Assembly (NCBI GenBank): GCA_049840735.1
Contig: JASGJN010000017.1
Coordinates: 1-64,000 of the forward strand
Direction: 5' to 3'
DNA length: 64,000 bases
DNA from: Anaeromyxobacter sp.
Lineage (GTDB): Bacteria > Myxococcota > Myxococcia > Myxococcales > Anaeromyxobacteraceae
Numbering within the stretch: the stretch's first letter is position 1; the number at the start of each line of letters is the position of its first letter. Position numbers and translations under genes: made by a program. A model generated the notes under the pieces. The model did not search any database. It was not told the DNA's origin and saw nothing but the letters and a program-made list of their open reading frames with translations. Shown here in pieces: positions 1-64,000 of this stretch.

Positions 1-881
1 GGCCTGCTCGGGCTCGCGCTCTTCGCCCTTATTGGAGACCCCGTCTCCGCGTCCTCAACACGCGGGACAGGGCGCTGCGCTACCAGGCGGAGCGCGACCG
101 GCTGGTGCGGGAGTTCACCGAGCGCGCCGCGCTGTCGCGGGCCATGCCCGCCGACGCGGGGACGGCCTGGGCCGACGAGGCCAACGCGCTGGTGCGCGGC
201 CACCTGGCGGCGCTGGAGGAGCTGCGCGCCCGCACCCCGGGCCAGCCGGCGCCGCTGGGCGCGGTGGAGGCGACCGCGGCCGAGCGAAACGGGCAAGCTC
301 GATCCCAAGGTAAAGGAGGAGCTGGAGATCGCCCAGGCCTACGCCGACGAGCGGTTCGCGCCGCTCGCGACGGCAAGTACGCCCCGCAGGCCTCGGCCGT
401 TGCGGGCGGGCTCCGCCTCGACCTCTCGCCGCTGCAGACCGGGGTCTCCCCGGCTGGCCACCCCGGGCTGCGGGTTGACTTCGCGCTCTGGCGCGCGCCG
501 CGCCTGGTGAACCGCGAGGCCTCGGGCGAGGGGACGCAACGACCTGGGTCTGCGTCGCGGTCTCGCTCGCCGACCCTGGCGATGCGCTTCCTCAAGGCGG
601 ACGGCACCGAGTTCGCGCGGATGGACGGGCCCGGCGAGCCGTACATCAAGCTGGCAGACCCGGAGCGGTTCGTGCAGGACTTCCCGCCGGGGCTGCTGGT
701 GGGGACCTGGTGGCTGCCGCTCCTGCCCCGCGACGCCGAGAAGGTGGAGCTGACCGTGGACGCCGACGTCCGCGGGGCCTCCGGCGGCAACCGCCCGGCC
801 GTCTTCACCGTCACGCTCCCGGTGCAGGAGGGGTGGCGGGCGCCGCCGGGCACCGAGGCGGCCGGCCCGGCGGGGCGCTGA
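1..881 (+). CDS. Hypothetical protein with N-terminal hydrophobic segment; 5'-truncated by the window, several apparent indels
   Basis: Coding-like GC3 pattern switches frame several times (GLLGLALFAL.. / ..REFTERAALSRAM.. / ..MDGPGEPYIKLADPERFVQDFPPG..); ends at TGA 879-881 next to the following gene. Confidence 0.5.
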   Translation, partial: PARARALRPYWRPRLRVLNTRDRALRYQAERDRLVREFTERAALSRAMPADAGTAWADEANALVRGHLAALEELRARTPGQPAPLGAVEATAAERNGQARSQGKGGAGDRPGLRRRAVRAARDGKYAPQASAVAGGLRLDLSPLQTGVSPAGHPGLRVDFALWRAPRLVNREASGEGTQRPGSASRSRSPTLAMRFLKADGTEFARMDGPGEPYIKLADPERFVQDFPPGLLVGTWWLPLLPRDAEKVELTVDADVRGASGGNRPAVFTVTLPVQEGWRAPPGTEAAGPAGR

Positions 882-883
882 GC

Positions 884-2342
884 GTGGCTCCGCGCAAGCC
901 GGCGGGCGGGGCGGGCAAGGGCGGGAAGGCCCGCGCGAAGAAGGCCGCCGCGAAGGGGGCGCCGGAGGGCCAGCCCGAGGCCGCGGCGAAGAAGGGGCCG
1001 GCAGCGAAGAAGAAGGCGCTCGCTGCGACGAAGGCACCGCGCCGGCCCAGCGCGCGGCGCGCGGCCGAGCTGGCTCTGCTGGCCAGGGAGCTCCCGCCGT
1101 CGCGGGCGCTGCCCTCGCCGGACGGCGACGCGCCGCTGCACGAGCTGGCGCGCGATTCCGCTCTCGGCGCTGCTCTACGTCAGCCTGCTGCCGGACGAGA
1201 CCCGGGCCATCGTGAAGGAGCTGGGCGTCTCGGTGCCGGGCTTCCGCACCGAGGCGCTCTCCGACGTCGAGCGCTGCGACGTGCTGGCGGACGAGCTCCG
1301 CGCCTCCCCGGCGCTGCGCGGCCGCGTGCTGGAGCGGTGGGCCAAGGCCTTCCTGCGGCCGGCGCTGATCGAGACGCCGCTCGACCCGGTCGGCGCCGAC
1401 GACCTCCTGGCGGTGGGCACGCTGGACCACGGGATGGAGCTGGCGCTCTGGCGCGTGCTGGGGGATCCGGACCCGGCCGTCCGCGCCCGGGCGCTGCCGG
1501 TGCTGGACGACCTGGTGAAGCAGTACTACGCGCCGCCGCCGGCGGGGGGCGCGGCGGCCGCGCCGGAGCCGGCGCGCGAGCAGGCCGTGGCCCTGGCGGC
1601 CGCGCAGGCCCGCGTCACCGAGCTGGAGCGGGAGCTGGCGCGAGCCGAGGAGCGGGTGGCCTCGGCGCGCAGGAAGGGCGAGGAGGGGAAGCAGAAGCTG
1701 CAGGAGTGGCTGCACGAGGCGAGGGCGCGGGCCGCGCAGGCGGTGGACGAGGCGGCGCGGGCGCGCGAGGCGGCCGAGGAGGCCGGGCGGGCGCGGCAGC
1801 GGGCCGAGGAGGCCCTGGCGGCGCCGCGGGCCACCGACGCGGCCGCGGAGGCGCAGCGGGCCCGGGCGGAGGCGCGCGAGCAGGAGGCGCGGGCGGGGTC
1901 GCTGGAGGCCCGGCTGGCGCGCCTGCAGGAGCGCGAGGCCGAGCTGGAGGCGGCCCTCCGGGAGGCGGCGGCCCGCGGGGAGCGCGACGCGCCCGAGCGC
2001 GCCGCCGCGCCGGCGCCGGAGGGGGACGAGCCCGAGGAGGCGCCGGCCTCCTGGCTCATGCCGGTCTACACCCGCGAGTTCTACGACTCGCTGGACGGGT
2101 GGGACCGGCGCATCCAGCGCGCGGCCTTCAAGCAGGCCCACCTCCTGGCGCAGGATCACCGGCACCCCAGCCTGCGTGCGCTGCCGCTCGAGGGGCTGCC
2201 CGGCTACTACCGCGTGCGGGTCGCGACCGACGTCCGGCTGCTCTACCGGCGGAGCGAGCGGCAGAACACGGTCGAGATCCTGTCCCTGATCGACCGCGAG
2301 GACCTGGACCGCTACGTCCGGCAGGCCAAGACGCGCCAGTGA
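884..2342 (+). CDS. Lys/Ala-rich N-terminus + long coiled coil + C-terminal RelE/ParE-like domain (frameshift near 1150-1200)
   Basis: GTG 884 (APRKPAGGAGKGGKARAKKAAAK..) joins ORF 1212-2342; EAR-rich coiled coil; C-terminus PVYTREFYDSL..HPSLRALPLEGLPGYYRVRVATDVRLLYRR..VEILSLIDREDL fits the RelE/ParE pattern. Confidence 0.7.
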
Positions 2343-2426
2343 ACGACACGCGGCCCGCGCCCCGGCCGAAGCCAGGTGCGCGGGCCGCGCCATCCCCCCC
2401 CGCTCCCACCTCGACGCCCTGCTGCT

Positions 2427-2461
2427 GGCCTCAGGCTTCGGGCCTCGGGCCTCGGGCCTCG
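2427..2461. repeat. Heptamer tandem repeat, (GGCCTCG)x5 with two variant units
   Basis: GGCCTCA GGCTTCG GGCCTCG GGCCTCG GGCCTCG between convergent genes. Confidence 0.7.
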
Positions 2462-2733
2462 GGAGAGGCTGCGGCCCACCCCGAGACCAGCCCCCCCCTC
2501 GCTACTCGACCTCGTTCAGGTCGATCTGCCCCTCCCGGCTGGGCCTCACCTGCCGGTGCGGCCGGCTTGCGCCCCCGCCGGCTGCGCGGCGGACGCTGCT
2601 CGGCCAGCGACAGCTCCTTCCCTGCGGCGAGCAGGCGCGACCACGCTTCGGGCGTGGGGCTGCTGCGCGCCGCCTCGAGCGCCGCGCGGTACGCGACGCG
2701 CGCTGCCTCGAGCCGTGTATCGACCTTCGCCAT
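2431..2733 (-). CDS. Small hypothetical protein; true end may be TAG at 2502 if there is an indel near 2535
   Basis: ATG with upstream GGAGG; helical N-terminus MAKVDTRLEAARVAYRAALEAARSSPTPEAWSRLLAAGKEL; alternative frame ends QIDLNEVE*. Confidence 0.5.
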   Translation of the reverse strand: MAKVDTRLEAARVAYRAALEAARSSPTPEAWSRLLAAGKELSLAEQRPPRSRRGRKPAAPAGEAQPGGADRPERGRVARGGLVSGWAAASPEARGPRPEA

Positions 2734-2932
2734 GGACAGCCTCCGGGTGTCCGCGGATTCCGTCAGGACCCGGGAAGCAAGATAGGCGCCGATGGCTGCG
2801 GAGGTAAGCCGAGCGCCGACCTGTCGCGAGGGGTAGGACCCACTCGCTCCACGAGCGCCCGGGCGGGCATGCCGGAGGGTGAAGGGTCGACCGGGAGATC
2901 GGCCGGAGGACGGGGAGGGGAGCGGCCGCCGC

Positions 2933-3613
2933 TCAGGCGAGCTTGCGGTACACGCCCACCACCACGCCCAGGATCATGGTGCTGCGGAAGTCGGACTCCC
3001 GCACGTAGATGGGCGCCATGCGCGGGTTGGAGGGCTGGAACCGCACGCGGTCGCCCTCGAAGTAGACCCGCTTCACCGTGGCCTCCTCGTCGATCATCGC
3101 GACCACGATCTCGCCGTCCTGGGCGTGGAGCTGCTTCTTCACGAAGACGTAGTCGCCGGGGAGGATGCCGTCCCCGATCATCGAGTCGCCCTGCACGCGC
3201 AGGCCGTAGACCTTCTTGTTGGTGCCGAGCAGGAACGAGTCCACCTGCACGGTGTCCTCGACCCGCTCCTGCGCCAGGATGGGCTGGCCGGCGGCCACGC
3301 GGCCGATGATGGGGATCTCCACCATGCGCGCGCCGGACTTGCCCGCGCCGCGGAGGATGGGGACCACGTTGGACGGCGCGTCACCCAGCACCTCGCGCGC
3401 GGCGGAGGTGGGGATGAGCGCGCGGGACTTGACCGGATCGCGCGAGAGGAAGCCCTTGCGCTCCAGCGCCTTCAGGTGATCGTTGACGCCGTTGGTGGAC
3501 CGGATGTCCAGCGCCTCGCCGATCTCGCGGATGGTGGGCGGGTAGCCGTTGTCCTCGATCTGCCGGGCGATGAAGCGCAGCACCTCGAGCTGGCGGTCGG
3601 TCAGGGCGTCCAT
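2933..3613 (-). CDS. lexA: SOS repressor LexA
   Basis: [22 protein letters not shown] wHTH; IGRVAAG cleavage site; V.GDSM and TVKR Ser/Lys dyad. Confidence 0.97.
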
Positions 3614-3622
3614 GGAAGCCTC

Positions 3623-3653
3623 CTGAACATCGGTATACTGTGACGATGTTCAG
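3623..3653. promoter_or_regulatory. Probable LexA autoregulatory operator (two opposed GTTCAG-type boxes)
   Basis: CTGAACATCG-N11-CGATGTTCAG perfect 10-bp inverted repeat 10 bp upstream of lexA; CTGTGACGATGTTCAG resembles the Myxococcus CTR-N7-GTTCAG box. Confidence 0.8.
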
Positions 3654-3739
3654 AGCGCAAGGATCCGACCTTGGCCAGGAGGGGCCTCGCGGTGGGGGAA
3701 ACGGTTGCTGCACGCAGGAACGACCGCTAGGGTCGGCCC

Positions 3740-4639
3740 GTGCCCCCCAGCCTCGGCTCCGCCCTCTCGCTCTCCCTCTCCGCGCTGCGCGGCGAGGCCT
3801 GGCTGGCCGCGCCCGGCCTGCTGGTGGCCTGGCTGCGGCGCGCGCTGCGCTGGCCGGCGCTGGCGGTCGCGGTGGCGCTGGTGATGCGCGCCGCGGTCGA
3901 TGGCGCGCGGGCCGCGCCGCTCGATCTCCTGGCGCCGCTGGAGGCGGCCGCGGCGGCCCTGACCGCGCCGCGCTTCATCGGCCTGGTGGGCGGCCTCTGG
4001 CTGGCCGGGCTCGCCACCGCCGGCGCGCTGCGGGTGGCCTGGATCGCCGGCGCGCTGCCGGTGCTGGGCGCGCGCATGGCCGGACAGCCCACCGGCGCGG
4101 CCGGGTTCGCCGGGGCCATGACCGGCGGGTTCCCGCGGGTGCTGGCCAGCGCGCTGCTGGCGTTCGTGATGGAGCTGGCCGGCGGGGGCTTCGCGCTGGC
4201 GCTGCTCTGGGGCGCGGCGCGGATCATCGGCGAGGCGGCTGGCGGCGGCGGGGCGCCGGGCCTGGCCGCGGCGGTGGCCCTGGCGCTCACGCTGGCGCTG
4301 GCCGTGCCGGCGGCGCTCTCGACGCTGGCCGACGCGGCGGTCTCCCGGGCGGCGGTGCTGGGCGAGTGGCCCGCCGCCGCGCTGGCGGCCGCCACGCGCC
4401 GCTTCCTGCTGCGCCCCGGCACGTTCCTGCTGGGCGGGCTCGGCTTCGGCGCGGTGGCCCTGCTGCTCCCGGCCCTGGTCGAGTCGATGGGCGGGCTGGC
4501 TGGCCCGGGCCTCCCGACCGCCGTGGCGCTGGGGCCGAAGCTGATGCTGGCCACGGCGGCGCTGGTGGTGGGGGCGGCCGTGGAGCTGGCCTGGCTCGGC
4601 ACGGTGGCGGCGCTGGCCTGCGGGCAGGACCGGGGCTGA
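3740..4639 (+). CDS. Polytopic membrane protein, unknown function
   Basis: 299-aa ORF with multiple hydrophobic helices. Confidence 0.65.
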   Translation: MPPSLGSALSLSLSALRGEAWLAAPGLLVAWLRRALRWPALAVAVALVMRAAVDGARAAPLDLLAPLEAAAAALTAPRFIGLVGGLWLAGLATAGALRVAWIAGALPVLGARMAGQPTGAAGFAGAMTGGFPRVLASALLAFVMELAGGGFALALLWGAARIIGEAAGGGGAPGLAAAVALALTLALAVPAALSTLADAAVSRAAVLGEWPAAALAAATRRFLLRPGTFLLGGLGFGAVALLLPALVESMGGLAGPGLPTAVALGPKLMLATAALVVGAAVELAWLGTVAALACGQDRG

Positions 4640-4682
4640 GGGCGCGCGGCGCAGCCCGCCCAGCAGGTCGCCGGACGGCCGC

Positions 4683-6361
4683 TCAGCGCCGCAGGAACCG
4701 CCGCACCGAGATCTTCCGGAGCCGCTGCGTGGCCGCGTGGAAGACGGCCGCGGCGCCGGCCAGCAGCGCGCCCGCGCCCAGGGCCGCCCAGGCGATCACG
4801 GCGTGGCCGCCCGAGGCCAGCACCACCAGCCCGCCCACCACCAGGCCGGAGGAGAGCATGCCCAGGAAGAGCAGCGCCGCCAGCGCGCGCACCTGGCCGG
4901 CCAGCCGGTCGATGGCGTCGGAGGCGACGTTGACCCGGAACTTGCCGCCCTCCAGGTCGAGCAGGATCTGCGAGAGCTGGCTGGGCACGTCCTCGGCCAG
5001 CCCCTGCAGCTTGAGCAGCGACTTCATGAGCACGCTGGACGCGTCGCCCGGGTTGAAGCGCGAGAGGAGCAGCTCCTTGGCGTAGGGCAGCCCCACCTCC
5101 AGCACGTCGAGCTTCGGGTGCAGCCGGCGCACGATCCCCTCGATGGCGATGGAGGCCCTGGCCAGCACCGCGTACTCCTTGGGCACGCGGATGCGGTGGC
5201 GGACGGCCAGGTCGAGCAGGTCGCGCAGCAGCGTGGCGGTCCGGAATCTCGTCCAGCTTGAGCCCCAGGTAGCGATCGAGGATGCCGCGCACGTCCTCGC
5301 GCAGCTCGGCGATGGGCGTGTGCGACTCGGGCACGCCCACCCGGTGGAGCACGCGCGCCACCGTCTCCGGGTCGCGCAGCGCCACCGCCACGATCATGGT
5401 GACCAGCGCCTCCTGCTGCACCCGGCTGATCCGGCCCACCAGGCCGAAGTCGAGCAGGGCGATCCGGTTGTCCGGCAGGACCAGGATGTTCCCCGGGTGC
5501 GGATCGCCGTGAAAGAGCCCGTCCTCGAAGAGCTGCCGGAAGGCGGCCTCGATCACGTGGCGGGCCACCTTCTCGCAGTCGTAGCCGGCCTCGGCGGTGA
5601 TGTCCGAGACCTTCACGCCCTCCACGTAGTCGAGCGTGAGGACGGTGGCGCAGGAGAGGGCGGCGTGCACGCGCGGGATGAGCAGGAAGGTCCGCCCGTG
5701 CGAGGCGTCGGCCATCAGCTGGGCGTTGCGCGCCTCGTGGCCGAAGTCGAGCTCCTCGTGGATGGTCCGGTCGAACTCCTCGATCAGGCCGGTGGGGGTG
5801 GTGATGCCGGTCTCCTCCACCACCGCCTCCAGCAGCTTGGCGAAGTCGTAGAGCAGCCCCAGGTCGGACTCGATCTGGTCCTGGATGTCCGGGCGCTGGA
5901 CCTTCACGACCACCTGCTCGCCGGCGTGGGTGACCGCCCGGTGCACCTGCGCGATGGAGGCGCTGGCCAGCGGCGTCTCGTCCAGCGACGCGAACAGCTC
6001 GGAGACCGGCTGCCCCAGCCCGCGCTCGATTCTCGCGCCGGATCTGGGCCAGGGGCATGGGCGGGCAGTCGTCCTGGAGCGACTCCAGCTCCTCCACCCA
6101 GTGGGCCGGCAGCACGTCCGGCCGGGAAGAGAGGAGCTGGCCCAGCTTGATGAAGGTCGGCCCCAGCTCGGCCAGCATGGTGCGGAAGCGGGCGGCGGTC
6201 TTGCCGTCGGGCGGCGGCAGCGGCTGGCCCGGGGGCGGCGCCTCGCGCCCCAGCACGTCCCGCAGCCGCATCCGCTCCAGGTACGCCCCGAACCCGTGGC
6301 GCACCATGGCGGACGCGATCTGTCGGAACCGGTTGAGGTCCTGGAAGGCGCGACCGAGCAT
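4683..6361 (-). CDS. ABC1/AarF/UbiB-family atypical protein kinase (frameshifts near 6030 and 5246)
   Basis: LGPTFIKLGQLLSSRPD, PLASASIAQVHRA, VKVQRP, ELDF, FHGDPHPGN, LLDFG motifs across three frames; two C-terminal TM helices. Confidence 0.92.
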
Positions 6362-6520
6362 GAGGCCCGGACTGTAGCATCGACGGTTCGGGGGTGGCCA
6401 CGCGCGCGTGCAAGGCGGGGCCGGGCTGCGGTAGAACGTTCGCCCATCGCGCCAGCCCCACGGCCGGCCGGGGCCCCCGCCCCGGTCCCAGGGCAGGCCT
6501 CGGGAGGAGCCCGCACCGAC

Positions 6521-9166
<2,646 letters not shown>

Positions 9167-9183
9167 GGGGGAGCGCAGGCCCC

Positions 9184-9215
9184 AAAAAGCAGAGGGGCCG
9201 GTCGCCCGGCCCCTC
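9184..9215 (-). terminator. Rho-independent terminator of the cytochrome gene (hairpin between convergent genes)
   Basis: GAGGGGCCGG-TCGC-CCGGCCCCTC hairpin, with AAAAA at 9184-9188 giving a U-tract on the minus strand. Confidence 0.75.
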
Positions 9216-9241
9216 CCACACGGCTTCACGCTGGAAGGCGG

Positions 9242-9529
9242 TTACGCCTTCTTGTGGCACTCGGCGCACTTCTGGGGGGCCTTGCCGCCCTCCTTCTTGT
9301 GGCACTCGAGGCAGAGCGCGTGGCCCGTGTCCTTGGTCAGGCCGAGCTTGCTGCCCTCGGGCTTGCCGGCGTGGCAGGTCTCACACTTCACCGCCTTGTG
9401 GACGTCGTGCTTGAAGGTGATGTTGCCGGGCTTGGCCGGGAGGACGATCGGGGCGGCGGGGGCGGCGGCGTAGGCGACGCCGGCGAAGGCGACGGCCACG
9501 GCGGCGAACAGCGCAGAGTACTTGGTCAC
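9242..9529 (-). CDS. Periplasmic triheme cytochrome c7 (PpcA-like)
   Basis: GTG start with GGAG RBS; signal peptide; GNITFKHDVH; three CxxCH motifs (CETCH, CLECH, CAECH). Confidence 0.9.
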   Translation of the reverse strand: MTKYSALFAAVAVAFAGVAYAAAPAAPIVLPAKPGNITFKHDVHKAVKCETCHAGKPEGSKLGLTKDTGHALCLECHKKEGGKAPQKCAECHKKA

Positions 9530-9582
9530 GTGCGTGCTCCTGAATCTGGGGCGGACCAGCCCGCCCGGTGGAGTGACGCGAC

Positions 9583-9610
9583 ACTCTAGCCGATATTCAG
9601 GGTCGGGCAA
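9583..9610 (-). promoter_or_regulatory. Putative sigma70 promoter of the cytochrome c7 gene
   Basis: TTGCCC-N16-TAGAGT on the minus strand about 55 bp upstream of the start. Confidence 0.4.
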
Positions 9611-9713
9611 TCTCGCCGCACCCGCGTCCCGATCGGCTGCTTCGCGGGACAAAGTCGCAATCCGCCGCCGAAAATTGGACCGCGATATCGAGCTCGGGGA
9701 GAGTCCAGATCCC

Positions 9714-11654
9714 ATGGGCCGCGCGAAGTCCGCCGTGTTGCTGCTCCTGCTCGCGCTGGCTCCCCAGCCCGCGGTCGCCGCGTCGCGTCAGGCGCGCTCG
9801 AGCGCCCACGCCGCGGCTCCGGCGCGCCCTCCGCCCGCCCGCTCCAGGTCGGCGCTCTCCCAGGCCAAGACGGCCTACGCCGCGCTGCTGCGCGACAAGA
9901 CCAAGCGCCGCTACCGGCACAACTGGGAGCGGGCCATCGCGGCCTTCGAGCGGGCGGCCCGCGGCAGCGACACCGGGCCGGCGCTGCTGGAGGCGGCCCG
10001 GGCGCGCTACGCGCTCTACCGCTGGTCGGCCGACGAGGCCGATCGCGATCAGGCCCTCCGCCTGGCCAACCGGGCGGCCAAGCACGGCGCGCAGGAGGGG
10101 CGCGCGCTGGCCGCCGCCATCCGCCGCGAGGCCGGCGACGACCGCCCCGCGCCCCCGCCGCCCGCGCGCAGGCCTCCTCCGTCGCGCTCCGCCGTCGCCC
10201 ACGCCCCCGCGCCCAGCCCGCCGCCCGCGGCGGCCCCCGAGCCGGAGCCGGACGCCGCCGAGGAGGACCCGGCGCTGCTGGCCGCGCTCCAGGCGCCCGA
10301 CGTCGAGGTGGAGCCGCTGGCCATGGGCCTCTCCAGCGGCGAGGGGTCGGCCACGGTGACCGAGGTCCGGGCCTGGTCGAGCCCCGGGTACACGCGCGTC
10401 GCCATCTACCTCTCGCACTGGGTGGGCTGGCAGAAGCACGAGCTGGCCGCCGGCGGCGACCGCCCGCGCCGGCTGGCCCTGGATCTGCGCCCGGCGGTGC
10501 TGGTGGGGCGCACGCTGCAGCGCGACGTGGGCGGCGATCAGGTGGCGCGGGTGCGCGCGGCGCAGAACGATCGCGACACCGTCCGCGTGGTGCTCGACCT
10601 GGCCGGCCGGGACAAGGTGACGGCCTTCCAGCTCGACGACCCGCCGCGGCTGGTGCTGGACGTGGGCGCTCCGGTGCCCCGCGAGCCGCCGGCCCTGGCC
10701 GCGGCCCCCGCCGCGCCCGGCGCGGCTGCGCCGGCGGACGGGAGCGGCGCCGCCGTCGCGGGCGTGACCGCCGCCAGCGGGCCGGTGCCGGCGGCCGAGG
10801 TGCCGGCCCCGACCCCCGCGCTGACCGCGGGCGGGACCGACACGGTGGTGACGCTCCCGCCGCGCGTGCTGGCCGCCCTGGCCGATGTGCCCGGCCCGGC
10901 GCCAGCCGCCGCGGCGCAGCCCGAGCCGGCCGCGCTGGAGGTGTCGCCGCCGGCCCTGGAGGGCGAGCGGACCATCCGGCGCGTGGTGGTGGACGCCGGC
11001 CACGGCGGCCACGATCCCGGCGCCATCGGCCCCAGCCGCGTGCGTGAGAAGGACGTGACGCTGGCCATCGCCCGCCGGCTGGCGCGCAAGCTGCGCGCGG
11101 CCGGCTTCGAGGTGGTGCTGACCCGCGACGGCGATCGGTACCTGGCGCTGGAGGAGCGGACCGCGCTCGCCAACACCGCCCGCGGCGACCTCTTCGTCTC
11201 CATCCACGCCAACGCCCACCCGCGGCGCACCATGAGCGGCGTGGAGACCTACTTCCTCAACGTCACCGACGACCGCTACGCCCGCCGGCTGGCCGCCCGC
11301 GAGAACGGCGTGGACATGGGCGCCCAGGGCGAGGTGGCCCGCATCCTCACCGACCTGGACGCCAAGGCCAGCGCCGACGCCAGCCAGCAGCTGGCGCGGC
11401 AGGTCCAGCGCGAGGTCTGCAGCGGGGTGCGCGCCGGCGTGGGGGACGTGAAGGACCTGGGCGTCAAGAACGCGCTCTTCTACGTGCTGCTGGGCGCGCG
11501 GATGCCGGCGGTGCTGGTGGAGACCGGGTTCATCTCCAACAAGGTCGAGGAGAAGCGGCTGGCCTCGGCCGAGTACCAGGAGCGGGTGGCGAGCGGCGTC
11601 ACGCGCGCGGTGGTCAGCTTCGCGCGCAGCGCGCCGCGCATCGCCACCAACTGA
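9714..11654 (+). CDS. N-acetylmuramoyl-L-alanine amidase (AMIN + Amidase_3, AmiC-like)
   Basis: Signal peptide; VRVVLDL/PPRLVLDV AMIN segments; VVVDAGHGGHDPGAIG, EKDVTL, FVSIHANA, PAVLVETGFISN. Confidence 0.95.
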   Translation: MGRAKSAVLLLLLALAPQPAVAASRQARSSAHAAAPARPPPARSRSALSQAKTAYAALLRDKTKRRYRHNWERAIAAFERAARGSDTGPALLEAARARYALYRWSADEADRDQALRLANRAAKHGAQEGRALAAAIRREAGDDRPAPPPPARRPPPSRSAVAHAPAPSPPPAAAPEPEPDAAEEDPALLAALQAPDVEVEPLAMGLSSGEGSATVTEVRAWSSPGYTRVAIYLSHWVGWQKHELAAGGDRPRRLALDLRPAVLVGRTLQRDVGGDQVARVRAAQNDRDTVRVVLDLAGRDKVTAFQLDDPPRLVLDVGAPVPREPPALAAAPAAPGAAAPADGSGAAVAGVTAASGPVPAAEVPAPTPALTAGGTDTVVTLPPRVLAALADVPGPAPAAAAQPEPAALEVSPPALEGERTIRRVVVDAGHGGHDPGAIGPSRVREKDVTLAIARRLARKLRAAGFEVVLTRDGDRYLALEERTALANTARGDLFVSIHANAHPRRTMSGVETYFLNVTDDRYARRLAARENGVDMGAQGEVARILTDLDAKASADASQQLARQVQREVCSGVRAGVGDVKDLGVKNALFYVLLGARMPAVLVETGFISNKVEEKRLASAEYQERVASGVTRAVVSFARSAPRIATN

Positions 11655-11787
11655 CCTGGCGACCGGTAGGCCTCGAGGCCTCTGCAGCGGCGCGGCCCCG
11701 CCGACCTCCGGATCCGCAGTCAAAAAGGGCCTCGCCGCCGGAGGCGGCTCGGCAGTGGAGGGGCCTGGCCGTTATACTCGGGGCCCG

Positions 11788-14585
11788 ATGGCCCCTCCTC
11801 CGGACGCGCTCACCAGCCTCCCGACTTACCCGCCCTTCGAGTTCGAGACCAAGGTCCAGGAGCTCCCGGCTCCCACCGGCGATCTCAAGGCGGACTTCAC
11901 CGCCGGCCGCCGCTTCGTGGAGGAGGTCCACCGCGCCGGCGCCAGCGGCCACACCGTGGTCCGGCTGCAGAGCGCGGTGATGGACCGGACGGTGCGGCTG
12001 CTGTGGGAGCGGGCCGTGGAGCAGTCGGCCCAGGCGCACGGGAGCCAGAGCCCGGTCTCGGCTGATCGCCATCGGCGGCTACGGGCGGCGCGACCTGAAC
12101 CCGTACAGCGACGTGGACCTGCTGGTGCTGCACGGGCCGGGCAAGCCGGACGCCTTCGTGAAGACCGCCGCCGAGCGGCTGGTCTACGCGCTCTGGGACC
12201 TGCGCCTGGAGGTGGGCTACTCGGTGCGGGACCTCAAGACCTGCGACCAGCTGGCCTCCGAGGACCACACCGCCCGCACCGCGCTCCTCGACCTGCGCTA
12301 TCTGGCCGGCGATCGCGACCTGTACCGCGAGCTGGAGCGGGAGGAGCTGCACGGCCTCTCCGCCGCCAAGGTGGACAAGTTCCTGTCGGACAAGATGGAC
12401 GAGATGCGCTCGCGGCGCGAGCGGTTCGGGGACTCGCTCTACCTGCTCGAGCCGAACGTCAAGGAGTCGGAGGGCGGCCTGCGCGACCTGCAGTCGGCGC
12501 TCTGGCTGGCCCGCGTCCGCTTCAAGGTGGCCGGCATCACCGAGCTGCTCTCTCGCGCGCTCCTGCCGGAGCGGGAGATCCGCGAGATGCGCCGCGCGCG
12601 GGACTTCGTCTGGCGGGTCCGCAACGAGATGCACTACCTGGCCCAGCGCAAGTGGGACCAGCTCACCTTCGACGTCCAGCCGCAGGTGGCGGCGGCCATG
12701 GGCTACCAGGACACGGAGAGCCACTCCGCGGTCGAGGAGTTCATGCGCCACTACTACCTGGCGGCCAAGACGGTCCTGGTGGCGTGCGACGCCATCGTGG
12801 ACCGCTGCCTGGAGTCGCAGAGCGCGGTCGGGTGGCGGATGGTGCCGCCCCCGGCCGCCACGGTGGGGGCCGAGGTGCCGGTCCCGGTGCTGCGCGGCCA
12901 GCCCACGCGCTCGGCGGATCGCTTCCTGCCAGGCGACGAGCTGAAGGTCTTCCGCGGCCGGCTCACGGTGCGCGACAAGGACCTGCTGCGCCGCTCCCCG
13001 GCCGCGCTGGTGCGCCTCTTCTCCGCGGCCGACCGGGAGAACCTGGACCTGTATCCCTACGCGCGCGACCTGGCCGCCCAGGCCGCGGCCGAGCTGCCGG
13101 CCGAGGCCGCGGACGACCCGGAGCTGAACCAGGAGCTGGTGGCCGCCTTCATGCGGCCGGGCACCCGCGGCCGCTTCCTGCAGCTGATGCACGAGATCGG
13201 CGTGCTGCCGCACGTGCTGCCGGAGTTCGCGCGCGTCACGGCGCGGCGCCAGATCGACGTCTACCACGTGTACACGGTGGACGTTCACACGCTCTTCGCG
13301 GTCCGGCGCCTGTTCGCGCTCCGCTGCGGCGACCTGGCCGCGCATGAGCCGGCGCTCACGGCCATCGCCCAGGGGCAGCGGCGCCCGCTGGCGCTCTACC
13401 TGGGCGCCCTGTTCCACGACATCGGGAAGGGCAGCGGCAAGGATCACTCCATGCGCGGGGCCGAGAATCTCCGCCGAGGCCTGCGCGCGCATGGGGGTGG
13501 ACCCGGCCGACTCGGCGGACATCGAGTGGCTGGTGCTCAAGCACCTGCGCATGTCGGCCATCGCCCAGCGGCGCGATCTCTCCGACCCCGACCTGATCCA
13601 CGCCTTCGCCGAGGAGGTCGGGACCATCGACCGCCTGGAGAAGCTCTACCTGCTCACCTACGCGGACATCGCCACGGTGGGGCCGCGCACCTGGACCGAG
13701 TGGAAGTCGCGCCTGCTGCGCGAGCTCTACGAGAAGACCCGCGCCGTGCTGGAGAAGGGGGAGCGCCGCCCGGAGCCCGGGACCGCCGAGGCGGGCGGGC
13801 GCCAGGCGGTGGCGGCGGCCCTGGCCGCCCGCAAGGTGGCCGCGCCGCCGGCCGAGCAGCAGCGGTTCCTGGCGGCGATGCCGGCGCGCTACTTCGTGAC
13901 CGTCTCGCCGGAGGAGGCTCCCCGCCACCTCAAGCTGCTGGAGCTGGCGCGCAACCGCCCGCTGGCCGCGCTGATCAGGCACCAGCCGGAGCTGCGCACC
14001 TCGCTCTGCGCCGTCGCCGCGGCCGACCGGCCCGGCCTGCTGGCCACCATCGCCGGCGTGCTGGCGGCGCACCGGATCGACATCCACCACGCCGAGGTCT
14101 TCTCCACGCCGGACGACCCGGCGCTCGGGGCCCTGTCCGGCCGCGCGCTGGACGTGTTCGAGCTGCGCGGGCCCGAGGACTCGATCGTCGACCCGGCGCG
14201 CTGGCGGGCGGCCCGGCGGGACCTGGCCCGCGTGCTGGCGGGCGAGGAGTCGCTCGACGCGCTGATGGCCCGGCGGCTGCGCAGCTCGGCGCTGCCGCAG
14301 AAGCCGCTGCCGCGGGTGCCGGTGCGGATCATCATCGACAACGACAGCTCGCGGCACCACAGCGTGGTTGACGTCTTCGCCGCCGACCGGGTCGGCCTGC
14401 TGCACACGCTCGCCAAGACCTTCTTCGAGCTGGGGCTGTCGGTGGACCTGGCCCGCATCTTCACCGAGGGCCACCGCGCCTCGGACGCCTTCTACGTGCG
14501 CACCGCCTCGGGCGACCGCCTGGAGGGCGAGCAGGCCGGCGCCGTGGTGGCCGCGCTGGACGAGGCGCTGTCCAGGGCGGAGTAG
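11788..14585 (+). CDS. glnD: [protein-PII] uridylyltransferase GlnD (frameshifts near 12060 and 13467)
   Basis: AIGGYGRRDLNPYSDVDLL, EPNVKESEGGLRD, YHVYTVDVH, LFHDIGKG HD domain, two ACT domains (DRPGLL, DRVGLL). Confidence 0.95.
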
Positions 14586-14824
14586 CCGGTCGCCGGGCCT
14601 TCGACCCCGCCAGCCCAACCCTGACGCCGAGCCCGCCCCAGGGTCCGGCGCAGCCCGCGCTCGCCCAGCCCGCGCTGCCACGCGCCGCCCCTCCGGGGAG
14701 GGGCGGCCAATCCCTGGCGGGGCGCTCCGCAAAAGCTCCCGGATGGCGCGCCCTTGTCCACTCGCCAGGCCGTGGACACCATCTACCCGGGCGAACGGGG
14801 CAGGGGAAGGAAAGCTAGCCTGGC

Positions 14825-15769
14825 ATGGAGCGCTTCATCCGGATCGGGGTCGTGACCGCCTGGCCGGAGGACGACTGGCACAGCAGGCGGCTGCTCGCTG
14901 CCTGCAATCGCCGCAGCGAGGCGACCGCCATCGACCCCGCCTCGCTGCGCGCCGTCTGCGAGGCCTCGGGCCTGTCGGTCTGGGCCGACGGCGCACCGCT
15001 GGCGACGCTCGACGCCTACCTGCTGGTGCGCGGCCTGGGACGCAGGGGCGATGCCGACGTGCAGTTCGAGGTCTACCGCGCCCTCGAGGGGAGCGGCGCG
15101 GTGGTGGTGAACCGGCTGGAGCCGCTGCTGGCCGCGCAGGACAAGTTCCGCACCTCCTGGCTGCTGGCGCGCGCCGGCGTTCCGACGCCGGCGGCGGCCG
15201 TGGCGCAGGGCGCCGACGACGCCGAGGCGCTGCTGGTCCGGATGGGCGAGGTGGTGGCGAAGCCGCTGGCCGGCTCGCTCGGGGATGGAGTCGAGCGTTT
15301 ACGCCCCGACGCGGCGGGGCGACAGGCGATCAGGGAGCGGGCCGCGCGCGACGGCGCGGTCTACCTTCAGGAATACGTGCCTCACCCCGGCCGCGACCTG
15401 CGCGTCTTCGTGGTGGGCGGCGTTGCCCGCGCCGCCATCGAGAGACACGCGCCCCCGGGCGAGTGGCGGACCAACCTGGCCGGGGGCGGGCAGGCGGCGG
15501 CGTTGGAGTGTCCGGCGGAGATCCAGGCCGCAGCGGTGGCTGCCGCGGCGGCGCTGGAGCTCGACTACGCCGGCGTGGATCTGGTCGTCGCGGGCGGCGC
15601 GGCGGCCATCATCGAGGTGAACGGGAACCCCAGCTGGCAGGGGATCCTCGAGGCGACCGGCCTCGACATGGCCGAAGCGATCGCCGACCACGTGCTCGGT
15701 CGGGCCCTGCGCCGCCGGATGGCCAGCGACCACATTGTGCGTGAACGGACGGGGGCGACACATGGCTGA
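14825..15769 (+). CDS. RimK/LysX-family ATP-grasp ligase
   Basis: AQDKF, VAKPLAGSLGDGV, YLQEYV, DLRVFVVGG, WRTNLAGGG, YAGVDL, IEVNGNP. Confidence 0.9.
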   Translation: MERFIRIGVVTAWPEDDWHSRRLLAACNRRSEATAIDPASLRAVCEASGLSVWADGAPLATLDAYLLVRGLGRRGDADVQFEVYRALEGSGAVVVNRLEPLLAAQDKFRTSWLLARAGVPTPAAAVAQGADDAEALLVRMGEVVAKPLAGSLGDGVERLRPDAAGRQAIRERAARDGAVYLQEYVPHPGRDLRVFVVGGVARAAIERHAPPGEWRTNLAGGGQAAALECPAEIQAAAVAAAAALELDYAGVDLVVAGGAAAIIEVNGNPSWQGILEATGLDMAEAIADHVLGRALRRRMASDHIVRERTGATHG

Positions 15770-16152
15770 AGAGAAGAAGGGCGGCAGCAAGGGGGCGATG
15801 ACGGTTCTCGGAGGCCGGTCGCAAGGGTGGCGTCCGCGTCCGGGAGACGCGGGGGCGGAAGTTCTACGAGGAGATTGGCAAGAAGGGCGGTGAGACCGTC
15901 AAGGCCGAGCGGGGCCGCAAGTTCTACGAGGAGATTGGCAAGAAGGGCGGCGACACCGTCAAGGCCGAGCGCGGGCCGCGCTTCTACGAGGAGATTGGCA
16001 AGAAGGGCGGCGAGACCATCAAGGCCGAGCGCGGTACGCCCTTCTACGAGGAGATCGGCCGCAAGGGCGGACACAAGGTCCGCGAGCTGATCGAGAAGGG
16101 GAAGGCCGGAGTGGACGAGGACGCCGCCAGCAAGACGAACCGCGGCGAGTAG
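15762..16152 (+). CDS. KGG-repeat general stress protein (GsiB/YciG-like); indels at 15805-15860
   Basis: MAEEKKGGSKGAMTVSEAGRKGG..(FYEEIGKKGGETVKAERG)x4..KVRELIEKGK..NRGE*; start overlaps the ligase stop. Confidence 0.85.
15862..16101 (+). repeat. Four 60-bp coding tandem repeats (20-aa KGG unit)
   Basis: TTCTACGAGGAGATTGGCAAGAAGGGCGG..ACC(G/A)TCAAGGCCGAGCG repeated with a 60-bp period. Confidence 0.9.
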
Positions 16153-16178
16153 CCGTATGACGACGAGGGGGGGACGGG

Positions 16179-16376
16179 ATGGCGGACCACGAGGAGAAGA
16201 GCGCGGCCCGGGCCGAGCCTGACGAGGGGCGCCGGGGGATGACGGTGTCGGAGGCTGGACGCAAGGGCGGCATCGCCGTCCGGGACGAGCGCGGCCACGC
16301 CTTCTACGAGGAGATTGGCAAGAAGGGCGGGCAGAAGGTCCGCGAGCTGATCGAGCGCGGGAAGAGCCGCACCTGA
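16179..16376 (+). CDS. Second, single-unit KGG stress protein
   Basis: MTVSEAGRKGG..RGHAFYEEIGKKGGQKVRELIERGK; paralogous to the upstream gene. Confidence 0.85.
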   Translation: MADHEEKSAARAEPDEGRRGMTVSEAGRKGGIAVRDERGHAFYEEIGKKGGQKVRELIERGKSRT

Positions 16377-16490
16377 CGGCCCCCGGCCGCCGCCGCGACC
16401 CCATTCCAGGCACCGGGTGGGGCTGCGCGCGGGCGGCCGGGCCATTCGCGCGCTTGGGGGAGCGGCCGAAAGCTGCTAGATGACGGGCTC

Positions 16491-17114
16491 ATGTCGGCTG
16501 CCCCCATCGTCGAGATCGACCCGCTCCACCCGCAGCCCCGCCTCGTCGAGCGCGCGGTGTCCGCGCTCTCGTCCGGGGGACTGCTGGCCTACCCGACCGA
16601 CACGTACTACGGCATCGGGTGCGACCTGTTCGACAAGCGCGCCATCGAGCGGATCTACCAGCTCAAGGGGCTGCCCAAGTCGCACGAGCTCTCGTTCGTG
16701 TGCCAGGACCTGGCGGAGATCTCGCGCTACGCCATCGTGGACAACGCCGCCTACCGCGTGCTCCGGCGCAAGGTGCCGGGGCCGTTCACGTTCATCCTGC
16801 CGGCCACCCGGCTGGTCCCCGACCTCTTGCTGCGCCGGCAGAAGACGGTCGGCATCCGCATCCCGGACAGCCCCATCGCGCTGGAGATCGTGCGCCTGCT
16901 GGGCCACCCGCTCATCTCCACCTCGGCGGCCACGCCGGAGGGCGAGGTGCTGATCGACGCCCGGGACATCAAGGATCGGCTGGGGCACGGCCTCGACCTG
17001 ATCCTAGACGGCGGCTACAAGCCCAACGAGCCGTCCTCGGTCATCGACCTGTCCGGGCCGGAGCCGGTGGTGGTCCGGGTGGGCAAGGGCGACGTGTCGG
17101 ACCTGGTGGTCTAG
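16491..17114 (+). CDS. Sua5/YciO/YrdC-family protein (threonylcarbamoyl-AMP synthase-like)
   Basis: IDPLHPQPRL, AYPTDTYYGIGCD, PGPFTFIL, TVGIRIPD, LISTSA, PSSVIDL. Confidence 0.92.
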   Translation: MSAAPIVEIDPLHPQPRLVERAVSALSSGGLLAYPTDTYYGIGCDLFDKRAIERIYQLKGLPKSHELSFVCQDLAEISRYAIVDNAAYRVLRRKVPGPFTFILPATRLVPDLLLRRQKTVGIRIPDSPIALEIVRLLGHPLISTSAATPEGEVLIDARDIKDRLGHGLDLILDGGYKPNEPSSVIDLSGPEPVVVRVGKGDVSDLVV

Positions 17115-17127
17115 CGCCGCCGCCCTT

Positions 17128-17160
17128 CCGCTCGTGGTGAGCCTGTCGAACCACGGGCGG
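17128..17160. repeat. REP-like palindromic element (GAGCCTGTCGAA core)
   Basis: CCGCTCGTGGT-GAGCCTGTCGA-ACCACGGGCGG; same core recurs at 50853-50879 and 57721-57747. Confidence 0.65.
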
Positions 17161-17212
17161 CGGCGAGCGGCCGCGAACTGGACGGCCGGCCACCGGGCGA
17201 TATCGTCCGGGC

Positions 17213-18110
17213 ATGTCGCCGCTGGAGCCCGCCCTGGACCTCTTCGCCGCCCACCTGCGGGTGGAGAAGGGGCTCTCCGAGAACACGGTCGAGGGGTACG
17301 GGCGCGACGTGCGGCGCTACCTGGACCACCTCCAGGCGCTGGGGCGCACCTCCTGGCGCGAGGTCTCGCGCGCCGACGTGCAGGCCCACCTGGCCGCGCT
17401 GACCGGCGACGGCCTGTCCGGCCGCTCCCAGGCGCGCGCCCTCTCGGCCGTGCGCGGGCTGCACCGGCTGCTCCTGGCCGAGCGGCTGGTGGAGGTGGAC
17501 GCCACCGACGAGATTGACGCGCCGCGCCCGGGCCGGCCGCTGCCGGGGCTGCTCTCGCACCAGGAGGTGGACGAGCTGCTGGCCGCGCCGGACCGGCGCA
17601 GCGCCGCCGGGCTGCGCGACAAGGCCATGCTGGAGCTGCTCTATGCCACCGGGCTGCGGGTCTCCGAGCTGGTGGGGCTGGGGCTGAACGACGTGGACCT
17701 GGAGGCGCGGGTGCTGGTGGCCCGCGGCAAGGGGAACAAGGAGCGGCTGGTCCCGGTGGGCGCCCCGGCCGCCGACGCGGTCAAGGCGTACCTGGCGGTG
17801 GCGCGCGAGCGGCTCCTGCACGGCCGCCGCTCGAAGGACCTCTTCGTCACCCCGCGCGGCGGCCGGATGACGCGCCAGGGCTTCGCCAAGCTGCTGGGCC
17901 GGTACGCCCGGGCGGCCGGGATCCGCCGCCGCATCTCGCCGCACAAGCTGCGCCACTCCTTCGCCACCCACCTGCTGGAAGGGGGCGCGGACCTGCGCGC
18001 GGTCCAGTCCATGCTGGGTCACGCTGACGTCTCGACGACCCAGATTCTACACCCACGTGGACCGGACCCACGTCCGCAAGCTGCACCAGCGCTATCACCC
18101 GCGCGCCTGA
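17213..18110 (+). CDS. xerD: Tyrosine recombinase XerD (frameshift near 18045)
   Basis: VEKGLSENT, RDKAMLELLYATGLRVSEL, GKGNKERLVP, MTRQGF, SPHKLRHSFATHLL, LGHADVSTTQIYTHV after correction. Confidence 0.93.
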
Positions 18111-18206
18111 GCGGGGCCGCCGCGACCCCCGGGCGCACGCACGCCTGGCGCGTTGACCGGGGGCGTCTGCTGGGCTAAAGAACCCCTTTTCCTGCGAGGG
18201 CTTGGG

Positions 18207-18857
18207 TTGCTCGACACCCCCATCACGGAGCGGGTTCTCTGGCTCGTGGTCTTCATGCTGTCGTGCGCGGTGCACGAGTTCGCGCACGCCTGGGCGGCGT
18301 GGCGGCTCGGCGATGACACCGCCGCGCGCCAGGGCCGGCTCACGCTCAACCCCATCGCGCACGCCGACCTGATCGGCACGGTCATCCTGCCCCTGCTGAT
18401 GGCGCCCTTCGCCTGGGCCAAGCCCACGCCGGTCAACCCCGCGCGCTTCCGGCGCGGGGTCAGCATGGCCACCGGGGACATCCTGGTGAGCGTGGCAGGG
18501 CCCATCTCCAACGTCATCCTCGGGTTGGTGGCCTCGCTCCTCTACGGCCTGCTGTCGCGCGTCGCGCCGGCGGCGGTGGCGAACGGGGCCGGGCTGGGCG
18601 AGCTGCTCCTCACGCTGATCGTCGCCAACGCGATGCTGGCCGTGTTCAACCTGCTGCCCGTCCCGCCGCTGGATGGCGGGCACGTGGTCGGGAACCTGAT
18701 CCCGGAGCGCTGGCGCGGCGCCTGGAACACCTTCGCCACCTTCGCGCCCTTCGTGCTCATGGCCCTGGTCATCACCGGCGCCTCATTCCTCCGGGGACCG
18801 ATCATCGGCCTGGCCGCGCTGCTCCGCGGCGCTTCCCTCATGCTCTTCGGGGCCTGA
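18207..18857 (+). CDS. Site-2 protease (M50) family membrane metalloprotease
   Basis: HEFAH, GRLTLNP, VSVAGP, FNLLPVPPLDGGH; start uncertain (TTG 18207). Confidence 0.92.
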   Translation: MLDTPITERVLWLVVFMLSCAVHEFAHAWAAWRLGDDTAARQGRLTLNPIAHADLIGTVILPLLMAPFAWAKPTPVNPARFRRGVSMATGDILVSVAGPISNVILGLVASLLYGLLSRVAPAAVANGAGLGELLLTLIVANAMLAVFNLLPVPPLDGGHVVGNLIPERWRGAWNTFATFAPFVLMALVITGASFLRGPIIGLAALLRGASLMLFGA

Positions 18858-18871
18858 CGCACACCTCCACC

Positions 18872-19867
18872 ATGACCACGCCCAAGCGTCCCACCGTCGT
18901 CAGCGGCATGCGGCCCACCGGCCGCCTCCACCTCGGCCACCTCCACGGCGCCCTGGCCAACTGGGTCCGCCTGCAGGACGAGGCCGACTGCTACTTCTTC
19001 AGCGCCGACTGGCACGCGCTCACCACGAACTACCACGACCCCGGCATCATCAAGGCGTCGGAGCGGGAGATGTTCGTGGACTTCATCGCCGCCGGCGTGG
19101 ACCCGCAGAAGGTCACGCTCTTCATCCAGAGCGAGGTGAAGGAGCACGCCGAGCTGTTCCTGCTGCTGGGCATGATCACGCCGGTGGGCTGGCTGGAGCG
19201 CTCGCCTTCGTACAAGGAGATGCGCGAGAACATCACCGACCGCGAGCTGGCCCTGTACGGCTTCCTCGGCTACCCGGTGCTGCAGACCGCCGACATCATC
19301 CTGTACAAGGCCGATCGCGTCCCGGTGGGCATCGACCAGGTCCCCCATCTGGAATTGGCGCGCGAGATCGTCCGCAAGTTCAACTTCCACTACGGCGAGG
19401 TCTTCCCCGAGCCGAAGCCGCTGCTCACCGCCGCGCCGAAGATCCTGGGCACCGACGGCCGCAAGATGTCCAAGAGCTACGGCAACACCATCGACCTGGG
19501 CGAGAGCGCCGAGAGCACCACCAAGAAGGTCATGGGCGCCGTGACCGACCCGGCCCGCAAGCGTCGCCAGGACCCGGGCAACCCAGAGGTCTGCGGGATT
19601 TCTGACCTGCACAAGGTGACCAGCACCGACGAGACCGTGGCCTGGGTGGACACGAACTGCCGGACCGCCGGGATCGGCTGCGTGGACTGCAAGAAGAAGC
19701 TCCTGGAGCGGCTCCTGCCGCAGCAGGAGGAGATGCGGGCCCGCCGCGAGGCGCTCCTGGCCAGGCCGGGGGACCTCGATGAGCTGGTGCAGCTGGGGAC
19801 CCGCAAGGCGCGGACCATCGCCCAGGCCACCATGGGGCAGGTCCGCCAGGCGATGAAGCTCGGGTAG
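18872..19867 (+). CDS. trpS: Tryptophan--tRNA ligase
   Basis: SGMRPTGRLHLGH, GYPVLQTADI, VPVGIDQ, KMSKS. Confidence 0.97.
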   Translation: MTTPKRPTVVSGMRPTGRLHLGHLHGALANWVRLQDEADCYFFSADWHALTTNYHDPGIIKASEREMFVDFIAAGVDPQKVTLFIQSEVKEHAELFLLLGMITPVGWLERSPSYKEMRENITDRELALYGFLGYPVLQTADIILYKADRVPVGIDQVPHLELAREIVRKFNFHYGEVFPEPKPLLTAAPKILGTDGRKMSKSYGNTIDLGESAESTTKKVMGAVTDPARKRRQDPGNPEVCGISDLHKVTSTDETVAWVDTNCRTAGIGCVDCKKKLLERLLPQQEEMRARREALLARPGDLDELVQLGTRKARTIAQATMGQVRQAMKLG

Positions 19868-19909
19868 AGTCGGGCAGCTTCTCCCTACACAGCGAGGACG
19901 ATCGCCGGG

Positions 19910-20807
19910 ATGGCGAGCGAGAGCGAGACCGACGCAGGCGCGTCCGCGAACGGCGGCGACGGTGGCGACGTGCGCGCCGCGGCCGCGGCGTTCCGCGTCT
20001 CGCTGCCCCCGCTCAAGCGCGGGGAGCCGCCCTTCGAGGGGCCGCTCGACCTGATCCTCCACCTCGTGAAGGAGCACGAGGTCGATCTCTTCGACATCCC
20101 CATCGCGAAGATCACCGAGAGCTACCTCGAGACGCTCGAGGCGATGCGCGAGCTGGACATCGACATCGCCGGCGAGTTCCTGCACATGGCGGCGCAGCTC
20201 ATGCTCATGAAGAGCAAGCTGCTCCTGCCGCGGACCGAGGTGGCGGAGGACGCGCCCGGCCCCGAGGACCTGGGCGTGGACCCGCGCGCCGAGCTGGTGC
20301 GCCGGCTGCTCGAGTACCAGAAGTACAAGGCGGCCGGCGAGGAGCTGGGGAACCGCGACATCCTCGAGCGCAGCGTCTTCACCCGCAAGGTGCGCGTGGA
20401 GCGCCCGGCGGCGCCGGACGGGCCGGAGGGGCTGGCGGACGTCTCGGTGTTCAAGCTCATCGAGGCGCTGGACAAGGTGATGGCCAGCGCCGCGCCCGAG
20501 CACGCGCACGAGGTGATCACCGACCGGCTCTCCATCACCGACGCCATCTCGGCGGTGGCGGAGGTGCTGCGCCTGCAGCGGCGCGCCACCTTCGAGGAGC
20601 TGCTGGCCGGCCCGCCCGAGCGGCGCCACACCAAGACCAACGTGATCGCCACGTTCCTCGCCATCCTGGAGATGGCGAAGCTGAAGCCGATCCGCATCTA
20701 CCAGGCCGCGCTGGACGAGGCCGGACCCGGGGCGGAGAATCCTCGTCGAGGCGAAGGACACCCTCGGCGACGAGCCCGTGCCCGAGGGGCAGGAGGACTA
20801 TCGATGA
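19910..20807 (+). CDS. scpA: Segregation and condensation protein A (frameshift near 20739)
   Basis: FEGPLDLILHLV, EFLHMAAQL..KSKLLLP, ELVRRLLEYQKYK, TFLAILEM; corrected stop overlaps the scpB ATG. Confidence 0.93.
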
Positions 20808-21981
20808 CGGGGCACCCCGACGATTCGGAGCGCGCGCCCGGCGAGGAGGGCGCCGCGGCGGGGGAGCACCCCGCGCCCACGCCGGACCCGGTGCCCGCGC
20901 CGGCGCCCGCGCCGGAGGGCGACCAGCCGCCGGCGGCGCCGCCGGTGGAGGAGCCCGGAACGCCCGAGCCGGAGCAGGCGCCCGGCGAGCCCCTGCAGGC
21001 GGCCGCCGACGGCGCCGGGGGTGCGGCCGCGCCCGAGGCGCCGCCTCCCAGGCCGTCCGTCTCGCAGGAGGAGCTGGAGGCGCTGCAGGTGGCCGAGGAG
21101 GCCAAGGAGGGCGACCCGGGCCTGGACGAGGTGGAGTCGGCGGACATCGACGTCGCCGACGAGAAGGAGGAGCCCTTCGAGAAGCTGGCCGCGGCCGCCA
21201 AGCGGCTGGGCGAGGGGCGCGTCCGGACCGTGCTGGAGACGCTGCTCTTCCTGTCCGACCGCCCGCTCACGCCGGAGGAGCTGCGCCAGGCCACCGGGCT
21301 GGAGGTGGAGCGGATCGACAAGGCGCTGGACCAGCTCTCCGGCACGTACCGCGACGGGCTCTCCGGCATCGTGCTGCACGAGGTGGCCGGCGGGTGGCAG
21401 CTGCGCAGCTCGCCGGTCAACGCCGACTTCGCGCGCCGCTTCCTCAAGGTGAAGCCGCAGCGGCTGACCCGCGCCGCGCTGGAGACCCTGGCCATCGTGG
21501 CCTACCGGCAGCCGGTGACGCGGCCGGAGATCGAGGACATCCGCGGCGTGGACTGCGGCGCGGTGATGAAGGCCCTGCTGGAGCGCCGGCTGGTGAAGAT
21601 CCTGGGCAAGAAGGAGGAGCCGGGGCGTCCCATGCTGTACGGGACCACCCGCGAGTTCCTGGAGTTCTTCTCGCTCAAGGACCTGGCCTCGCTGCCCACG
21701 CTGCGCGAGTTCCACGAGCTCTCGCAGGAGCACCGCAAATCGTCGAGACCGAGACCCCCGAGCCGGTCCAGCCCGGGATCGCCGGCATCGTCGAGGAGCT
21801 CTCCGACGAGAAGCTCCGCGTCGACCTGGAGGCCAAGCGGGCCGAGGCCGACGCCGCCCTGGAGGAGCTGGAGCGCGCCATGGAGGAGGCCGACACCAAG
21901 GCGCGCGCCGCCTCGGAGGCGCTGGGAGACAAGAAGCGCAAGGACGAGGAGCCGGGTCCCGAGGCGGAGGGTGGCGCGTGA
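20804..21981 (+). CDS. scpB: SMC-Scp complex subunit ScpB with long Pro/acidic N-terminal extension (frameshift near 21738)
   Basis: LETLLF, EVAGGWQL, LTRAALETLAIVAYRQPVTRPEIEDIRGVD, PGRPMLYGTTREFLEFF. Confidence 0.93.
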
Positions 21982-23021
21982 GCGACGAGCGGCTGCAGAA
22001 GTACCTGGCCGCGGCCGGCGTGGCCTCGCGGCGCAAGGCCGAGGAGCTGATCACGGCGGGCCGCGTGAAGGTGAACCAGAAGGTGGTCACCGAGCTCGGC
22101 ACCAAGATCGACCCGGTCACCGACCTGGTCACGGTGGACGGCAAGCTCATCTCGCGCGCGGAGGAGCGGAGCTACTACCTGCTCTACAAGCCCTCCGGCT
22201 GCGTCACGACCGCCTCGGATCCCGAGGGGCGGCCCACCGCGCTGCAGTACCTGCACGGCGTGAAGGCGCGCGTCTTCCCGGTGGGGCGGCTCGACTACGA
22301 CGCCGAGGGGGCGGTGCTCCTCACCGACGACGGCGAGCTGGCCAACCGGCTGGCCCACCCGCGCTACGGCCACGCCCGCGTCTACCTGGTGAAGGTGAAG
22401 GGTGATCCGCCGGCCGAGGCGCTGGAGCGGATGCGCGCCGGGGTGCGGCTGGAGGACGGGCCGGCCCGCGCCATCGACGCCTCGGTGCACGAGCACGCCG
22501 AGAAGAACGTCTGGATCCGCGTGGTGGTGGGGGAGGGGCGCTACCACCTGGTGAAGCGGCTCTGCGAGGCGGTGGGGCTGCAGGTGCAGCGGCTCTTCAG
22601 GCCCGAGTTCGGCGGCGTCACCGTGGACGGCCTGCGGGCCGGCAGGTTCCGCCCGCTCACGCCGGCCGAGGTGAAGACCATGAAGCAGCGCGTGGGGCTT
22701 GCCTCGGGCACGCCCGAGGCGCCGCCCCGCCCGGCCGACCTCCCGCGCGCCGCCCGCCGCCATGGCCATGGGCCGCCGCCTCCGCCCGGGATGGAGCCGC
22801 GCGAGGACGGCGAGGAGCGCGACGAGCCGCCGGGGCGCGAGGACCGGCCCGGGCGCGCCCCGGAGCGCGCCGGACGCCAGCCGGAGCGGGCGGGCCGCCC
22901 CGAGCCCCGCGGTCCGCGCGGACCGGGCGCGCAGCGCGCCGGGCCGGGCGGGCGTCCCGCGGGCCAGGGACGCCCCGGGCGCCCGTCGCGCCCGTCCGGC
23001 CGCGGCGGCCGAGGCCGGTAG
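21978..23021 (+). CDS. rluB: Ribosomal pseudouridine synthase, RluB/RsuA family
   Basis: ERLQKYLAAAGVASRRKAEELI S4 domain, FPVGRLDY, low-complexity Arg/Gly tail. Confidence 0.9.
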   Translation: MSDERLQKYLAAAGVASRRKAEELITAGRVKVNQKVVTELGTKIDPVTDLVTVDGKLISRAEERSYYLLYKPSGCVTTASDPEGRPTALQYLHGVKARVFPVGRLDYDAEGAVLLTDDGELANRLAHPRYGHARVYLVKVKGDPPAEALERMRAGVRLEDGPARAIDASVHEHAEKNVWIRVVVGEGRYHLVKRLCEAVGLQVQRLFRPEFGGVTVDGLRAGRFRPLTPAEVKTMKQRVGLASGTPEAPPRPADLPRAARRHGHGPPPPPGMEPREDGEERDEPPGREDRPGRAPERAGRQPERAGRPEPRGPRGPGAQRAGPGGRPAGQGRPGRPSRPSGRGGRGR

Positions 23022-23078
23022 CGGCGCATGTTCGCGCCCGCCCGCGCCCCTTGCGCAGGCCGTCGCCTTGCGGCGACC

Positions 23079-25162
23079 ATGGGCGCCCCCGTGCGCCTGT
23101 CCCTGACGCTCCTCGCCGCGACGCTCGCCGCCAGCCTGGCGTGCAGCCGCGGCGCCGATCTCCTCCTCGCCCGACCCCGAGCTCCGCGCCGAGGCGGTCC
23201 GGCGCGGCGTGGCGGGCGGCCGGTCGGACCTGGCCATCCTGCTGGTGGCGCAGCGCGACGGCAGCGCGGTGGTCCGCCAGGCCGCCGCGGAGGCCTTCGC
23301 GGCGCGCGAGGGGCCCGCCGCCGTGGACGCGCTGGCGGCGCTGGTCACCGACCTGGATCCCGAGGTGGCCGCCACCGCGGCGCGCGGCCTCGCGGCCCGC
23401 CCCACCGAGGCCAGGGCCCGCGACGCGCTGCTGGTGGCCTACGCCGGCGCGCCGCCGGCGGGGCGCCTGGCCATCGCGCGGGCGCTCGAGGAGGTCGGCA
23501 CCTCGCTGCGCGAGGCGGTGGAGCGCGAGGCGCGGGCGCAGTGGGAGGCCAACCTGGCGGCGCTGGCGGTGGGCGAGCCGCCGGCGCGGGCCGGCGCGGC
23601 GGAGGAGATCGGCGCCAGCGCGCGCGCCGAGGCGGTCACGCGGCTCCTGCCGCTGGTGGACCCGGCGCGCAACCCCGACCCGATCCTGGCCGCCGCCGCC
23701 TCGCGCGGCCTGGGCGAGGCGGGCGACTGGAGCGCGCGCAAGCACCTGGAGGCGCTGCTGGGCGAGGGGGACGCACCGCTGGCCGAGGCGGCCGCGGCCG
23801 CCCTGGCGCGGCTGGGCGACCCGGCGGCGGCCGACGCGCTGGCGGCGGCGGTGGAGGACTCGCCCGGCCGCATCGCCGTCGCGGCGGTGGCCGCGCTGGA
23901 GGCGCTGCCCGAGGCGTCGGAGGTGGGCGTGGCGCTCTGCGACGTGGCGCTGCGGACCAGCGACGGCCAGCTGGCGGCGCAGGCCGCGCGAGCGGTCCGG
24001 CTGCGGGAGCAGGAGTGCCCGCAGCGGCCGCTGCTCAACCGGCTCTCGGGCCCCAGCGGCCCCGCAGCCGCGGCGGCCCTGTCGGAGCTGGCGCAGGACC
24101 CCGGGCCCGAGGCCGACGCGGCGGTGCAGCGGCTGGTGGGGGCGCTCGAATCCCGCCCGCACGCCGGAGGCGGCGGTCCGCGCCGCCGCTGCGCGGGCCC
24201 TGGCCCGGCTCAAGCCACCCGCCGCGGTGGGGCCGGTGCGCGATCGGCTCTCGGCGCTGCGGACCAGGCTGCAGGAGGCGCGGGCGCGCTGGGTCCCGGG
24301 CTCGCTCCCGGGCCAGCCGGCGCCCGGCTTCGAGGGCGCGCCGGCGGGGCGCGTGGCCGCGGTGGTGTCGCGCCCCGCCGGACCCCGGGCCGGCGGCAGC
24401 GCGGCCGAGCCGGCGGTCGGGCCGTTCGTGCCGCCCGGCGGCCCGGACGCCGACGAGGTGGGCGCGCTCGCAGAGGCCGCCGGGGCGCTGAGGATCGGCG
24501 AGGCCGGCCCCTGGCTGGCGCCGCTCGTGACGGATCCTGCGCCGGCCATCCGGGCCGGGGCGCTGGCCGGCCTGGCGCTGCTGGGCGGCGAGGGCGTGGC
24601 CGAGCGGCTGGCCCCGGCGCTGGCCAATCCCGACCGTGCGGTGCGGACCGCGGCGGCCCATGGCCTCTCGCGACTGGGGCCCCGGGGCGTCCCCGCCCTG
24701 GCCGCCGCCGCGGCGCGCTCGGCCGACGATCCGGAGTGGCTGGTGGCCCTGGCGCGGGCGCTGGGCGGGACCGCGGCGCCCGAGGCCGTCCCGGCCCTGA
24801 CCGCGCTGCTGGACGGCCCCGCCGCGGCCCCAGCCGCCGCCGCGCTGGGCCACCTGGGCGCGCCGGCCGCGCCGCTGGTGGCCGCGCTGGGCCGGGCCGG
24901 CCCCGGCGCGCAGGTGGAGATCATCGACGCCCTGGCGCAGCTCGGCGCCGCCGAGGCGGCCGCCCCGCTCACCGATCAGCTCTGCGCCGACCGCCCCGAC
25001 GTGCGCGCCGCCGCGGCCCGCGCGCTGGGCAAGCTCCGTTACGAGGGCGCCTCGGCGCGCCTGGAGGCGCTGCGGAGCGACTACTACGGCCGCGTCCGCC
25101 GGGCCGCGGTGGAGGCGCTCTCCAAGCTGCCCACCGCCGGCGCGCGCGGGCGGGGGCCGTAA
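23079..25162 (+). CDS. HEAT-repeat lipoprotein (frameshifts near 23163 and 24150)
   Basis: Lipobox-like LAASLAC; repeated D..VR.AAA.AL units; ends DYYGRVRRAAVEAL. Confidence 0.8.
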
Positions 25163-25218
25163 CGGACGCCCGCCAGGCGCTGTTCGCCGGCCTCGCCGCC
25201 ACCCGGCGCTGCTCCCGC

Positions 25219-27412
<2,194 letters not shown>

Positions 27413-27633
27413 GACGTCCCCCCGGGCGGGCGATCCGGGCCTCCGCGCAGGCATGATGCGCGCCCGGTTCGAGCCTGGCCAGCCCACCAGCCTCACGCCA
27501 CGGGAGCCACGATCGGCGGGCCCGAACCGACGGAGGCTGGTGAGTCCCCCGTCAGGGTGGGCCCGCGCACCGCGCGGGGTTCGGCCAGCCATGCGATTGG
27601 CAGGGCGAAGGGGGGGTGCGATTCTGCTTGGCC

Positions 27634-29697
27634 ATGCCCGCACGCCCCTTGCCCCCCACCACCCGCACGCTCTCCTTCCTGGCGCTCGCGCTCTGCGCGG
27701 CCTGCCAGGGCTCCGGCGGGTCCACCGGGGGCGTCGCCGACACCACGCCGCCCGCCATCACGGCCTTCTCGGTGGCCGCCAGCTCGGCCGGGGTCGGCGA
27801 CACGCTCGCGGTCAGCGCCGCGGCCAGCGACGCCGAGAGCGCCGTCCGCTACGCCTGGACGGCCGCCCCGGCCGGCTGCGGGACCTTCGCGGACGCCGCG
27901 GCGTCCGCCACCACCTTCACCGCCGCGGTGGCGGGGACCTGCACGGTCACGCTGACGGCCAGCTCGGCCGGTGGCTCGGCCCAGCAGACGGCGCAGGTGC
28001 AGGTGTCCACCGTCCCGCCCACCGACCACCCTCCCAAGGTGACGGCGTTCTCCGTGGCCCAGTCCGCTGCGCGGGTCGGCGACAGCTTCGCGGTGAGCGC
28101 GAGCGCCACCGATCCCGACGGCGACGGCGTCACCCTGGCCTGGACCGCCACGCCGGCGGGCTGCGGCACCTTCGCCGCGCCCGCGGCGGCGGCCACCACC
28201 TTCACCGCCGCCTCGGCCGGCACCTGCTCCGTGCGCGTGACCGCCACCGCCCGCGCGCTCACCGCCACGCAGGCCGCGGACGTGACCATCACCAGCGCAG
28301 GCGGGGGCGGCGCGCCCACGCACCACACCGCCATCGACCCGCTGGCCGGTCCGCCCAACGGCGGGACCATCTGGCCCAACGACACCGGGTCGCGCGCGGT
28401 GATGATCCGCGACGCCGCGCCCGGCGCCGCCGGCGATCTGCTGGGCCTGTTCCGCACCGAGGGCCCGGCCGCCTGGTACCTGCTGCGCTCCTCCGACGGC
28501 GGCGCCAGCTTCCAGTACCTCACCGCCTCCAACGCCGAGCCCAGCCCCGCGGACGCCGCCCGGATCTGGAGCTCCGGCATCACCCAGGACACCGTCACCC
28601 ACAAGGTCCACGTGCTCTGGCACGCGCAGTACGGCACCACCTCCCGCTACGCGCGGATCGCGCTCACCCGCGACGGCGCCGGCCACGTGAGCGGCTGGAG
28701 CTGGGAGGCCGAGAACGTCCCCGGCCCGACCTTCAACACGGCCTCCTCCTGGAACGGGTTCGCCAAGGTGGACATCAAGGAGGTGCTGGACGGCAACGGC
28801 GCGCACGTGCTGGCCGTGGTCGGCATGGACCAGCCCTCCGACACCCGCATCCAGCGGCTGCTCCTCTGCCGGACCACCGGCGCGAGCGCGCTGGCCCCGG
28901 CCGCGACCGCCGACTGGAAGAAGGCCACCGACGCGACGTCGGCCGGCTGCGACGTGGTGGCCGCGTACAACTCCGGCGCCACCGCCGACGCGGCCGACGC
29001 CGGCGCCTTCCTCCGCCTGACCAACCAGTCCACCGACTGGATGCGCGAGCACACCGCCGACTTCGCCTTCGCCCAGGCGGGCGGCGACCGCAGCCTCCAC
29101 CTGTTCGACGGTCCGTTCTACTACAACGACACGTGGTCCAGCTCGAACCCCGGCGACATCCGCCGCTGGCGGCTGGCCGCGAGCGGCACCAACTGGACCC
29201 TCGACGCCGGCGTGAACGGGCTGGTGCTGGCCACCGGGAACGCCAGCTACCGCGCCACGCTGGGCTCGGCCTACGGGACCAGCGCGCACGTCTGGGTGGT
29301 CTACGGCGCGCCGGACGGGCTGCACGTGGACCGGAGCGAGTCCGGCAGCGGGTGGACCCATGACGCGGTGGCCTCGCCCGACACCACTGCCAACGGCTTC
29401 TGGTGGACGGCCATCTCGGTCGGCGCCGACGACTCGCAGGTCTACCTGTACTGGGAGCGGCAGACCTTCGGGAGCGGCGGCGGGCGCGTGGCGCTCTCCG
29501 GCTACCACGACGCGAGCGGCTGGCAGACCACCGACGAGACCTCGCTCTTCGCCCGCGACCCCGCCTACGACTCGGGGCAGGGCGGCGCCGACTCGTGGAC
29601 CCCGATCCAGTGGGGCTCGGGCCTGGGCGTGCTGTGCTACCCGTACTCGCAGTGGCTGCAGACGCCGGTCAGCTACCACGTGCACGCGATGTACTGA
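27634..29697 (+). CDS. Secreted lipoprotein with two Ig/PKD-like repeats and a Trp/Tyr-rich beta-rich C-terminal domain
   Basis: Lipobox LALALCAAC; two ~90-aa repeats (PP.ITAFSV..AWTA.PAGCGTFA..TTFTA..AGTC); Asp-box-like RSSDGGASF. Confidence 0.8.
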   Translation: MPARPLPPTTRTLSFLALALCAACQGSGGSTGGVADTTPPAITAFSVAASSAGVGDTLAVSAAASDAESAVRYAWTAAPAGCGTFADAAASATTFTAAVAGTCTVTLTASSAGGSAQQTAQVQVSTVPPTDHPPKVTAFSVAQSAARVGDSFAVSASATDPDGDGVTLAWTATPAGCGTFAAPAAAATTFTAASAGTCSVRVTATARALTATQAADVTITSAGGGGAPTHHTAIDPLAGPPNGGTIWPNDTGSRAVMIRDAAPGAAGDLLGLFRTEGPAAWYLLRSSDGGASFQYLTASNAEPSPADAARIWSSGITQDTVTHKVHVLWHAQYGTTSRYARIALTRDGAGHVSGWSWEAENVPGPTFNTASSWNGFAKVDIKEVLDGNGAHVLAVVGMDQPSDTRIQRLLLCRTTGASALAPAATADWKKATDATSAGCDVVAAYNSGATADAADAGAFLRLTNQSTDWMREHTADFAFAQAGGDRSLHLFDGPFYYNDTWSSSNPGDIRRWRLAASGTNWTLDAGVNGLVLATGNASYRATLGSAYGTSAHVWVVYGAPDGLHVDRSESGSGWTHDAVASPDTTANGFWWTAISVGADDSQVYLYWERQTFGSGGGRVALSGYHDASGWQTTDETSLFARDPAYDSGQGGADSWTPIQWGSGLGVLCYPYSQWLQTPVSYHVHAMY

Positions 29698-29816
29698 CCG
29701 GCACGGGCCCTCACGCCTCTTGCCCCGGTTCCAGGACGGCGAAGGGCCGGCGCGCACGCCCGGCTGGACCACGCCGGGGGCACGCCGGCCCGATGCACCC
29801 CCGCCTGGGCCCCTGC

Positions 29817-31640
29817 TCAGGGCTCCACGGGCGGAGGCACCACGGTGGTGGGCAGCACCGTCGGCGGCTGGCCGAAGCGGCTGCGGATCACCGCGCCCAG
29901 CATCACCACGGAGGTGACCACCCAGACGGCGAAGCCGAGCAGCGGGATCATCGTCACCAGCGTGAAGAGCAGGGTGCCCAGGGCCAGCTGGACCACCACG
30001 GTGCGCCGGGCCTCCGGCACCGGCAGCGCGCGGCCGATCATCTGCAGGAAGGTGGTCAGGCCCAGCACCAGCGCCGCCGTCACGGCCACCACCAGGAAGA
30101 ACGTCACGGGGGTGCCGAGCACGGTGAAGAAGAGCAGGAAGGCGATGGGCGTGAGGACGATCAGGGCGATCCAGGCCAGCAGCCCGGCCACCGTGGTGCG
30201 CAGGGGGGCGTTCGTGAGCGTGGCCGCCACCGCGTCCACCCGGCGCTGGAAGACCGAGACCACCAGCAGCCCGACCAGGAAGAGCAGCACGAAGAGGGAC
30301 AGGCCGGTGAAGAGCGTCGCCAGGGGCGAGGACTCGCCGCCGAACAGCCCGAACACTCCGCCCACCACCCCCGGCAGGCTGGGGATGGAGACCGTCTGCG
30401 TGTTCCCCACCTCGGCGTCGGGGTCCACCAGGACGCGCCCGCCGATGCTGACCGCCTCGTCCTCCACGGTGGCCCCGGCCGCGACGTCCACGTCTCCGCC
30501 GATGGCCACCACCTTGCGCGCCGTGGCGCCGCTCTCGAGCCGCGCCGAGCCGAACACCACCGAGACGTCGCGCGCGGAGGCGCCGGTCTGCAGCACCGCC
30601 GAGCCCTTGACCACGTTGATGTTGCGGGTCTCGGCGCCAGCCCCCACGGTGAGGCTGCCCTTCACCACGTTGACGTCGCGGACGTTGTCGCCGGGCGGGA
30701 TGGTGAGGTCCTGGTTGGTCACCTCGCGATCACGGCCGTTGCTCGAGGCCTCCCGCCCCGCCTCCCGGGACGCGCGCTCGGCGTCGCGCATGGCGCGCTC
30801 GGCGTCGCGGCCGTGCTCGCGCATGGCCCGCTCGACCTCGCGCCGCGCCTTCTCCGGCAGGCCCGGGGGGATGAACGGGAACGGCATGCCGCCCGCCGAC
30901 CCGCGCTTCACCACCACCAGCGTGCCCTGGCGCTCCGCCACCAGGTCGGCCTGCATCAGCACGGCGCGGAGGGCGTCCTCCACCGGCGTGTCCTTGAAGC
31001 TGGCGCTGATCTCCTGGTCCTCGTCCGGCGGGAGCACGATGGACAGGCCACCGGCCTTGGCGATCTGCCGGAGCGCCTCGGGCGCCGGGGTCGCGTCGAA
31101 GTCGCCGGAGAAGGTCTTCCCGGTGGGCTTGTCGAAGCCGGTCAGGGTGGGCACCGGCGCGGCGGGCGCGACGGGCAGCGCCTCGTCGTCCGCCACGGTG
31201 ACGATCCTGCCGTGGCGCGTGGCCGCCAGCCCCGTGCCGTTCAGCACCACGCGGAGCGCGTCCTCGACCGGCGCGTTGCGCAGCTTGAGCACCAGCAGCC
31301 GGTTTCCGGTCCGGCCGGTGTTGAGCGAGATGTCCCAGCCGGCCGCGTCGGCGATCTGCTCCAGCGCGTCGTCGATCGAGAGCTGGTCCTCGATGGTGAC
31401 GTCCTTGCCCGAGGGCTGGTCCGGCCAGTCGCCGCGCAGCACGCCCATCGCGCGCAGCGGGGCGGGCGGCGCCGGGGGCGCAGGGGCGGCCGGCGGCGCC
31501 TTCGCGGCGGGCGCGGCGCGGGGCGCGCGGGGCGCCTCGACGGCCGGCGGCGCGGGCGGCGTGGCCTGGGCGAGCAGCGGGCCGGTGCCCTGGCTGGTGG
31601 GGTCGGTGAAGCTGAGCGCGGCGAGGAGCAGGGCGAGCAT
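29817..31640 (-). CDS. Membrane protein: signal peptide, two STN-like repeats, bactofilin-like beta-helix repeats, ~4-5 C-terminal TM helices
   Basis: DALEQIADAAG..RNAPVEDALRVVL and EALRQIAKAGG..KDTPVEDALRAVL; repeated V.VV.GS..L..GA; hydrophobic C-terminus. Confidence 0.8.
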   Translation of the reverse strand: MLALLLAALSFTDPTSQGTGPLLAQATPPAPPAVEAPRAPRAAPAAKAPPAAPAPPAPPAPLRAMGVLRGDWPDQPSGKDVTIEDQLSIDDALEQIADAAGWDISLNTGRTGNRLLVLKLRNAPVEDALRVVLNGTGLAATRHGRIVTVADDEALPVAPAAPVPTLTGFDKPTGKTFSGDFDATPAPEALRQIAKAGGLSIVLPPDEDQEISASFKDTPVEDALRAVLMQADLVAERQGTLVVVKRGSAGGMPFPFIPPGLPEKARREVERAMREHGRDAERAMRDAERASREAGREASSNGRDREVTNQDLTIPPGDNVRDVNVVKGSLTVGAGAETRNINVVKGSAVLQTGASARDVSVVFGSARLESGATARKVVAIGGDVDVAAGATVEDEAVSIGGRVLVDPDAEVGNTQTVSIPSLPGVVGGVFGLFGGESSPLATLFTGLSLFVLLFLVGLLVVSVFQRRVDAVAATLTNAPLRTTVAGLLAWIALIVLTPIAFLLFFTVLGTPVTFFLVVAVTAALVLGLTTFLQMIGRALPVPEARRTVVVQLALGTLLFTLVTMIPLLGFAVWVVTSVVMLGAVIRSRFGQPPTVLPTTVVPPPVEP

Positions 31641-31656
31641 GAGGTCGGTCTCCGGA

Positions 31657-32178
31657 TCAGGCGATCTCGGTCCGCGGGGCAGGCATCAGTCGGGAGAGAA
31701 GGAAGAGGAAGGGCAGGGCGACGGCGGCGCAGAGCGCCGCGATCTGGACGCGCAACGCCGAGACCACCGGCCCGAGCAGGTCGGCGCCGGCGTGGAAGGC
31801 GCTGAGCGTGGAGGTGAGGCTGCTGGTCAGCCGCTGGGTGGCCGGGAGCCAGGCGGTGCCGCCGGAGAGGACCGCCACCGTCACCAGGGCGGCGCTCACC
31901 GCGGCCAGGATGCCGATGGCCCAGCGGCGCTCGCGAGCCACGCGGTGCTGCCGGAGCTCGATGCTGGCCATCACGCCCTCGGTGAAGTCGAGCGGGATCT
32001 CCGGGACCTCCAGGTCGCCCAGGGCCTCGCCCAGCAGGCGGTAGGAGAGGATCAGGGCCCGGCAGTCGGGGCAGCCGGCGGCGTGGGCCTCGTGCGCGGT
32101 GGCCTCGAAGGGCAGCAGCGCGCCGTCGACCAGCAGCTGCGCCTGCGCGTCGGACAGGTGTGGGGTGGGCGTGGTCAT
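31657..32178 (-). CDS. Zinc-finger (ZAS/zf-HC2) membrane anti-sigma factor
   Basis: H..HAAGCPDC motif; DFTEGVM; two TM helices; ATG overlaps the sigma stop. Confidence 0.85.
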   Translation of the reverse strand: MTTPTPHLSDAQAQLLVDGALLPFEATAHEAHAAGCPDCRALILSYRLLGEALGDLEVPEIPLDFTEGVMASIELRQHRVARERRWAIGILAAVSAALVTVAVLSGGTAWLPATQRLTSSLTSTLSAFHAGADLLGPVVSALRVQIAALCAAVALPFLFLLSRLMPAPRTEIA

Positions 32179-32768
32179 GGCGCGAGCTCCTGGCCGGGCT
32201 GCGAGAGCGCGTCGCGCAGCTTGGCGCGGGCGCGGTGCAGCCAGGTCATGACGGTGCCGATGGGGACGTCGAGCGTGGCGGCGATCTCCTTGTAGGAGAG
32301 CTGCTCGACGTGGAAGAGGTGGACCACCTCGCGGTAGTTGGGCGGCAGGGCCGCGACCGCCTGCTCGAGCGCGCCGGCCACCTGCCGCCGCTCCAAGAGC
32401 TCGTCGCCGCGGGGCGCGTCGGGGTCGGCCAGCTCGCGCGGCGCCGCGCCCTCCTCGGGCTCGGCGTCGAGCGCGACCTGCTGCGCTTCCGGCATGCGCC
32501 GGCGGATCACGTCGAGGCAGTGGTTGCGGGCGATGCGGAGCACCCAGGGCGCGAAGGGCTGCGCGGGGTCGAAGGTGCCGACGGCGGCGTAGGCGCGGAC
32601 GAACGCCTCCTGGGCGGCGTCGCGGGCCTCCTCCTGGTCGCGCAGCAGGCGGAAGCACAGGCCAAAGACGGACCGCTTGTGCAGGTCCACCAGCCGAGAG
32701 AAGGCCTGCTTGTCCCCCCGGGCGGCGGCCTGGGCCCAGGCGGCCTCCCCGGTGACCGGTTGCGCCAC
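32175..32768 (-). CDS. ECF RNA polymerase sigma factor
   Basis: GDKQAFSRLV, DAAQEAFVRAY, WVLRIARNHCLD, LSYKEIA..GTVMTWLHRAR; GTG 32768 with GGAGG RBS. Confidence 0.93.
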   Translation of the reverse strand: MAQPVTGEAAWAQAAARGDKQAFSRLVDLHKRSVFGLCFRLLRDQEEARDAAQEAFVRAYAAVGTFDPAQPFAPWVLRIARNHCLDVIRRRMPEAQQVALDAEPEEGAAPRELADPDAPRGDELLERRQVAGALEQAVAALPPNYREVVHLFHVEQLSYKEIAATLDVPIGTVMTWLHRARAKLRDALSQPGQELAP

Positions 32769-32929
32769 CCCGCGTTCCTCCGTGCGGAGGGACAGTAGCC
32801 CGAAATCGAGAGCGGCGACGGCGGCAACGACCATGCCCAACCCTACGGCGCTCCTCGGGTTCTATTTCAGTTGCCGGGCCGATCGTCCCGGGTGCGGCCG
32901 ACCCGGCGACCTGGCCGGGGAGGCAGCAG

Positions 32930-32945
32930 GTGAATACCTATACAG
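32930..32945 (-). promoter_or_regulatory. Candidate LexA (SOS) box upstream of the ECF operon
   Basis: CTGTATAGGTATTCAC on the minus strand; AT-rich 16-mer resembling CTG-N7-GTTCAG and CTGT-N8-ACAG boxes. Confidence 0.4.
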
Positions 32946-33005
32946 TACGGCAGCTTGAGCCGTGCGCGAGCGACCTGCGGCGGGGCTGGCGGCGGCGTAA
33001 GCCGC

Positions 33006-34245
33006 TCAGATCCAGCCGAGCTGGTGCTCGAGCAGGAGCAGCCCCAGGCCGGCCACCAGCGTGGCGGCGGTGATCAGGGCGCCGATTTTCAGGAAGCGCC
33101 AGAAGGAGATTCTGGGCGCGCGAGCCGGCCAGCTCCAGCACGATCAGGTTGGCCACCGAGCCCACCACCGTCAGGTTGCCGGCCAGCGTGGCGCAGAGCG
33201 CGGTGGCGAGCCAGGCCAGGCGCGCCGAGGCTAGGCGCGGGATCGACTCGCCCGCCAGCACCACGAACGGCACGTTGGAGACCACCTGCGAGCCGAGGAC
33301 CGAGAACAGGCCGAACCCCACCGCCTGGCCGGCCGGGTCGCTGCCCAGCGCCGGCGCCACCGCCGCGTACATGCGCTCGGTCACCCCGGCGTGGCCGATG
33401 CCGGCCACCACCACGAAGAGCGCCGCGAAGAAGACCAGCAGCGGCCAGTCCACCTGCTGCAGCGCCTCGCGCGGCGCCCGGCCGGCGACGGCCATCAGCA
33501 GCGCCGCGGTGAAGAGCGCGGTCCAGGAGAGCGCGAAGCCCGCCAGGAAGCCCGCCACGGCCAGCGCCAGCGCCCCCAGCGCCTTGGCCAGCAGCACCCG
33601 GTCCACCTCCGCCGGCGCCCCGTGCCCCTCCGCCAGCCGCCCGGGGGGCAGCCGCCGCCGGAAGAGCAGGTGCAGCAGCACGGCCACCACCAGCAGCGAG
33701 GCCAGCGCCGGCAGCGCCAGCGCCGCGGCGAACGACGCGTAGGAGATGCCGGAGAGCGTGCCGGCGATCATGTTCTGCGGGTTGCCGGTGAGCGTGGCGG
33801 CCGAGCCGGCGTTGGCGCCGAAGCAGACCGCCAGCAGGTAGGGCAGGGCGGGCAGGTCGGCGTCGTCCACGATCCTGATCACGAGCGGCGTGACCATCAC
33901 GCAGACGGTGTCGTTCACCAGCACGGCCGAGAGCGCACCGCACGTGAACACCAGCCCCCACAGCAGCGTGCGCGGCGTGCCGGCCGCCCGGATCACCCGC
34001 GCGCTGGCCCAGCGGAAGAACCCGGCCTCGGCCAGGTAGGCGTTCAGGATCATCATCCCGAGCAGGAGCCCGAGCGTGTCCCCGTTCACCGCCGCGCCGG
34101 CCTGCGCCGGGCTGAGCACGCCCGCCGCCACCATCAGCACCGCGCCCAGCAGCGCCGCGGCCGGCCGGTCCACCGAGAGCAGCGGGAAACGTCCAGCGGC
34201 GACGGCCAGGTACGTCAGCGCGAAGAGGAGCACGGCGACGAGCAC
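33006..34245 (-). CDS. SLC13/ArsB/NhaD (CitMHS-like) anion permease (frameshift near 33110)
   Basis: VDRPAAALLGA, LSAVLVNDT, ANAGSAATLTGNPQN, VSNVP, TLAGNLTVVGSVANLIV. Confidence 0.9.
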
Positions 34246-34347
34246 GGGACCTCTCTATCACGCCCCGGCCGGGGCGAGGGCGGCTGAGGCGGGCTTGGCC
34301 CCCGCGCCGCGCTTAACGCCGGGACCGGACCGCACTAGATTGCCCCG

Positions 34348-35463
34348 GTGCCGGACGAACGGGCGGTGACGCTGGACGGGAGCGCGGGCGAGGGCGGCGG
34401 CCAGATCCTCCGAACCGCGCTCTCGCTGTCGGCGGTGACGGGGCGCCCCTTCACCATCGCCCAGGTGCGCGCCGGGCGGATCAAGCCCGGCCTGCGGCCC
34501 CAGCACCAGGAGGCGGCCCGCGCCGTGGCGCGGCTGACCGACGCCGAGCTGGAGGGCGACGAGGTCGGCTCGATGGCGCTCTCCTTCCGGCCGCGCGCGC
34601 CGGCGCGGGCGGGCGAGTGGGCGCTGGACATCGGCACGGCCGGCTCGACGCCGCTGCTGTTCCAGACCGTCTGCTGGCCGCTGGCGCTGGCCGGCGGAGC
34701 GTCGTCGCTCACGCTGCGCGGCGGCACGCACCAGGACCACGCGCCCAGCTTCCACTACCTGGCGCTGGTCTGGGGGCCGGCGGTGGCGCGCCTGGGGTTC
34801 CGCTTTGCCGTGGAGCTGCAGGCGGCCGGCTTCTACCCGGAGGGCGGCGGCGAGTTCACCGCCCGCGTCGAGCCGCCCCACGCCATGCCGCCGCTCGACC
34901 TGCGCCACCGCGGCACGCTGCGCGAGGTGGAGGTCGTGTCGATGGTGGGCGGCCTCGGGTACGAGGTCGCCGAGCGCCAGGCGGAGCGGGCCCTCAAGGC
35001 GCTGCGCGACATGGGCATCGCCGCCGAGGCGGAGCGCGTGCCGGTGCCCTGCCGCACCTCGCGAGGCGGGCACGTCCTGATCGTCTCCAGCTTCGAGCGG
35101 ACCCGCGCCGGCCACGGCGCGGTGGGGGGCCGGGAGCGCGGGCCGGAGGAGACGGCCGATCAGGCCGTCGGGGCCTTCCGCGCCTACCTCTCCGGCGGCG
35201 CGGCGGTGGACCGGCACCTCGGCGATCAGCTGCTGGTCCCGGCCGCCCTGGTGGCCGCTGGGCGGGTCCCCGCGGCCGCCGGGCTGGCGCCGCTGGTCCG
35301 CTTCACCGTCAGCCAGGTCACGCCCCACCTCACCACCAACGCCGAGGTGATCCGGCGCTTCCTGGACGTGGAGATCCACGTCGACGGCGCCGAGGGCGAG
35401 CCGGGCGAGGTGCGGGTGGTGGGACCGGCCAGCAACGGGCAGGTCGTGCCGCTGCCGCGCTGA
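34348..35463 (+). CDS. rtcA: RNA 3'-terminal phosphate cyclase
   Basis: LDGSAGEGGGQILRTALSLS, PGLRPQH, IGTAGS, GFYPEGGG, VDRHLGDQL, HLTTN. Confidence 0.95.
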   Translation: MPDERAVTLDGSAGEGGGQILRTALSLSAVTGRPFTIAQVRAGRIKPGLRPQHQEAARAVARLTDAELEGDEVGSMALSFRPRAPARAGEWALDIGTAGSTPLLFQTVCWPLALAGGASSLTLRGGTHQDHAPSFHYLALVWGPAVARLGFRFAVELQAAGFYPEGGGEFTARVEPPHAMPPLDLRHRGTLREVEVVSMVGGLGYEVAERQAERALKALRDMGIAAEAERVPVPCRTSRGGHVLIVSSFERTRAGHGAVGGRERGPEETADQAVGAFRAYLSGGAAVDRHLGDQLLVPAALVAAGRVPAAAGLAPLVRFTVSQVTPHLTTNAEVIRRFLDVEIHVDGAEGEPGEVRVVGPASNGQVVPLPR

Positions 35464-35489
35464 GCCGTTTCCGACTCGAGCTCGTCCGT

Positions 35490-36435
35490 CTAGAGCCAGC
35501 TCTTCTTCTTGAAAGATCAGGTACATCGCCGCCGGCAGCACCACCATGGCCACCAGCACCAGCGGGATGGCCACGTGCGGGTGGACGATCTCCAGGTTCA
35601 TCCCGAAGAAGCCGGCCAGGAAGTTGAGGGGGAGGAAGATGGTGGAGATGAGGGTGAGCCGCGCCATCACCGTCGAGAGCCGGTTGTTGGTGTGCGAGAG
35701 GTACGCGTCCATGGCGGAGGCCAGGAGCTCGCGCCCCATGTCCACCTCCTCGGTGAGGCGGACCGCGTGGTCCACCACGTCGCGGAAGTAGACCGAGGCC
35801 TGCGGCGTCACCAGCCCGAGCCCGGGCCGGGCCAGCGCGGCGAAGACCTCGCGCTGCGGCCCCAGCCGCTTGCGCAGCATGGCGTGCCCCCGGCGCCCCA
35901 GGATGATCCGGTCCAGCAGCTCCTGGTCGCGGTTGCTCTCGGGGCGCGTGAGGACCTCGTCGGCCAGCTCCTCCACGTCCTGCGAGAGCGCGTCCACCAG
36001 CGCGTAGTGCACGTCGGCCAGCGCGTCGTACACGAGGTAGAGCGCGAAGTCGGCGCCGCGCCCCAGCAGCTCAGGCTCGTGCGCGCAGCGGGCGAAGATC
36101 CGGTCCACCTCGCCGATGGGCGCGGAGTGGACCGTGACCAGCGCCTCCGGCGTGAGGAAGGCGTGCAGCTCGAACGCCATCAGCTCGGAGTCGTCCGGCG
36201 CCGGCATGACCCGGTGGACCACCAGGAACAGGTGATCGCCGTACTGCTCCCACTTCACCCGCTGGTCCTCGTGGGCGCAGTCCTCCAGCGCCAGGGGGTG
36301 GAAGTGGAACCGCTCGGCCAGGAAGGCCAGGTTCTCGGGGGTGGGCTGCATGTCCACCCAGAGCAGCGCGCCGGGCGCGGCGAACTCCTGCCCGCCCTGC
36401 TGCACCTTCCCGTCCTGGAACCGGAGCACCCGCAT
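35490..36435 (-). CDS. corA: CorA-family Mg2+/Co2+ transporter (frameshift near 35513)
   Basis: FHPLALED, YFRDVVDH, LTLISTIFLPLNFLAGFFGMN; corrected end IFKKKSWL*. Confidence 0.92.
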
Positions 36436-36489
36436 GCGCCCGCAGAGTACCGCGTGCGGTCGGGCGGGGGATGGTGTAATCGAGCCGTC

Positions 36490-36904
36490 ATGCGCCGGTT
36501 CCTGCCGACCCTCGCCACCGCCCTGGCCCTGGGCTGCGCTTCCCTGCCGCCAGGGCCTCCGGCGGAGCGCCCCGTGCCGCCGCCGCTGGGGCTGGGGGAA
36601 GCCCAGGCGCGGCAGGTGCTGGCCCGCTTCGTGGACGCCGGCGAGGCCGGGCGCTGGGACGAGGCCTGCGCGCTGCTCTCCGCGCGCTGGCGCGCGGTCT
36701 ACACCCCGGGGCGGCTGGCCCAGGACCAGGCCGGGGCCGGGCCGGTGGCCCGGGAGGCCGCGGCCCGGGTCAAGGCGGCGCTGGCCGCGGGGGCGCCGGT
36801 TCTCGATGGCCCGGCCCGGGCGCGCCTCGCTGGACGTCGGCCCGGGGCGGGCGGCGGTGGTGGTGGCGGAGGGGCAGGGCTGGCGGGTCGACGCGCTGGA
36901 GTGA
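36490..36904 (+). CDS. Small lipoprotein, unknown function (frameshift near 36800)
   Basis: MRRFLPTLATALALGC lipobox; corrected end EGQGWRVDALE*. Confidence 0.7.
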
Positions 36905-36955
36905 GGCGCGAGCGGCGTTGAGAACCCCCCGGTCGCCCGCTATAAAGGCGCGGCC

Positions 36956-38041
36956 ATGCCACTCGACAACCAGCACGCGCTCGAAGCCCTGAAGAAGGTC
37001 ATGGATCCCGAGCTGCACCGGGATCTCGTCTCCCTCGGGATGATCAAGGACCTGGCCGTCTCCGGTGAGGCCGTGAAGCTCAAGGTGGAGCTGACCACGC
37101 CGGCCTGTCCGCTCAAGGACACCATCGGCAAGGACGTCGAGGCCGCGCTCCGCGGCGCCGGGTTCACCAAGGTCGAGATCAGCTGGGGCGCGCAGGTCCG
37201 GGCCGCGCCCGGCGCGGCGCAGGGGCAGCTCACGCCGGGCGTGAAGAACATCGTGCTGGTCGGCGCCGGCAAGGGCGGCGTGGGCAAGAGCACCGTGGCC
37301 ATCAACGTGGCGGTCGGGCTGGCCAGGCTCGGCGCCAAGGTCGGCATCCTCGACGCCGACATCTACGGCCCCTCGGTGCCCATCCTCACCGGCATCACCG
37401 AGAAGCCCTCGTCGAGCGACGGCCAGCGGCTCGACCCGTTCACGGCCCACGGCATCAAGGTCATGTCCATCGGCTTCCTGATCGAGCCGGACCAGGCGCT
37501 GGTATGGCGCGGCCCCATGGTCACCGGCGCGCTCATCCAGCTGCTGCGCGACGTGAACTGGGGCGAGCTGGACTACCTGGTGCTGGACCTGCCGCCCGGC
37601 ACCGGCGACATCCCGCTGACCCTGGCCCAGAACGTCCGCGCCGCCGGCGTGGTGCTGGTCTCCACTCCGCAGGACGTGGCGCTGGCCGACGTCATCCGCG
37701 CCAAGCTCATGTTCGACAAGGTCTCCATCCCGGTGCTGGGGCTGGTGGAGAACATGTCCGCCTTCGTCTGCCCGCACTGCCGGCACGAGACCGCCATCTT
37801 CGACAAGGGCGGGGCCCGCACCGCGGCCGAGCGGATGGGCATCCCGTTCCTGGGCGAGGTGCCCATCGACCTCGCCATCCGCGAGGGCGGCGATCAGGGC
37901 GTGCCGGTGGTCGCCGGCAAGCCGGAGAGCCCGCAGGCGGAGGCCTTCCTGGCGGTGGCGCGGCAGGTGGCCGGGGCCGTCAGCAAGCAGGTCATGAAGG
38001 CGCCGCGCCTGCCGGTGATCGGCGCGCAGCCGCGCGCCTGA
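36956..38041 (+). CDS. apbC: Mrp/NBP35 Fe-S cluster carrier ATPase
   Basis: DPELHRDLV, LTTPACP, GKGGVGKST, DADIYGPS, DLPPGTGD, ENMSAFVCPHC. Confidence 0.95.
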   Translation: MPLDNQHALEALKKVMDPELHRDLVSLGMIKDLAVSGEAVKLKVELTTPACPLKDTIGKDVEAALRGAGFTKVEISWGAQVRAAPGAAQGQLTPGVKNIVLVGAGKGGVGKSTVAINVAVGLARLGAKVGILDADIYGPSVPILTGITEKPSSSDGQRLDPFTAHGIKVMSIGFLIEPDQALVWRGPMVTGALIQLLRDVNWGELDYLVLDLPPGTGDIPLTLAQNVRAAGVVLVSTPQDVALADVIRAKLMFDKVSIPVLGLVENMSAFVCPHCRHETAIFDKGGARTAAERMGIPFLGEVPIDLAIREGGDQGVPVVAGKPESPQAEAFLAVARQVAGAVSKQVMKAPRLPVIGAQPRA

Positions 38042-38052
38042 GGGGAGCGCAC

Positions 38053-38511
38053 ATGGCGCCCAACCCGTTCGACGACGATGCGGACCAGCCGGCGCCGCCC
38101 TCGGCGGAGGACGTGACCGGCGAGCCGGGCGGCGCAGCCGGCGCAGGGCGCAGCGGGCTCATCCCGGACGGCGTGAAGAAGGCGCTGCTGGCCGGCGTGG
38201 GCGCGCTCTTCATGACCGAGGAGGGCGCGCGCCGCCTGGCCCGCGACTGGAAGCTGCCCAAGGACGTGATCGGCTTCGTCGGGCAGCAGGCGCAGGGGGC
38301 GAAGGAGGAGATCCTCCGGGTCCTCTCGGAGGAGATCCGCCGCTTCCTCGAGTCCGAGGTGGTCCGGCGGGAGCTCGGCAAGCAGCTGGCGGGCATGGCC
38401 ATCGAGGTGAACGCCGAGATCCGCTTCCGTCCGGTGGACGGCGAGGCGCCGCGCCCGGAGGTGAAGGCGCGCGTGCAGCCTCGCCGGCGCGCCAAGAAGA
38501 GGCGCGGGTGA
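38053..38511 (+). CDS. Hypothetical protein
   Basis: ATG with GGAG RBS; KKALLAGVGALFMTEEG..KLPKD; coupled to the next gene. Confidence 0.7.
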   Translation: MAPNPFDDDADQPAPPSAEDVTGEPGGAAGAGRSGLIPDGVKKALLAGVGALFMTEEGARRLARDWKLPKDVIGFVGQQAQGAKEEILRVLSEEIRRFLESEVVRRELGKQLAGMAIEVNAEIRFRPVDGEAPRPEVKARVQPRRRAKKRRG

Positions 38512-38840
38512 AGCGGGCGGCCAAGCTGCTCCTCGTGCTGGGTGCGCTGGGCGTGGGCTGGCTGCTCTTCGCCGAGGGCCCCCGCGAGCTGGTGCTGGTC
38601 TACGACCTGGGCCACCTCGGCCCGGCCGACCTGACCGTGGACCTGCTGCGCGGCCCGGAGCTGGTGCGCCACGCCGAGTTCCACCTCGACGCCGGGAGCC
38701 AGCAGGTGCGCCACGCCGTCAAGCTCCCCGACGGCGACTACCGGCTGCGCTGGGCCACGCGCGGAGCCGCCGCGGCCCAGGGGGAGCGGACCGTCGAGGT
38801 GCGCGAGGCGGGGACGCAGGTCTTCTCGCTCGCCCCCTGA
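38508..38840 (+). CDS. Small membrane-anchored hypothetical protein
   Basis: GTGA overlap; N-terminal TM helix. Confidence 0.6.
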   Translation: MKRAAKLLLVLGALGVGWLLFAEGPRELVLVYDLGHLGPADLTVDLLRGPELVRHAEFHLDAGSQQVRHAVKLPDGDYRLRWATRGAAAAQGERTVEVREAGTQVFSLAP

Positions 38841-38900
38841 GCGGCCAGGCGGGCGGTCGCGCGCCATGCACCGCGGCGGCTGCGGCAGCAACGTTGGCCG

Positions 38901-39470
38901 GTGATCGACCTGCACTTCGTGGCCCCCGGGCTGGCGGTGGGGGCGCGCTATCCCATGGAGGCCGCCGCCCGGCTGGCGCGGGAGCACCGGATCGCCCGGG
39001 TGATCGACGTCCGCGTCGAGGCCTGCGACGACGAGGTCCTGCTGCGGGTGCACGGCATCCGCCTGCTGCACCTGCCCACCGAGGACTGCCGCGCCGTGTC
39101 CCAGCGGCGCCTGCGGGACGGCGTCGCCTTCGCGCTGGAGGGGCTGGAGCGCGGGGAGGGGGTCTTCATCCATTGCCAGTACGGCATCGGCCGCAGCGCG
39201 CTGCTCACGCTGTGCGTGCTGGTGGCCCGGGGCGGAGCGCCGCTCCAGGCGCTGGAGGAGCTCAAGCGCGCGCGCCCGGTGGTGTCTCCCAGCCCGGAGC
39301 AGCTGGAGGCCTTCATGGCGTTCAGCGGACGGCTGCGGGCCGAGCGAGGAGCCACCTGGCCAGTCCCCACGCTCGAGGAGCTGGGCGCCATCGCGTGGCG
39401 CCACCTGCGCGACGGAGAGGGCGTGGTGGATCTGGAGACGGCCGCGGCCGGTGCCACACAGGCAGGCTAA
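38901..39470 (+). CDS. Dual-specificity protein phosphatase family protein
   Basis: HCQYGIGRS CX5R P-loop; LPTED acid loop; PSPEQ. Confidence 0.88.
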   Translation: MIDLHFVAPGLAVGARYPMEAAARLAREHRIARVIDVRVEACDDEVLLRVHGIRLLHLPTEDCRAVSQRRLRDGVAFALEGLERGEGVFIHCQYGIGRSALLTLCVLVARGGAPLQALEELKRARPVVSPSPEQLEAFMAFSGRLRAERGATWPVPTLEELGAIAWRHLRDGEGVVDLETAAAGATQAG

Positions 39471-39703
39471 AACCCGTCCGGATACCCACCTCGGCGGCTA
39501 CGGGATTACCCAGGGTGGACAAGAACCCCTGCCCGTGGAGGACTTCCACGCTGCTGAAATCCGGTGCTTCCCGCGTGATCACAGTCGCTTGCGCCGGTTC
39601 GGCGTTCGCACGCAAACGGTCACGTCCAGGCCAGGTTCTGGCATCCCAGGGTCCTGCCCGCCCGATCCCCTGATCCGGGGACGCGGCGGCTGGAGCAGAC
39701 CAC

Positions 39704-42700
39704 GTGACCCTCCGCGCCACCTCGCTTCGCCACAAGCTGGTCTACCTCGGCATCCTCCCGCCAGCCGTGCTGACGCTGGTGTTCCTGGCCGTCCTCTTCA
39801 CGGCCAACCTCGTGGCCAGCCGCCGCGTCTCGAGCACCGTGGCGGAGCTGGCGGAGGGCAACCTGGATCGGGCGGCGCGCGACGTGCGGCTGCTCTGCGA
39901 CACGGCCCACGCCGAGCTGACCCGCCACCTCGACGCCAGCCTGCGGGTGGTCCGCGACGCCGCCGACCGCGCCGGCGGGATCTCGCCGGAGGCGAGGGGC
40001 CAGCCCATCCGCTGGACCGCGGTGAGCCAGGTGGACGGGCGCACCATCGAGATCGCGCTGCCGCGCATGCTGGCCGGGAAGGCGTGGCTGGGGCAGGTGG
40101 AGGCCCTCGACCAGCCGGTGCCGGTGGTGGACGACGCGGCCCGCCTGAGCGGCGCCGCCGTCACGGTCTTCCAGCGCATGAACCCGGCCGGCGACATGCT
40201 CCGCGTGGCCACCACCGTGCGCAAGGAAGGGCAGCGCGCGGTGGGCACCTTCATCCCGGCGGCGGGGGCCGACGGCCAGCCCACGCCGGTCGTCGCCGAG
40301 GTGCTGGCCGGGCGCACCTACCGCGGCCGCGCCTTCGTGGTGGACGCCTGGTACCTGACGGTCTACGCGCCGCTCAGGGACGCCAGCGGCGGCGTGGTGG
40401 GGATGCTCTTCGTCGGCCAGCGGCAGGACGGCGTGGAGGCGCTGCGCACGGCCATCCAGGAGATGCGCATCGGCCGGACGGGCTCGGTGCGCGTGGTCGG
40501 CGGCAAGGGGAGCCAGCGCGGCAAGGTGGTGATCGCGCCGGCCGGCCAGGAGGCCGGGGCGGCGCTGCTGGAGAGCCCGCCCGAGGCGAAGGCCTCAGCC
40601 GAGGCGCTGATCGCGAGCGCCACGGCGCTGGAAGGCGAGGCGCTGGCCCGTCACGCGCCGGCGTCGGTGGACGGGCGCGCCCAGGTGGCCTCGGTCTCCT
40701 ACTTCGAGCCATGGGACTGGATCGTCGTGGCCCAGATGGACGCGGCGGAGGCGGTGGAGGTCGCCGACGGCCTGGGGCGGACGCTCCGCCTGGCCGCGCT
40801 GCTCGCGATCCTGGCCGCGGCGGCGCTGCTGGCTGGCTCGACCGTGCTGGCCATGCGCAGCGCGCGCCGGCTGGCCGCCCCGGTGGAGGAGATGGCGCGC
40901 GCGGGCGAGGCCATCGCCGCGGGTGACACCACGCTGGAGGTCGAGCACCGCGGAGCGGACGAGGTGGGCCGGCTGGCCGACGCCTTCCGCGGGCTCATCG
41001 ACTACGTCCGCGACAGCACGCGCGCCGCGGAGGGGATCGCCGCCGGCGACCTGGACATCGCGCTCACGCCTCGCTCCGAGGCCGACGCGCTCACCCGCAG
41101 CCTGGCCCGGGCCCAGGCGGAGCTGCGCCGCCTGCGCGAGGTCACCACCCACCTCTCCGCCGCGGCGGTGGAGGGACGGCTGGGCGAGCGGGGCGACGCG
41201 GAGTCGTTCGCCGGCGCCTACCGGGAGGTGGTGCGGGGCATGAACGACACGCTGGACGCGCTGATCATGCCGCTGGGCGTGGCCGCGGCGCAGGTGGAGC
41301 GGCTGGCCGGCGGCGACATCCCGCCGCCGCTCGGGGTGGGCTGGCAGGGCGACTTCGCCGGCGTGGAGAGCAGCCTCGATCGCTGCAGCGCGGCCATCCG
41401 GGCGCTCTCCGAGGACACCCAGGCGCTGGCCGCCGCGGCGGTGGCCGGGCAGCTGGCCACCCGGGCCGACGCCGGGCGCCACGGCGGCGAGTTCCGCCGC
41501 ATCGTGGAGGGCGTGAACGGCGCGCTCGACGCGGTCACCGGCCCGCTCTCGACCGCGGCCGCCGAGCTGGATCGGGTCTCGCGCGGCCAGCTGCCGGAGC
41601 GGATCGAGGGGAGCTTCCCGGGCGACTTCGCGGCGGTGCGCGACAGCCTGGCCCGCGCCGCCGGCGCGGTCTCGGCGCTGGTGGCCGACGTGGACGCGCT
41701 GGCGCGGGAGGCGGTGGAGGGGCACCTGTCGGTCCGCGCCGATCCGGCGCGCCACCAGGGCGACTACCGGCGCATCGTGGAGGGGTTCAACCGCACCCTG
41801 GACGCCGCGGTGGCGCCGGTGGACGACGCCACCCAGGTGCTGGAGCGGATGGCGGCGCGCGACCTGCGCGCCCGCGTGGAGGGCGCCTACGCCGGCGACC
41901 ACGCGCGGCTGAAGGAGGCGGTGAACGCCTCGGCGGAGGCGCTCGCGGAGGCGCTGGCCTCGGTCTCCGAGGCGGCCAGCCAGGTCTCCGGCGCGGCCAC
42001 CCAGAATCGCCAGCTCCAGCCAGGCGGTGGCCTCCGGCGCCTCCGAGCAGGCCCGCTCGACCGCCGAGATCTCGCAGAAGGTGGAGGTGATCGCCTCCGA
42101 GGCCGGCCAGACGGTCCAGCGCGCGGACCAGGCGGCCCGCATCGTGGGCGGGGCGCAGGTCTCGGCCAGCGACGGCGCGGCCGCGGCGCAGGCCATGTCG
42201 GCGGCGCTGGAGAAGATCCGGGCCGCGGCGCAGGGCACGGCCGTGATCCTCCGCGACATGAGCGACATCGCCTTCCAGACCAACCTGCTGGCCCTCAACG
42301 CCGCGGTGGAGGCGGCCCGGGCCGGCGACGCCGGGCGCGGCTTCGCGGTGGTGGCCGAGGAGGTCCGCTCGCTGGCCCTCCGCTCCAAGCAGGCGGCGGC
42401 CCGCACCGAGAAGATCATCGCCGAGACGGTCAAGGAGACCGAGGGCGGCGCGGCCGCCGGCGCGGCGCTGGCCGGCCGGCTGCAGGCCATCGGCAGCACG
42501 GTGGCGCAGGCGGTGGAGGTGGTGGCCGGCATCCGGCAGGCCGCCGGCCGCCAGGCCTCGGCCGTGGATGGCGTGACCCGCGCGGTGGGCGAGATGGACC
42601 GGGTCACCCAGGGCAACGCCGCCAGCGCCGAGGAGACCAGCGCCGCGGTCAACGAGCTGTCCGGCCAGGCCGACACGCTGGCGGCCATGGTGGGGCAGTT

Positions 42701-42725
42701 CGAGCTGCCGGAGAAGCAGGCCTAG
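39704..42725 (+). CDS. Methyl-accepting chemotaxis protein (Cache sensor, poly-HAMP; frameshift near 42005)
   Basis: Two TM helices around a Cache-like domain ([16 protein letters not shown]); ~92-aa repeated HAMP pairs; [32 protein letters not shown]. Confidence 0.93.
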
Positions 42726-44990
42726 CCGCCGGCCGGGGGCGGAGGCGCCGCGGGCGCCTGCGCGGCGGCCGCCGCCACCGGGTCGGCCCGCAGGCTGAAG
42801 CGGAAGGTGGTGCCGCGGCCGGGGCGGGAGCGGACCTTCACCTCGCCGCCGTGCGCCTCGACGATCTCCTTCACGATGGCGAGCCCGATCCCCAGCGCGC
42901 CGCCCTTGCGGCCGGACTGGTCGTCGCGCACCTGGTAGAGCCGATCGAAGATGTGGCCCAGGTGCTCGGGCGCGATGCCGGCGCCCTGGTCGCTCACCGC
43001 CACCTCGACCAGGCCGGGCGCGGGTCTCGGCGGCGGCCACGTGCACCGCGCCGTTCTCCGGGCTGTACCGCTCGGCGTTGGCGATCAGGTTGACCAGCAC
43101 CTGCTGCACGCGGTCGCGGTCGGCCCACACGCGCGGGGTGCCGCGGCGGACGCGGGCGCGGATGGTGAGGCCGCGCTCGGCGAAGCGCGGGGCCAGGGCC
43201 AGCACGGCCTGGCGCAGCACCTCGGCCACCTCCACCGCCTCGAAGGCGTAGGACTCGCGCGAGAGGGCGTGGCGCGACAGCTCCAGCAGCTCGTCGATGA
43301 AGGCCTTGAGCCGGCGGCCGCTCTGGGCCACCACCTGCAGCGCCGAGCGCTGGCGCGGGACCAGCTCGCCCAGCTTCTCGCCCAGCATGAGATCGGTGTA
43401 GCCGAGGATGGTGACCAGCGGCGTGCGCAGCTCGTGCGAGACGTTGGCGACGAAGTTGTCCTTCTGCTGGTGGGCGGCCTGCAGCTCGGTCACGGCGCGC
43501 GTCAGCTCCTGGGTGCGCCGGGCCACCTCGGTCTCCAGGCGGGCGCGCTCCTCGCGCAGGGCGCCGAAGAGGCGGGCCTTCTCCAGCGCGATGGAGGCCT
43601 GCAGCGCGAAGGCGTCGATGGCCTCGGGATCGCTCTTGCGGGCCTGCGGCGCGGCCACCGCCAGCACGCCCACCGGGCGCCCCTCGCGCCGCAGCGGCGC
43701 CAGGATCACCCGCCGCACCTTGAGCAGCCGGTAGAGCCGGCGCAGCTCGCGCTCGCCGGCCCCGCCCAGCAGCTCCTGCACCGCGCGGCGCGGCTCGTCG
43801 GTGTGGACGGTGCGCCGCTCGGTCAGGCAGCGCCGGACCAGCGGGGCCTCCAGCGGGTCGATCCGGACCGCGCCCAGCGGCCTCCCCAGCGCGCGGTCGA
43901 TGGCGGTGCGCAGGCCGGGGGCGAAGGAGAGGAAGCGCCAGGCCAGGCCGGAGGTGCCGTCCAGCGTGGGGCCCAGCACGCCGCAGTGGAAGCCGAGCCG
44001 CGCCAGCTCGCGCCCCAGCACGCCGTACATGGCGGTCTCGTCGGTCTCCACCATCAGGTGGGCGCCGGCCAGGTGGAGCGCGGCCAGCGTCTCCTTGGCC
44101 TGCCGCAGGTCGGCCAGCGCCTTGCGCTCGCGGGTGGTGTCGCGGGCGATGACGTGGAGCACCGGCCGGCCGTCCACCTCGATGTGCGAGGACGTGACCG
44201 CCACCGGCACCGGCCCGCCGCGCCGCCGCTTGAGCACGGCCTCGTCCTCGCGCACCACCGCGCCGCTGGAGAGGCGCGCCAGCAGGGTGGGCGGGTCGAG
44301 CAGCGGGTGCTCGATGAGCTTGCCCAGCGAGAGCCGGCGCAGCTCGGCCCGGGTCTGGCCGGTCACCTCCAGCACCTTCTGGTTGCCGTCGAGGATCCGG
44401 CCGGACTGCGCGTCCACCACCAGGATGGCCTCGCCCGCGCCCTCCTGCAGCGCGCGGTACATGGCGTTGCGGCCGGCAATCTCCTGCCGGAACCCCTCCG
44501 CCTCGAGCCGCGCCGCCGCCAGCCGGGCCACCGCGTCCAGGCCGCGCTCCGCCACGCCGCGCTGGCGACCGGAGAGGACCACCCGGAGCACGGTGATCTC
44601 CTCCGGCGCGAAGGTGAGGCGCAGGAAGGCCGACTGGAGGTGGGTGGCGCCCGGCTCGAGCCCCAGCCAGAGGAGATCCACCAGGTCCTGCTCGCAGGCC
44701 GAGGTGACGCGCGCCGGCCCGTTCTCCGCCAGCAGCGTCACGGCTGGGGCGTGTCCGGGTTCCGCCAGGAGCTTCTCGGTGACCCGGTTCCGGGCGGGGC
44801 CGGACAGGAGGGCCAGGCCGTCCACGGCCAGCGTCTCCGCCGTCACTTCGCCGGCGCGGCTCCGCACCACCAGCAGCTGCACCAGTGGGGAGGCCGTGAC
44901 CCGGGCCGCGTCGCGGGCGATCTCGCGGTGGATTCGAAGCATCTGGAGGGAGCACGAGCACGCCCCTAGCGAGGTCGCGCATCCACTCAT
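42722..44990 (-). CDS. PAS/GAF sensor histidine kinase (frameshift near 43022)
   Basis: PAS (EAILVVD..GRILDGN), [32 protein letters not shown]; start uncertain. Confidence 0.9.
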
Positions 44991-45015
44991 GGATGGTCCC
45001 ATGCTCTGACGCTCG

Positions 45016-45045
45016 TTGACAAGCGAGTCAGCCGTTCCTTACAAG
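45016..45045 (+). promoter_or_regulatory. Putative sigma70 promoter with overlapping TGAC-N6-GTCA dyad, upstream of the acyl-CoA operon
   Basis: TTGACA-N18-TACAAG; TGACAAGCGAGTCA overlaps the -35. Confidence 0.45.
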
Positions 45046-45121
45046 CCGGGCGGATCGTCGCGGTTCCAGGTCGGCTGCAGTCCCCAGCGGGGCACTGTCG
45101 GGACGCCCCAGGAGGCTTTCG

Positions 45122-45976
<855 letters not shown>

Positions 45977-45979
45977 GCC

Positions 45980-46759
45980 ATGACGCTCGAGAACATCCTC
46001 TGGAAGGTCGAGGACGGGGTCGGCGTCGCCACCTTCAACCGGCCCAAGGTCCTCAACGCGCTCGACGCGCGCACGGTGGACGAGCTCTCGGCGGTGGTGG
46101 CCGAGGTGGAGGCGGGCGCGGCGCGGGCCCTGGTGCTGACCGGCGGCGGCGAGAAGGCCTTCGTGGCGGGCGCGGACATCGCCGCCATGTCCACCATGAC
46201 CGCCACCGAGGCGCGCGCCTTCGCCGAGCGGATGCACCGCGTGCTGGACCGCATGGAGGCGCTGGCGGTGCCCACGCTGGCGGCGGTGAACGGCTTCGCG
46301 CTGGGCGGCGGGTGCGAGGTGGCGCTGGCCTGCGACCTGGTCTACGCCGGCGAGCGGGCGCGCTTCGGGCAGCCGGAGGTGAACCTGGGGCTGGTGCCGG
46401 GGTTCGGCGGCTCGCAGCGGCTGGCGCGCCGGGTCGGCAGCATGGCGGCCATGGAGCTGGTGCTGACCGGCGATCCCATCGACGCCGCGCGGGCGCGCGA
46501 GCTGGGGCTGGTGCTGGCGGTGCTGCCGCCGGAGCAGCTCCTGCCGCACGTGCTGGGGCAGGCCCGGAAGATCGCCTCCCGCGGGCCGGTGGCGGTGGCG
46601 CAGGCCAAGCGGCTGGTCAGGGTGGGGCTGGACGGGCCGCTCTCGACCGGCAACGAGCTGGAGCGGCAGGCGTTCTCGGCGGTGTTCGCCACCGAGGACG
46701 CGCGCGAGGGGATGCGGGCCTTCCTGGAGAAGCGGCCCGCGCAGTTCCAGGGACGCTAG
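45980..46759 (+). CDS. crt: Enoyl-CoA hydratase (crotonase)
   Basis: NRPKVLNAL, KAFVAGADI, ALGGGCE, FGQPEVNLG..PGFGG. Confidence 0.9.
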   Translation: MTLENILWKVEDGVGVATFNRPKVLNALDARTVDELSAVVAEVEAGAARALVLTGGGEKAFVAGADIAAMSTMTATEARAFAERMHRVLDRMEALAVPTLAAVNGFALGGGCEVALACDLVYAGERARFGQPEVNLGLVPGFGGSQRLARRVGSMAAMELVLTGDPIDAARARELGLVLAVLPPEQLLPHVLGQARKIASRGPVAVAQAKRLVRVGLDGPLSTGNELERQAFSAVFATEDAREGMRAFLEKRPAQFQGR

Positions 46760-46783
46760 ACACTTCACCAAGCGAGGATCGAC

Positions 46784-47926
<1,143 letters not shown>

Positions 47927-47936
47927 ATCCGGCGCC

Positions 47937-49088
47937 GTGGACTTCGACCTGAGCGAAACCCAGCGGGCGGTCCAGGAGACCGCCCGCGCGTACGCCCGCG
48001 AGCGGATCGCCCCGGCCGCGGCCGCCAACGATCAGGCCGGCCGCTTCCCGGTCGAGCTCGTCCGCGGGCTGGGCGAGCTGGGACTGCTGGCCGTCAACGT
48101 GCCGGCCGAGCACGGCGGCTCCGAGGCCGGCGCGGTGGCCTACGCGCTCGCGCTGATGGAGATCGCCGCCGCGGACCCGGCGGTGTCCACCACCATGGCC
48201 GTCACCAACATGGTGGCGGAGACCATCGCGCGCTGGGGCACCGAGGCGCAGCGCGCCCGCCACCTGCCGAAGCTGGCCAGCGCGGAGCACCTGGCCGGCG
48301 CGTTCGGCCTCTCCGAGCCGCAGTCAGGCAGCGACGCGGCCAGCATGACCACCCGGGCCACGCGGCGCGGCGACGGCTGGGTGCTGGACGGCGCCAAGCA
48401 GTGGATCACCTCCGGCGACGTGGCCGGGGTGATGGTGGTCTGGGCCAAGACCGACCCGGCCGCCGGCCACAAGGGCGTCACCGCCTTCCTGGTCGAGGCC
48501 GGGACGCCGGGGCTGGAGGTGGGGCGGCACGAGGACAAGCTGGGGCTGCGCGCCAGCTCCACCGTCTCGCTCACGTTCGACGGCTGCGCGGTTCCCGACG
48601 AGGCGCGGCTGGGCGGCGTGGGGGAGGGGTTCCGGATCGCCCTCTCGGCCCTGGACGGCGGCCGCATCGGGATCTCCGCCCAGGCCGCCGGGACCATGAC
48701 GGCCGCGCTGGAGGCCAGCGTCCGGTACGCGAAGGACCGGCGCAGCTTCGGCGTGCCCATCGCCGACCACCAGGCCATCCAGTTCATGCTGGCCGACATG
48801 GCCACCGCGCGCGACACCGCCAGGCTGCTCTGCCTGCGGGCGGCCAGCCTCAAGGAGGCCGGGCGGCCGTTCACCCGCGAGGCCGCCATGGCCAAGGTCT
48901 GGGCCTCCGAGGCGTCGCAGAAGGTGGTCAGCCAGGCCGTGCAGATCCACGGCGGCTACGGCTACACCGACGACTTCCCGGTGGCGAAGCTGTTCCGCGA
49001 CGCGCGGGTGCAGACCATCTACGAGGGGACCAGCGAGATCCAGCGGCTGGTGATCGCGCGGGAGCTGCTGAAGGGCGCCCAGTCGTAG
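47937..49088 (+). CDS. Acyl-CoA dehydrogenase (second paralog)
   Basis: FGLSEPQSGSD, GAKQWIT, LDGGRIGI, QIHGGYGY, IYEGTSEIQ. Confidence 0.95.
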   Translation: MDFDLSETQRAVQETARAYARERIAPAAAANDQAGRFPVELVRGLGELGLLAVNVPAEHGGSEAGAVAYALALMEIAAADPAVSTTMAVTNMVAETIARWGTEAQRARHLPKLASAEHLAGAFGLSEPQSGSDAASMTTRATRRGDGWVLDGAKQWITSGDVAGVMVVWAKTDPAAGHKGVTAFLVEAGTPGLEVGRHEDKLGLRASSTVSLTFDGCAVPDEARLGGVGEGFRIALSALDGGRIGISAQAAGTMTAALEASVRYAKDRRSFGVPIADHQAIQFMLADMATARDTARLLCLRAASLKEAGRPFTREAAMAKVWASEASQKVVSQAVQIHGGYGYTDDFPVAKLFRDARVQTIYEGTSEIQRLVIARELLKGAQS

Positions 49089-49097
49089 CCTGAAGCG

Positions 49098-49134
49098 CAG
49101 CGAGCCGGCCGGGCGTACCCGGACCGGCTCGCTG
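49098..49134. terminator. Long GC hairpin between convergent acd and ribA
   Basis: CAGCGAGCCGG-CCGGG-CGTA-CCCGG-A-CCGGCTCGCTG; no U-tract. Confidence 0.5.
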
Positions 49135-49153
49135 GCGAGGCGCGCGCGCTGGC

Positions 49154-49816
49154 TCAGCCCGCGGCCTTGACCTCGTCGTCGGTGGTGATGAGGTGGCCGG
49201 TCTGCTCGCGCTTCACCTTGAGATAGTTCACGTTGTGCGGGTTGGTGGGGGAGGGCAGCGGGATCCGGCCGCGGATGGTGATGCCGGCGTCCACCAGCCC
49301 CGAGACCTTCAGCGGGTTGTTGGTGATGAGCTCCACCGAGCGGACGCCCAGGAGGCGCAGCATCTCGGCGGCGACGTCGTAGCGGCGCAGGTCGTCCGGG
49401 AACCCCAGCAGCCGGTTGGCCTCGTAGGTGTCGTGGCCCTGGGCCTGGAGCGCGTAGGCGCGGATCTTGTTGCCGAGGCCGATGCCGCGGCCTTCCTGGC
49501 GCAGGTAGAGGACGACGCCGCGCCCCTGGGCGGCGACGTGATCCAGCGCGCGGTCGAGCTGCGCGCGGCAGTCGCACTTGAGCGAGCCCAGCACCTCGCT
49601 GGTGAGGCACTCGGAGTGGACGCGGACGTGTACGCCTTCACCGGACACGTCGCCCTTCACCATGGCCACGTGCTCGGCGCCGGTGCGCCGGTCCTTGAAG
49701 ACGATGGCGCGGAACTCGCCGCGCTCGGTGGGGAGCGGGGCCTCGGCGTACAGCTCGACGTTGCCGCGTGCCTCGGCGCTCTCGCCAGGGCCAGGGACAG
49801 CTCTCAGGTTGCGCAT
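49154..49816 (-). CDS. ribA: GTP cyclohydrolase II
   Basis: VRVHSECLT..SLKCDCRAQL, QEGRGIGL.NKIRAY, LITNNP.K. Confidence 0.96.
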   Translation of the reverse strand: MRNLRAVPGPGESAEARGNVELYAEAPLPTERGEFRAIVFKDRRTGAEHVAMVKGDVSGEGVHVRVHSECLTSEVLGSLKCDCRAQLDRALDHVAAQGRGVVLYLRQEGRGIGLGNKIRAYALQAQGHDTYEANRLLGFPDDLRRYDVAAEMLRLLGVRSVELITNNPLKVSGLVDAGITIRGRIPLPSPTNPHNVNYLKVKREQTGHLITTDDEVKAAG

Positions 49817-49940
49817 GCCGCGATGCTCCTCGCCGTCTCGTCGCTTGGCTCTTCGATGTGTGCGCAGGAGAACTAATGAGCCCCACTGACCGGGGTCAAG
49901 GCCATCGCGGGTTGAAGGGGGACCTGCGCGCGAGTGCGCG

Positions 49941-49969
49941 TTGACACCGCAGTTTCCGGCGGTTAGGTG
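49941..49969 (+). promoter_or_regulatory. Putative promoter of the MerR gene with internal dyad
   Basis: TTGACA-N17-TAGGTG with ACCGC-N8-GCGGT dyad across the spacer. Confidence 0.45.
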
Positions 49970-49977
49970 ACGGGCGG

Positions 49978-50577
49978 ATGCGCGCCGACCTTTCCTCAGG
50001 AGATCTCGCCCGGGCCACCGGCAGCACGGTCCGGACGATCCGTTTCTACGAGGAGGAAGGGCTGCTGAAGCCGGCCGTGGTGAGCGACGGCGGGCACCGG
50101 CGCTACACCGAGGACGACCTCGAGCGGCTGCGCCTCATCACCGATCTGCGCGAGCTGGGCCTGTCGCTCTGCGAGATCCGGTCGATCCTCGAGCTGCGCA
50201 GCGGCTGCCGCACGGCCGCCGAGTTCGCCATCCGGATCCAGCAGGTGCTGGGCGGCCACCTGGAGCAGGCGCAGCGACGGCTGGAGTGCCTGCGCCGGAT
50301 GAAGCGCGAGATGGTCGACGCGCTCGAGGCCATCCAGGACCGGCTCTCGTCGCAGGGCACCGAGCAGTGCCCGTGCGCGGTGGCCGAGGCCGACGGCGTG
50401 CCGCGCATCGTCCGCGTGCTGGCGCGGCAGCAGGGCTGCACCTGCGAGGCCCGGCACGAGCACGCTGGGCACGAGCACGCGCATCAGCCGGAGGCGGGCG
50501 GCGCGCAGCTGCTGGCCGACGACGGCATGGGCAGCGCCGCGGAAGCGCGTGACGCCCGGCGCGTGCACCGGCTCTAG
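49978..50577 (+). CDS. MerR-family transcriptional regulator with Cys/His-rich C-terminus
   Basis: SGDLARATG.TVRTIRFYEEEGLL..GGHRRY; CPC, CTC, HEHAGHEHAH. Confidence 0.9.
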   Translation: MRADLSSGDLARATGSTVRTIRFYEEEGLLKPAVVSDGGHRRYTEDDLERLRLITDLRELGLSLCEIRSILELRSGCRTAAEFAIRIQQVLGGHLEQAQRRLECLRRMKREMVDALEAIQDRLSSQGTEQCPCAVAEADGVPRIVRVLARQQGCTCEARHEHAGHEHAHQPEAGGAQLLADDGMGSAAEARDARRVHRL

Positions 50578-50703
50578 CGCCGGGCCGGGGCGGGTGGTTC
50601 GCCGTCGCCCGTAATCCCAACACGAGCGGAGCCGCGTCGGAGCGAAAAGCCCGAAAGCGCTGGGCCGCAGGGGATCCAGCCCCTCCGGCCCGTTCGCGCG
50701 CCT

Positions 50704-50731
50704 AGTTACCATAATCCATATTATCGGACGT
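50704..50731 (-). other. dif: Chromosomal dif site (XerC arm - 6 bp - XerD arm)
   Basis: Minus strand ACGTCCGATAA-TATGGA-TTATGGTAACT; compare E. coli GGTGCGCATAA-TGTATA-TTATGTTAAAT; intergenic, AT-rich, KOPS polarity flips here. Confidence 0.9.
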
Positions 50732-51397
50732 ACTGGGTGGGCGAGGGGAACGGGCTGGATCCGGGCCCGGATGCGGCTGGAAGCCGCCGGAATCGGGCCC
50801 CGGCCTCTATCCCGGTGGCCCCGTTACGCCTTCGGCTCGCCTTCCATCCCCGCGCGGCCTGAGCCTGTCGAAGGCCGCGGTCCCGATCGCCGTTAGGCTC
50901 CCGACCATGAGCGCCCCACACGTCCATCCCGTCCCCGTCCCGCTCGACGGACGCGCCGCGCGCGCGCTCGACCGCCTCGACTTCTCCGACGCCTACGCCG
51001 TCGAGCTGCCGCCCGGCGCCGACGCCGCCTCGGCGCCGCCCTGGGTCCTTGCGCCCATGGCCGTCCGCCACCTGGTGGTCGCGCCGCTCGGCCTCATCGC
51101 CAGCCCCGGCGCGCTCAGTCGCGCCGCCGTGGCCCAGAACCGGACCGGCGATCGCGTCGGAGCCTTCCCCGCCCAGGCGTGCGCGCGGCGAACTGCTGCT
51201 CGGCCTCGACGATCGGCGCCTCGACTTGCGATGCCGGCCAGTTCGGCGTGGTCACGATGCTGGTGCAGCTCAACGGCCCGCTCGGCCGGGCCTACTTCGG
51301 CGTGGTGAAGCTTCTCCACCGGATCATCGTCCGGGCCATGCTCCGGCGCGCCGCCCGTGGGGTGGACCGGCCCAGGTGATATCGATATCGACGGGGT
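50724..51397 (+). repeat. Copy 1 of ~0.7 kb imperfect direct repeat (dif arm + REP-like element + DUF2867-like gene)
   Basis: TCGGACGTAC(T/C)GGGTGGGCGAGGGGAA..GGTGATATCGAT aligns with 57603-58320. Confidence 0.85.
50907..51379 (+). pseudogene. Degraded DUF2867-like gene copy
   Basis: LDFSDAYAVELP..LLGLDDRRLD..LGRAYFGVVKLLHRIIV in three frames, with multi-base deletions relative to 57775-58302. Confidence 0.75.
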
Positions 51398-51696
51398 CCG
51401 GGAGGGCGCGCCGAGCCTCGCCGCTCACGGGCAAGGCGATCTTGATTCGGGAGGATGTTGTCACGGGCCTCCGGGGTCGCGGGACAGGGAGCGCCGGTCG
51501 AGCGCGGTCCGCCACGCCGCGCTCACGGGGACCGCTCCCCTTCCGCAAGGGATGTTGAGCGGGGAGGGGACCCAGCTCCCCTGCCCTTCCCTTCCTCCTG
51601 GGCGGCACATCGGGACGCGCCAGTGCGCGCTCCACCTGTCCACCGACAACGATCAGGAGCGCCTGTTCGGTGTATGAACAGGGGTAAGGGGGAACC

Positions 51697-52360
51697 ATGT
51701 TTCGAGTGAAGTTGCTGGCCCTGGTCGTCGTTGGCGTCATGTCACCGGGCGCGATGGTGCGAGCGCAGGGCAAGCCGACCGAGCAGGTCGAGGAGATCCG
51801 GAGGAGTACCTGGATCGAGACCATCCCGGTCGCTCTACCCGCCGGCGTGCCGCTGGCTGGTGTCGTGGGAACGGACGCCGATGGTTATCCGACCCAGTTC
51901 GTGGATCGGCCGGCGCTGAGGAGTCTGCTGCGCAATCGACAGTTCGCGGAGCTCACGGCCGCGTTCGAGTACTTCCAGGCCGAGTTCGAGCGTGACCCGC
52001 ACCGCGAGGTCTGGATGAGCGATGCGACCACGACGGTCGGCATGCCGCATCCGGTGGAGCTCGGGCTGATCGAGGAGTGGATCAAGACGACGCCTCGATC
52101 ATTCGCTCCCTATCTGGCCCGCGCTCGCTACGGTTTCGAGCTTGGATTCCTCTACCGCGGAGACCGGTTGGCCAAGGACACCTCCGCAGCCGAGTTCGCT
52201 GCTATGAAGCGGTCGTTCGCAAATGCGGAGCGTGACGCAAGGAAGGCGCTCGAGCTCAGGCCGCGACTCATCGAGGTCCGGAGCTTCATGATGAAGGCAG
52301 CCATCGCGCGCGGCGATCGGGCTGATGCAACCAGGTGGGTGGCTGAGGGCCTGCGCCAAT
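51697..52360 (+). pseudogene. 5' part of secreted DUF4034-like/TPR protein interrupted by a transposon
   Basis: Signal peptide; EEWIKTTPRSFAPYLARA..LYRG..AKDT; breaks at ..AEGLRQ, the left end of the transposon. Confidence 0.8.
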
Positions 52361-52586
52361 TGTTAGCGCGCGAGCCTGTTGAGGGTCGGAGGCCGGATTT
52401 CGCGCAGGCTGGCTGACGGGCGGGCCGGCAGCGCCATGTAGGTGCCCGCCGCCCAGCCTGCAAACTGGCGGTCACTCACGGTGATGGTAGTCGGTTTAGG
52501 TGGAGGCGGGGCGCTGGCGCGTCGCTGACCACAAATAGGTGACGGGGGCGTGCCGCAAACACGCACCCCGTCGTGCCCTGACTTAC

Positions 52587-53213
52587 TTGCTTGGAGGAAG
52601 CCAGAGCAGTTCTCGAATCGTCTACTTCCGCATCGACGTCAAGTCCTGGGCGGCCAAGCTCCCCACCGTGGACGAGGCGCGTCCGGGTCTCTGCACCGGC
52701 TGCGGCGCTGGTAGCCGGCCGGCCGGTGGTCGCCTGGTGCTGCACGGCCACGGGGTCCGGCGCCGGGATCAGTGGGGCCCGCCCGACGCGACCGCGCCGC
52801 CCCAGGTCACCGAGGTGATCGCCCGCCGGTATGCCTGCCAGGTCTGCGGAGCGGTGCTCCTGGTCGTGCCCAGCGGCGTCCAGCGGCGCCGGCTCTACTC
52901 GGCGCCGGCGGTCGCGCTGGCGCTCGCGGTCTGGAGCCTGGAGCAGCAGACGCCGGCCGCGGTCCGGGCCCGCGTCAGCCCTTGGCGGATCGTCGGGGCG
53001 GCGGCGGCGACACGCTGGACCTCGCTGCGGCGCTGGGCCAAGGCCATCCGCGCCGGGCAGCTCTTCCCGGAAGTCCGCGCCGCGCCGGATGGAGCCTGCC
53101 TCCGCGCCATAGCCGCCCGCGCCGCGACCACGCTGGCGGCCCTGGCCCCGTCGGTTGCTGACGGCCTCCCGCTCGCGACACGAGCCTTCCTCGGAGCCGC
53201 GCATGTGAGCTGA
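52587..53213 (+). CDS. Transposon ORF1: Zn-ribbon + HTH-like accessory protein (DUF6431-like)
   Basis: CTGC..LHGHG.RRR..RRYACQVC..VVP..RRLYS; start uncertain (TTG 52587 or GTG 52539). Confidence 0.75.
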   Translation: MLGGSQSSSRIVYFRIDVKSWAAKLPTVDEARPGLCTGCGAGSRPAGGRLVLHGHGVRRRDQWGPPDATAPPQVTEVIARRYACQVCGAVLLVVPSGVQRRRLYSAPAVALALAVWSLEQQTPAAVRARVSPWRIVGAAAATRWTSLRRWAKAIRAGQLFPEVRAAPDGACLRAIAARAATTLAALAPSVADGLPLATRAFLGAAHVS

Positions 53214-53342
53214 GGGCCATCGCCGCGACGGCGCTGGGGATCTCGCGCCCACCATCCGCGATCCCTGCCCCCGTCGGCGGCCACGTGGGAGGGCTCACGC
53301 TCGGCGGGCGCGGTGATCAGCGGCCGGCCGAGGAGGAGCCCG

Positions 53343-54701
53343 ATGACGAAGTCGTCCCCGAAGTCGCCCAAGCTCGCGCCGAGGGACCACGCAGAGGCGG
53401 TGGCCAGGTTCCGGGCGGAGCTGGTTGGCGCGCTCACCCGCCGCGATCTCGACCACGGACAGCTGCGCGCAGTGCTGAGGGCGCTATCCGCCGAGCGCTT
53501 CCGGCCGCCGGGGGCCGAGGTCACGAAGACGATCTCGTTCACCACGCTGGAGCGGTGGTTCTACGCCTACAAGCGCGGCGGCCTGGACGCCCTGCGCCCG
53601 GCGCCTCGAGGGGATCGCGGCCACGGCCGCGAGCTCTCGCCCGACCAGCGGACCCTGCTTCTCGACATCCGGCGCGAACACCCGTCCGCCTCCGTTCCCC
53701 TGATCCTGCGCACCCTGGTGGCCGACGGGCGCCTGCAGCGGGACGCCGTGTCGGAGTCCACCATCCGCCGCCTCTACCAGGCCAACGGCCTCGACCGCGT
53801 GCCACTGCGCGACGGCGCCGGCGAGCGGGTCCGGCTCCGCTGGCAGGCGGCCGAGCCGGGCGCGCTCTGGCACGCCGACGTCTGCCACGGCCCGGCGCTG
53901 ACCATCGGCGGCCAGTCCCGGCCGCTGCGGATCCACGCGCTCTTGGACGACGCCAGCCGGTACATCCTGGCCATCGAGGCCCGCCACACCGAGCGCGAGG
54001 CCGACATGCTGCAGCTGCTGGTGAAGGCCCTGCGCCGGCACGGTGCGCCCGACGTCCTCTACCTCGACAACGGCTCCACCTACACCGGCGAGGTGCTGCG
54101 GACGGCGTGCCCGCGGCTCGGGATCGCTCTCGTCCACGCCCAGCCGTACGACGCGCCCGCCCGCGGGAAGATGGAGCGGTTCTGGCGCACGCTGCGGGAG
54201 GGCTGTCTCGACCACCTGCCGCCCATGGCCTCGCTCCACGACGTCGAGGTGCGGCTCCTCGCGTTCGTGGACCGCCACTACCACGTGGCCCCGCACGCCT
54301 CGTTGATGGGACGGTCGCCGGGGACGGTCTACGCCGCCCGGACCCGCCTCGCGGACACCCTCGACGAAGCCAAGCTGCGGGAGGCGCTGACGGTGCGTGA
54401 ACGCCGCCGGGTCCGCCGCGACACCACCGTCTCAGTGATGGGCAAGGACTGGGAGCTCGACCAGGGCTTCCTCACCGGCCGCGTGGTGACGCTCGCCTAC
54501 TCGCTCCTCGACGGCGCGCCCTGGATCGAGCACGAGGGCCGGCGCCTCGATCTCCACCCCGTGGATCCGGTCGCCAACGCGCGCCGCAAACGCCTGCCCC
54601 GCAGGCCTGGCGAGGCTCCGACCACCACCACCGACTTCGACCCCACCCAGACGCTGCTCGACGCGGCCACCGGCCGCCGTCGCAAGGATGACGACCGATG
54701 A
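53343..54701 (+). CDS. DDE transposase/integrase (HTH + rve + Mu C-terminal-like)
   Basis: TLERW..YKRGGLDALRP..R.D HTH; WHADV, LDDASR, LYLDNGSTY, GKMERFWRT; GAGGAG RBS. Confidence 0.93.
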   Translation: MTKSSPKSPKLAPRDHAEAVARFRAELVGALTRRDLDHGQLRAVLRALSAERFRPPGAEVTKTISFTTLERWFYAYKRGGLDALRPAPRGDRGHGRELSPDQRTLLLDIRREHPSASVPLILRTLVADGRLQRDAVSESTIRRLYQANGLDRVPLRDGAGERVRLRWQAAEPGALWHADVCHGPALTIGGQSRPLRIHALLDDASRYILAIEARHTEREADMLQLLVKALRRHGAPDVLYLDNGSTYTGEVLRTACPRLGIALVHAQPYDAPARGKMERFWRTLREGCLDHLPPMASLHDVEVRLLAFVDRHYHVAPHASLMGRSPGTVYAARTRLADTLDEAKLREALTVRERRRVRRDTTVSVMGKDWELDQGFLTGRVVTLAYSLLDGAPWIEHEGRRLDLHPVDPVANARRKRLPRRPGEAPTTTTDFDPTQTLLDAATGRRRKDDDR

Positions 54702-55518
54702 AGGACTCGTACCTGACCGCCTTCGGGCTGCAGGAGCCGCCGTTCTCGAAGGAGATCGCCGATCAGGATCTTCTGGCTGCCGACGTCCAAGGCCGCCGTG
54801 GTGGAGGAGCTGGTGGACGCCGTCGAGGACCGGGCGTCGGTGCTCCTCACCGGCGAACCGGGCGTCGGCAAGACCTGCGTGCTTCGCGCCCTGCGGGCCA
54901 GGCTGCCGGCCGCCGGGTTCCGGCTCACCTACTGCCACAACGCGACCCTCGGCCGCCGCGACTTCTACCGCCAGCTCTGCCTGGCGCTGGGGCTGTCGCC
55001 CCACGCCACCGCGGCCGCCGTTTTCTACGCGGTCTCCACCAACGTGGAGGAGCTGGCCAAGGAGCGCGTCCATCCCGTCTTCCTCATCGACGAGGCCCAC
55101 CTGCTCCACGAGCAGATGCTGGGCCACCTCCACATCCTCCTCAACTACGAGTGGGATTCCCGGGCGCTGCTGTCGCTGATGCTGGTGGGACTGCCCGAAC
55201 TGAACGACCTGCTCCAGATGCGGCGCTACCGCTCGCTGTACTCCCGCCTGCACGTCCGGCTGCACGTGGACGCCCTCACGCCGGAGGACACCGCGGAGTA
55301 CCTCCGCTACCGGCTCAAGCGGGCTGGCGTGGACCGCGAGAATCTTCGCCGGTGACGCCGTCGCCCTGCTCCACGAGGCCGCCTCCGGCGGCATGCGGGA
55401 TCTCGACCGCCTCGCCACCGGCTGCCTCCGCGAGGCCGCCCGGCGGAAGCGGAAGTTGGTCGAGCGGGACATCCTGCCCCGGGTCTTGGACCGCGACCGC
55501 CTCGAGCGCGACACGTGA
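54698..55518 (+). CDS. ExeA-type AAA+ ATPase, transposition helper (frameshifts near 54771 and 55341)
   Basis: FGLQEPPFSK, GEPGVGKT Walker A, LIDEAH Walker B, LVGLPEL, SRL, YLRYRL; ATGA coupling to the transposase. Confidence 0.9.
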
Positions 55519-55904
55519 TCGTCTGCGGGCTGTGGGCGGCCCGCCGGCACCTCGTGGCCGTCCTGGTCGGCGACCGGGGCGAGCCCCGCCGCACGGTCCG
55601 CGCCGCGGGCACCGACGACGCCCGATTCGGCCTGCTGGAGTACCTCGCCCACGCCGGCGCCGAGCTGGTCGCCACCGCCGCGCTGGCCCAGGCCGATCCG
55701 CTCCTCGCCCAGGCCGCTCGCCGCGGCATCGCCGTCTGGATCTTGGACGACCAGCTCGCAGCAGCGCTCCTGGCCGCCGCCGGCATCCGCGACCCGGTCC
55801 GCGCTGCGGCCCTGCTGGCCCGCCTGCGGATCGTCCCGGCCTGGCGCGCACATCTGCGCCCTCTCACGCCGGCGATGCCGGCCCGGCAGCTTCCGCTCCT
55901 CTGA
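55515..55904 (+). CDS. Transposon ORF4: small protein resembling an inactivated IS110 DEDD/RuvC-like domain
   Basis: GTGA coupling to the ATPase; IVCGLWAARRHLVAVLVGDRG..RDPVRAAALLARL..LRPL; ends QLPLL. Confidence 0.65.
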   Translation: MIVCGLWAARRHLVAVLVGDRGEPRRTVRAAGTDDARFGLLEYLAHAGAELVATAALAQADPLLAQAARRGIAVWILDDQLAAALLAAAGIRDPVRAAALLARLRIVPAWRAHLRPLTPAMPARQLPLL

Positions 55905-56047
55905 CGCGGTGTAGCCATCACCCTGCGTGCACGCGACCCTGCCAAGCCAGCGATGGCCCTCGGCTTAGCTGCGCGCGCCCCTGTCAGGCAGGTGGTGCCC
56001 ACCAACCATGCTGACGGGATTCCCACCAATCAGGCTGCGCGGCAACA

Positions 56048-56687
56048 CCAATGCCCGACCTGCTACGAGATCCGCGCCGAGTGGGCCGGCTGGGTACTCG
56101 ACGACAAGTGGGGAGGCTCGCCAGAAGAGATCGAGGACTTCGTCGCGAAACATGCCAATCCAGCAGAGCGACGCCACCGCCTCCTGGCCGGCTTCGCGGA
56201 TTACGACCGAGCCGTCGTGCTGCAAATCAAGGACGATCCGGCCGCGCTCAAGGCCATCGAGCGTGCCTGCGCCGTGGGTGACGACTGGCGGTTCTTGAGA
56301 GAGCGAGCCGGCATCAAGCGGCGGCTCGGGGACAACGCAGGCAGGCTGACTGATCTGGATCGTGCGGTCGCTGCTCGTCCCGGAATCCCATCCACGCTTG
56401 CAGTCCGGGCCTGGGCGCTTGCCGATGCGAATCGATGGGAGGACGCTGGCCGAGACCTCCTCTTCGCGCTGCGATGTGAGCCGACCTCCAGGCGAGGCGC
56501 CGTGCTCTATCCTGGGATCGTTGCGAAGCTCAACGCACTCGGCTGGACTGCGCATCAGGAAGGCCGCTCGACCGAAGCGATCCGGATCTTTAGCCTTCTC
56601 CATCTGCTGGCCCCGCAGGACGAGCAGATAGCAAGCCGTGCGGCGGCCGTTCGCCTGTCGGGCGCTGGCGAAGCAGAGCGGAAGTGA
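56048..56687 (+). pseudogene. 3' part of the interrupted DUF4034-like/TPR gene
   Basis: QCPTCYEIR..KWGGSPEEIEDF then TPR-like helices; in frame with the 5' part after removing the element and one TSD (1299 nt, 432 aa). Confidence 0.8.
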
Positions 56688-57073
56688 AGGCTCCGCTGTC
56701 CCGTCGGCCGGGTGACGGGCTCAAACCTGGGGTGTGCTCTGCTGGAGCATTGAGGGTGCAGCGGCGGCAGTGGTCCCCGACGTGCGGGCGAAGGGCCGCC
56801 GCAGAGATGCGGGCAGGAGCTGTGCCGGGGGGCAGGCGCGCGGTTGGTAGCCCCTCATTGGCGGGAAGATGTACCCGCCTAGACGAGCGCGTCGACACCG
56901 TTCTCGCTTCCGAGGATCCCCTCGTACTCAAGCATCACCTCGAGGGCGCCGGAGCTCGCGCAGTGCGCTGCGGAGTTCCGTGGCGCGTGTATGCGGTGGC
57001 TGCCTGAGCCGCTGACCAGGGCGCACAGTTTCTGCGCTACTCTGGGAGCGCAGACCTCACGAAGGAGTAATCC

Positions 57074-57412
57074 GTGCGCTTTGCTCAGCCCCAGCCCGTA
57101 TCGAAGGAGGCAGCCGAGGCGCGACTGTCGAGCGGCTCGACGGAATCGGTGGCGGAGACGCTGGTCGCGCTCGCCTTTCATGAACCTGATCGCGCCTGGG
57201 TTCAGGACAAGTGCTTGCGGTTCGCCAAGGATGAGGACTGGCGAATCCGTGCGGTGGCCGCAACGTGCCTAGGGCATCTTGCCCGGATCCACAGGGCCTT
57301 GGACCTTGCCGTCGTCTGGCCTGTGCTGCTGAAGCTGCAGGAGGATGCGGACGTGCGTCCCTATGCGAACGACGCGCTGGACGACGTCCGAATGTTCGTG
57401 GGGCAGCCGTAG
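57074..57412 (+). CDS. Small HEAT-like helical protein, putative orphan toxin-immunity protein
   Basis: AAGGAG RBS + GTG; DRAWVQDKCL..RAVAATCLGHLARIHRALD..DALDDV; atypical codon usage. Confidence 0.6.
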   Translation: MRFAQPQPVSKEAAEARLSSGSTESVAETLVALAFHEPDRAWVQDKCLRFAKDEDWRIRAVAATCLGHLARIHRALDLAVVWPVLLKLQEDADVRPYANDALDDVRMFVGQP

Positions 57413-57602
57413 CCGCAACGGCTGCTCGGGGACCTGCGGACCCCCGCCCTATTGGGTAGCGCGTAAACGCAACACTGCGCACCCTAGGTGAACAGCAACA
57501 GGCCCCTCTACCGCGCAGCCTCTTCCATGCTTGGTTTGTAAGGGCCGGGGCCTATTCTGTTGAGTTGCATCGAGGCGCATCACCGCCCGAAACGGCCCAG
57601 AT

Positions 57603-58320
57603 TCGGACGTACCGGGTGGGCGAGGGGAAGGGCTGGATCCAAGGCCTGGATGTGGCTGGAAGCCGCCGGAGTCGCCCCGGTCTCTGCCTCGGCCAACCCC
57701 CATTCCGCCACCCAACCCCGCGCGGCCTGAGCCTGTCGAAGGCCGTGGTCCCGATCGCCGTTAAGCTCACGACGATGACCGCTCCTCAGGTCCGCTCCGT
57801 CCCCGCCCCGCTCGACGGCTTCGCCGCGAACGCGCTCTCGCGCCTCGACTTCTCCGACGCGTACGCCGTCGAGCTGCCGCCCGGGGTCGATGCTTCCGCG
57901 CTGGCCGCCGCCGTGTTCGCCTCAGCGCCGCCCTGGGTCGTCGCGCTCATGGCCGTCCGCCACATGGTGGTCGCGCCGCTCGGCCTCATCGCCACCCCGG
58001 GCGCGCTCCGGCGCGCCGCCGTTGCCCAGAACCTGGCTGGCGAGCTCGTCGGCGCCTTCCCCGTCCTGGCTCGCTCCACCGGCGAGGTCCTCCTCGGCCT
58101 CGACGACCGCCACCTCGATTTCCGCGTCTCGGTCCGCGTGGTCGCCCAGGCCGGCCAGCCGCCCCTGGGCGTCGTGGCCACCTACGTCCGGCTCAACCGC
58201 TGGCTGGGGAGCGCCTACTTCGCCGCGGTGAAGCCGTTCCACCGGGTCATCGTCCCAGCGATGCTCCGGCGCGCGGCGCGGCGGCTGGCCCTGACGAGGT
58301 GATATCGATCTCGGCGGGGT
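57603..58320 (+). repeat. Copy 2 of the dif-anchored direct repeat
   Basis: Starts with TCGGACGT (outer part of the dif XerC arm); rest of dif absent. Confidence 0.85.
57775..58302 (+). CDS. DUF2867-like protein (intact copy)
   Basis: DFSDAY, PPWVVALMAVR, FPVL, LGLDDRHLDFRVS, LGSAYFAAVKPFHRVIV. Confidence 0.85.
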   Translation: MTAPQVRSVPAPLDGFAANALSRLDFSDAYAVELPPGVDASALAAAVFASAPPWVVALMAVRHMVVAPLGLIATPGALRRAAVAQNLAGELVGAFPVLARSTGEVLLGLDDRHLDFRVSVRVVAQAGQPPLGVVATYVRLNRWLGSAYFAAVKPFHRVIVPAMLRRAARRLALTR

Positions 58321-58602
58321 GAGTCGCGCAGCCGGCAGGTTCGCACGCGTCACTGGTAGTCACGAAGAGCGAAACCCGTGCTGTGGCGAAGGTCACGTCG
58401 GAAGCTAGACGGCGCGTCATGCGCGGATTTCCCGGAGCTGACCTGCGCCGCGCAAGCACGCTTCGCGAGCGAGCACGTCGCGGGCCCTGCTCGGCGGGCT
58501 TCGCAGGGAGCGCCTGCTCCTGAAGGGCCTTGAGCCTTGCCCTGCCGGGGTCTTCGCACGCTACGTCGTGCGCCAGGTGCTCACCGGCCCAATACCTCGC
58601 CC

Positions 58603-60168
58603 ATGGAGGAGTCCCAGGCGCCACTCGCTGGCCCCGATCTCACGCAGGGTTGCGCCGAGTCCGACATCCCGGACGATGGCTCGCTGCTGGGGCATGCGCA
58701 TGGGGAGGCTGTCCTCCTCGTCCGGCATCGGGGCGAGGTGCATGCGGTCAGCACTACCTGCACTCACTACGGTGGGCCGCTCGCCGAAGGGCTCGTGACC
58801 GACGGGCAGGTGCGCTGCCCGTGGCATCACGCCTGCTTCGACCTGCGGACGGGAGAAGCCGTCGGGCCGCCAGCCCTGAACCCGCTGCGCCGCTGGGCGG
58901 TGGAGCGCCGCGAGGCGCGTTGCTTCGTCGGCCCCCCGCTCCCGCCGAGCCCCTCCAGGACTTCCTCCAGCGCGCTCGAGAGCGTCCTCATCGTGGGCGC
59001 AGGCGCGGCGGGTAACGCCGCGGCCGAGACGCTTCGGCGTGAGGGGTATCGCGGGCCGGTGACCCTGATCGGCGCCGAGCCGAACGTGCCGGTGGACCGG
59101 CCCAACCTCTCCAAGGACTACCTGGCCGGCACGGCGCCAGAGGAGTGGGTTCCGCTGCGAGGAGCCGAGTTCTACGCGTCGCTGCAGATCGAACTCCTGC
59201 AGGGCACCCGGGTAATCGGGCTCGATCCAGGTGGCCGGCGCGTCCGGTTCGCCGACGGTTCCAGTCGCAGCTATGGCGCGCTGCTCCTGGCCACCGGCGC
59301 GGAGCCGGTGAAGCTCACGGTGCCAGGCGGGGACGGGCCCCTCGTCCATACCCTGCGCTCGCTCGCCGACAGCCGGGCGATCATCGCCGCCGCCGCCGCG
59401 GGTGCCGGCCGCGCAGTGATCGTCGGCGCGAGCTTCATCGGCATGGAGGTAGCGGCAGCGCTTCGCACCCGGGGGCTGGAGGTGCACGTGGTTGCGCCGG
59501 AGGCGCAGCCGCTGGCGCGCGTCCTGGGGGCGGAGCTGGGCGATCTCGTCCGGACGATCCACGAGGCGCACGGCGTCCACTTTCACCTGGAGCGGACCGT
59601 CGCGATGGCCGGCGACCGCTCCGTGGTCCTGGACGACGGGACGGCGCTCCCCGCCAACATGGTGGTGGCCGGGATCGGCGTCCGGCCCGCGGTGGGCCTG
59701 GCCGAGCAGGCTGGGCTTCGCCTCGACCGCGGCGTCGTCGTCGACGCGTACCTCGAGACGAGCGCGCCGGGCGTGTACGCGGCCGGCGACATCGCGCGCT
59801 GGTCGGACCCGCTGACAGGCAGGACCCTCCGGATCGAGCACTGGGTCGTGGCGGAGCGGCAGGGTCAGGTGGCAGCGCGGAACATCCTGGGCGCGCACGA
59901 GCCGTTCCAGGCCGTGCCGTTCTTCTGGTCCCAGCACTACGACGTGCCCATCAACTACGTCGGACACGCCGAGACCTGGGACCGCGTGGATGTTGCGGGA
60001 AGCATCGCCGAGCTGAGCTGTCTGGTGGCTTACCGGGACGGTGGACGGATCTCCGCGGTGGCCAGCGTCCATCGCGACCGGGAGAGCCTGCAGGCGGAGG
60101 CGCTGCTCGCCCGTGCGGATCAGGCCGGGCTGGAGGCGCTGCTGGCCAGGGCACGCCAGCCTCAATGA
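58603..60168 (+). CDS. Rieske [2Fe-2S] + FAD/NAD(P) oxidoreductase (AIFM3/ferredoxin reductase-like)
   Basis: CTHYGGPL..CPWHHACF; IVGAGAAG, DRPNLSK, LLATG, GASFIGME, AAGD, RIEHW, PFFWSQH. Confidence 0.93.
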   Translation: MEESQAPLAGPDLTQGCAESDIPDDGSLLGHAHGEAVLLVRHRGEVHAVSTTCTHYGGPLAEGLVTDGQVRCPWHHACFDLRTGEAVGPPALNPLRRWAVERREARCFVGPPLPPSPSRTSSSALESVLIVGAGAAGNAAAETLRREGYRGPVTLIGAEPNVPVDRPNLSKDYLAGTAPEEWVPLRGAEFYASLQIELLQGTRVIGLDPGGRRVRFADGSSRSYGALLLATGAEPVKLTVPGGDGPLVHTLRSLADSRAIIAAAAAGAGRAVIVGASFIGMEVAAALRTRGLEVHVVAPEAQPLARVLGAELGDLVRTIHEAHGVHFHLERTVAMAGDRSVVLDDGTALPANMVVAGIGVRPAVGLAEQAGLRLDRGVVVDAYLETSAPGVYAAGDIARWSDPLTGRTLRIEHWVVAERQGQVAARNILGAHEPFQAVPFFWSQHYDVPINYVGHAETWDRVDVAGSIAELSCLVAYRDGGRISAVASVHRDRESLQAEALLARADQAGLEALLARARQPQ

Positions 60169-60169
60169 G

Positions 60170-60562
60170 TCAGGAGTGGCTCGCGGCCGGCTGGTCCCGG
60201 AGGAGCTGCTGGAGGGTCCACCTGTTGCCATCGGGATCTGCGAGCTCGGCGTGGATCGCGCCCCAGGGCTGACGCTCCGGTTCGGTCACCTGGACGCTCC
60301 TCCTTCGCAGCGCCTCGCAGGCCGCCCTGACGTCCGGCACCACGAGCAACAGCGAGTGGAGCGACCCGGGGGCCATGTCGGTGATGCCCTTCCCGACGGC
60401 GATCGAGCAACCCGAGCCCGGCGGTGTCAGCTGCACGAACCTCCGGCCGTCCGGGATGGTTCGATTGATGTCGGCGTGGAAGCCGAGCTTCTCTGTGTAG
60501 AAGGCCTTGGCGCGGTCGACGTCCGCGACGGGAACGGGAACGAGCTCGAGCTTCATGTCCAT
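60170..60562 (-). CDS. VOC/glyoxalase family protein
   Basis: LELVPVPVADVDRAKAFYTEKLGF, VQLTPPGSGCSI, DPDGNRW. Confidence 0.9.
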   Translation of the reverse strand: MDMKLELVPVPVADVDRAKAFYTEKLGFHADINRTIPDGRRFVQLTPPGSGCSIAVGKGITDMAPGSLHSLLLVVPDVRAACEALRRRSVQVTEPERQPWGAIHAELADPDGNRWTLQQLLRDQPAASHS

Positions 60563-60883
60563 AGGTGGCCCAAATCTACGCACCGGGCTGGCGCCCGGTC
60601 ACGACCAAGGCCCTGCCTCGCCGGCAGGCCTGCATGCTCTCCGCTGCTGGGCGGGATGGCGGCGCGGTGCGCGGCGACGGCCCCCTCCCCTTCGCCGATC
60701 GGCGCCGAAGCCAGCACCGCAGCAGCCGCGCGGCCGATCTTCCGCAGCTGATCATCCGGGCGCTCTCCTGCATGGCGGGTGAACCTCGGGGCTCGCGGTC
60801 GCCCCCGACGAGCATTGCGTGCCCGTCCTGCGGCTCGCTAATCGCCGGTGCGCAACACCTGATCACAAGCACGGAGGTACGCC

Positions 60884-61363
60884 ATGGCAGCCGCCAGGAT
60901 CCGGGAGATGTTCGAGAAGGGCACCCGCGCGTTCAACACGCACGACATCGAGGCGATGGGGGAGTTGCTGCACGACGACTGCGAGGTGAACTCGCCGGGC
61001 TTCGAGGTCCAGGGCCAGCAGGCGGTCAAGGCGTTCTACCGCGGCTGGATCGACGCCTTCCCCGACGCACGCGTCGAGGTCGATCGGGTGACGTGCACGG
61101 ACGACCAGGCGATCGAGGAAGGTGTGTTCACGGGTACCCACCGCGGCACGCTCCGCGGGCCAGGCGGGGACATCCCCGCCACCGGCCGCCGGGTGCGCGT
61201 CGCCTACATCCAGATCGCCCGCTACCGGGGCGAAAAGGTGGCCGCGTTCCACCTCATGTTCGATCGGCTCGAGATGCTGGAGCAGCTCGGACTGACTCGC
61301 TCGGAGTCGGAGGCGCCTCGGCAGGCGGCCGACACTGGCCAGGGCGCGGGGCTGGCACACTGA
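60884..61363 (+). CDS. SnoaL-like / ester cyclase (NTF2 fold) protein
   Basis: AFNTHD, AFPD, FTGTHRG..IPATGRRV, FDRLEMLEQLG. Confidence 0.88.
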   Translation: MAAARIREMFEKGTRAFNTHDIEAMGELLHDDCEVNSPGFEVQGQQAVKAFYRGWIDAFPDARVEVDRVTCTDDQAIEEGVFTGTHRGTLRGPGGDIPATGRRVRVAYIQIARYRGEKVAAFHLMFDRLEMLEQLGLTRSESEAPRQAADTGQGAGLAH

Positions 61364-61498
61364 CCACGGGACGTCAGCCGCTCCGGCGGCCATGTCGCCC
61401 GTCACCGGGCGAGAGATTAGGGTTCGGTCAGGACGTCATCCTGGTGGGCCGATAGCCTCACTGCCGTGACGCCGAGGTGCGCACGAGGGAGGTCGCCC

Positions 61499-62182
61499 AT
61501 GGACATGGAGCTTGGTCGGAGCGGTTGCCTGGAGGACGGGAAGGACACCGGCGGGTGGTCCGAGCACCCGCTGCGCGCGCGGTTCAACGCCTGGATCTTC
61601 CGCGCGCTGGACGGCTACGTCCACCGCAAGTACCGGGACATCAAGCGCGAGCTCTTCGGAGGTCTCCCGCACACGGTGCTCGAGCTCGGCGCCGGGGACG
61701 GCGCCAACTTCCGCTACCTCTCGCCCGGGACGCACGTCATCGCCGTGGAGCCGAACCTGCACATGCACGCCAGCCTGCGCGCGGCGGCGGCGCGGAGCGG
61801 GGTCAGCGCGGACGTTCGCGCGGCGTTCGCCGAGCGGCTGCCGCTCCCGGACGCCAGCGTGGACGCGGTGATCTCGAGCCTGGTCCTCTGCTCGGTGACC
61901 GACCCGGGCCGCGCCCTGGCCGAGGTCCGGCGCGTCCTCCGCCCCGGCGGCCGGCTCTGGTGCATCGAGCACGTCGCGGCGCCGGCGAACACCTGGACGG
62001 CGCGCGCCCAGCGGCTCCTGAAGCGCCCCTGGGGCTGGTGCTTCGAAGGCTGCGACACCGGGCGCGACCTGGTCCGCTTCCTCCGGGAGGCCGGCTTCGC
62101 CTCGGTCGAGATCACGCCCTTCACGCTCCGCACCGTCTTCCTGCCCATCCGCTCGCAGATCGCCGCGGTCGCGGTCAGGTGA
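61499..62182 (+). CDS. Class I SAM-dependent methyltransferase
   Basis: VLELGAGDGAN, AVEPN, SVDAVISSLVLCSV, RVLRPGG..IEHV. Confidence 0.9.
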   Translation: MDMELGRSGCLEDGKDTGGWSEHPLRARFNAWIFRALDGYVHRKYRDIKRELFGGLPHTVLELGAGDGANFRYLSPGTHVIAVEPNLHMHASLRAAAARSGVSADVRAAFAERLPLPDASVDAVISSLVLCSVTDPGRALAEVRRVLRPGGRLWCIEHVAAPANTWTARAQRLLKRPWGWCFEGCDTGRDLVRFLREAGFASVEITPFTLRTVFLPIRSQIAAVAVR

Positions 62183-63365
62183 GCGACGCCCCTGGCTGCG
62201 CGACCGCTCGCTCCAGGAGCTGCAGGAGCTCCCGCTCCAGCGTCGGGCGCCCGCCGAACAGGAAGGCGTGGTCGTCCCCCGGGAGCTCCACCAGGCGGGC
62301 CTCCGGGATGGCCGTGGCGAGCCCGCGCCCGTTCCCCACGCGGACCACGTGGTCCTCGGTCGCGTGCAGCACGACCGTCGGTGCAGACACGCGCGGCAGC
62401 AGCGCTCGCACGTCCAGGCCGACGTTCATCTCCAGCAGCTCGAGCGCGGCGCCGGGGCTCGCGCCCGCCTGCTCGGCCCGGGCCGTCCAGGCGCGGAGCG
62501 CGGGGGTGAGGTGGCGGGCCGGGATGACGGCGCGCAGGGTAGCGCCGGTGCCCCAGCCCCGCGCGATGTAGGCGCGCAGCCCGGCGAGCTCCGCCTCGCT
62601 CCAGCCGGCCGGGTGATCCGGCGCGGCCACCATCCGCGCGAAGGCGCCCACCAGGGCCAGGCCTCGCACCCGGTGCGGTCTCGTCACGGCGAAGGTGAGC
62701 GCCAGCGGGCCGCCCTCGGAGAAGCCGACCAGCACCGCCCGCGGCGCCCGCGCAGCGTCGAGGACGACCTCCAGGTCCGCCACCCGCTCGCCGAGCCCAG
62801 GCAGCGCCTTGACGCGGTCGCTCGCCCCCGTGCCGCGCTTGTCGAACAGGATCACCCGGGCGCGCCGCGACAGCGCGCGGACCACGGCCGCGACCCCCGG
62901 CAGCTCGAGCGCCGCGTGCATCCCGAGCGACCAGCCCAGCACCAGGGCCACGTTGAGCGGGCCCTGCCCGACGATCCGGTAGGCCACGTGCACGTCACCG
63001 CAGCGGACGTAGCTGGGCGGCGCGGCCAGCGCTCCCCCGGCCGGCTCCGGCTCCTCCTCGGCGAGCTCGCCCACGAACCGGTAGCCCCGGCGGGCATGGG
63101 TGCGCAGCAGCCCGCGGTCGGCCGGGCGGAGCGCCCGCCGCGCCAGGCTCACCGCGCGCTGCAGCGAGGCGTCGGTCACGACCGCGTCCGGCCAGAGCTC
63201 GCGCAGGAGCTCCTCCTTCGGGACGACGCGCTCGTGGTGGCGGAGCAGATAGGCCAGCACCGCCAGCACCTGGGGCTGGAGCGGCCGCGCCTTCCCGGCC
63301 ACGCGCAGCTCGCGGCGGGCCAGGTCCAGCTCGTACGCTCCGAAGCGCCAGGGCATGGTGGCCAT
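62175..63365 (-). CDS. OmpR-type winged-helix regulator fused to alpha/beta hydrolase
   Basis: RFGAYELD..VVPKEELL..WPD..RRGYRF; FDKRGTGASD, GFSEGG, D..H. Confidence 0.88.
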   Translation of the reverse strand: MATMPWRFGAYELDLARRELRVAGKARPLQPQVLAVLAYLLRHHERVVPKEELLRELWPDAVVTDASLQRAVSLARRALRPADRGLLRTHARRGYRFVGELAEEEPEPAGGALAAPPSYVRCGDVHVAYRIVGQGPLNVALVLGWSLGMHAALELPGVAAVVRALSRRARVILFDKRGTGASDRVKALPGLGERVADLEVVLDAARAPRAVLVGFSEGGPLALTFAVTRPHRVRGLALVGAFARMVAAPDHPAGWSEAELAGLRAYIARGWGTGATLRAVIPARHLTPALRAWTARAEQAGASPGAALELLEMNVGLDVRALLPRVSAPTVVLHATEDHVVRVGNGRGLATAIPEARLVELPGDDHAFLFGGRPTLERELLQLLERAVAQPGASLT

Positions 63366-63612
63366 CTAGCGCCGACGCCTCACGGGCGCCGCCGGCAGGC
63401 GAGGCACCACCCGGGGCAGCTGCCTGGAGACTGGACCGCCTAGCGCACCGGCCCGAGCGCCTTCACCGCAATCGCGTGCATACCGGGAACGGTCCCTCCC
63501 CGGTACGGCCACCCCCTCGCCCACTCACCGTGCTAAGCGTCTTGCAGTCCAGGCGTGGGCTTCGCGCCCTGCTGTCCTTCCTCGCCAGGGCCGATCACCG
63601 GGGGATTCCACC

Positions 63613-64000
63613 ATGGCCAAGACCCACGAGAAGACAGCCGCGCGGCGTCTCCTGCTCGCGCTCGGCGGCGTGGCCGCCGGCTGGCTGGTCTCGCTGCCGT
63701 TCGGTTCGCTCATCATCGCGTTCCTGCTGTCGCCGGTGCGCGCCGCGCTCCCTCCCGGTCACCAGCGCATCGTCTACCTGCATTTGCTCGATCCGCTCAG
63801 CCTGATGGTCGTGAAGGGCCCGCTGTTCGGGGCCGTCCTCCTGGCCACGCCCTGGGTGCTGTGGCAGCTCTGGCAGCTGCTCGCGCCCGTGGAGCACCGG
63901 GGACACCGGGGGCTGGCCCTCCGCGTCGCGGGGGTCGCCACGGCCCTGCTCTACGCCGGCGTCGCGTTCGCCTACTGGATGGTGCTGCCCAACACGCTCC
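63613..64000 (+). CDS. Divergent TatC-like membrane protein, 3'-truncated by the window
   Basis: MAKTHEKTAARRLLLAL..LLSPV..IVYLHLLDP..K..LATPWVLWQLWQLLAP..LLYAGVAFAYWMVLP; not in the supplied ORF track because it has no stop. Confidence 0.7.
   Translation, partial: MAKTHEKTAARRLLLALGGVAAGWLVSLPFGSLIIAFLLSPVRAALPPGHQRIVYLHLLDPLSLMVVKGPLFGAVLLATPWVLWQLWQLLAPVEHRGHRGLALRVAGVATALLYAGVAFAYWMVLPNTL

Follow-up and report, generated by a model that had tools for sequence, protein, structure and literature searches.

The transposon described here, a compact element with four genes in Anaeromyxobacter sp., raises the question of which family it belongs to and what its last gene, ORF4, contributes to its movement. 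Within the window, the 64,000-nucleotide stretch of DNA that was analysed, the element spans positions 52361-56047 (3687 bp), starting with TGT and finishing with ACA. It is flanked by two copies of a 5-bp target-site duplication, CCAAT, on the left at 52356-52360 and on the right at 56048-56052 (chance match of two random 5-mers of the window, p about 0.003), and its terminal inverted repeats are imperfect, with 9 of 14 positions matching, or 15 of 26 when ungapped. The insertion interrupts a plus-strand host gene for a DUF4034 and TPR protein, the 5′ part of which lies at 51697-52360 and the 3′ part, in frame with it after removal of the element, at 56053-56687. In-silico excision of the element with one CCAAT gives a single uninterrupted host ORF, and the DUF4034 profile matches to the left of the element over its positions 4-137 (E 1.4e-7) and, weakly, to the right over positions 222-252 (E 0.088). 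A second copy in the genome, at G000:C14:97824-101509 on the minus strand, has ends identical to those of the window copy. The boundaries are independently proven, since excision restores the host ORF and the second copy ends at the same points. Termini, duplication and inverted repeats are all present as the original prediction had them, and the element is real and recently active.

The two copies differ at 7 positions, all at GATC. In the window the ATPase gene is broken twice, by one extra base at 54771 and another at 55341; the ATPase of the second copy is intact (272 aa) and reads through both breaks. GATC-linked differences are enriched in repeats across the assembly, and the extra bases are probably assembly errors. 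The claim that the element is intact is therefore probably right, given the unbroken sister ATPase and this enrichment. Both frameshifts had been placed at GATC, which needs one correction, as the second site reads GATC in the other copy only and GAATC in the window.

All four predicted ORFs are confirmed, each of them on the plus strand. ORF1 (52587-53213, about 208 aa, start uncertain) encodes a DUF6431-family C4 zinc ribbon, with cysteines C37, C40, C85 and C88 (alignment A2 numbering), followed by a helical, HTH-like C-terminal part. Its fold has no clear match in the PDB (Foldseek best E 0.7; VIA best Z 3.7), which does not imply a new fold. The DDE transposase (53343-54701, 452 aa) combines an HTH with an rve core harbouring D179, D242 and E278, and shows no match to Mu-transpos_C, a C-terminal Mu domain that one relative's transposase does carry. 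The third gene (54698-55518) encodes an ExeA-type AAA+ ATPase (AAA_22) with the Walker A motif GEPGVGKT and the Walker B motif LIDE. Translational coupling is borne out by an ATGA overlap between transposase and ATPase (54698-54701) and a GTGA overlap between ATPase and ORF4 (55515-55518). Of the two accessory genes formerly left unassigned, ORF1 can now be assigned to DUF6431, and the four genes do not form one module. Co-occurrence with homologous transposases holds for ORF1, present in 49 of the 52 related loci having enough upstream DNA, and is the exception for ORF4, found in 4 of 43 informative relatives; ORF1 is a core gene of the family.

This core of DUF6431 protein, IS481/Mu-like DDE transposase and ExeA-type ATPase is assigned, from sequence matches, to a widespread Tn6049-like family, detected in 46 of the 401 genomes that represent the phylum here and also on plasmids of at least 3 other phyla. 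The family has no formal definition, and its features are drawn here from Tn6049 and annotated DUF6431 cassettes. The window element shares the gene order (zinc-ribbon ORF, IS481-like DDE transposase, ExeA-type ATPase) and the end features (TGT..ACA, a short inverted repeat, TGATG-type end repeats and a 4-5 bp duplication). Tn6049 itself, in its copy on pMOL28 of Cupriavidus metallidurans CH34 (L182:22252-25768), is similar in build: it is about 3.5 kb long, with TGT..ACA ends, a 5-bp duplication and TGATG-type repeats near both ends, and carries a Cys-rich ORF, a DDE transposase annotated as IS481-family, an ExeA/GspA-like ATPase and a small fourth ORF. In sequence it is distant, with 27% identity over 428 aa for the transposase (E 1e-25) and 25% over 253 aa for the ATPase (E 4e-14). 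Its first ORF has two CxxC pairs like ORF1 but no match to the ORF1 profile, its 71-aa fourth ORF does not match the ORF4 profile, and a 4-bp repeat is reported for its pHS87a copy, against 5 bp here. Four unnamed DUF6431-DDE-AAA plasmid cassettes (Paraburkholderia PGU19 p3, Geobacillus pGeo12a, Thermobacillus pTHECO01, Rhodococcus pKNR) share the three-gene core and its order, and their transposases are 33-35% and ATPases 30-35% identical to those of the window element; no ORF4 homologue was detected in these cassette regions. The suggestion of a poorly characterised family is upheld, Tn6049 being the closest named member found. The family does have a named member of this layout, whose published descriptions go no further than a promiscuous transposon in 12 copies with a gspA-like ATPase (PMC2864759, PMC4739549). 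Among openly available main texts, neither a paper on DUF6431 transposons nor a mechanistic study of the three-gene family was found.

Placement in IS21, Tn7 or Tn5053 was rejected. The transposase scores best with IS481 and remains under that family's cut-off (NF033577, 164.4 against 224 bits); ISChy3 and IS1604 may be multi-ORF relatives. For IS21, the transposase reaches 30.2 bits against a cut-off of 160 (NF033546) and the ATPase 22.2 against 200 (NF038214); both proteins are closer to those of Tn6049 than to IstA/IstB, with the ATPase matching one IstB at E 0.01. Profile scans of all four ORFs (Pfam/NCBIfam) agree with the predicted DDE and ExeA-type AAA+ transposon devoid of TnsA, TniQ, resolvase or Cas genes: a Tn7-like or CAST element is rejected on finding no TniQ/TnsD, TnsA or Cas effector match and no fixed attachment site, and Tn5053/Tn402 on finding neither TniQ nor the resolvase TniR.

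The left end (52361-52490, plus strand) contains putative transposase-binding sites at 52374 (position 14) and 52408 (position 48), and the right end (55905-56047, minus strand) at 56023, 55999 and 55915, positions 14, 38 and 122 from the terminus. The putative site has the family consensus GCTGGTTGATGG. Of 28 related left ends, 21 have such a site at position 48, and of 28 related right ends, 23 have one at position 38; arrays of a 12-bp motif are present at both ends. Both predicted right-end repeat pairs, 55929/55971 (spacing 42 bp) and 55998/56022, are found where they were placed. By analogy, we infer that the transposase binds the end motifs. Duplications follow the pattern N-Y-N-R-N, with a pyrimidine at position 2 in 11/11 and a purine at position 4 in 8/11, and 9 elements in which no fourth gene is recognised have perfect duplications. 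The flanks of 32 elements differ, with 6 flank pairs locally similar and no common insertion point, which indicates no fixed attachment site. Within the element no Rfam match and neither a sigma-70 promoter nor a terminator pattern was found. The element is almost certainly a recently active Tn6049-like transposon with three core genes, 12-bp end-motif arrays, varied insertion sites and a 5-bp N-Y-N-R-N duplication.

ORF4 (55515-55904, plus strand, 129 aa) is a stand-alone IS110-type RuvC domain. Its AF2 model (pLDDT 90.9) finds the IS621 and ISCro4 recombinases as best Foldseek matches (E 4e-6) and ISCro4 as best VIA match (Z 13.6, rmsd 4.7, 122 aligned), followed by RuvC and Tex/YqgF folds. 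The relationship is also visible in sequence, with the ORF4 profile matching IS621 at E 3.8e-4 and nine IS110 domains by hhalign (probability 85, E 6e-6). At the four catalytic acid positions the window copy has W7, T54/A55, P94 and A97. Across the family, the first catalytic Asp is replaced by Trp in 79 of 102 homologues and the KTDxxD acid pair by Pro and Ala/Leu/Thr; position 55, Ala in the window copy, is Asp or Glu in 80 of 102, and the second acidic position may be retained in the family. The predicted dead RuvC-like protein is borne out, and ORF4 is very probably an optional, catalytically dead domain derived from IS110.

Beyond the fold, ORF4 ends in QLPLL on a low-confidence tail. This C-terminus is conserved as QLxL[LFW], which matches the beta-clamp consensus, published as Q-L-S-L-F/L (PMC3971601). 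Like clamp-binding proteins, ORF4 has a motif of the QL[S/D]L[F/L] type near its end, in a stretch that is exposed. In distant homologues the motif Gln is present in 95/102 and the Leu in 89/102, the third position being free, and a clamp-type pattern occurs within 10 residues of the C-terminus in 65 of 102 distant homologues and in 105 of 109 close ones, against a background of 6 in 3315 coding-like ORFs of the genome. The host encodes the clamp itself, DnaN, at L041:733-1860 (minus strand). In 58 elements without ORF4, no clamp motif was found in transposase or ATPase, save one internal match in a frameshifted copy. The QLxLL terminus thus probably binds the host beta sliding clamp; no inactive, IS110-like, clamp-binding accessory gene was found in openly available main texts.

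Modelled on Mu, Tn7 and IS21, the transposase would probably bind the end motifs, nick at CA-3′ and join the ends to ATPase-loaded target DNA, with a replicative or copy-out route probable given the lack of TnsA and resolvase. The ORF4 tail would grip the clamp, and ORF4 would act as an adaptor, guiding the ATPase or transpososome to DNA that carries the clamp and is being replicated or repaired, in the manner of Tn7 TnsE. A non-essential ORF4 would in this way increase the insertion rate or shift where insertions fall. We give this main reading, ORF4 as a clamp-binding analogue of TnsE that links ATPase-guided insertion to replicating DNA, a probability of roughly 45%. ORF4 may plausibly take part in target selection and may steer where or when the element jumps. 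Orientation showed no bias relative to local GC skew in 11 values of mixed sign, a comparison of very low power, and target choice with and without ORF4 showed no visible difference in 3 against 10 duplications.

The distribution of ORF4 bears on this reading. Among 43 informative transposase-selected relatives, 31 have neither recognised fourth gene and 8 carry an unrelated gene of about 95 aa in the ORF4 slot. ORF4 is optional and dispensable, as the perfect duplications of elements lacking a recognised fourth gene demonstrate. With ORF4 as query, 52 of 59 distinct loci lie inside transposons with a DDE transposase and a separate AAA+ ATPase (34 ExeA-type, the window element's family, and 18 IS21-type) and 7 are unassigned, one of them full length (L061). 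The neighbour classes rest on a restricted panel of query proteins, and as almost every locus is Myxococcota-like, the loci are kin and not independent. These 59 loci yielded no further IS family as ORF4 host. Some IS21 elements carry close homologues, 59-65% identical where ORF4 precedes istA, and a single clade for the ExeA-type copies is rejected (p-AU 3e-7), so ORF4 has been exchanged between the Tn6049-like and IS21 families. An association with tyrosine recombinases at 2 loci was rejected, as both loci match IS21 left-end modules for about 1.26 kb and stop immediately past the region where istA starts. No ORF4 was confirmed in viral contigs, and in the class to which G401 belongs, only G401 itself matched among 300 genomes, one of them unscored.

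RuvC folds recognise branched DNA, and such folds are among the next structural matches of ORF4. The clamp-bound protein could thus act after strand transfer, its body holding the branched intermediate and its tail drawing in clamp and polymerase so that the element is copied or gaps are filled, with no part in target choice. The lack of TnsA and resolvase agrees with this, as does the absence of a duplication from 19 of the 32 elements whose two ends were located, which is expected after cointegrates and rearrangements. Yet elements that need host replication, such as IS3 and Tn3, were not found as ORF4 hosts among the 59 loci; the confinement of ORF4 to ATPase-dependent elements points to an ATPase-guided step instead, and we consider the post-transfer role unlikely.

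Slightly less likely again is an ORF4 that makes no use of the clamp, a nucleic-acid-binding protein or inert passenger from an IS110 insertion whose terminal motif serves some other partner, if any. That motif is short and rich in leucine, most relatives transpose without ORF4, and the unrelated gene in the same slot has no clamp motif. Against this, ORF4 is under purifying selection, as dN/dS is below 1 in 325/325 pairs (median 0.37), its homologues form 198 clusters at 50% identity, mostly stand-alone proteins of 125-140 aa among the 150 matches listed, and the motif Gln and Leu are among its most conserved positions although they sit beyond the fold, in a tail modelled with low confidence. 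That ORF4 regulates host or element, occupying or competing for the clamp and so slowing forks or dampening transposition with no bridge to the ATPase, would suit a clamp motif lacking a catalytic site, a low stoichiometric dose set by coupling after the ATPase and easy loss, but is improbable, as no partner antitoxin-like gene was seen and lasting retention in two transposon families better fits a benefit to transposition.

Returning to the clamp-binding adaptor, target choice by ATPase-dependent transposons outside Tn7 is poorly understood. It is possible, if rather doubtful, that ORF4 represents an undescribed class of portable accessory factor, a domesticated IS110 pseudo-nuclease with a clamp tail, swapped between Tn6049-like and IS21 elements and loading their AAA+ ATPase at replication forks. 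If so, ORF4 would stand beside TniQ/TnsD/TnsE and CRISPR effectors as a third, independently evolved way of selecting targets, and would serve IS21-type elements as a target selector too. ORF4 suits a clean genetic test, being non-essential and small, with a five-residue handle, two unrelated transposon families and natural elements with and without it; two point changes should abolish the predicted clamp contact.

Among known systems, phage Mu (MuA/MuB) shares TG..CA ends and the 5-bp duplication with the window element, which contains no phage genes, and the target preference here resembles the Mu consensus, N-Y-N-R-N. IS21 likewise has a DDE and AAA+ pair, TG..CA ends and several end repeats, ORF1 being extra in the window element. 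TnsE binds the beta clamp and biases Tn7 insertion to replicating DNA (PMC3971601). The likeness to ORF4 is a functional analogy only, that of an optional transposon-encoded factor, with no homology to TnsA, TniQ/TnsD or TnsE here; ORF4, a protein of 129 aa, differs from TnsE in its IS110-type RuvC fold. It is the IS110 bridge recombinases (IS621, ISCro4) whose N-terminal RuvC/DEDD domain resembles ORF4 in fold and detectably in sequence; compared with them, ORF4 has its catalytic acids replaced, lacks the C-terminal Tnp (Transposase_20) domain and has gained a clamp-type tail. The adaptor reading, if true, would give the IS110 RuvC domain a new fate as a domesticated scaffold, as Cas12k is in CASTs.

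The transposon at window positions 52361-56047 is real and was active recently; the family to which it belongs has a name but is uncharacterised. It spans 3687 bp, starts with TGT, ends with ACA and has CCAAT on either side, so that the termini and 5-bp duplication of the original prediction are both present. Excision in silico joins the flanks into a single open frame for a DUF4034 and TPR protein; the insertion divides the Pfam match of this protein in two. A second full copy lies on the minus strand elsewhere in the host genome (C14:97824-101509) without a duplication, between GGATG and GTTGG. The genome also holds a left-end fragment on C17 and several diverged relatives.

Between the two full copies there are 7 differences, every one in or adjoining GATC (3 single-base indels, 4 transitions); the second copy has an intact ATPase (272 aa) and an ORF1 with its own frameshift. 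In the assembly, 24 near-identical repeat pairs, which overlap and are not independent, show 210 differences, of which 43 touch GATC (36 of 203 minus the element pair), against 4.1% of columns. The simplest reading would be systematic base-calling error at methylated GATC. Repeat differences genome-wide (C/T, A/G, indels) concentrate at GATC, which suggests methylation together with assembly errors that may yield false pseudogenes.

In this genome (G000), the element is also represented by fragments and diverged relatives, some cut by other insertion sequences, at C17:363271-363601, C17:349349-349592, C14:107721-107853, C4:233515-233798 and C13:734937-736680. A distantly related element from the same superfamily (~3.5 kb) is found twice on C22 (20217-23737, minus; 275720-279259, plus), one copy with a 7-bp duplication, CCTCGAG; its first ORF is of a different zinc-finger type, its ORF4 homologue ends in QVPLL and frameshifts are many. 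The interrupted DUF4034 gene is itself flanked by a direct repeat of ~700 bp (75% identical; window 50724-51397 and 57603-58320), representing one gene in two copies, the first frameshifted.

The transposase (452 aa) combines HTH_32 and rve domains with D179/D242/E278, and its top NCBIfam model is IS481, scoring under the cut-off. The ATPase belongs to AAA_22 and is, as originally described, ExeA-like rather than IstB-like: its top NCBIfam match is the ExeA-like TIGR03015, though under the cut-off, and IstB is distant. ORF1 has four invariant cysteines; its zinc ribbon and HTH-like helices make a role as DNA-binding cofactor or regulator probable. Each of the 48 sequences in its alignment gives a weak match (best E 8e-5) to DUF6431, a domain found on 14-21% of members in the Atlas clusters nearest by features and on up to 89% among more distant structural rows. 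The trio of ORF1, transposase and ATPase is also annotated in Paraburkholderia, Geobacillus, Thermobacillus and Rhodococcus, on a plasmid in each case. When 401 genomes were sampled across the host phylum, 46 had a transposase match. The closest named loci, like the closest Atlas clusters, come from Myxococcota, which makes a host of that phylum probable.

Among 73 tabulated rows of related loci (six duplicating others), ORF1 is present in 49 of the 52 that extend 900 nt or more upstream, and the ATPase in 63 of the 67 that extend 400 nt or more downstream. A 12-bp motif, to which the predicted right-end repeats at 55998 and 56022 belong, recurs in 28 hand-picked two-ended elements at position 14, at position 48 in 21 left ends and at position 38 in 23 right ends. 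Its matrix, built from the position-14 sites, matches 1.75 sites per kb of window, and the evidence therefore rests on position, not score. Perfect duplications flank 13 of 32 elements with both ends (5 bp in 11, 6 bp in 2) and none flanks 19, although some end calls may be wrong. Position 2 of the 5-bp duplications is a pyrimidine in 11/11 and position 4 a purine in 8/11; no common attachment site appeared among the two-ended elements.

The fourth slot was compared in 43 loci sampled solely by transposase similarity (49 loci, L012-L040 and L147-L166, minus 5 truncated and 1 duplicate). It holds ORF4 in 4, an unrelated ~95-aa gene in 8 and neither in 31, a few of the latter being interrupted elements. 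Perfect duplications border nine elements that lack both genes, so ORF4 is not needed for transposition. A FastTree transposase tree (50 rows of the clade, 3 outgroups) limits ORF4 to one supported clade, with one loss within. The ~95-aa gene, directly behind the ATPase in L025, L032, L033, L034, L036, L037, L039, L146 and L159, probably encodes a helical product and, in the one copy scanned, has no Pfam match.

No family in Pfam or NCBIfam scans names ORF4. Its structure model (pLDDT 90.9) is confident except for the final residues (tail about 60). IS110 recombinases rank first in Foldseek (IS621, ISCro4) and VIA (Z 13.6, then Tex 11.4 and RuvC 11.2), TM to DEDD_Tnp_IS110 domains in the Atlas is 0.77-0.80, and a 72-sequence profile matches IS621 by sequence and an IS110 alignment by hhalign. 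At the catalytic acids of IS621, which we take to be D11/E60/D102/D105, ORF4 has W7, T54 or A55, P94 and A97, in keeping with the dead RuvC-like protein first proposed. Tryptophan fills the first position in 79 of 102 homologues, and the family may retain an acid near the second. Homologues from a library search form 198 clusters at 50% identity (102 of the 150 listed are 120-150 aa), and dN/dS is below 1 in 325/325 pairs among 26 genes. The family C-terminus, Q-L-x-L-[L/F/W], matches the beta-clamp consensus Q-L-S-L-F/L given in PMC3971601, where clamp binding is also reported for TnsE and for peptides of nine IS families. This pattern lies in the last 10 residues of 65/102 distant and 105/109 close homologues, against 6/3315 coding-like ORFs of the genome.

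A context survey covered 96 ORF4 loci, 94 with a profile match and 59 distinct. ORF4 follows an ExeA-type ATPase in 34/59, across at least three transposase lineages; it follows IstB in 7, precedes IstA in 7, ParB-IstA-IstB in 2 and a tyrosine recombinase in 2, and 7 loci, 6 of them partial matches, fall outside any class. Example loci confirmed the identification of IstA and IstB. Of 5 loci checked, 4 have ORF4 between the inverted repeats of IS21; the other is one of the recombinase cases. Partnership with the recombinase was rejected, both cases being IS21 left-end modules broken just after ORF4. IS21 and ExeA-type assignments, these two included, thus place 52/59 loci in DDE + AAA+ transposons. 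Monophyly of the 31 ExeA-type copies is rejected (p-AU 3.4e-7) in a tree that comprises 48 near-full-length proteins and excludes 11 partial rows, and the window ORF4 is 59-65% identical to copies before istA versus 39-48% to those of the second ExeA-type lineage. ORF4 has therefore moved between transposon families.

Some IS21 elements (left ends of L107, L111, L121, L123 and L129; L075, L081) begin with an additional Cys-rich zinc-finger ORF at their left end, after which comes ORF4 or istA; in L097 and L109 a ParB-like gene also stands ahead of istA. Tyrosine-recombinase elements break the IS21 copies of L121 and L123, on two contigs, at almost one point shortly past the istA start region, hinting at a favoured insertion site.

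In Mu, Tn7 and IS21, the transposase binds the element ends and the ATPase marks the target. By analogy, the transposase here would bind the end motifs and the ATPase would mark the target, staggered joining giving the 5-bp duplication, while ORF4 would serve as a TnsE-like adaptor between clamp and ATPase. We tentatively give this role a probability of roughly 0.45; it fits best because a clamp motif sits on a dead nucleic-acid-junction fold that, in this sample, occurs only with ATPase-dependent elements. Against it, ORF4 is dispensable and a weak test showed no orientation bias. ORF4 might instead act after transfer, handing the strand-transfer product over to the replisome, which we consider unlikely, and a passenger independent of the clamp is slightly more doubtful still. 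Least probable is a regulator competing for the clamp.

Apart from the adaptor role, ORF4 is apparently a mobile accessory gene new to the literature, encoding a pseudo-RuvC protein with a clamp-type tail; the open-access literature searched gave no account of the ORF4 family. The original prediction of a poorly characterised family holds in that the portions of literature covered contain no mechanistic characterisation, and needs amending in that a named member, Tn6049, exists. The sections covered say of Tn6049 no more than that this transposon is multi-copy and encodes a gspA-like ATPase (PMC2864759, PMC4739549), and those of PMC10045372, PMC11406308 and PMC9679502 hold no characterisation of a Tn6049-like family. 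The pMOL28 copy of Tn6049 (3517 bp, 5-bp duplication) has a gene order identical to that of our element, with 27% identity in the transposase and 25% in the ATPase, whereas the first and fourth ORFs differ by profile.
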